Source: a virus
Lineage: Duplodnaviria > Caudoviricetes
Direction: 5' to 3' (one strand)
DNA: 34,097 nt
Virus record (IMG/VR): IMGVR_UViG_3300044267_001409
Location: 1-34,097 of that record
Shown: one piece after another, positions 1 through 34,097 of the stretch
Position numbering within the stretch: the first letter of the stretch is position 1
How the letters are laid out: the number at the start of each line of letters is the position of its first letter
Notes under the pieces: model-generated
The model's input: the letters and a program-made list of their open reading frames with translations, nothing else
Told to the model about the DNA's origin: nothing
The model's database searches: none
Position numbers and translations under genes: made by a program

Positions 1-1
1 G

Positions 2-322
2 AAGGATAAGAAAGGTTGGCTTAACCATCCCGCACGTTTAATGTGGATTGGTTATGAGAACGCACTAAAACATTATACTAATATAATGATAGAAGAATGG
101 ATTGCACGTGGATATAACAACACGATGCAAATGTATGACATAGAAGGGCCAATAGTTTATCCTCAATGGTTAGGCTATCCGGAACTGCATAAGTCACACC
201 GAATGAATCTACTACGTAAAGATTATAATTTTTACAAAGAATCATTTGTTGATGACGCACAAACGGACCTCGCAATCATAAACGAGTATGAATACTATTG
301 GCCACCGGAGAAAAAAGAATGA
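2..322 (+). CDS. Pyrimidine-dimer DNA glycosylase-like (DenV/MSMEG_6728-type) protein, 5' truncated by the window
   Basis: Frame is open from base 2: KDKKGWLNHPARLMW.GYE.AL..Y...EW..RGY...P.WLG...H.SH..NLLRKD..FY..F...YYWP is the family signature. Confidence 0.8.
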   Translation, partial: KDKKGWLNHPARLMWIGYENALKHYTNIMIEEWIARGYNNTMQMYDIEGPIVYPQWLGYPELHKSHRMNLLRKDYNFYKESFVDDAQTDLAIINEYEYYWPPEKKE

Positions 323-420
323 TAAGAGAAATAATAGTATGGATAGATAAGAAGTTTGGTTTGAACCGAACAAAGAAATTAATGATAAGACCCCGAAAAT
401 ACGGAGTAAATAAAAAATGA
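319..420 (+). CDS. 33-aa basic microprotein (MIREIIVWIDKKFGLNRTKKLMIRPRKYGVNKK)
   Basis: Fills the gap exactly, with ATGA start/stop overlaps at both ends; GGAG upstream. Confidence 0.6.
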   Translation: MIREIIVWIDKKFGLNRTKKLMIRPRKYGVNKK

Positions 421-614
421 ACCAAGACAAAGAAATAAATGAATTGAAAGAGATGTTAGCTGGTGCACAGCTAACTGAGGAAAACTTAAAGGACTACCTT
501 TTCGAGATTTGTGACATCATACACATGCAAATGTCATTAAAATATCAAGACATGTGGGTAGCAAGGATGATTGAAATAGGACTGTATGACCCCGAAGAGG
601 GGTTGGAGGTATAA
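417..614 (+). CDS. Hypothetical acidic protein, 65 aa
   Basis: ORF coupled to neighbours (ATGA, TAATG); GGAG upstream. Confidence 0.75.
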   Translation: MNQDKEINELKEMLAGAQLTEENLKDYLFEICDIIHMQMSLKYQDMWVARMIEIGLYDPEEGLEV

Positions 615-883
615 TGGTTACAACTACACCCGAAGCAGTTCACCTACATAAAATCATTTTAGATTGGTGTAGTCCACAGGTCGCACGAAGTATGTTGGAT
701 GACATGGATTTCTATGTCGCAGATATTACAGACAATGAATCATTGAAACAATCAATAAAAATGGTTAGAGAGATTATTTATGCACGAGCTGAGGAGAATG
801 AGATGATAGACGAAGAAGAGAAAGCACATGCTGAAACTTTAAAGAACATAGCTTTCCAACGGAAGATAGGCAAAGACGAATGA
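614..883 (+). CDS. Hypothetical protein, 89 aa
   Basis: GGAGGT SD and TAATG coupling. Confidence 0.8.
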   Translation: MVTTTPEAVHLHKIILDWCSPQVARSMLDDMDFYVADITDNESLKQSIKMVREIIYARAEENEMIDEEEKAHAETLKNIAFQRKIGKDE

Positions 884-963
884 GGTGCTTAAGATGTGGT
901 GGCAACTATGTTGGTATGAAGCAAGTTAATAAATTCAACTGTCCCCACTGTGGTAAACTATAA
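880..963 (+). CDS. 27-aa zinc-finger microprotein (MRCLRCGGNYVGMKQVNKFNCPHCGKL)
   Basis: CxxCG...CPxCG pattern; ATGA overlap upstream and TAATG overlap downstream. Confidence 0.7.
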   Translation: MRCLRCGGNYVGMKQVNKFNCPHCGKL

Positions 964-1070
964 TGTCTTTAGCTGAGAAACAATGTATCAGTTGTGGTAA
1001 GAGAATATCAATAGCTGAGGATGGGTTTGGTCATGGGAGATGTATATTATGCAACCTGAAGACAATTTAA
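963..1070 (+). CDS. 35-aa zinc-finger microprotein (MSLAEKQCISCGKRISIAEDGFGHGRCILCNLKTI)
   Basis: CxxCG...CxxC; TAATG coupling. Confidence 0.7.
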   Translation: MSLAEKQCISCGKRISIAEDGFGHGRCILCNLKTI

Positions 1071-1162
1071 GAAAGGAACAGATAATAGCTGGAAGGACCG
1101 TTGAAGGTATTCTATTATTTTTTCTTCTTTGGTGGGCATGGTTCGTCATAAGAGCTTACTAA
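1049..1162 (+). CDS. 37-aa single-pass membrane microprotein (MQPEDNLRKEQIIAGRTVEGILLFFLLWWAWFVIRAY)
   Basis: GGGAG upstream; hydrophobic/aromatic C-terminal stretch; stops just before the next promoter. Confidence 0.5.
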   Translation: MQPEDNLRKEQIIAGRTVEGILLFFLLWWAWFVIRAY

Positions 1163-1173
1163 GCCCCACTTAG

Positions 1174-1187
1174 CAAAGCTTTATATA
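1174..1187 (+). promoter_or_regulatory. Archaeal-type BRE-TATA promoter (CAAAGCTTTATATA)
   Basis: Intergenic; the same motif recurs at 2952, 10465 and 31543-31557 (-), each upstream of a gene block. Confidence 0.75.
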
Positions 1188-1210
1188 TCTCTAAAGGGGA
1201 GATATAATAT

Positions 1211-1244
1211 AGCAAGGTTAGTCTATACTAACCCTATCCTTGCT
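1211..1244 (+). promoter_or_regulatory. 5'-leader stem-loop (AGCAAGG-TTAG-TCTATA-CTAA-CCCTAT-CCTTGCT)
   Basis: Nested inverted repeats starting 24 nt after the end of the TATA box. Confidence 0.55.
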
Positions 1245-1257
1245 TAATGGTGCTACA

Positions 1258-1761
1258 ATGGGAAGAAAAGATACAGGAAAGAATTTCGAAAACGAAATAA
1301 GAAGAAGCCTTAAATCAAGCCGTCATATATGGTGGTTTAGGATACAAGATACAAATGACATCAACCGATTCGTTAAAATTGCTGTTGCAGAGAAGCAACC
1401 TGCCGATTTCTTCACAGTCTACAGAGGTAGACCAATTATGTTGGAGGCTAAAACTTCTCGGAATCTTACTTCTTTTCCTTTATATTATGGTAATACCCCT
1501 GCTATCGCTAAGCATCAGATAAATGAAGGTGAACGGTTAGTGAGGGCTGGTGGTATGAGTTTTATTTTAATACGAAGAGAGGAGTTTCGAAATAAGAAAA
1601 CGTATGCTTTAACCCCATCACAGGCAAAATATTTATACAGTAAAGCATTTAAAAGAAAATCTGTTAAGTGGAGCTGGTTCGATGAACATGCATATGAAGT
1701 CGAAAGATTAAAAGCACCATTGAGATGGAATTTACAAGCATTATATGAAAAAGCAATCTAA
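1258..1761 (+). CDS. recU: RecU-like Holliday junction resolvase (PD-(D/E)XK nuclease)
   Basis: GKNFE.EI, QPADF, LEAKTS, HQI..., GG.SFILI motifs; ATG 1258 follows GGTG SD. Confidence 0.8.
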   Translation: MGRKDTGKNFENEIRRSLKSSRHIWWFRIQDTNDINRFVKIAVAEKQPADFFTVYRGRPIMLEAKTSRNLTSFPLYYGNTPAIAKHQINEGERLVRAGGMSFILIRREEFRNKKTYALTPSQAKYLYSKAFKRKSVKWSWFDEHAYEVERLKAPLRWNLQALYEKAI

Positions 1762-1924
1762 AAAAAACATGAGAAAAAGAGCAACGAAAGAGCCTTATGA
1801 AGGATATACACTTCCCCCTTCAGCTGAGAAGGGTGGTAGTTTTATAGACTTTAAACAGGCTTACAGAGAAGCACCAACTAAGGTGCCTAAAAAAAGAATA
1901 GTGATAAAGAGAAGAAAGAAATGA
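1745..1924 (+). CDS. 59-aa highly basic protein (MKKQSKKNMRKRATKEPYEG...IKRRKK)
   Basis: Open frame filling the gap; ATGA overlap with the synthase gene; alternative start at 1769. Confidence 0.6.
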   Translation: MKKQSKKNMRKRATKEPYEGYTLPPSAEKGGSFIDFKQAYREAPTKVPKKRIVIKRRKK

Positions 1925-2520
1925 AAGAGATAATGAAAGAATACAGCACCACATTCTATGAGTGTTTGGATGCGTGGCCTGATGATATCAAAGAAGATAT
2001 ATACAAACTATATGCATACCTCAGAGTATGTGATGAGATGGTAGAAGGTGAGAAGACCTTACATGATTTCAAGCAGTGGAGGGAAGTCATAGAACAATTC
2101 TACGAAGTGAGTGACAAGTATCAGTTCGAAGGTGAGTGGCTCTCAGACTTTCATATAAGTATGTATCAAGACATGATGAAGAAAGAACATACTATAGTGT
2201 CTATGTTAGAATACTGTAAGGGTTCAGCTGAGTCAGTTGGTATGATGATGTCAAAGATATTAGGATGTAACCCACGCTGTGAGATTCATGCAAGAGCATT
2301 GGGTAGAGCATACCAAATAATTAATTTCATAAGAGATTACGATGAGGATGTGGCTAATGGTTACCATTACATTACTGATAACTTTAGTGCATACTTAGAA
2401 ATATTTTATCAAGATATAGACATGGGTATGGATGGTTTAGATTACATACCTAAAGAATTACAAGAGCCTATCATAATGGCTACTAAAAAATATATGGAAG
2501 TGGCAGGTGAATTCAGTTAA
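1921..2520 (+). CDS. Phytoene/squalene synthase family (CrtB/HpnD-like) head-to-head isoprenoid synthase, compact 199 aa
   Basis: YSTTFY, LYAYLRVCDEMVE (first Asp-rich motif), YC.GSAESVG.M, A.ALG.AYQ.INFIRDY.ED (second motif). Confidence 0.85.
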   Translation: MKEIMKEYSTTFYECLDAWPDDIKEDIYKLYAYLRVCDEMVEGEKTLHDFKQWREVIEQFYEVSDKYQFEGEWLSDFHISMYQDMMKKEHTIVSMLEYCKGSAESVGMMMSKILGCNPRCEIHARALGRAYQIINFIRDYDEDVANGYHYITDNFSAYLEIFYQDIDMGMDGLDYIPKELQEPIIMATKKYMEVAGEFS

Positions 2521-2767
2521 ACCACCCTACTATAAGGTATTGTGGCACAAGTGTAATAGATGTTTAACTCACTACACCAGCGAAGAACCTCATCTTAGAG
2601 CTTATCTTTGTGATGAGTGTTGGAGAGCTATACCTCATTTCACTGTGAAGAAACCTAAAAAAGAAATAAAAAAGGAAATCGATATAAATATGAAGACAAT
2701 AATCTTATATACAATCGGTAATCTAATATGTTTAGGGGTAATCGCATATTATTTGTGGTTTAAATAA
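2507..2767 (+). CDS. Zinc-finger protein with C-terminal transmembrane helix, 86 aa
   Basis: CNRC...CDEC, basic linker, IILYTIGNLICLGVIAYYLWF. Confidence 0.7.
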   Translation: MNSVKPPYYKVLWHKCNRCLTHYTSEEPHLRAYLCDECWRAIPHFTVKKPKKEIKKEIDINMKTIILYTIGNLICLGVIAYYLWFK

Positions 2768-2771
2768 AATT

Positions 2772-2873
2772 ATGACAGAATTAGAATGTTTTAAATGTCT
2801 CAAGAGAGCTTTTTTTGTAGACATAGATGGCAATAGAAGGTGTGTTCACTGCTCACCTTACAAGGAAAAATGA
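2772..2873 (+). CDS. 33-aa zinc-finger microprotein (MTELECFKCLKRAFFVDIDGNRRCVHCSPYKEK)
   Basis: CxxC...CxxC; starts 4 nt after the previous stop. Confidence 0.7.
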   Translation: MTELECFKCLKRAFFVDIDGNRRCVHCSPYKEK

Positions 2874-2874
2874 A

Positions 2875-2973
2875 ATGGACATTATACCATTAGAAATACC
2901 AATAAGAGACCAACTAAAGGTTCTCATTTTACAACTCTCAGTATGGATAGCGAAAGCCTTATATACTCAGTAG
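2875..2973 (+). CDS. Possible 32-aa microprotein (MDIIPLEIPIRDQLKVLILQLSVWIAKALYTQ)
   Basis: AAGGA upstream and fills the gap, but overlaps the next promoter. Confidence 0.3.
   Translation: MDIIPLEIPIRDQLKVLILQLSVWIAKALYTQ
2952..2965 (+). promoter_or_regulatory. Archaeal-type BRE-TATA promoter (GAAAGCCTTATATA)
   Basis: Shared motif; GGTGA SD at 2991 and ATG at 3001 follow. Confidence 0.7.
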
Positions 2974-3000
2974 TTATGGGACATTATCAAGGTGATTAAA

Positions 3001-3309
3001 ATGAATAGAAATCAACAAATAAATCTTTTGATGGAAGCTGTAAAGCACTACCAAAAGACAGGTCAGCACAAACAGGTAAGTATTCAATACAATCCTGAGA
3101 ACAGGACTCGATTCGAATTTGATTCATGGAAACATGACAAAGATTCTGAGTCTGTTAGGAAAATCCTACCCGAAGACATTAGAATATCCTCAGCAGGAAA
3201 GTTCTATGTAGTAGGTAAAGACAACAGGTATAATCTTAAACAATATACTTCTCAGTTCGCACAACACCCTCGTGCTTATAGATTAGATAGATTGGTAGTT
3301 GCGGAATAA
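3001..3309 (+). CDS. Stand-alone WYL-like domain protein
   Basis: VSIQY...RKILP..I......FYVVG.D......RAYRLDRL fits the WYL pattern (xY..R.VxP..WYL..RxFRLDRI); no HTH. Confidence 0.6.
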   Translation: MNRNQQINLLMEAVKHYQKTGQHKQVSIQYNPENRTRFEFDSWKHDKDSESVRKILPEDIRISSAGKFYVVGKDNRYNLKQYTSQFAQHPRAYRLDRLVVAE

Positions 3310-3311
3310 AT

Positions 3312-3650
3312 ATGAACGAACTATTGAACAGCTTTCTCGAAGCGGCTGAGAACAGTGATAAAATTCTCTCAGTTGAAGAACTCTTAACTGAAGATGAAAA
3401 ATTTAGTTGGGAGACTTTAGTGAAAGCATTTGACTCTATCGACGTAATGAACGTGGGTAGAGACTTAAAAAAGATATCTAAAACATATCAATTAGAACGA
3501 TGGCAAGAACTTTCTATCTTAGCTTATGTAAAGATATTAGAGTTAATGATTAGACGTGCTAAGGATGTAGGCGCTTTAGATATGATAAAAGATAATATGC
3601 CTGTCCCATCATCATCTGAGACAGATTACTCAGGGAGTATGTTCGGATGA
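3312..3650 (+). CDS. Hypothetical protein, 112 aa
   Basis: ORF within a tightly packed operon. Confidence 0.8.
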   Translation: MNELLNSFLEAAENSDKILSVEELLTEDEKFSWETLVKAFDSIDVMNVGRDLKKISKTYQLERWQELSILAYVKILELMIRRAKDVGALDMIKDNMPVPSSSETDYSGSMFG

Positions 3651-3763
3651 AGCAGTGTGGTTTATGTAGGTGTAATCTACACCCAGACTATATAAGGTAT
3701 AGAGACATCAATGGTAATCCATATTGCCAACAATGCTACACAGTTATTGGAGGACAAATATGA
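3647..3763 (+). CDS. 38-aa zinc-finger microprotein (MKQCGLCRCNLHPDYIRYRDINGNPYCQQCYTVIGGQI)
   Basis: CxxC...G.PYCxxCY (treble-clef/half-LIM-like); GGGAG SD; ATGA overlaps at both ends. Confidence 0.75.
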   Translation: MKQCGLCRCNLHPDYIRYRDINGNPYCQQCYTVIGGQI

Positions 3764-3894
3764 AAGTAGTAGTAGACAATGTAGAGATATTAGATATAAC
3801 TCTCGGTTTATATGGTAATGTTTTTGTTCGTGTTAGAGATATAGATGGGTATGAATACGCAGGTGAACTAACGGAAGTGATGGAAGATGAATGA
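3760..3894 (+). CDS. 44-aa acidic beta-rich microprotein (MKVVVDNVEILDITLGLYGNVFVRVRDIDGYEYAGELTEVMEDE)
   Basis: GGAGG SD; ATGA coupling. Confidence 0.7.
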   Translation: MKVVVDNVEILDITLGLYGNVFVRVRDIDGYEYAGELTEVMEDE

Positions 3895-4210
3895 AAGATG
3901 GGAAGCCTTTGACCGTATATGGGCTAAGGGTAAAACAAACAAGATGGTTCAACGACTTCAAGAAAAATGTAGAATGAGAGGATTAGAACCAACTGAGGAA
4001 AACTGTCGTGACTATTGGATGGGATACATCCGATATTATGTCGATGGTTGGACAGGACAGGGTTATCATGTGAACCCACGTAAGAACAAAATACTCATGA
4101 AACAACTAAAAAGGAATCAAAACAATGACAATAGAAGAAGACAGAAAGGCGGAAAGAAACCACCACGCAAGATGGGCGGAAGAAATTCGCAAAAGAAACG
4201 AAACGTATAG
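3887..4210 (+). CDS. Hypothetical protein with basic C-terminal tail, 107 aa
   Basis: ORF; its last 86 nt overlap the next gene. Confidence 0.7.
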   Translation: MNERWEAFDRIWAKGKTNKMVQRLQEKCRMRGLEPTEENCRDYWMGYIRYYVDGWTGQGYHVNPRKNKILMKQLKRNQNNDNRRRQKGGKKPPRKMGGRNSQKKRNV

Positions 4211-4391
4211 TGATAGCACAGATTGGTTTCCATTTGTTCAGAACGTGGAAGATATCTTAGCCCGAATAGATAAGATGTCAGAAAGGTTTGATGATTTGGA
4301 AAACAAAATCGGAGAAACACAAGGAATGATAAAAAATCTAAGAAAAATTTTAATTAAGTTGGAGGTCATAGATGACAGATTCATCTTCTGA
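4125..4391 (+). CDS. Coiled-coil hypothetical protein, 88 aa
   Basis: AAGGA SD; heptad-like pattern. Confidence 0.7.
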   Translation: MTIEEDRKAERNHHARWAEEIRKRNETYSDSTDWFPFVQNVEDILARIDKMSERFDDLENKIGETQGMIKNLRKILIKLEVIDDRFIF

Positions 4392-4629
4392 ACCCGACAT
4401 GGGTGAGATGGCAGGTCAGTTAATGATGGCCAAAATGGATGCAAATAAATTAACACATTTATTACGCATCGGGACATTTCAATTAGAGATTGCACCTAAC
4501 GAAAACATAGATGTTAGAGCATTCTTTAATGAAACATTAGACAGATTGATTTCAGCATATGGTGAAAAACTATTAGAAATTGATGTCAAGGGGATTACTA
4601 TGCAGTCCTCAACCAATATGCATGGATAA
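4372..4629 (+). CDS. Hypothetical protein, 85 aa
   Basis: GGAGGT SD. Confidence 0.75.
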   Translation: MTDSSSEPDMGEMAGQLMMAKMDANKLTHLLRIGTFQLEIAPNENIDVRAFFNETLDRLISAYGEKLLEIDVKGITMQSSTNMHG

Positions 4630-4644
4630 AAAAAGGAGAAAACA

Positions 4645-4854
4645 ATGGCAGAAAAAAGTGGATTAGAACTAAGAGCCGGATTGTTCCGGAACACAGATAA
4701 AAACGGAAATGTTTACTACTCAGGTAAGTCTGAAGCTGGTGACGAATTCGTTATGTTCAGAAACACATATTGGAAAGAAGGTTCCAACAAACCATACTTC
4801 AGATTAATGAAGCGTGTGTCTGATGGACCATCCTCATCTAGTATGGAGGACTGA
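4645..4854 (+). CDS. Small beta-rich protein, DUF736-like; possibly binds nucleic acid
   Basis: GLF.N.DKNG..YYSG.....F.N......KPYFRL resembles a widespread phage family; AAGGAG SD. Confidence 0.45.
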   Translation: MAEKSGLELRAGLFRNTDKNGNVYYSGKSEAGDEFVMFRNTYWKEGSNKPYFRLMKRVSDGPSSSSMED

Positions 4855-4856
4855 GT

Positions 4857-5228
4857 ATGTGGGATAGAAACACAAGAAACATGATGGATATGTGGATGGA
4901 CCTACTCAATGAAATTGAAAGTGGTATGCCACAAAAAAGCTGGACAACAAACCAATCAAGGAGAGATGTCCAAGTGAATGAAGAAAACGGAACCATCACT
5001 ATTACAGCTGAGTTAGCTGGGTTAGATAAAGACCAAGTTGATATTGAAGTTAGTAATAGAACTGTTACCATTCAAGCTGAGTCTGACAGAAAGAACTTCT
5101 CATGGGATAAAACATTTACTTATGAGATAGACCCAGAGTCAGTCCAAGCCACTATGGTGAATGGTATATTAGACATGACCATCGAAAAGAAAGAGAAAAC
5201 ATCCGCAAAGAAAGTAGAGATAGAATGA
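4857..5228 (+). CDS. hsp20: Small heat-shock protein (Hsp20/alpha-crystallin domain)
   Basis: DV...ITAELAGLDKDQVDIEV...VTIQA...IDPESVQATMVNGILDMTI.K.......KVEIE. Confidence 0.92.
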   Translation: MWDRNTRNMMDMWMDLLNEIESGMPQKSWTTNQSRRDVQVNEENGTITITAELAGLDKDQVDIEVSNRTVTIQAESDRKNFSWDKTFTYEIDPESVQATMVNGILDMTIEKKEKTSAKKVEIE

Positions 5229-5893
5229 GTAATGATGATTGGAGACAATCGCCCCGTAGTCAGAGAGTTTGGCTCGAAGACTCAATGAAGGCTAAGGGTC
5301 AATTTGCTTTCATATCACCCATACACAGGGTGAAGCATTGGAATCCTACTACAAAACGTAGAAATAAATGTTGGGCAAAGGAAGGTGAATGTGTCTTTTG
5401 TAAAAACGGCACACCTAAAATCAATGAGTTTACTTATGGTTTATATGTATCAGAAGATAAAACTATAAAGTATTTAACATTGACTATAGCATCACACACT
5501 GAGGCACAGCGTTTATTTTCTACACTAATAGATAATGGAACCAATCCAACAGATTATGTTTTTGAATTTCAAAAAGGTAAAGTTAAGACTACATATGGTA
5601 GAGAAACTAATGGGTATATTTTAAATCCAACTGAGGACCAACCATTTGTAGCTGAGAAGTTTAGACCAAGTCTCACTAACAGTGAAGAACAGTCTTATAA
5701 ATGGACTGTTCCTGAAGAAATAGTAGAGTATCTCAAGGATAAAGATGGTGAACCAATGACAATGATAGATTTATTTCTCATCATGAAGGACCAATTCCCA
5801 GCTATATCTGAGAAAGAACTTAAAAAATATGCAGTGAAACTATGTGAACATAATGTTTTAAACTTATTAAATGCGAGAGAAAAATGGATATGA
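5225..5893 (+). CDS. Putative zinc-binding single-stranded DNA-binding protein
   Basis: HW...C....C.FC metal cluster within an OB-like beta pattern; directly upstream of the helicase. Confidence 0.45.
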   Translation: MSNDDWRQSPRSQRVWLEDSMKAKGQFAFISPIHRVKHWNPTTKRRNKCWAKEGECVFCKNGTPKINEFTYGLYVSEDKTIKYLTLTIASHTEAQRLFSTLIDNGTNPTDYVFEFQKGKVKTTYGRETNGYILNPTEDQPFVAEKFRPSLTNSEEQSYKWTVPEEIVEYLKDKDGEPMTMIDLFLIMKDQFPAISEKELKKYAVKLCEHNVLNLLNAREKWI

Positions 5894-7362
5894 AAAAATT
5901 TGAATTACATGACCTATTAAGGTATTTCCACAATGTGAGAAAGGAAGATGGAACACTGTTTCCTATATTAGGAGAAGATGCTCTAGCTTTAACATCAAGT
6001 CTTTCTTACTTATTAGAGGATACTAACTTTTGTATCAAGGCATATAGTGGAACAGGTAAGACAGTGATAATGGATGCTATTGTAAATCTACTCCCCAAAG
6101 AGTATGTATATACTATAGAACATTTATCTGAGACTGCTGTGTGGTATGCTGAGAGTGATATCAATAAGTCACGCTTTGTAGCTATACCTGAAGCACAGAA
6201 GATACCTGAAGGTGTCATGGAGATTATTAAAACATGGGCTGATGGTAGAAGGGCTACCCGTAAGAAGACTGATGTAACTATCAACACTACAGTAACACAA
6301 GTATTATTACCTAAATATGTATTAATGGCTGTAGCTGTAGAGAATGATAAAGGTAGTGCTATGTTTGATGCTGAGTTAGAACGTCGGTGTATGATTATGC
6401 ACACCAATCCAACAGTCACTCAAACTGAGAGAGTAATCAAACATAAACTATTAGCCTCGGCACTACCACCAAGTAAGATATCTGATATGACAATAGAAGA
6501 GATAGATTCTTTGAAGGCACACGTTCAAAATTGTGTAAGAGAAAGAGATGAAGATGATGCTACAGTGATTATGAATCCTTGTGCACCATTTTTATTTGAG
6601 GCAATACCATCAGCATTTCCTGTGTCAAGGTCTAAAGTTCAATACTTATTAAGATTGATAAATGCAATAGCACGATTCTATCCAGATGAGATTATTAGAA
6701 CGGAGAGAGATGGAAAGGTATATGGTCTTGTTACGCCTAAACATAACTGGCTTGGACTGAGAATATATCTCAACTCTTTTGTTGAGGAGTGTCTACACAT
6801 GCCAAGTCATGGAACGGATATACTAAAACTATTTCCAGAATCTAGATTAGATAAGTTTGGTTTTGCAGATAGTGACACAGTTAAAATGTCAGAGGGTGAG
6901 ATAAAGAAAGCTGCCAAAGCTGCTGGTTTACCCTTTACTAAACTGAGACCTGTCCTCTCAGGTCTACTAATGACTGGGTTCTTAGAAGTAGAAGATGATG
7001 GAAAAAGACAACTTTACTTTAAAAGTCCATTAATAAACGAACCAGCATCAAAAATAAACTGGAGTGAGTTAATTGAAGAAACAAAAAAGTTTGTGGGAGA
7101 AAACTGGACTGAAGTCAGTGACGAATACATTGGGCGCTGTTGTAGCAGTGTCGAGATTACTGACCCGTTTAGTGGGAACCACATTGAACTGGGTGAAAGA
7201 GCAGAGACAGCGTTAGACGTTGAAGATGCAGAGTATCCTGACATATTTAAAAGTGCTAAGGATGCAAAGATTAAAGACTATGAGTCTTTTCTAACTAAAG
7301 CAGAAGGAGATTATACTGATGAAGAAGAAGAATCAATCAGGCAATATTACAAGGAAAATTAA
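5890..7362 (+). CDS. AAA+ P-loop ATPase, probable MCM-like replicative helicase
   Basis: Walker A AYSGTGKT, Walker B-like FVAIPE, Arg finger ELERRC, wHTH-like C-terminal region; ATGA coupling at 5890. Confidence 0.7.
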   Translation: MKKFELHDLLRYFHNVRKEDGTLFPILGEDALALTSSLSYLLEDTNFCIKAYSGTGKTVIMDAIVNLLPKEYVYTIEHLSETAVWYAESDINKSRFVAIPEAQKIPEGVMEIIKTWADGRRATRKKTDVTINTTVTQVLLPKYVLMAVAVENDKGSAMFDAELERRCMIMHTNPTVTQTERVIKHKLLASALPPSKISDMTIEEIDSLKAHVQNCVRERDEDDATVIMNPCAPFLFEAIPSAFPVSRSKVQYLLRLINAIARFYPDEIIRTERDGKVYGLVTPKHNWLGLRIYLNSFVEECLHMPSHGTDILKLFPESRLDKFGFADSDTVKMSEGEIKKAAKAAGLPFTKLRPVLSGLLMTGFLEVEDDGKRQLYFKSPLINEPASKINWSELIEETKKFVGENWTEVSDEYIGRCCSSVEITDPFSGNHIELGERAETALDVEDAEYPDIFKSAKDAKIKDYESFLTKAEGDYTDEEEESIRQYYKEN

Positions 7363-7630
7363 ACTCCCTAAAAAGGATGAGATGTTTGCTGTCGTAGTAG
7401 AGATGTCAGGTGGTTCAAGGATGAGAGCCTTATGCGCAGATAATAAAACCCGCATGATTAGAATTGGTGGTAAACTAAAGAAAAGAATGTGGTGTAGAGA
7501 GAATGATTTAATTATAGTTAAGCCATGGGTTATACAGAGTGACCAAAAGGCTGACTTAGTATATAGATATCTCCCTACTGAGAGAAACAGGGTTCTCCAT
7601 AAACTCCCTGAAGGAATAAATATATGGTGA
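7319..7630 (+). CDS. eif1a: Archaeal-type translation initiation factor 1A
   Basis: LP...E.FAVV..M.GGSRM...C.D.KTR..RI.GK.KKRMW.RE.D.IIV.PW..Q.D.KAD.VYRY. Confidence 0.93.
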   Translation: MKKKNQSGNITRKIKLPKKDEMFAVVVEMSGGSRMRALCADNKTRMIRIGGKLKKRMWCRENDLIIVKPWVIQSDQKADLVYRYLPTERNRVLHKLPEGINIW

Positions 7631-7944
7631 AAGGAATAGAAGCTACGTATACGGACTTTACAAGAAAAACAGCTAAGTATCCAAAGCGTAGAGAAAAAGA
7701 ATACCTAATGATAGGTTTAATGAATGAAGCCGGAGAAGTCGGTGGTGCTTTTAAGAAAGAGATTAGAGACCGTGTAGACAACACTGACCTTATCATAGAT
7801 GAGATGGGTGATGTTCTATGGTATCTTGCACGACTATGTGATGTTTATGATATAAAGTTATCAGAACTCATGGTTAATAACATGGATAAACTCTTTCAGA
7901 GAATGACTCCAGAACAGTTACAGGAATATAGAGACGAGAACTAA
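7624..7944 (+). CDS. mazG: MazG-like NTP pyrophosphohydrolase
   Basis: GL.NEAGEV....KK..RD...DEMGDVLWYL...N..KL..R. Confidence 0.9.
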   Translation: MVKGIEATYTDFTRKTAKYPKRREKEYLMIGLMNEAGEVGGAFKKEIRDRVDNTDLIIDEMGDVLWYLARLCDVYDIKLSELMVNNMDKLFQRMTPEQLQEYRDEN

Positions 7945-8231
7945 TGAGTATCATCAAGAAACTCACTGTTACCACAGATGATGAGAGAGACCAGTGGATT
8001 GAAATGTTAAAACTAGCCAGTGATTATCATTATGATATGTCAGGTCAGTTTGCACCTGAGATTATGGGAGATACAGAAATGGAAGAAGTATCTCGCATAC
8101 ACAGAGCTTGGGGAAGAGCAATACAAGAAGCCGCTGACTTAATCAAACTTTGGGAAATAGAAGAGAATGATGATATTAAAACTCCAAGTGATACTAAACT
8201 AGTATACGACCAACTAAAGGATAAAGAATGA
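7944..8231 (+). CDS. Hypothetical acidic protein, 95 aa
   Basis: Coupled ORF (TAATG, ATGA). Confidence 0.8.
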   Translation: MSIIKKLTVTTDDERDQWIEMLKLASDYHYDMSGQFAPEIMGDTEMEEVSRIHRAWGRAIQEAADLIKLWEIEENDDIKTPSDTKLVYDQLKDKE

Positions 8232-10459
8232 AAGTTCCACTAATAGCAAGTATAAACAAACGCACAATAGATTTAAAAACTAAAAAACTGAAGGTCAAGA
8301 TGTATAGAAACGGTGAGGCTGAGGCTGTAGAGTCTCCGTTCACACCATACTTCTATACTGAGGACGACAATGGGGAGACAAAGAAGTTGATAGCGTCAGA
8401 TAAGACAGTTCAACTGAAAAAACACCTCTATATACCGGGAAAAGACCACATACCCACACACGCACTCTTTGATGGCGGAAGGGAAGCATTACTCGAAAGG
8501 TTATGTATAGAACATCCAACGTTCTTTGCAGATTATCCTAACGACAAAGATGTAAAATGCCTTGTGTTTGATATAGAAACACACTCCCCCGATGGAACCT
8601 TTCCTTTTGGAGAGAACTATCCAATCGTTGCCATTGGCATTGTAACTTCTACCGGAGAGCGCAAAGTGTTTTTGTGGGACAATGAGAAAGAAGATGATAG
8701 CAAACTATTATGGGACTTCGCAAATTATATACAAGACTATGACCCTGACATTATTACGGGGTGGAATCTTGTGGGGTATGATATTCCACAAATTCTCCAC
8801 AGGGTACGTTATAACCATATAAACGAAGCACAATATAAAAAACATCTCAACCGAGATGGGTCTTCATGGGGGTATGAACCTCCTAAAGACCAAAGAGAAC
8901 TTAAGATGAACGCTGGTGGTCGCATAGTTTTAGACCTGCTACGGTGGGCCAGATTGGATTATTCTTTATCAGGCTTACCACGTGGTCTCAAACAGGTATC
9001 TCAGGCATTTGGCCTGAATCCTATTGAGCTCGACTTTGCAGAGAAAAACCTACTCGATTACCCCCTACAAGAGATAGAAGACTACGTTCTGTCTGATGTG
9101 GACTGTACGATGTTTATGTATAACCACTACTTTCCACAAATACAATACGTAGCCGAGGTTCTATGTGTACCACTGGCCACCTATGTTAACGCCCCCAGTA
9201 GCTATATTACGAAAATATTGCAGGGGAGGAGCTTATTCGAGCAGGGCATAGTAGCGCTTAATCGAAACAAAGAGAGACACCCTGAGATATTTAGATTTGA
9301 TAAGGGTAACTATCAAGCTGCTCACATTGAACTGTATAGACAAGGTTATGAAGCTAAGAACTATAAAGTTGATTTCAGTTCTTACTACCCATCTATAGCT
9401 ATGGCTCTTAATTTAGGACCTGATACTACAAAGATTATAGGTTATGATGAATATAAACCAGACATAGAATTTAAGGATGGTATACTATATGTGCCGGATA
9501 ACAAAGTTAACAAGCGTTTGATGCTTAATATAGATATAGATAAGAAGAGCTGTTTATATACCATGTGTAACCAATTTAAAGAAATGCGAAAACCTTATAA
9601 ACTTGGGTCAACGAAGGAAGATAAGAGCAAATCTAATGCTCTTAAAATAATGGTGAATACTTTCTATGGTGCGAACGCTAATCCTTATATTAGTTACGGT
9701 GATATGGGCGTGGGGCTTACTATCACCGCAGTTGCCCGTTGGTTACTCTTATCGGGTGTCGACATCATCCGTTCACGGTATGGAAAAGATGCTGTGGTAT
9801 ATGTACATACTGATGGGATTAATACTAATGTTGACGTGGATGAACAGTGGTTAACTAATAGGTTACAGAAGCTATTAAAATACCATATGCCTTTCAGTGA
9901 ACCTGAACACATAACTATGGATAAAGATATATTCAAGGAAGGTGTGTGGATTCAAGTAGGTAATTATATATTACGTAATCTGGATGGTAGTGTTACAAAG
10001 CATGGAAGCACATTCAAATCAAAGAGCCGCTCTAGATTCTATAACAAGGTGTTAGATAAACTATCTGACGCGCGATTAAATAACACCGTTACAAATTCAT
10101 TTGTAGATAAACTATATGATTTGGATGAATATATATTAGAAGATTTTATCATGCGCAGGTCTACTAATAGAGGATACGATGATTATAAATCAAACACCGA
10201 CTTAACAGTCCAGTTGATGAATCTTGGTAAACAGATAGGAATGGAACCAGCAGAGGGAACTACATACTTCTACGCTAAAACCAAAGAAGGTTATAGATTA
10301 AAAGAACAGATTAAATCTATAGATGAAATAGACATCACCTACTATTGGGATACAATATCTAACCTACTTACTAAATTTGGTTTGAAAGATTATGTTAAAA
10401 AGAAACCACCATTAACAATGTTAGATAAAAAACAACAATCATTAGCAGAGTGGATATGA
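8228..10459 (+). CDS. polB: Family B DNA polymerase with 3'-5' exonuclease
   Basis: ExoI FDIET, ExoII GWN..GYD, ExoIII Y..SD; motif A DFSSYYPS, B K..VNTFYG, C YVHTDG. Confidence 0.96.
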   Translation: MKVPLIASINKRTIDLKTKKLKVKMYRNGEAEAVESPFTPYFYTEDDNGETKKLIASDKTVQLKKHLYIPGKDHIPTHALFDGGREALLERLCIEHPTFFADYPNDKDVKCLVFDIETHSPDGTFPFGENYPIVAIGIVTSTGERKVFLWDNEKEDDSKLLWDFANYIQDYDPDIITGWNLVGYDIPQILHRVRYNHINEAQYKKHLNRDGSSWGYEPPKDQRELKMNAGGRIVLDLLRWARLDYSLSGLPRGLKQVSQAFGLNPIELDFAEKNLLDYPLQEIEDYVLSDVDCTMFMYNHYFPQIQYVAEVLCVPLATYVNAPSSYITKILQGRSLFEQGIVALNRNKERHPEIFRFDKGNYQAAHIELYRQGYEAKNYKVDFSSYYPSIAMALNLGPDTTKIIGYDEYKPDIEFKDGILYVPDNKVNKRLMLNIDIDKKSCLYTMCNQFKEMRKPYKLGSTKEDKSKSNALKIMVNTFYGANANPYISYGDMGVGLTITAVARWLLLSGVDIIRSRYGKDAVVYVHTDGINTNVDVDEQWLTNRLQKLLKYHMPFSEPEHITMDKDIFKEGVWIQVGNYILRNLDGSVTKHGSTFKSKSRSRFYNKVLDKLSDARLNNTVTNSFVDKLYDLDEYILEDFIMRRSTNRGYDDYKSNTDLTVQLMNLGKQIGMEPAEGTTYFYAKTKEGYRLKEQIKSIDEIDITYYWDTISNLLTKFGLKDYVKKKPPLTMLDKKQQSLAEWI

Positions 10460-10464
10460 TGGGA

Positions 10465-10478
10465 CAAACTTTATATAC
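10465..10478 (+). promoter_or_regulatory. Archaeal-type BRE-TATA promoter (CAAACTTTATATAC)
   Basis: Shared motif immediately after the polB stop. Confidence 0.72.
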
Positions 10479-10500
10479 TATGTTGAAATATAATATAAAT

Positions 10501-10523
10501 AGGACAGCACGTGTGCTGCTCCT
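10501..10523 (+). promoter_or_regulatory. 5'-leader stem-loop (AGGA-CAGCA-CGTG-TGCTG-C-TCCT)
   Basis: Inverted repeat starting 24 nt after the end of the TATA box. Confidence 0.55.
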
Positions 10524-10544
10524 CCCCATCAGGGTAGTGATAAA

Positions 10545-10739
10545 ATGGATGAAAAGGAAATTAAACCGTTGTCGGCATTTTTGTCGGACGCAGAAGTCAA
10601 AGTGGTTTGGCGGGAAGAAGAAAGAACAAAGGTAGGTAGAGGAATGATTACAAATGATGATGAGAATTTTGTATACCTTACTGGAGATAAGGGAACTGTT
10701 ATTGTTAATAAGAGAGACATTATAGCTATAAAACAATAG
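10545..10739 (+). CDS. Sm/Lsm-like (Hfq-fold) small protein, 64 aa
   Basis: V.V.W......G.I...DE.FV.L.......IVNK.DI.AI beta-strand pattern. Confidence 0.55.
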   Translation: MDEKEIKPLSAFLSDAEVKVVWREEERTKVGRGMITNDDENFVYLTGDKGTVIVNKRDIIAIKQ

Positions 10740-10749
10740 GAGAAATAAA

Positions 10750-12243
10750 ATGGCAGAATACGCAAGAAACGACGCAGAGACAGTCGGAAGAAATGAAATG
10801 GATTTAGATTTTAATACACCTAAAAAAGGTAAAACTAGACTTATGTTAGTATCTGATAGCCCATGGGCACCAACAGGTTTTGGTACCAATACTAAAAATA
10901 TAGGAGCTATCTTACATAATGAAGGACATCATATAATTTATGGTGGATGTCAAAACCCAACACATAGTAAATGGACTACACCTTGGCCGTTAGGTCAGAC
11001 TGAGAAAAGAGCAGTATTTGAACTACTCCCTCTCATGTTTCCCGGTCAAGAAAGGTTTGGTGAAAAATCTTTTCCAGAGTGGATAAAAAGAAGTCAACCT
11101 CAAATAGTATTAGGACATCTTGATTTTCAAATGTTTAAACATATGACTGATGCTAAGGCACCAACTCATATTCAAATACCTATTATCAATCCTAAAACAG
11201 GTAAACAGTTTACTCGTAAAGAGAGACAAGATATGGTTAATAAAGCTTATACTAGTTTAGCCAAGGGGCCTAACTGGAAGTTAGGAGTTATAATACCATA
11301 CGATGGAGAACCATCTGTACCTCAATGGGGTGACCAGATAAAAGCTGTTGATTACGGGGTGGCTATGTCACGTTATGGTCAACAAGGTTTACTAAAGGAC
11401 TTTGGTGTTGAAACTACTTATATACCTCACGGGGTGGATACAGGTTTATTTAAACCAATGGTGGCACCAAAATATGGTAAGTATGAAAAACCAAACGCAT
11501 TCGTAGTGGGGTGTGTAGCACGTAACCAACACAGAAAAAATATACCACGTCTAATAAAAGGTTTTGCTCAGTTCGTACAAAAGAATAATCTCAGTCCAGA
11601 AGAGTGTAAACTCTTATTACATATGGACTGGAATGACAATATGGGTTGGAAAATAGAAGATTTTTCAAAACAATATGGAGTATTTGAATATTTGATGCCT
11701 CCTTTGATGGGGGTATTGGATGCAGGTGAAGCACTAAGTGAAGAAGGTATGGCTCAATTATATAATTGTATGGATATGTTTGTATTACCTACAGCTGGAG
11801 AAGGCTTTGGTATACCTACACTAGAAGCTATGTCTTGTGGGATTCCTATATGTGCTACCAACTATACCACATCATATGAATTAATTAAATGTGAGGATGC
11901 AGGTAATGAAGATGTACCTATGTATCCTGTGGGTGGTCATCATAGAGATGCGTCTCCTAACGGTAGAGACCATTTAGAACCAGAAGATTTCTGTGAGAGG
12001 GGTATATTACTACCATATAAAGATATGTGGTGGGATACACCTGTAAGAGCAGCACCTCAGAGAGCTATCTGTAGTGAAAATGCTATCTGTGAAGCTATAC
12101 AGTATTACTATGATAACCCTGATAAAAAGTTAGCTGCTGGTAAAGCAGGGAGAAAACACGCACTCGAATACTATAGCTGGGATGTTATAGGTAAGAAATG
12201 GATAGAGTGGATAAATAATATAACAAAGGAAATAAAGAAATGA
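10750..12243 (+). CDS. GT-B fold glycosyltransferase, GT4-like
   Basis: SDSP...TGFG, IPHGVD...F.P, RNQ.RKN..RLI, EGFGIPTLEAMSCG.P, YSWD. Confidence 0.93.
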   Translation: MAEYARNDAETVGRNEMDLDFNTPKKGKTRLMLVSDSPWAPTGFGTNTKNIGAILHNEGHHIIYGGCQNPTHSKWTTPWPLGQTEKRAVFELLPLMFPGQERFGEKSFPEWIKRSQPQIVLGHLDFQMFKHMTDAKAPTHIQIPIINPKTGKQFTRKERQDMVNKAYTSLAKGPNWKLGVIIPYDGEPSVPQWGDQIKAVDYGVAMSRYGQQGLLKDFGVETTYIPHGVDTGLFKPMVAPKYGKYEKPNAFVVGCVARNQHRKNIPRLIKGFAQFVQKNNLSPEECKLLLHMDWNDNMGWKIEDFSKQYGVFEYLMPPLMGVLDAGEALSEEGMAQLYNCMDMFVLPTAGEGFGIPTLEAMSCGIPICATNYTTSYELIKCEDAGNEDVPMYPVGGHHRDASPNGRDHLEPEDFCERGILLPYKDMWWDTPVRAAPQRAICSENAICEAIQYYYDNPDKKLAAGKAGRKHALEYYSWDVIGKKWIEWINNITKEIKK

Positions 12244-12599
12244 ATTTAGTATTTGGAATGGATGGAGTCATATGCACTCCATGTAAGAGCTACGATGAAG
12301 TAGAAAGGGCAAAACCTTTAACTAATGTAAAAGAATTTATAACATGGTTAATGAAGAAAGAACATCATATTACTATATGGTGTAAGAGACCTAACTCATT
12401 AGATTGGGTTATGGCTACAAAGGAATGGTTAGCAGATAATCAAATCCCATATGATAGGTTGTTGTTCGATAGACCCTATAATCCTGTTATGGTTTCAGAA
12501 GCACCACCCAATGCTAAATATTATAAACATGACCAAGACTTAAATATAGTCGCAGATTTGTTTGAAGAATGGAAGGAGGCGATTACACGTGACGTATAA
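12240..12599 (+). CDS. HAD-superfamily phosphatase-like protein lacking the nucleophile Asp
   Basis: LVFGMDGVI (usually xFDxDGxI), H.I.IW..R, T.EWL..N.IPYD.L.F..P. Confidence 0.7.
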   Translation: MNLVFGMDGVICTPCKSYDEVERAKPLTNVKEFITWLMKKEHHITIWCKRPNSLDWVMATKEWLADNQIPYDRLLFDRPYNPVMVSEAPPNAKYYKHDQDLNIVADLFEEWKEAITRDV

Positions 12600-12972
12600 A
12601 AAAGGAGACAAAGTTTTACAAAACAATGTTGATAGGAAAGGAGAGACGTTAGGTAGTGTTGGTCCATTTGTAAAGATTACATGGAATGATGCAGCCAGTA
12701 CATTTAAGCAGTATAAAATTAATGCCGATAATCCATCAGAACATCTTACAGTATGTGAGACTGTTGGTGAATTAGTTGCGAAAGATGACAAGGCAGTAGT
12801 TGTTATAATGCACGGCTCACAATGTGATGGTTGTGATATTATGGCTATACCACGAGATTGGTGCCAACAAATAGAAGTAATGGAGATAGTAGGAGAATGT
12901 ATTTCAGAGAGTTCGGAATCCCAGCAAGAATTGCCCGATGTTATAACGTCGAGCAACTCGAAGAAAGAATAG
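12589..12972 (+). CDS. Uncharacterised phage beta-barrel protein
   Basis: V.I.W.DA...C.TVG.LV..D...V.V...IP..W; GTG start after AAGGAGG. Confidence 0.65.
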   Translation: MTYKKGDKVLQNNVDRKGETLGSVGPFVKITWNDAASTFKQYKINADNPSEHLTVCETVGELVAKDDKAVVVIMHGSQCDGCDIMAIPRDWCQQIEVMEIVGECISESSESQQELPDVITSSNSKKE

Positions 12973-13964
12973 AAGAGTTTAACGGTAAGAAGAACTGTTA
13001 TACTAGTGTGTATGTGTTTGATGATACACAGGACAAAGAAGAACGTAAAACAGATTATGACTCTGCTGTACTCAATACCATATGGTTTGATTTTGATGAT
13101 GATAAGGATGTAAAAAAATGTTTAATGGATATAAGAAGATTTATAAGGCAGTACTGCAAACCCAACGGAATTATCCCACGGATATATCTTACAGGGGGCA
13201 AGGGCTTTCAAATGAATATCGACCTCTACTCCCACGTGGACTTGTCGGATACTATGAAAAGAGACATGCTAAGAAATTACTTGACCTTTATAAAAAACAA
13301 ATTCAAACTCAAGACTCTTGACCAAGCCTGTATTAATAATAGTGTGGCTTGTTTAAGGAGAATACCTAACACACAATACATATCTAAGATAGAAGGAACA
13401 CCAACTGGGGTGTGGTGTACACAATTCTCAGTTCAGGAGATTATGAAACTTACTATTGAAGAACTGTATGGTATGGCTATGGGACCACGAACTGAGGACT
13501 TTGAGTCTACTAAAAGTAAAAAGGCTTATAGACATTTTGTTGAATTTATGTGTGATGAAAGAGATATAGAGCATAATGTATCATTAAGCGTTAATTACCT
13601 CTTAGATAAACTAAACAATATAAGCCCTATTAAGCATAGCTCTATACAGCATGATTATATAATGCCCTTAAGGGGGTGTATAACAGAGCTAATAGAGCGT
13701 AACATAGAGCGTGGACATAGCAGCCACGAGGAAAATAAAATAATTGGTATGGAGTTAATCAATGCAGGATACTCCAACCGTGACATTCATTTTATATTCG
13801 AGAGTATCTATAACGAGCCCGGCCGAGACTGGGGTTGGTATACTAATGACCCCGACAAAGCTGGTCATATCATAAACAACATGAGAGAGAAAGCTTTAAA
13901 TAGATATTCAAAGGATAAGTTAATACAAATGAAAGTATGTGCAGGTGAATGTACCTGTCCATAG
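12897..13964 (+). CDS. Archaeo-eukaryotic primase; catalytic PriS domain fused to a PriL-CTD-like domain
   Basis: REF, Y.SVY.F, WFDFD, TGGKGF, RRIPNT; C-terminal GC...H....G.S...F...C...C.C resembles the PriL Fe-S domain. Confidence 0.85.
   Translation: MYFREFGIPARIARCYNVEQLEERIEEFNGKKNCYTSVYVFDDTQDKEERKTDYDSAVLNTIWFDFDDDKDVKKCLMDIRRFIRQYCKPNGIIPRIYLTGGKGFQMNIDLYSHVDLSDTMKRDMLRNYLTFIKNKFKLKTLDQACINNSVACLRRIPNTQYISKIEGTPTGVWCTQFSVQEIMKLTIEELYGMAMGPRTEDFESTKSKKAYRHFVEFMCDERDIEHNVSLSVNYLLDKLNNISPIKHSSIQHDYIMPLRGCITELIERNIERGHSSHEENKIIGMELINAGYSNRDIHFIFESIYNEPGRDWGWYTNDPDKAGHIINNMREKALNRYSKDKLIQMKVCAGECTCP
13565..13712. repeat. Cluster of ATAGAGC-type short repeats inside the primase gene
   Basis: TATAGAGC 13565, inverted GCTCTATA 13639, ACAGAGC 13683, ATAGAGCGT 13692 and 13704, variant GCCCTAT 13624. 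Confidence 0.5.
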
Positions 13965-13974
13965 GAGAAATAAA

Positions 13975-14346
13975 ATGGTAACATTGAAAAGACTAGAGAA
14001 ACGTATGAACGAAGTAGAAGCTTGGGTGAAGGATTTTAACAACAGTCAAGGTCCTAAACAAACAATGGATAATTTGAATTGGTTAGTAGGTCAGACCAGA
14101 CAACTGGGAGACAGACTACAACAAACTGAAGAACAGGCTATGGGAATGCAAAATGCTTTACAGCAGAATTCTCAAATAGTTCAAACCTTCATGGAACAAA
14201 ACGAATTAGTTCATGATTGGCAAGCATATGTAGAAGAACTACAAAAGGAGGCTAACGAGAATGCCGTTCAAGAGTCAGAAACAGAGAGCATGGATGCACA
14301 AGAACAAGCCGAAGATGGCGAAGAAATGGGAGAAGGAGACGCCTAA
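13975..14346 (+). CDS. Coiled-coil Q/E-rich hypothetical protein
   Basis: AGGAG SD before ATG 13975. Confidence 0.8.
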   Translation: MVTLKRLEKRMNEVEAWVKDFNNSQGPKQTMDNLNWLVGQTRQLGDRLQQTEEQAMGMQNALQQNSQIVQTFMEQNELVHDWQAYVEELQKEANENAVQESETESMDAQEQAEDGEEMGEGDA

Positions 14347-14422
14347 AGGCTCCAAACTTCCAAAGAAAGTCAAACGTAAGGCTAAAAAGAAAGCAACGAA
14401 ACGCAAATATAAACGTAAGTAA
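14261..14422 (+). CDS. 53-aa very basic protein (MPFKSQKQRAWMHKNKPKMAKKWEKETPKGSKLPKKVKRKAKKKATKRKYKRK)
   Basis: AAGGAGG SD; the MPFKS..Q..WM....P.MAK.WE.ETP motif resembles a recurrent small phage protein family; overprints the upstream gene by 86 nt. Confidence 0.8.
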   Translation: MPFKSQKQRAWMHKNKPKMAKKWEKETPKGSKLPKKVKRKAKKKATKRKYKRK

Positions 14423-14453
14423 TATTGGCAAAGATAAAACAAGGTGAAATATT

Positions 14454-14795
14454 ATGGCAGTAATAACTATAACAGTAGACGGAAATGCCGGATGTAAAGC
14501 AGACGTATACGTAGCACGCTACGAAGTCTATCCTAATACAGACCCAACTGGGGTATGTGTAGGATTTAGAGCTGTATGCAGTCCGAATGGTCTGTCTGGA
14601 TATTGGGACACTGTTGTCCCTAACGCAGATATCAAAGAAGGTGACTCACCTAATGATATAGCAGGATACGCATGGAATGGGGTTACCGATTCCATTACCG
14701 GTCTATCAGGAACTATTGTTCCGTGGGCTGAGACAGAAATGGTTAAGAGCACAATCATTGGTGAAGAATTCGCTAAGATTGAGGAGTCTGGTTAA
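14454..14795 (+). CDS. Hypothetical beta-rich acidic protein, 113 aa
   Basis: GGTGA SD. Confidence 0.8.
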   Translation: MAVITITVDGNAGCKADVYVARYEVYPNTDPTGVCVGFRAVCSPNGLSGYWDTVVPNADIKEGDSPNDIAGYAWNGVTDSITGLSGTIVPWAETEMVKSTIIGEEFAKIEESG

Positions 14796-14797
14796 TC

Positions 14798-14848
14798 ATG
14801 TGCTGTAAAGAAGGATGTGAGTGCACAGATTGTTGCACGGAGGATTAA
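14798..14848 (+). CDS. 16-aa metallothionein-like peptide (MCCKEGCECTDCCTED)
   Basis: 6 Cys in 16 aa; GAGGAG upstream; fills the gap between flanking genes with 2-nt spacers. Confidence 0.55.
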   Translation: MCCKEGCECTDCCTED

Positions 14849-14850
14849 TT

Positions 14851-15015
14851 ATGGCTAAGAAAGAAGCAAAAAAATTAGATAAAATAGTTGAAGAAGCTAA
14901 AGAAGAAGGAATTAAAGCTGAGGTCGTAAGTGACAAAGACTATGAAGTTCGAAGAGAACCAAGTGGTAAATTAGTACATGTTTACAAAGATGGTCGTGTA
15001 CTACCAGCACATTGA
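14851..15015 (+). CDS. Hypothetical charged protein, 54 aa
   Basis: GGAGG SD before ATG 14851. Confidence 0.75.
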   Translation: MAKKEAKKLDKIVEEAKEEGIKAEVVSDKDYEVRREPSGKLVHVYKDGRVLPAH

Positions 15016-15023
15016 GGAAAACT

Positions 15024-15140
15024 ATGGCAGCAAAAAAGAAAACAACAAAGAAAGCACCAAAACTTTTATGCCCCGATGAGGATGGCATAAAATGTTTACC
15101 ATGCAGAGGTGGGAGTCCCCAACTCTGTATAGCTTTATAG
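15024..15140 (+). CDS. 38-aa basic, 4-Cys microprotein (MAAKKKTTKKAPKLLCPDEDGIKCLPCRGGSPQLCIAL)
   Basis: GAGGA SD; C-x7-CxxC-x7-C. Confidence 0.65.
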   Translation: MAAKKKTTKKAPKLLCPDEDGIKCLPCRGGSPQLCIAL

Positions 15141-15233
15141 ATGGGGTTATTAACAACCTCGTCGCGCTGTAAGTGTAAGGAAGATGAGCCTTGCACTTGC
15201 GGCAAACGAGTTTTAATTGATTACAAAGCATAA
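15141..15233 (+). CDS. 30-aa CxC...CxC microprotein (MGLLTTSSRCKCKEDEPCTCGKRVLIDYKA)
   Basis: ATG abuts the previous TAG; metallothionein-like Cys spacing. Confidence 0.55.
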   Translation: MGLLTTSSRCKCKEDEPCTCGKRVLIDYKA

Positions 15234-15283
15234 CTATTTATAGTCAAGAAAACTAAAGTAATGGACCGCATTGGAGTGGTAAA

Positions 15284-17149
15284 ATGTTTAAGAACGAAGT
15301 ATCAGAATTTATTTATAAAAGAACGTATTCACGTTGGTTAGAAGAAGAAGGTCGTAGAGAAGATTGGCCTGAGACAATAGAAAGATTTATAGGATTTATA
15401 ATTTCAAAAAACCCAGACATACCAGAAAAAACAATTAGTAAGATAAGAAAATATATGACAAAATTTGCAGTGATGCCCTCCATGCGTTTTTTGTGGGCGG
15501 CTGGACCAGCTGCTGAATTTGATAATACCTGTATATACAATTGTGCATTTGGAAAAATTAACACAGTAGACGCTTTCGCTGAGTGTCTGTATATATTAAT
15601 GTGTGGAACTGGTTTCGGTTTCTCAGTTGAGAAAGAAGAAGTAGAAAAGTTACCAGAAGTTCCTCCTATCAAATCTGGACAGGGTTTACCTAAAGTAGTA
15701 ATAGAAGATTCAAAAGCAGGATGGGCTGATTCAGTAAAGACATTAATGAATAGCTTATATGAAGGACAGAATATTTATTTCGATTACTCAGAGATTAGAC
15801 TTGAAGGAGCTCGCCTCAACACTATGGGAGGAAGAGCATCGGGTCCCCAACCTCTAGTAAAGTTGCATGATTTCATACGTGAGACTATGCATAACGCACA
15901 AGGTCGAAAACTCACAACACTTGAAGCACACGATATTTGTAACCAAATTGCAGAAATAGTGGTTGTAGGTGGAGTTAGACGCAGCTCACAAATCTCTTTG
16001 AGTGACCTTGATGATAAAGAAATGCGTCACGCTAAGGAGTGGCCTTTCCCTATTAAACGCGCTATGGCAAACAATAGTGCAATATTTAGAGAGAAGCCTT
16101 CCGCAGCACAATTTTTAAAAGAATGGGCGTCATTAGCTCTATCAGGCACGGGAGAAAGGGGTATATTTAATCTTAGTGCTGCACAGAGCAAAGCCCCATC
16201 AAGACGTTACGCTCCTCTTATTCAGGGAACTAATCCCTGTGGAGAAATAATGTTGCGGGATATGGAATTCTGTAACCTTTCGGAAGTAGTGGTGAGAGCA
16301 GATGACGACTTAGACTCCTTGTTAGACAAGGTAGAGACAGCTACATGGCTTGGTGTAATACAAGCAACCTTTACGAACTTTCCTTACCTGAGAAAAGAGT
16401 GGAAAAAGAACTGTGACGTAGAACGCCTTCTAGGTGTTAGTTTAACCGGTCAGATGGATAACCCTTCGGTTCTCACATCAGAGTGCTTAAAGGCGCTTAA
16501 AAGCCGTGTTTTACGCATATCTCGTAAAGCAGCAAAGGTACTTGGTATAAATGTCCCTGTTGCTACCACTTGTGTTAAGCCATCAGGAACTGTTTCACAA
16601 CTTGTTGACTCAGCGTCTGGCGTACATCCAAGATACTCTCAATATTATATTCGTCGTTATAGAATATCATCCCGTGACCCACTGTTTAAAATGATGAAAG
16701 ATTCTGGTATAAAGGCTACACCTGAAGTAGGACAGAAAGCAAGTGACGCTACCACATGGGTTCTAGAGTTTCCTGTTAAGTCACCAGAGGGTTGTATAAC
16801 TAGAAAGGATATATCAGCACTTGACCAACTCAGTCATTATAAGAACCTCCAACATAACTGGTGTGAACACAATGCTAGTATGACAGTATATGTAAGAGAA
16901 GACGAATGGTTTGAAGTAGGTAACTGGGTTTATAAAAACTGGGATATTATTAATGGAGTATCATTTTTACCATATGATGGTGGAAAGTATGAATTGGCTC
17001 CATATGAAGAAATAGACGCCAGAACTTACGAAAGGCTTATAAAGAAGCTACCCGTAATTGATTATACACAATTGTCACGATATGAAATGGAAGACCATAC
17101 TCAAGGTAAAGCTGAGTATGCTTGCGTTGGTGATAGATGTGAAATTTAA
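15284..17149 (+). CDS. nrdJ: Class II (adenosylcobalamin-dependent) ribonucleotide reductase
   Basis: RTYSR, YNCAF, GGVRRS, TNPCGEI, FCNLSE, TCVKPSGTVS, C-terminal ACVGDRCEI; no ATP cone and no small subunit nearby. Confidence 0.93.
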   Translation: MFKNEVSEFIYKRTYSRWLEEEGRREDWPETIERFIGFIISKNPDIPEKTISKIRKYMTKFAVMPSMRFLWAAGPAAEFDNTCIYNCAFGKINTVDAFAECLYILMCGTGFGFSVEKEEVEKLPEVPPIKSGQGLPKVVIEDSKAGWADSVKTLMNSLYEGQNIYFDYSEIRLEGARLNTMGGRASGPQPLVKLHDFIRETMHNAQGRKLTTLEAHDICNQIAEIVVVGGVRRSSQISLSDLDDKEMRHAKEWPFPIKRAMANNSAIFREKPSAAQFLKEWASLALSGTGERGIFNLSAAQSKAPSRRYAPLIQGTNPCGEIMLRDMEFCNLSEVVVRADDDLDSLLDKVETATWLGVIQATFTNFPYLRKEWKKNCDVERLLGVSLTGQMDNPSVLTSECLKALKSRVLRISRKAAKVLGINVPVATTCVKPSGTVSQLVDSASGVHPRYSQYYIRRYRISSRDPLFKMMKDSGIKATPEVGQKASDATTWVLEFPVKSPEGCITRKDISALDQLSHYKNLQHNWCEHNASMTVYVREDEWFEVGNWVYKNWDIINGVSFLPYDGGKYELAPYEEIDARTYERLIKKLPVIDYTQLSRYEMEDHTQGKAEYACVGDRCEI

Positions 17150-17151
17150 AT

Positions 17152-17430
17152 ATGGAATATGAAACTGATATTACTGGATACGGCCGTAAAATGGGTCGTG
17201 ACGCCGGACTCAATGACCAAGGTAGAATAGATTCTGTAGTTAAACTTGGTGGTGGTGAGTTTGAAGGTATGCAACCAGCAGGTACAGTAGCTGCTAGAAC
17301 TATGAATCCCGGTGGTACTGAGACTTCTGGTGGAGGCGCACGTTCTGGTGATTTCGCTCCTTCTTATGGAAGAGATGATGGAATTACTGGAAATCCACGT
17401 GGACCACCAAGCATGAATACGGACTCTTAG
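17152..17430 (+). CDS. Gly-rich, probably disordered protein, 92 aa
   Basis: ORF 2 nt after nrdJ; its stop overlaps the convergent gene's stop. Confidence 0.7.
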   Translation: MEYETDITGYGRKMGRDAGLNDQGRIDSVVKLGGGEFEGMQPAGTVAARTMNPGGTETSGGGARSGDFAPSYGRDDGITGNPRGPPSMNTDS

Positions 17431-18482
17431 TTATCTCTACTATTGATATACTCAGCCAAAGTAGGTGGTTTTCTATTGATAAGTACACTAATTTTGTAAG
17501 AAGTAGGACTAAAAGATATATTTCTACCCAACACCCTATAGTTCCCATCGTATTCGTCTTCTCCTGTTATAATTTTGATGACACTATTTTCTGGAAGATA
17601 TGCTCCCTCGAAAGTGTCAAAGGTATATTCATATTGGACTTTCAAATTAGCTTTAAAAAGTTTTTGAGCAAAATCAGTACATTCAGCTGGAGATTTCAAT
17701 GAAGTATTACTTACTTCTAAATAACTCCTATCTAAAGCTTCTACGCCGCTATCGTGCACAAATGTTCCTTTTACTCCATTGGCTCCGTTAACAATAATAA
17801 TAGTTGGGATTTTACGATTAATAATATTTAAATTTGTAATGTTGTCATACTCTGTATACACATGAGAAATAGTAGAGTTATCCACATCTGCTTCTAATTC
17901 TATTACCAACTGAGAATTAGTTCCATCGTCTATCAGTTTAGCTATGTTGGGTCTAGGTAAGTCAGTGGTGTCTGTATTTACTGCTTGAGCTAATAATGTT
18001 TTCATAATGTCCATCACTGTTTTAGTACCTCTAATAGGACTTTTTGATGTAGATATAACTGGACTAGTGTCACCTATATAATCTGTTTTAATTTTTGTAT
18101 TTAACTTAGCTAACTCTAAAGCCTTAATCATAGCTGCACCCACAGTTAAACCATCTAAATTATTTGTATCAGTCAGGGCTATCTTAGCAGTCTCAGCTTC
18201 TCCACCTTTAAGCATATAACCAAATCCATCCTCTGCATGTATTTGTATTTTATTATAATCTTCCTTTACTCTTTTTATCCAACCTCTAAATAAAGGAACT
18301 GCATCTGAAGTATTCATAAAAAAAGTTACTTCTTGATTCCAAAAATTCATACCGACTCCTGAAGCTGTAGGGATAACAAAGTCTAATTGAGCAGCTTTTA
18401 AATTACCCTGCTGAGAAAATCCTGCATTAATAAAATCTATTTCTTTACCATTTATTGTAATTTTAGGAGTAAGCTCTAACAT
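17427..18482 (-). CDS. Baseplate hub/tail-tip protein (T4 gp27/Mu gpP-like)
   Basis: 351 aa; LFRGWI...I.A.D, C-terminal Y.G.YRV....SFSP.SYK; last gene of the tail operon. Confidence 0.65.
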   Translation of the reverse strand: MLELTPKITINGKEIDFINAGFSQQGNLKAAQLDFVIPTASGVGMNFWNQEVTFFMNTSDAVPLFRGWIKRVKEDYNKIQIHAEDGFGYMLKGGEAETAKIALTDTNNLDGLTVGAAMIKALELAKLNTKIKTDYIGDTSPVISTSKSPIRGTKTVMDIMKTLLAQAVNTDTTDLPRPNIAKLIDDGTNSQLVIELEADVDNSTISHVYTEYDNITNLNIINRKIPTIIIVNGANGVKGTFVHDSGVEALDRSYLEVSNTSLKSPAECTDFAQKLFKANLKVQYEYTFDTFEGAYLPENSVIKIITGEDEYDGNYRVLGRNISFSPTSYKISVLINRKPPTLAEYINSRDN

Positions 18483-21400
18483 CTTCTATGCCTCCTAATG
18501 GATACACATCGGTAATCATTTCTAGATTACCATCATAGATTGCTATTTCTTCCACAGTCATATTAAAAGTATAATTTACTACAGACCGAGGACCCATAGC
18601 AGCTCTCGTATCAGAAACATCAGTAACAATACCCCAGAACCTTATATAAGTTCCATCTTTTTGTTGTTCATCCCAATACACTCTTACAGCATCAGCTTGT
18701 ATATTTCTTATTTTACGTAGATGTCCATAAAGACTTGAAGGTCCACTTCTATCAAATTTGTCTGATTTCGAATCATCCTCATCACCAAGAGCAACACTAG
18801 TAAATTGTATTTTTTCTATACTTACACCAGTTTTAGCTATGTAAACTTTACCCTTTCTTGTAATAGCTTGATAGTAATTACCTTTCCTTCCTACAGATAT
18901 ATTACTTGTAATTGCTAAAGAATTTAAAGAATAGGCGTGGTCATCTATTTCTTCTACGAGCTGAGAAGCTGTATCATTATAAGGTAATATATTCCAGACC
19001 TCAGTTCCTACTGTACCTGCACCAGAACCTGTTGCTGGACTACTTGCAGTATTACCACTCTCATATTTATTACCTTTGAGTACTACTTTGATTGGATACA
19101 ATTCTGTATCTCCCCATCCAGTATTAGCAGCAGACCCCAAATTAGAACCAGACATGAAACTAAAGAAGTTAGGCCATGTCTTACCACCTATATTAGCATC
19201 TACTGGGTTTAAAATAAATGCGCCAGCTGCTGCACCACTTGCATTTGTACTCCACACAGTGCTAGCACCATCAATAACATCATACCAATTAACTCTTCTG
19301 ATTGTGAAAGTATAAGAATTAGAACCAGTAAACATACCATATGTAGTGGTTGTAGCCCCACCACCATGGAATTCATTATTACCAATCTGTAATGTAATTG
19401 TGTTAGTACCATCATAACCATCATCGAAACCATCAGCTAAGAAATATCCTTGACCCAAACCATTGGAAGCACTTCCACCTACATTACCTGTATTTAATAT
19501 TGCTATGTATTTATAAGCACCTATATTAGAAGAATTACCAGATATACCAGTAGGCCAGTCTGCACCTGTTCTTAAGAATTGAACTGTCTTACCTTGTGTG
19601 CCCCCACCTGTAGCTGCACTACAACTTCCTTGAAATGTAAACTCAAAATCACCGGGAGTAGGTATAGAAGGATATGCAGTTGCTTCAGCCACACCCCACT
19701 GTCCACTACCACCTGAATCTGTCTTACCCATCAAATCATTCAAAGAAACTTTATCCCAATCATCAGGCATATCAAACTCAATAAAACCAGATTTACTAAA
19801 AGAAGCACCAGTTGTAATGTAAGTATCACCACCAGTATCTCTGTATTCAACCATAGATTTAGTTCCATCTTCGAATTGTAACGGTTTCCAATAATAATTA
19901 GCTATATTAGTTTTGTGATTTTCTGCGTGTAGATAATATAATCCTGCTATTTCATTCTGATTAGTTCCACCTGAAGCATTACTCATTAAAGCTTTAGCGT
20001 AAGGAGAACATTCAATAAATATTTTATTATGTTTTTTAGCAGCAGTTAATATCATATACTCATAAGCTGTACGGGAATTATTGTTTCTATCTTTGTAAGC
20101 TAATGTGTTAACAGCATCTAAATTTAATTGACCAGCTTGGGTGTTACTAAATCCTGAAGCCGTAAGGTCTTGAGAATACACAGCAGTAGTAGCTACTTGG
20201 TCTTCATAGTTTCTACAAATAGACTGTGTTATACTTCCTATTGATTGTTGTGCTGTATTGTTAACCCAATTTAACGCAGGAGAAACTCTATATATACCTG
20301 CATATGTATTTAAACTACTACCACTATTAGAATTAGCCACGGCGTAACTTCTTAATAAATGTCCTTGTGACACAAACCTGTTGTATTCATCTAGTAAGAA
20401 TTGGTCTTGACGAGGTTCTTGGTCAGTATCAGTAACCCATTTATAATTACTTCCACTACCTATAGCTAGTACATAATCACTACTAGCATCAGTGTTTCCT
20501 CCTTTTTGCATAAGACCATCAGGTCTAGGATTGTAAGTAAATGCTACACTATAATCAGCAGTACTTCCTCCTGAAACAGAAGTCAACGTAGATGCTGTAC
20601 CTGCCCATACATTAGATGGGACAAACCAGTTGTTACCATTGTCATAATAATAATTACTAATTGTATTATTAGAAGAAGCTGCTCTACTTTGTGACATATC
20701 AAAATTAACCACTCTACGTGAATCATCAGCTAACTTGACAGGACAACCATCACTAACATATGTAACAGGATAATAGGGTGTTAAAGAACCACCCCCTGCG
20801 GTTAGTGCTGCCCCTGAAGTAACTATAAATAATTTAACCTTATTGAACGCATTTAAATTTGCATATGTATTAACATCATGTTTACTATTAACGAACTTAA
20901 CCTTAGTTATTCTTCTAACTTTATAATCATCATCGTTTATCTTTTCTACTCCTTCACCAGCATCGACAGTGGTAGAACCAGTAAAGTGTTTAGTTATAAC
21001 AGCCTGAGAACCTCCAGCTGAGAAACCCTCACTACCTGAAACTAAACCATACACCACTTCCATTTCTATATCTAATTGTGGAGCATAAGATATAGTGTCT
21101 CCTTGACTAATAGTAGGAGGAACAGTTAAATAAATGTCCATAGCCCCATATTCATCAAATAAACTATTATCTATACCACTTAAAACTTGTTTGTTCTCTA
21201 AGCGCATTACAGCCGTTGCAGTTGAATCGGTCACCCCTATACTCTCTATACGGCTAGAGGACTCTAACGGCCCTATAAAGCTATTTGTAGAGGCATTCTG
21301 AAAATACTTGGAGAATATACCCTGTGAATTGACAGTTTGCACTATAGGTTTAAAGGTTCCTGACTTAGTGTAGGTATGTTCAACCACAGTAGAGCTTATT

Positions 21401-21591
21401 GGATAATCAAACTGTAACCATTGATAATTAGCATTTTCTTTACTATTATCACTACCATCATCCCAATCAATATAAACTGCTCTAACATCTGTTTTATTAA
21501 AAACTAATTTAGCATAACGCTTTTCATATACGTCAGTAGTGCTTTCTGCTTGTGTTGCTCCTGAATCAGTAAACCAATCTAAGGAACTCAT
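18463..21591 (-). CDS. Large tail protein with N-terminal PKD-like domain and C-terminal distal-tail (Dit)-like domain
   Basis: IDWDDG...EHTYTKSGTF (PKD-like); C-terminal tube-fold-like segment; ATGA coupling favours start 21591. Confidence 0.6.
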   Translation of the reverse strand: MSSLDWFTDSGATQAESTTDVYEKRYAKLVFNKTDVRAVYIDWDDGSDNSKENANYQWLQFDYPISSTVVEHTYTKSGTFKPIVQTVNSQGIFSKYFQNASTNSFIGPLESSSRIESIGVTDSTATAVMRLENKQVLSGIDNSLFDEYGAMDIYLTVPPTISQGDTISYAPQLDIEMEVVYGLVSGSEGFSAGGSQAVITKHFTGSTTVDAGEGVEKINDDDYKVRRITKVKFVNSKHDVNTYANLNAFNKVKLFIVTSGAALTAGGGSLTPYYPVTYVSDGCPVKLADDSRRVVNFDMSQSRAASSNNTISNYYYDNGNNWFVPSNVWAGTASTLTSVSGGSTADYSVAFTYNPRPDGLMQKGGNTDASSDYVLAIGSGSNYKWVTDTDQEPRQDQFLLDEYNRFVSQGHLLRSYAVANSNSGSSLNTYAGIYRVSPALNWVNNTAQQSIGSITQSICRNYEDQVATTAVYSQDLTASGFSNTQAGQLNLDAVNTLAYKDRNNNSRTAYEYMILTAAKKHNKIFIECSPYAKALMSNASGGTNQNEIAGLYYLHAENHKTNIANYYWKPLQFEDGTKSMVEYRDTGGDTYITTGASFSKSGFIEFDMPDDWDKVSLNDLMGKTDSGGSGQWGVAEATAYPSIPTPGDFEFTFQGSCSAATGGGTQGKTVQFLRTGADWPTGISGNSSNIGAYKYIAILNTGNVGGSASNGLGQGYFLADGFDDGYDGTNTITLQIGNNEFHGGGATTTTYGMFTGSNSYTFTIRRVNWYDVIDGASTVWSTNASGAAAGAFILNPVDANIGGKTWPNFFSFMSGSNLGSAANTGWGDTELYPIKVVLKGNKYESGNTASSPATGSGAGTVGTEVWNILPYNDTASQLVEEIDDHAYSLNSLAITSNISVGRKGNYYQAITRKGKVYIAKTGVSIEKIQFTSVALGDEDDSKSDKFDRSGPSSLYGHLRKIRNIQADAVRVYWDEQQKDGTYIRFWGIVTDVSDTRAAMGPRSVVNYTFNMTVEEIAIYDGNLEMITDVYPLGGIEDVRAYS

Positions 21592-24500
21592 ACTCCTGTA
21601 GCCTCCCATGTAACTTCATTAGAAGTACATACATTATCAGTACTAGAACCAATAATATTATGATAATCAAATAAAAATAAACGAGCATTGTATTTTATCT
21701 CGGTACCAGAATCCATGTCTGGTAAGAAGTCAGTAGGTAATATATATTGGTTAGCTGATGTAGGAACATGTAAGCATTTTTTATGTACTATACATTCTTG
21801 TATACCTCCACGCCACAAATAACCAGTGCCACTACTATCACCTGCGTCATAACCAATAACAAACTGAGCACCAGTATAACCGGTTCCATCATATATCGCT
21901 GTGTTTTGTGCCCAACCTCCTGCTGATTGTTTAACTAACATACCATTAACATACATTTTAAGACAGTTAGTAGGTAAAGACGCATCAAATGTAACTACTA
22001 TAAACAAAGGAGATTCATTATCGTTTTTAAAACTGTAATCACTTGTTAAAGTATATTCTTTACCCGAGTAGCCGCCGTTTCCAGATACTAGAGTAAATAC
22101 AGGTACGACATCTTGGCCCGCACCCGCAGCTTTGGTTACTTTCATATTAAAGGAACCTTTAGCAGTAGTAGTGTCATAATCAGACATAATGTAATGAGTA
22201 GCAGTACCGGCGCCTGTAGCGTTAGGTATGACGTGAGCTATAAAGGTAGCCTCAGTTGCACCAAACCAAGGTGAATCCCAACCGGTAGCTGTCCTAATAT
22301 ATTCACCAGCATTACCTGTTCCTACAAAACTCCATCCTGAACTACCAGTAATGTGTCTGGTTGTTTCAGTGTTGAAACTATTAGCGGTGCGGTTATTAGC
22401 TAAATAATAATTACCTGTAGCTTTAGAATTAGTACCCGGTATCTCATTTATAGGTGCATGGAAATATATACCATCATACTTATCTGTGATGGGATTAGTA
22501 TCTATATATAGTAATCTATAAAGTATATCATCACCCTCTTCTTCCCACGTAAATTTAACAGCGTTAAGTTCTTCACGGTCTAATTCATATAAATTAACTT
22601 TGTCATTTCCTGAACCACTTAAAATATTATAATTAGGTTCTACACTCAAAGGAGACCTGAATGAAGGTGTTTTATCCAAGTATTCCCAGTACATATGAGG
22701 ACGATTCATTATCGTAGCGTTTTCGTCACTAGCTATAGTCACAGTCTGGTCGCTTGAAGCATTAGCCAATCCTAATAAGAATGTGATAGATGCTTGCTCA
22801 GTTCCATCGACCTTAGCTAATCCCATCATATCCAATTCTACCCAATTTTCTAAAGCAGCATTAGCTTGACTTACTTGACCTCCACTAGCATCCTCTTCAC
22901 TATATACCCCATATCCATAATCTTGATTTAGAAGTAATGTACTGTCATCTATGTTTGTAGATAAATTCCAACTTCTTAAATATAAACCAGCTCTTCCTAC
23001 TGTACCACGCTGAGAAGAATCAAAACTAAATATAGATTCGTTCCATGTACTACCTTGCATAGAAGCAGCGGTTGGTTCTGCATTACCTGTACCAGCAGCC
23101 TCTACATTCTGTATAATACAAAAGTTTTGATAACTACGTTGAGTGATACCTCCTGACATCCATGTTAAGTTAAGCCAATATTTTTTAGGCCCTATCCATA
23201 AATCAGATAAATTAGCTTCTGTCAACAAGTCAGTACTCCTATCATCAGCTTTGATTATAGAAGACTGTTCTACATCATTACATGTTAACCTAAAAGTAAT
23301 TACTTTAGCGCCCTCGTCTATAGCCGCATCATCTGCTAACTTTAATACATTACGATTAGCAGTAGTTACATTAGGCCAAGCGGTAGCTTCATCACTACCT
23401 ACACCCCACCCTAATGTATTAGCATTACCTGATGGTGCTGAAGCACCGGGTGCGGCTGTCCCTATTTTAAATATAATAAATTCTTCATCCATATACTTAT
23501 TGAATATAGCTGTATTAGCTACTTGAATAGCATTAGGGGCTATCTCTGTATTCATCTTATGACCAGCACCCATAATACCTGTAATCTTAGTGGCTACAGA
23601 AATATTTTCACGCTTAGTCCATGTGTTATCACCATTGAACCCTGCACCACTCATAGCAAATCTAAATAAACCTTTTTGAGTAAAACCATCTTGAGATGGG
23701 AAATCCACAGTTGTACCAGTCATCAGATTAACACTACCTGTAGCTGTTTTTCCAACAGTATCTGAAGTAGTAGAAAAATTAATATCAGAACCACTTAAAG
23801 TAGTATTGTAAAAATTATTGTCTTCTACTTCTATATCCCAATAGTGAGCTCCAAAGAATTGTCCACCTAAATATTTTTGATTAGTCTTAGTACCTGACAC
23901 ACTAACGTGAGCTACAGTAGATGCTGAATCAAGTCTATTTATATTTTTGAATATATTAGTGCTAAATCCATTTGCTAATAGGTATCCATAAGCATCATTA
24001 GCGTAATCAGTTTTATTAGGTAATTGAGCAGGATTTTCAAATCCAAATATAAGAGACTCTGGCATTGAATATTCAGTCATATTACCAGATACAGATTGTC
24101 CACTAACAGCCCAACCTCTTAAACTATAAGGTCCACCACCATCATCATCAGTAGTATAAACATCCCATGGTGATATTTGACTTTCCGAGGCTGTTTGGAA
24201 ATATTGTTGTGTACTGATAGAAGCTCCTGCACTGCAATTTGTTACTTCAGGAGTAAAGTTTTTAAGTTTTATATCATCAATAAAAATTTCAGCTTCTATA
24301 GCCGAACCACTAAGTAATCCAGCATCATCATCTCCCCAGTAAAACATATTAAATGAACCATCATAATTGTTGGTTGCAGGTAAATCACTAGTGTCAGGAA
24401 TTCCTTGTATCCATCTGTAGTTTTGTACCCATACAGTCATGTGTTTAGGGAACATAGAAGGGTCATCATTAAAAGAATATGATGTTGACCTATTAGTTGA

Positions 24501-26411
24501 ACCAGATGATGAAGAACCAGACACAGCAGGGAAAAATATATCTATGAATGGTATATTTTGAGTAGCTGTGGTCTCTACATCACCAGTAGTGTCTGTTTCA
24601 GTTTCGAAGTAAAGACGCATAGGGACACCTTTCCCTTCTAAATCTGCATCGTTATAATTATATATGTTGTTTTGTGCTGATGTTGTAGAATTTTTAGCAT
24701 AACCATCCATAAAGAACTTCATATTAAACCAAGAATCCATAGGTATACTTACTTTTCTTGAACCAGAAGTACCTGCACTATTACCAACATCATTAGAAGA
24801 AACTGGCTGAGAAGCTAAAAGTAATGTTTGGTCTGCTTCACCACTTGAAAAACCAAACTTACCTAACCCAGCTGCTTTCAATACAGTGTTAGCACTACCA
24901 TCACTATAAGGAGTTACAGGGATAGCCATAGCAGTTACTACTGAAGGGTCACCCCCAACTAAACTTATATCAATAGGAGATTTAGAAAAGACAACTCCTC
25001 CAACCACATGTTCAGTTGTGAGAGAAGAAGAACCATAAAACCTACTTAAACCATAATCTAAAAATCTATCTAGAGTAGTGTGCTCTGGTTTTGGTTTATA
25101 ATTAGAAAATGTAATTGCTACACTTCTTAAGAATCCTAATTGTTGGTCAGTACTACCTCCAGTTTCCATTGTACTTCCAGAATCATAATAACTATAGTAA
25201 GAAGTAAGACCATATGACGAGTTTTTAGCCATAAATGGGTTCCAACCTAATTTAGATATATTCATGCGCATTTCTATAGAAGGAGCTGCTACAGAAGTCC
25301 ACCCACCTACAGAAGATGTATTACTAAACAATGCATTATCTAATCCTGCATGAGGTCGTGGTAGGTTATAAATGGAAGCACGCGTCATTGAAGGAAGTAT
25401 TTGTCTTCCTCCCATAGCTTTTTGTAACTGTGCACTCTGGGTACTATAATCCCAAAGGTGATACATTCTAAATGCTTGTCCTCCGCTGTACTTTTTAGCT
25501 GAGTTTAGTTCACAAGAAGTCATCATTAGTGGATTATTTTTATCTGAAGTAAAAGGATTATTCATATCTGTAGTAGCATAGACTTCATCAAATATTGTAT
25601 TACCCTTTGTTGCTAAAGGTGCAGCATCTAAATCTGAACCAACAGGGTCTTTAGTCTGAAATTTAATTTTACCAGAAATGTCTTTGTATTTCCAGTATGG
25701 TTTTTTCCACATTGTGGTTCTAGCAACACCCCCAAAACTTCCCTGTCTTCTATCTTGTATTGGACGCCATACACCGGTAGGGTCATCTTCTGGAGATATT
25801 GGTACCTTTTCTTCATCAGCTGCAAAATATTGTTTTAACGCAAATTCTTTTCTACTACCTAAAATATTACCTAAAGAGTGAGCTTTATTTTTAGCATCAC
25901 TGAAGGTTAAATATGCATCAGATAATTCTGTAGTGCCATTACCTAGACTATCAATCATTTTAACTTGACCAATAGTTTTATCTGCACCATCAAAATTTTC
26001 TATTGTATAATAATTGTCATCAGCCACCGTAGAGCGATAAACGGTAATATCATGACCTGTCTGGTCATTTGAAGTAGAACCACTTATATATGAAAGTCTA
26101 ACTGTACCTTCTGTCATTTCTGTGCCGGGTTTGGTTCTATATAAAGATAATTGTGGTAAAGATGGAGTTGTAGGCATTGTAACATTACTCGTGTACAATT
26201 GCATATAACCACCTATTAACTCTGATTCACCATAAGCAGGAGTAGAAGCTACTGCTCCTGAGATTAAAAAATATGTAGGGTCAGTACCACCCTTCAGTTC
26301 AATTGAAGTATTAGTACCACCATCAGATAAATCCGCATAATTAGGTTTAACTCCCAAAGATTGATTTATAGTTGTTGCTTTATAAAAAGTATTTTTTGCT
26401 ACAGCTCTCAT
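21588..26411 (-). CDS. Giant tail-tip/adhesin protein with C-terminal LamG/ConA-like domain, 1607 aa
   Basis: S/T/G/N-rich; FIVVTFD...KMYVNG...IG.....W.GGIQE LamG pattern. Confidence 0.7.
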   Translation of the reverse strand: MRAVAKNTFYKATTINQSLGVKPNYADLSDGGTNTSIELKGGTDPTYFLISGAVASTPAYGESELIGGYMQLYTSNVTMPTTPSLPQLSLYRTKPGTEMTEGTVRLSYISGSTSNDQTGHDITVYRSTVADDNYYTIENFDGADKTIGQVKMIDSLGNGTTELSDAYLTFSDAKNKAHSLGNILGSRKEFALKQYFAADEEKVPISPEDDPTGVWRPIQDRRQGSFGGVARTTMWKKPYWKYKDISGKIKFQTKDPVGSDLDAAPLATKGNTIFDEVYATTDMNNPFTSDKNNPLMMTSCELNSAKKYSGGQAFRMYHLWDYSTQSAQLQKAMGGRQILPSMTRASIYNLPRPHAGLDNALFSNTSSVGGWTSVAAPSIEMRMNISKLGWNPFMAKNSSYGLTSYYSYYDSGSTMETGGSTDQQLGFLRSVAITFSNYKPKPEHTTLDRFLDYGLSRFYGSSSLTTEHVVGGVVFSKSPIDISLVGGDPSVVTAMAIPVTPYSDGSANTVLKAAGLGKFGFSSGEADQTLLLASQPVSSNDVGNSAGTSGSRKVSIPMDSWFNMKFFMDGYAKNSTTSAQNNIYNYNDADLEGKGVPMRLYFETETDTTGDVETTATQNIPFIDIFFPAVSGSSSSGSTNRSTSYSFNDDPSMFPKHMTVWVQNYRWIQGIPDTSDLPATNNYDGSFNMFYWGDDDAGLLSGSAIEAEIFIDDIKLKNFTPEVTNCSAGASISTQQYFQTASESQISPWDVYTTDDDGGGPYSLRGWAVSGQSVSGNMTEYSMPESLIFGFENPAQLPNKTDYANDAYGYLLANGFSTNIFKNINRLDSASTVAHVSVSGTKTNQKYLGGQFFGAHYWDIEVEDNNFYNTTLSGSDINFSTTSDTVGKTATGSVNLMTGTTVDFPSQDGFTQKGLFRFAMSGAGFNGDNTWTKRENISVATKITGIMGAGHKMNTEIAPNAIQVANTAIFNKYMDEEFIIFKIGTAAPGASAPSGNANTLGWGVGSDEATAWPNVTTANRNVLKLADDAAIDEGAKVITFRLTCNDVEQSSIIKADDRSTDLLTEANLSDLWIGPKKYWLNLTWMSGGITQRSYQNFCIIQNVEAAGTGNAEPTAASMQGSTWNESIFSFDSSQRGTVGRAGLYLRSWNLSTNIDDSTLLLNQDYGYGVYSEEDASGGQVSQANAALENWVELDMMGLAKVDGTEQASITFLLGLANASSDQTVTIASDENATIMNRPHMYWEYLDKTPSFRSPLSVEPNYNILSGSGNDKVNLYELDREELNAVKFTWEEEGDDILYRLLYIDTNPITDKYDGIYFHAPINEIPGTNSKATGNYYLANNRTANSFNTETTRHITGSSGWSFVGTGNAGEYIRTATGWDSPWFGATEATFIAHVIPNATGAGTATHYIMSDYDTTTAKGSFNMKVTKAAGAGQDVVPVFTLVSGNGGYSGKEYTLTSDYSFKNDNESPLFIVVTFDASLPTNCLKMYVNGMLVKQSAGGWAQNTAIYDGTGYTGAQFVIGYDAGDSSGTGYLWRGGIQECIVHKKCLHVPTSANQYILPTDFLPDMDSGTEIKYNARLFLFDYHNIIGSSTDNVCTSNEVTWEATGV

Positions 26412-29400
26412 GCTCTTCTCCTCATCGCAGGATTACCTGCAAAACTGTCAATATTTAAATTACTGCCATTCATTTCTGCTTCCTCTACTCTTAACGATGT
26501 AACTATCATATTAGCACGTGCTGCTGGACTAAAACCAGCATCGGCACTTTGTTCTAGTATATGATTGGTTGCGCTATTATTTAAAAGTTGTCCTCCCCCA
26601 TTAGGTTGGAAAAGCTCAGGACCACGTTCACCTACTAAATATCCTCCAGTTGCCATTGGTTTCATATACCCTCCAGTTGCCATTCCAGCCTCTGGACCAG
26701 CTATACCGGGGAATGCTCCAAATCCACCAATTTCAGCATCACCGAACATTAACCTCCAAATAAATTTAGGAGCACCAACTACCATTCTTATTAATGTACC
26801 CATAGCCTCAGCTACACTCCAGATAGCTTCTCCTACTTCAATAGCAGCAGCTCCAATATATTTCATTTGTTCACCCCACCAATATAAAGTTCCCCCGGGT
26901 TCGGTTAATCTTGTCATTATATCAGAGAAATAACCAACTTTCTTTAAGTATGCAGCAAAAGCTATAACACCTAAAATTAGTAAACCTATTCCTGCATAAA
27001 ATGCTATATTATATGCTATTTGTGCTGTTGTCATCATTGATAAACTTATAGAAGCCATTACATATGATGTAGCCAAGGACATCATCATACCTGAAAGCAT
27101 TCCAGTTACTGAGAAATTTTTAATTTTAGCTATAGTATCAGTATACCATGCAGGTATAGTAGTCCAAATTAAAGTACTCAAAGCACCTTGAACACCTAAT
27201 AATGCTGTTTGACTGGTAGTTAATGCTAAAGTAGCCCCTGTATCCTCTGCCTTAGCTACAGCTACTTGCAGAGTAGCAAAACTTAAAGCTAATTGTAATG
27301 TAGTTATAATAGGTAATATTTTATTCATTATGTAGAAAGTCATTAACATTTTAGTAAATGCAGGACCCATGATTTCTAATAAGTCCACAACTAAACGAAG
27401 TGGTAAGGTATATAATCTTATCATATCGACATTAATAAATCCTTGTTTACTAAATTCTTTAATAACTGGTACAATATCTTGTAATACCTCTTGTAATGCT
27501 ATCATACCTGAAACAGCAATGTCTTGTAGAGCTAATCCAAAGTCAGTTAAAACCATGGTTCCATTCTCTTCAACAACAATAAGTCCTTGTAAACTTTCTA
27601 TCATTTGGCTTACTGTCATATGGAACTGATTGAGATATCCTTGAGCCACATAAGTTTCATCTCGGAACTGGAATATACCTTGTACGTTGTTTTTCAATAT
27701 TTGTAATTGTGCAGTTAAAGATTCATTCTGAATTTTAACCATAGTGTCTAACTCTCCACTAGCAGTTCTACTACCTTCGACAGCAGCACTGAATTCATCT
27801 GATGCTTGAACTAAGTGGACAAACGCGGTAGCACCACGCACATTCAAGTCCTGAATCAGTGTTGTTAATAATTCTGTATTACTTACTGTATCTTCGCCTA
27901 CTACCGCAGCGAACTCTTTAGCAATATCAGTCAATTGTTTCATATTACCTTCGGAATCTAAAATATTTATTCCCATCTTTCTAAATGCTCTGTCGTTATC
28001 CTCAGCACCTTCAGCAAATTCTGCTAAAGCTTGCCTTAAACCTCTACCAGCGATACCAGCCTCCAAAGCTCTATTAGTCAAGACCTGTAGAGACCCTAAT
28101 AGTTGGTCTATACTTTGCCCTGTGCTAGTAAAGAAAGGTAAAGCGAACTTAACAGCGCTTGATAAATCTTCATACTCTATTAAAGACTTCTGTATAGCAT
28201 GCGCAAACTTATCTGTTACGACCGCAGATTCGCTCATCTCCATATCGAAACCTTTTAAGGTCTGTGTGGTTAGTTTTGCTATAGTGTTGTGGTCTCCCTG
28301 TACAGCCATAGATAGTTTTAAAGTATTGTTTAAAACCTCAGTAGATTCTGCTGCTGTTAAACCAGCCGAAGCTAATTGATAGAGACCAGTTGCGCCGTTC
28401 TGCATACTCATTCCATAACGCTGTCCGAACTGAGTAACTTGCTCACCAGCTGCGAACATAACTTCATTTGTCTCATTCCATACCGAGTTAGCATTGAGTA
28501 ACTCTCTTTCAAACTCCATAAGTGCTTCAGTATTTTGATTTATTTTGTAATAAAATGCACTTAAAGTGGCTATGCTTTCAACTAAAATTTCTTTGAAGTT
28601 ACCTACTGCTTGGTTAACTGTGTCTGTGACTACTGTTCCGAACTGAGCAGAATCTTGCGTAAGTTCTTTAGTTGCTTCATCTAACTCTTCTTGTGCCTCC
28701 TCTAGTTCTTTGGTCGCTTCTGTTAATTCTTCGGTAGTTTTTGTATTTTCTTCTTTAATTTCACCTATTGCTACTTGAGCCTGAACTGAGATACCTCGTA
28801 TAACCTCAGCTTCTTCTGTAACAGTTGCTAATTCTTCTTTGACTGCTCTAGTATTCTTTTCTGAATTTTTAATTTTTTTATCCTGTTTTTTAAGCCACGC
28901 ATCTGTAGCTTCCCCAGACTCTATCATTTTAGTTTTTTGGTCTTGCAGGGTTTTAGTTTCGAGTCGAGTTGTTTTAAGTTGTTCTTCTTTAGCTTTTACT
29001 ATTTCTTTAGTCTGTTTTAAAGCAGCGGCTTGTTGGGTCTTGGTCATTGTAGCAAAATTAGCTGTCATTTTCTTTAATTTTGCTAAAGGAGTCATTGATT
29101 TCTGTACACCTTTAAATAGAGCATCACCTTCTTTACCCATTCCTGCCTTAATCATGGACATAGATTCCTTACCACCAGCTCTCATGGTGGCAGCTCCTCG
29201 TTTACCTATCTGCTCTAATCTAACTACACCTTCTTGTGCACTTTTAGCTATACGGTCTGTGGTCTTTTTACTGTTTTCTTCAGCTGTTGCAGATAATCTT
29301 TCTACTTCTTGCTGAGCACCTTTAAGTCTTTCTGCTGCTGCTGCCTTCCTTTTGCCAGCTAAGGCAGAATATATTCCTCCTGCCGCTTTTGCTAATACTC

Positions 29401-29485
29401 CACCTGTACGGTTGAGCGCACCTGCACTTGGTACGGCTAATCCGACAGCAATTCTTGCTGCGAAAACTTGACCTGCAAAACCCAT
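26408..29485 (-). CDS. Tail tape measure protein
   Basis: Coiled-coil N-terminus, TP901-type core (LYQLASAG, GIAGRGLRQAL, GINILDSEGNMK), hydrophobic segment, VGERGPELF.P. Confidence 0.92.
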   Translation of the reverse strand: MGFAGQVFAARIAVGLAVPSAGALNRTGGVLAKAAGGIYSALAGKRKAAAAERLKGAQQEVERLSATAEENSKKTTDRIAKSAQEGVVRLEQIGKRGAATMRAGGKESMSMIKAGMGKEGDALFKGVQKSMTPLAKLKKMTANFATMTKTQQAAALKQTKEIVKAKEEQLKTTRLETKTLQDQKTKMIESGEATDAWLKKQDKKIKNSEKNTRAVKEELATVTEEAEVIRGISVQAQVAIGEIKEENTKTTEELTEATKELEEAQEELDEATKELTQDSAQFGTVVTDTVNQAVGNFKEILVESIATLSAFYYKINQNTEALMEFERELLNANSVWNETNEVMFAAGEQVTQFGQRYGMSMQNGATGLYQLASAGLTAAESTEVLNNTLKLSMAVQGDHNTIAKLTTQTLKGFDMEMSESAVVTDKFAHAIQKSLIEYEDLSSAVKFALPFFTSTGQSIDQLLGSLQVLTNRALEAGIAGRGLRQALAEFAEGAEDNDRAFRKMGINILDSEGNMKQLTDIAKEFAAVVGEDTVSNTELLTTLIQDLNVRGATAFVHLVQASDEFSAAVEGSRTASGELDTMVKIQNESLTAQLQILKNNVQGIFQFRDETYVAQGYLNQFHMTVSQMIESLQGLIVVEENGTMVLTDFGLALQDIAVSGMIALQEVLQDIVPVIKEFSKQGFINVDMIRLYTLPLRLVVDLLEIMGPAFTKMLMTFYIMNKILPIITTLQLALSFATLQVAVAKAEDTGATLALTTSQTALLGVQGALSTLIWTTIPAWYTDTIAKIKNFSVTGMLSGMMMSLATSYVMASISLSMMTTAQIAYNIAFYAGIGLLILGVIAFAAYLKKVGYFSDIMTRLTEPGGTLYWWGEQMKYIGAAAIEVGEAIWSVAEAMGTLIRMVVGAPKFIWRLMFGDAEIGGFGAFPGIAGPEAGMATGGYMKPMATGGYLVGERGPELFQPNGGGQLLNNSATNHILEQSADAGFSPAARANMIVTSLRVEEAEMNGSNLNIDSFAGNPAMRRRA

Positions 29486-29775
29486 TATAAGTCACCAAAA
29501 CTTGCTTTCCTTCGTTTACCTACCATTCCTTCATATTTAGCTCTAGTTTCTAAATATCTATGATAATTTTGTCTAATTTCTGGCTTATCTTTAGCCATAT
29601 TTTGAACATCTTTATCAGTATATCCATCCATTGAATGAAAGTTTTCATGCTGCACATAAGCAGACAATAAACATTCTAATTCACTGCGTGGTGTGTTTTT
29701 AATTTCATTCCAACTCATTCCCAGTCCCTTCATTAAAGGGACATATAAAAATACCGCATCAGGCGATTCTACCAT
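29485..29775 (-). CDS. Tail assembly chaperone, gpT-like part of a G/GT pair
   Basis: LGMSW.EI..TP..EL motif; lies in the -1 frame of the upstream gene, directly before the tape measure. Confidence 0.7.
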   Translation of the reverse strand: MVESPDAVFLYVPLMKGLGMSWNEIKNTPRSELECLLSAYVQHENFHSMDGYTDKDVQNMAKDKPEIRQNYHRYLETRAKYEGMVGKRRKASFGDL

Positions 29776-30134
29776 CAGATGGTAAAATTTTCTTTCACTT
29801 CCTGTTCTACGCCTAAAATTTTATTGGTTATTTGATATCTAAGTGTTGTAGGGAGAAGAGTCCACTGTTTCTCAGATATAATTGGACCATCGGGATTTTT
29901 TTCTGTTGCTTTATCAATCATTCGAAATACTCTTTCAGCTCCTAATTCTTGATAGTATCCCATTTTCTCTTCTTCTGACATATTGTCTGAAGCTTTAAGT
30001 TTGGGTTCTTCTTTCTCTATGAGTTCACAAAACTGAAACTCTACTAGTTTATCTCTAAAAATAACTTCAGAGATTTGCACTTCATCAGTGAGTGCGACTA
30101 ATTCTTCCATTGACCATGTTTCTTTTTCTGTCAT
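29775..30134 (-). CDS. Tail assembly chaperone, gpG-like
   Basis: Acidic 119 aa between tube and tape measure genes; GAGGAG SD. Confidence 0.72.
   Translation of the reverse strand: MTEKETWSMEELVALTDEVQISEVIFRDKLVEFQFCELIEKEEPKLKASDNMSEEEKMGYYQELGAERVFRMIDKATEKNPDGPIISEKQWTLLPTTLRYQITNKILGVEQEVKENFTI
29784..29790 (-). promoter_or_regulatory. Predicted -1 ribosomal frameshift slippery site A AAU UUU
   Basis: In-frame X XXY YYZ two codons before the gpG stop; the -1 frame is open into gpT. Confidence 0.7.
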
Positions 30135-30142
30135 TTTTTATT

Positions 30143-30178
30143 CTCCTCTAGGAGGAGGGGGTTATACCCCCTTACCTA
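30143..30178 (-). promoter_or_regulatory. Overlapping stem-loops between the tube and chaperone genes
   Basis: AGGGGGT-ATA-ACCCCCT (G-U tolerant on the mRNA strand) and CTCCTC-CTA-GAGGAG, the latter containing the SD. Confidence 0.55.
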
Positions 30179-30179
30179 T

Positions 30180-30761
30180 CTAGAATGGATTTGTTGTACC
30201 TGTTATACAGGTAGTTCTGATATAAGGAGTTACATAAGACATAAATTCAATAGTCTCTTCTGTTACTCCATCAGCGTTAGTTGATACAGTGTGACTTTGT
30301 ACACAGCAGTTTGGTATTGATAATACTTCTGAACCACTTTTTAATTGTATAAAAACTCTGTATCCGTGTGTTGCGGAAGGTTCTTCTAATCCGGGCCATG
30401 CTTGTGATGCACCGGAAACCCCGTAACGAGCGTCATTAAAAACAGTATCCCACTCTGAACTATTCTTTTTCTTTGTAACAGTTACTGTGGTTTCTTTTTT
30501 AATTTCTGCTTTGGTGACTGAACGTATACCAAAATATGAGATATCTTCATCCATCGCACCTATTCCTACATCTACTCCAGTAACATCTGGAATTTCTGGC
30601 CAATTACCAGAAACAGCACCTTCTGAACCAGAGCCTAAAGCTCTTGCAGTTCCTGAAGCTGATGTACTGATGGTAGAACTGTCATTATCTGAAGTTATAC
30701 CGATTGTAGAATTTTCTGTTGCCAGTGCAACAATAACATCTCTTCCCAAATAATAGACCAT
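30180..30761 (-). CDS. Tail tube protein, paralog 2
   Basis: Position; shares MVY.LGRDV.VA..TE, D.TGVD..IGAMDEDI.Y.G.R, GYRV, SIPNC, VS.NADGV.EETIE with 30761-31468. Confidence 0.7.
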   Translation of the reverse strand: MVYYLGRDVIVALATENSTIGITSDNDSSTISTSASGTARALGSGSEGAVSGNWPEIPDVTGVDVGIGAMDEDISYFGIRSVTKAEIKKETTVTVTKKKNSSEWDTVFNDARYGVSGASQAWPGLEEPSATHGYRVFIQLKSGSEVLSIPNCCVQSHTVSTNADGVTEETIEFMSYVTPYIRTTCITGTTNPF

Positions 30762-31468
30762 TAGTAGTCCGCCTGTGGGGTAAGTGTGTTGTTAATGTTA
30801 TTACCGACACTATATAATGGTGTTTGTTGTGTTGAAAGCTCTATTGTTTCTTCACTTACACCATCTGCATTAAGGGATACTGTGTATCCTGTGATTGCGC
30901 AATTAGGTATAGATATTGTTTCGGTTGTTCCATCTGTTGAACCGGTCAACATCTTTACATGCACTCTATAACCATAACAAACGTTGGTTGAACCACTGTC
31001 GATAACATCTTTTGGATTTACTAATCCATCACCAATATATGGTGAGTCATCTGTAGTCCTGTCAAGTCCAAATCTTGCACCAATAGGTTGATTTGAACTA
31101 AAGTTTTCCAATGAGGCTGCTTGTGTAGGCCCATTGAAAATAACATCCCATACGTTGTTCTTCTTTTTATGTGTTAAAGTTATGCTAACTTCTTTTTTCT
31201 GTTCGACCTTACCTGTACCTCTTTGACCCATGTAGGTAATGTCTTCATCCATAGCACCAATGCTAATGTCTACGCCAGTCAAATCTTCTACTAAACCATT
31301 CCCAGCTGTGTATGAACTAAAAGTACTTGCGTTCATGTCTGCTGCAAATCTGATACCAGAGGCTGCCCCTGATATACATAGCCCACTAGCTACACTTACA
31401 TCATCTGCTGCCACTGTTGATTCGGTAGTAATTGCGACTGCTACGTCTCTTCCTAGGAAATATACCAT
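30761..31468 (-). CDS. Tail tube protein, paralog 1
   Basis: As for paralog 2; first gene after its own promoter; AAGGAG SD. Confidence 0.7.
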   Translation of the reverse strand: MVYFLGRDVAVAITTESTVAADDVSVASGLCISGAASGIRFAADMNASTFSSYTAGNGLVEDLTGVDISIGAMDEDITYMGQRGTGKVEQKKEVSITLTHKKKNNVWDVIFNGPTQAASLENFSSNQPIGARFGLDRTTDDSPYIGDGLVNPKDVIDSGSTNVCYGYRVHVKMLTGSTDGTTETISIPNCAITGYTVSLNADGVSEETIELSTQQTPLYSVGNNINNTLTPQADY

Positions 31469-31542
31469 TTTTTCTTCTCCTTATTTGTTGTCTAGACAAA
31501 TTCATGACATTACACTGTTACTCTTTATTTACTTTTACTTAG

Positions 31543-31557
31543 TATATAAAGCTTTTG
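31543..31557 (-). promoter_or_regulatory. Archaeal-type BRE-TATA promoter for the tail tube operon (CAAAAGCTTTATATA)
   Basis: Near-identical to the motif at 1174. Confidence 0.75.
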
Positions 31558-31558
31558 C

Positions 31559-33355
31559 TTATTTAAAATACTTCGCTGTTCCAGCATAGGGGTCTCCAGC
31601 TGATTTAGACGGTTTCTTACCTGCAAAAGATTGTCTCTCTTTGTAAAGTAGTACTCTACTCCTTTTCACTACATCTCCTTTTTTAACTCCTCTAACTGGG
31701 TCATCTACCACCATACCACCTTTTACCTTCTGTAACATCTTAGTAGAGAACCTTGCTACACTTCTTCCTGCTTGTGAGAATATAGCAGGAGCCATACTAA
31801 CATTAATACCCTCTGTAGGGTCTTTTACTGGAGTCCATGTATTGTTGGTATTTTCACTCCAAACTCCTTGATTTTCAGTAATCCCAGCTCTATAATCAAA
31901 ATCTACTTGATTTTTAGTAACATTATCTTTCCACAACCCTGTTGCTTTGTTTGACTCTGCAAATATTTTTTTCCACTCTTCAGAAAAAGCACTTGCAGCA
32001 TTTTGACTATCACCTTTAAAAGCTCTAAACTGAGCTGCTAACATCTCTGCCATTTCACTAGATGTAAAACGTGTAGCACCCACTGGTTTACCTTGCTCAT
32101 CTCCATATTTAGGCTTCCACATATCAACATGAGCTGTTGGGTCTAGAATATTATCTACAATAGCAGCGTATGCCCAATCTACCAAATCTTCTTTTGTCTT
32201 AGAAAGTGTAACATCGTTAGCAGCAGCGACAAGTATACCTTGAATTGTGGTTTCATCAAAAATTGATTCTGTTAACGCTAATTCTCGCTCGACACCCATT
32301 CCCAACATAATAAATAATTGGTCAGCCTGTCCTCCCATTGCGTACTCTTTTTCGAATACTGTTAATTGTGGTACGTCACCATCCCACACCGCTCCCAATG
32401 TTATAGAAGCTATATACCCAGTATCACCAAGAGGTAAAACATAAAGATATTTATCTAAGTCTGGATTTAAAGCCTGTTGTAATTCTAATCTATACATACG
32501 GTCAGCAAATTGTTTACCTAAACCTTTATACATTGAACCTATACCTCCATGTACCGCCGTTAGAATCTCTAATTTACTCTGTCCCTCTGGTAAATCTTTG
32601 GCTATTTCTTTAATCTTTTTATTTATTTTACCATATACTCTTTCTATATTTTTATCCATTTGTGCAATTGCTGCTTCAGGGGACATTCCCTTTTCGAGAC
32701 CACCAGATATTTCTTTTTTGAACTTAGAATCAGTAACTTCAGCTGCGGCTATACTATCCATATGTTGTAAATCGAAAAGTTTTTTTATTGCTGAGAAAAA
32801 TGGTTCTGAGTCAGCATCTCTTACTAAATCAATACCTTCACGACTTAAACCTTTTGAACTACTATTTAAGATTTCTTGGTTTATATCTTTAGGAATATTT
32901 CCTATTTCTTCATTACCTCTAAGCATAACATCACGTAAAGCTTTCATAGAATACTCTCCTACTAATTCACCAAAAACAGTTCCATCCATTTCCCTTTGAT
33001 AACTTCTCGCTCTTTCAGGCATAGAATCTAATAATTTACTTAACTTAGCAGCCATTGGATTTAATAAATGGTCTAAATTAGGAGCTTCATCACCCATATC
33101 TTCAGGTGTCATGTCGTTACGTGATAAATAACTTTCTACAACATTATTCCAAGTAGCGTCATAACCCATTTCTGTAGGGACAATATTAAAAAAACCCTCT
33201 GATATTTTACCACCAGAATGTTGTTGAAGTTCCATAGTATATCTTTGAGAAAATGGCACATAAGGAGCTAAAGCTAAAGTAATAGTTTTAGTTACTTCTT
33301 GTATATAATTAGGAGCTAAACGTGGGTCTACTGATTCTACACCGTATTCTGCCAT
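31559..33355 (-). CDS. Uncharacterised 598-aa protein in the morphogenesis operon
   Basis: Long ORF with TAATG coupling; no motif I recognise. Confidence 0.85.
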   Translation of the reverse strand: MAEYGVESVDPRLAPNYIQEVTKTITLALAPYVPFSQRYTMELQQHSGGKISEGFFNIVPTEMGYDATWNNVVESYLSRNDMTPEDMGDEAPNLDHLLNPMAAKLSKLLDSMPERARSYQREMDGTVFGELVGEYSMKALRDVMLRGNEEIGNIPKDINQEILNSSSKGLSREGIDLVRDADSEPFFSAIKKLFDLQHMDSIAAAEVTDSKFKKEISGGLEKGMSPEAAIAQMDKNIERVYGKINKKIKEIAKDLPEGQSKLEILTAVHGGIGSMYKGLGKQFADRMYRLELQQALNPDLDKYLYVLPLGDTGYIASITLGAVWDGDVPQLTVFEKEYAMGGQADQLFIMLGMGVERELALTESIFDETTIQGILVAAANDVTLSKTKEDLVDWAYAAIVDNILDPTAHVDMWKPKYGDEQGKPVGATRFTSSEMAEMLAAQFRAFKGDSQNAASAFSEEWKKIFAESNKATGLWKDNVTKNQVDFDYRAGITENQGVWSENTNNTWTPVKDPTEGINVSMAPAIFSQAGRSVARFSTKMLQKVKGGMVVDDPVRGVKKGDVVKRSRVLLYKERQSFAGKKPSKSAGDPYAGTAKYFK

Positions 33356-33876
33356 TATCTATTGTTCTTGAAAACGACAATCATATTAGCTTCAGCGGCC
33401 CATATTTCTAAATCGGGATTATAACCTATATTTCTGAAACCAGCAAAATGACGCTCTACAACCTCCGTATTAGTTGATGAGTAATCACAGTCCATAAGGA
33501 TATTAGCGCAATTAACCATGATATAATTAAGCAACCTTCTTTCTTTATATGGAGCACCACTAACCGTAATACTGCAAGCTCTATCTACCGCTATTTGGAT
33601 ATTAAAAGCTACTCCATAGAGCTCCCCTACTCCCTCAGTATCGCTTGCTCCAAATGTTAATTTTTGACCAAAGAACTGTTGTTCAATTCCGTTAGCATCC
33701 ATTTGACAAATGATTGCTGGATATTTAACTTCATCAGTAGTTGGGAATTGACCAAATACTGTAACATTCGAAGAAGACCATGCTGTGTCAGTGCCTGATA
33801 CTGTTTTAAAAGTACCTGTGCGTAAATTATCAATCAATGTACGCTCAAGTACGTTGAGGTGGTCTACTCCTACCAT
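33355..33876 (-). CDS. Putative tail terminator/completion protein
   Basis: 173 aa; VFGQFP....YPAI, FNIQI pattern and position. Confidence 0.6.
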   Translation of the reverse strand: MVGVDHLNVLERTLIDNLRTGTFKTVSGTDTAWSSSNVTVFGQFPTTDEVKYPAIICQMDANGIEQQFFGQKLTFGASDTEGVGELYGVAFNIQIAVDRACSITVSGAPYKERRLLNYIMVNCANILMDCDYSSTNTEVVERHFAGFRNIGYNPDLEIWAAEANMIVVFKNNR

Positions 33877-34097
33877 TAGTCGTAAGCCCTCCTACGCGAA
33901 TCATAGCGTCCTGTAGTACGGACACAGTTAAAAATCATATAGCCGTCAGTCATATCTTTAAGAGAATGGACAGACCATGCTATTGATTTATAATATTCAA
34001 CTTCTTTGATTTGTATAGTGTCATTTGTGTCTCCTGAAAAATCAAAAACTATCTTATTCATAGTCCCTTCATAATCAAAGCTAGAACCAGTTGAGAC
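33876..34097 (-). CDS. Putative head-closure/neck protein, 5' truncated by the window
   Basis: Frame is open to the window end; W.V.S.......F.C.R C-terminus; position. Confidence 0.45.
   Translation of the reverse strand, partial: VSTGSSFDYEGTMNKIVFDFSGDTNDTIQIKEVEYYKSIAWSVHSLKDMTDGYMIFNCVRTTGRYDSRRRAYD

Follow-up and report, generated by a model that had tools for sequence, protein, structure and literature searches.

Does the accessory region of this viral genome (positions 319 to 3,894) encode genuine zinc-finger microproteins, and if so, do they act as one system against the host? In the window, that is, the whole 34,097-nt stretch of DNA analysed here, we find that the five open reading frames originally proposed each carry two CxxC pairs at the following coordinates:

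880..963, + strand: ZF1 ORF, 27 aa, CxxCG-x13-CPHCG, with likeness to aS21/HVO_2753 (N-terminal half); mobile and optional; 10/24 loci, pN/pS 0.25.
963..1070, + strand: ZF2 ORF, 35 aa, CxxC-x15-CxxC, conserved KRIS.AE; 23/24 loci, pN/pS 0.32.
2507..2767, + strand: ZF3 ORF, 86 aa, CxxC-x15-CxxC, basic linker and C-terminal membrane helix; 22/24 loci, pN/pS 0.23.
2772..2873, + strand: ZF4 ORF, 33 aa, CxxC-x14-CxxC, predicted beta-hairpin zinc ribbon; 21/24 loci, pN/pS 0.32.
3647..3763, + strand: ZF5 ORF, 38 aa, CxxC-x19-CxxC, resembling half a LIM domain; 18/24 loci, pN/pS 0.24.

The five microgenes are real and conserved. No other short ORF with two CxxC pairs was found on either strand of the window. 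In Markov simulations of the region (n=1600) a single plus-strand ORF of this kind appeared in five runs and two appeared in none, and across 25 loci together with the first 8 kb of the window the coding strand holds 131 two-CxxC ORFs and the opposite strand holds none. The four peptides shorter than 40 aa are absent from public gene calls, as had been foreseen for standard gene callers, while ZF3 is present in them. This absence is the one point in favor of the ORFs having arisen by chance and lacking function, a view that the conservation data refute and to which we give practically no credence. It is contradicted by the null model, under which at most one such ORF is expected, by the strand bias, by invariant cysteines whose codons change synonymously between TGT and TGC, and by pN/pS values far below 1.

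All four cysteines are invariant in the homologues of each finger family among the 24 related viral loci. The original prediction was to be given up if frames and cysteines proved unconserved in relatives; both are conserved for all five genes. Using only sequence pairs that pass a 60%-identity filter, pN/pS of the fingers is 0.23-0.32 with bootstrap upper limits of 0.32-0.47, compared to 0.15-0.41 for neighboring genes; without the filter ZF3 rises to 0.36 and both ZF2 and ZF4 to 0.50. The fingers thus evolve under purifying selection similar to that of their neighbors, and the diversifying selection implied by calling them a "diversified" set was not seen. That they are unrelated to each other held up, as HHalign probabilities range from 0.5 to 38% across all 10 pairs, and so did the membrane anchor of ZF3, a family of 441 homologues in which the C-terminal hydrophobic helix is found in 22 of 22 aligned members. 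The alignments also reveal invariant residues other than cysteine in each of the five families, including W, H and Y residues in the ZF3 finger.

The description of the locus as an array of translationally coupled fingers fared less well. The five genes occupy 672 of 3576 nt (19%), lie among 12 other genes and are divided by two promoter-like motifs. ATGA or TAATG overlaps, said to join most of them, occur at three of the five starts (880, 963 and 3647); the start at 2772 follows a 4-nt gap and that at 2507 lies within a 14-nt overlap. Nor is such coupling specific to the fingers, since the same kind of overlap is seen at 5 of the region's 12 non-finger genes. We set aside the junction counts across loci, in which every ATG with an A after it would be recorded as "ATGA". 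The two motifs are:

1176..1187, + strand: archaeal BRE-TATA promoter-like motif AAGCTTTATATA, upstream of the RecU-like gene; putative promoter.
2954..2965, + strand: second BRE-TATA promoter-like motif AAGCCTTATATA, upstream of the 3001-3309 gene, in 19/24 sequences; putative promoter.

A BRE-TATA-like motif is found no more than 200 nt upstream of the RecU-like gene in 24 of 25 sequences. As the TATA 12-mer, allowing two mismatches, occurs 16 times in the window versus 10.4 expected, which is not above chance, it is their conserved position that supports reading the two motifs as promoters. A sigma-70 scan gave matches at chance level only. The promoter-like motifs split the fingers into at least three blocks.

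All five fingers lie at 880-3763, the structural arm of the window contains no such ORFs, and in the near-complete relative G004 all seven short two-CxxC ORFs map to the accessory arm. ZF1 occupies either of two sites among relatives, and the upstream slot holds, depending on the relative, ZF1, another finger, a membrane peptide or a ligase. The position of ZF5 also shifts among loci. Overall, ZF2-ZF5 form a fairly stable set and ZF1 is an exchangeable cassette. No RNA library was listed as containing the window itself. Contigs of relatives from one RNA library, mostly less than 90% alike, cover ZF3 and ZF5 in part and none extends over ZF1 or ZF2; as contigs cannot show transcription, this coverage was not used as evidence of expression.

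The virus is probably a marine tailed virus with an archaeal host, judging from BRE-TATA motifs, an Hsp20 whose best model in the family scan of the virus proteins is archaeal, and the following gene:

7319..7630, + strand: aIF-1A, an archaeal-type translation initiation factor encoded by the virus (NCBIfam NF003084: 107.5 bits against a cut-off of 91).

The best PDB matches of aIF-1A are archaeal (E 1e-23 to 1e-20, eukaryotic 1e-11), and a tape measure protein indicates a tailed virus. The PolB, GT4, VWA/CobT with AAA, and 2OG-Fe(II) genes fit the description of Magrovirales (Poseidoniales viruses) group E, a size of 67-81 kb fits group C or E, and chaperonin is absent from all five near-complete relatives. 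PolB matches annotated phages at 22-25% only, and a scan of species genomes with aIF-1A picked up one weak match besides a Maricaulis assembly, there in a stretch that looks viral. We found no openly searchable literature with zinc fingers or small proteins of magroviruses as its topic, and the word "zinc" does not occur in the searched passages of magrovirus papers.

The closest precedent comes from haloarchaeal tailed viruses (the HF1 group and Hardycor1), for which the available passages describe many unrelated CxxC proteins of <100 aa, encoded outside the virion module by overlapping genes (PMC7230728, PMC7911831). Of the CxxC proteins, 14 of 23 in Serpecor1 and 12 of 21 in Hardycor2 are <100 aa, none being reported there within the 26.4-kb morphogenesis region (PMC7230728), and one CxxC protein of Hardycor1 has a membrane helix at its C-terminus (PMC7911831, in the part available). 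Our fingers, 27-86 aa long and encoded outside the virion module, belong with these small proteins of archaeal tailed viruses, the archaeal host being deduced from the genes. Unlike the halovirus proteins they come from a marine lineage with basic proteins, most are much shorter (27-38 aa), none matches a PHROGs family at E <0.04, and their conservation and selection were measured here. They also share with the C(P)XCG micro-proteins of Haloferax a length of <70 aa, two cysteine pairs and a predicted single zinc site, yet ours are viral, and two C(P)XCG motifs within <70 aa are found in ZF1 only; ZF2 has one CxxCG and ZF3-ZF5 have none, so that the set falls outside the Haloferax definition. 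According to the portion of PMC11241148 that we could consult, zinc binding is lacking in several of the C(P)XCG proteins of haloarchaea. The five families are new and the pattern of small CxxC genes is one already described for haloviruses.

Based on our data we propose, as the somewhat better than even reading, that these are five unrelated conserved microgenes scattered in the non-structural arm, each likely encoding a one-zinc adaptor for its own host or viral partner, a halovirus-like design and not one mimicry system. Each peptide would fold round one zinc ion to form a small adaptor that may bind its partner during infection; the invariant non-cysteine residues point to protein binding. 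The peptides would be translated from polycistronic mRNAs, coupled at starts and stops in the way their neighbors are, and ZF3 probably tethers its finger to the membrane. With pI values of 8.4-9.5 the peptides are basic and might also bind DNA or RNA.

ZF2 showed no consistent family in the Pfam scan, PDB sequence searches with ZF2, ZF3 and ZF4 returned nothing at E <0.02, and a PADLOC scan of 10 proteins gave no matches. In the ESM Atlas, ZF1 and ZF3 met only unnamed clusters or weak named ones. ZF5 matches one finger of the Pfam LIM domain (PF00412), including the D-G-x-P-Y-C-x2-C-Y end, in 13 of 18 members, all below the cut-off, and PDB entry 2DAR at E 0.006. It would be of treble-clef type. 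A LIM domain has two fingers, and ZF5 has one.

The reading originally put forward, that the fingers are diversified mimics of the host Rpo12, TFB and TFS ribbons serving to take over RNA polymerase or block defence, appears to us very improbable. The cysteine spacing is indeed similar to that of the TFB/TFIIB/Brf1 ribbon (PF08271) and of Rpo12/RpoP (PRK00398), and ZF4 is predicted to be a hairpin ribbon. The only VIA-align match of the ZF4 model (pLDDT 75) is residues 1-29 of 6cnb_R (Z 2.1, rmsd 1.7, 26 aligned), which we take to be the Brf1/TFIIB-type ribbon. Foldseek found none at E 0.001 and a second look nothing, models so small saying little. One of 20 ZF4 members, not the window's own, matches PF08271 (E 3.3e-4), 4 of 15 ZF1 members match an RpoP model at E 0.002 or weaker, and the finger that shares the ZF1 slot matches one at E 5.5e-4. 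However, these sporadic matches lie far under the cut-offs and are inconsistent inside families; no member attains the curated cut-off for Rpo12, TFB or TFS, and the fingers are without B-reader, cyclin domains or the Rpo12 C-terminal part. That part docks on the polymerase, and ZF1 cannot contain it because only three residues follow its last cysteine; as Rpo12/RpoP proteins combine the ribbon with a C-terminal extension (44-53 aa), ZF1, with a best member at E 0.002 against cut-offs of 84-89 bits, is not one of them. At its hairpin tip the C-terminal ribbon of TFS/TFIIS has two conserved acidic residues, whereas those of the ZF4 hairpin vary (D in 6/22 and 15/22) and no finger matched the TFS family in Pfam or NCBIfam scans, placing ZF4 outside that family. 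ZF5 is LIM-like rather than ribbon-like, and the pN/pS values give no sign of diversifying selection. A viral RNA polymerase inhibitor that mimics part of TFB does exist, RIP (PMC9501531), but it is a helical bundle and not a zinc ribbon. In its consulted part, this review of archaeal virus-host conflict names only two direct inhibitors of RNA polymerase.

Alternatively, the fingers could be small regulators that bind DNA or RNA, or serve as accessory subunits to the RecU-like resolvase, SSB and the phytoene-synthase-like enzyme, acting on the virus's own programme. Their basic pI agrees with this, as do stable positions, ZF2 right before the resolvase promoter and ZF3-ZF4 in the RecU/SQS block, and the accessible text of PMC7230728 names two zinc-finger regulators, haloarchaeal Brz and AFV1p06. 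The neighborhoods, however, vary: ZF1 and ZF5 change position, five loci without the SQS gene (L016-L018, L021, L022) retain ZF3 and ZF4, and G005 has ZF3 at another place. As no DNA-binding family was matched either, we regard this explanation as improbable.

Returning to adaptors with separate partners, ZF1 is the sole finger that resembles a specific host protein, one half of aS21/HVO_2753 (PF07754, formerly DUF1610, PRK14890; PDB 6YDH and 6SW9 chain C). ZF1 aligns to the first two C(P)xCG motifs, sharing G-M and F-x-C-P-x-C-G. All 15 ZF1 members match PRK14890 (best E 2e-5) and 14 of 15 match the HVO_2753 model, all below cut-off, while none of 30 control viral two-CxxC peptides matches aS21-type models. 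In the PDB search of ZF1 the top match is 6YDH (E 2e-5). The resemblance therefore goes beyond cysteine spacing and reflects either homology or convergence. ZF1 is nevertheless not a member of the family, which is 55-65 aa long with four motifs; ZF1 has two, its spacer exceeds that of the family by one residue, and it reaches ~20 bits where the cut-offs are 61, 80 and 33.2.

One could go further and regard ZF1 as a truncated derivative or mimic of aS21 that binds the host 30S or the partners of aS21 and, together with the viral aIF-1A, biases or shuts down host translation, the other four being unrelated adaptors; we hold this to be unlikely. Besides the matches above, the invariant G-M, F and CPxCG align with the host family, one homologue is labelled "DUF1610 family" by JGI, aIF-1A is encoded in the same genome, and an archaeal virus ribosomal protein has a precedent in L21e (PMC8651126, as far as the accessible text goes). 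The non-halophile-type family member L144 reads CxxCG-x2-LVGM-x4-F-x-CPxCG, and against it 13 of 14 ZF1 peptides score above all 161 other viral fingers, a comparison that is partly circular because the host set was chosen by a ZF1-derived pattern. On the other hand, ZF1 covers only positions 11-35 of the 61 of the model, ribosome-bound thermococcal proteins match merely at E 0.06-0.7, and of 120 metagenome matches with the GM form 118 look haloarchaeal. The aS21 proteins compared are those of archaea other than the likely host. Since one control finger matches an RpoP model at E 5.5e-4, values of ~1e-3 are attainable from cysteine spacing alone. In the host protein motifs 1+3 and 2+4 are reportedly perhaps paired, and if so the fold of ZF1, with motifs 1 and 2 only, must differ. 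A full-length viral aS21 was looked for and none was found, and ZF1 is missing from 14 of 24 loci. The ZF1 model (pLDDT 70) had no Foldseek or VIA match, models of this size saying little, and when a ZF1 homologue was modelled in complex with Thermoplasma uS2, uS5 and zinc, the prediction, run without folded controls, reached 0.28 versus a mark of 0.32, which counts neither for nor against binding. Given the aIF-1A gene in the same genome, translation control is a candidate lead for ZF1. In its boldest form, which we think unlikely, marine archaeal viruses would have captured half of aS21 and cut it to 27 residues, the peptide would plug into the host small subunit and redirect translation with aIF-1A, and its exchange in the slot for an Rpo12-like finger would reflect alternative zinc-ribbon decoys.

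Our results add five uncatalogued gene families to an abundant, uncultured group of marine archaeal viruses, four of them under the size limit used to call the genes of this genome. The abundance of CxxC microproteins seen in haloviruses is extended to the ocean, and selection on the genes is documented; as the general pattern is known, the surprise is modest. If the 27-residue peptide binds the archaeal 30S, it would represent a new host-takeover route and a probe of the role of aS21.

The five short ORFs with two CxxC motifs apiece that had been predicted in the accessory region were confirmed on the sequence, and they are genes:

880-963, ZF1, two CxxC motifs
963-1070, ZF2, two CxxC motifs
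2507-2767, ZF3, two CxxC motifs
2772-2873, ZF4, two CxxC motifs
3647-3763, ZF5, two CxxC motifs

The window has no other short two-CxxC ORFs, and in 1600 Markov simulations one such plus-strand ORF arose in five runs and two in none. Across 25 loci fetched with the RecU-like resolvase (24 of them true relatives) and the window's first 8 kb, 131 short two-CxxC ORFs lie on the coding strand versus 0 on the opposite one. Families were built by iterated profile searches of all locus ORFs followed by hand sorting, in which ZF1 was split by motif from a second family, one stray ZF2 match was dropped and ZF2 members were taken out of ZF4; the genes are present in 10 (ZF1), 23 (ZF2), 22 (ZF3), 21 (ZF4) and 18 (ZF5) of the 24 loci, some of which end early.

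The four cysteines are invariant in all five families, as the original prediction required, and their codons show synonymous TGT/TGC changes. Computed on the window and its ten nearest loci from pairs sharing 60% identity or more, pN/pS was 0.25, 0.32, 0.23, 0.32 and 0.24 for ZF1 to ZF5 (bootstrap upper limits 0.32-0.47), and 0.15-0.41 for 15 neighbouring genes; without the identity filter it was 0.50 for ZF2 and ZF4 and 0.36 for ZF3. Selection on the fingers is thus ordinary purifying selection. Conserved non-cysteine residues are Y, M, F, P, H and G in ZF1, S in ZF2 (with K, I, A and E near-invariant), Y, W, three H, S, A and P in ZF3, G in ZF4, and L, three Y, D and G in ZF5. Gene callers did overlook the four short fingers of this genome, an effect of size: by exact look-up neither these (0/4) nor two non-finger ORFs of 32-33 aa (0/2) are in the gene calls, and all eight ORFs of at least 44 aa, ZF3 included, are. 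Homologues are sometimes called, with 27 ZF1-like and 441 ZF3-like proteins, and 30 short ones among 33 ZF4 matches.

The fingers do not form the single array that had been proposed, as they occupy 672 of 3576 nt and are interspersed with 12 other genes. Three of the five do start in ATGA/TAATG overlaps, but so do five of the 12 other genes, and the coupling is not finger-specific; the claim that their sequences are mutually unrelated held (HHalign 0.5-38%). The resolvase has a BRE-TATA-like motif upstream of it in 24 of 25 sequences, and the gene at 3001 has one in 19 of 24; since both motifs fall between fingers, three transcription units (ZF1-ZF2, ZF3-ZF4 and ZF5) are likely. The intergenic stretch 1160-1257 is conserved beyond the needs of a bare promoter: its TATA motif is preceded by TAAGC and followed by AGCA/TGCT segments, and regulator sites or an origin may lie there. 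Other genes of interest are:

2-322, pyrimidine dimer DNA glycosylase (Pfam PF03013), truncated at the start of the window
1921-2520, phytoene/squalene-synthase-like gene, 199 aa, in 16 of 24 loci
3001-3309, conserved gene, 102 aa, in 23 of 24 loci, immediately downstream of the second promoter motif; faint WYL-domain match (E 0.016)
7319-7630, aIF-1A, archaeal translation initiation factor carried across the virus lineage
L004:908-1015 (related locus), alternative finger CxxxxC...CPYCG, 36 aa, also in L002, L003, L005 and L008; RpoP model match at E 5.5e-4

ZF1 lies upstream of ZF2 in the window and two loci and further downstream in eight. The slot upstream of ZF2 varies in content: where it is not occupied by ZF1, it can carry the CPYCG finger (five loci, all lacking ZF1 over the stretch that was fetched), a DNA ligase (five loci) or a membrane peptide (three loci). 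A relaxed pattern applied to 29 loci and three near-complete records returned 175 peptides, which group into 49 clusters, some ten of them apparently spurious frames; such genes therefore make up a large and changing pool in this lineage. In the more distant relatives L039, L040 and L044, ZF1 sits within dense runs of other cysteine-rich microproteins, nearer to a true array than the window.

The window covers roughly half (49%) of the genome of a marine tailed virus, whose near-complete relatives measure 67-81 kb. In its left arm are genes for PolB, class II ribonucleotide reductase, the resolvase, the phytoene-synthase-like protein, Hsp20, a GT4 glycosyltransferase and aIF-1A; tail genes, that of the tape measure among them, are in the right arm. 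An archaeal host is probable, because aIF-1A scores above the archaeal NCBIfam cut-off, the solved structures closest to it come from archaea, and gene blocks are preceded by BRE-TATA motifs of archaeal type. The relatives' VWA/CobT, AAA and 2OG-Fe(II) genes match the group E magrovirus description in PMC11706807, but the chaperonin reported there is absent from all five near-complete relatives; a Poseidoniales host is thus a tentative reading, as is any placement in a magrovirus group. The viral aIF-1A has at least 295 related proteins and is not mentioned in the searched passages of the magrovirus papers. An 89% identical aIF-1A in a Maricaulis assembly (NZMJ01000097.1), labelled as bacterial in NCBI nr, is probably on a misbinned viral contig.

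That the finger set mimics transcription factors was not borne out. Rpo12 likeness is scattered, with 4 of 15 ZF1 members matching an RpoP model, at E 0.002 at best; in the ZF1 of the window, three residues follow the final cysteine. For TFB, one of 20 ZF4 members matched the TFIIB ribbon (E 3.3e-4), and a ZF4 model (pLDDT 75) gave one VIA match, 6cnb_R 1-29 (Z 2.1), which we take to be a Brf1-TBP fusion. No finger matched TFS, ZF5 resembles a single LIM finger in 13 of 18 members, and ZF2 and ZF3 have no consistent family match.

Among the five, the one specific host resemblance is that of ZF1 to the archaeal ribosomal-protein family aS21/HVO_2753. PRK14890 was matched by all 15 ZF1 members (best E 2e-5) and HVO_2753 by 14, and neither by any of 30 control viral fingers at E 0.02; the top PDB match is HVO_2753 (6YDH, E 2e-5). 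Chains of this family are also present in solved ribosomes (6SW9 chain C, for example) and match at E 0.06-0.7; we take them to be aS21, which PMC7005279 describes as having two knuckles and occupying the eS21 site. The family has four motifs, of which ZF1 covers the first two only. Several points count against a simple capture of aS21: the G-M form, the residues common to ZF1 and some family members, is mostly haloarchaeal-looking in metagenomes (118 of 120 matches, the other two being a family member of non-halophile type and an unrelated match), the ZF1 profile comparison at 96% is partly circular, one control finger reached E 5.5e-4 against RpoP, and our searches found no full-length viral aS21. 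We regard real homology as close to an even call.

The finger gene blocks would be transcribed from TATA promoters by host RNA polymerase and the small genes translated by re-initiation, as their neighbours are; each peptide would fold on one zinc, its conserved residues binding one partner. ZF3 may bind its partner at the membrane, given a conserved finger joined to an anchor of variable sequence. It resembles a 104-aa CxxC protein with a C-terminal membrane helix in Hardycor1, a virus with ten CxxC hypothetical proteins and start/stop overlaps in half of its genes (PMC7911831). Among the CxxC proteins of HF1-group haloviruses, 14 of 23 and 12 of 21 are shorter than 100 aa with function unassigned, and they lie outside the morphogenesis region (PMC7230728). 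The literature searched, in the portions consulted, held no paper on small CxxC genes in magroviruses. ZF1-ZF5 are accordingly five new small families in an overall pattern already known from haloviruses, and although a ribosome-binding role for ZF1 is unlikely, ZF1 and the ribosome are a lead worth testing.
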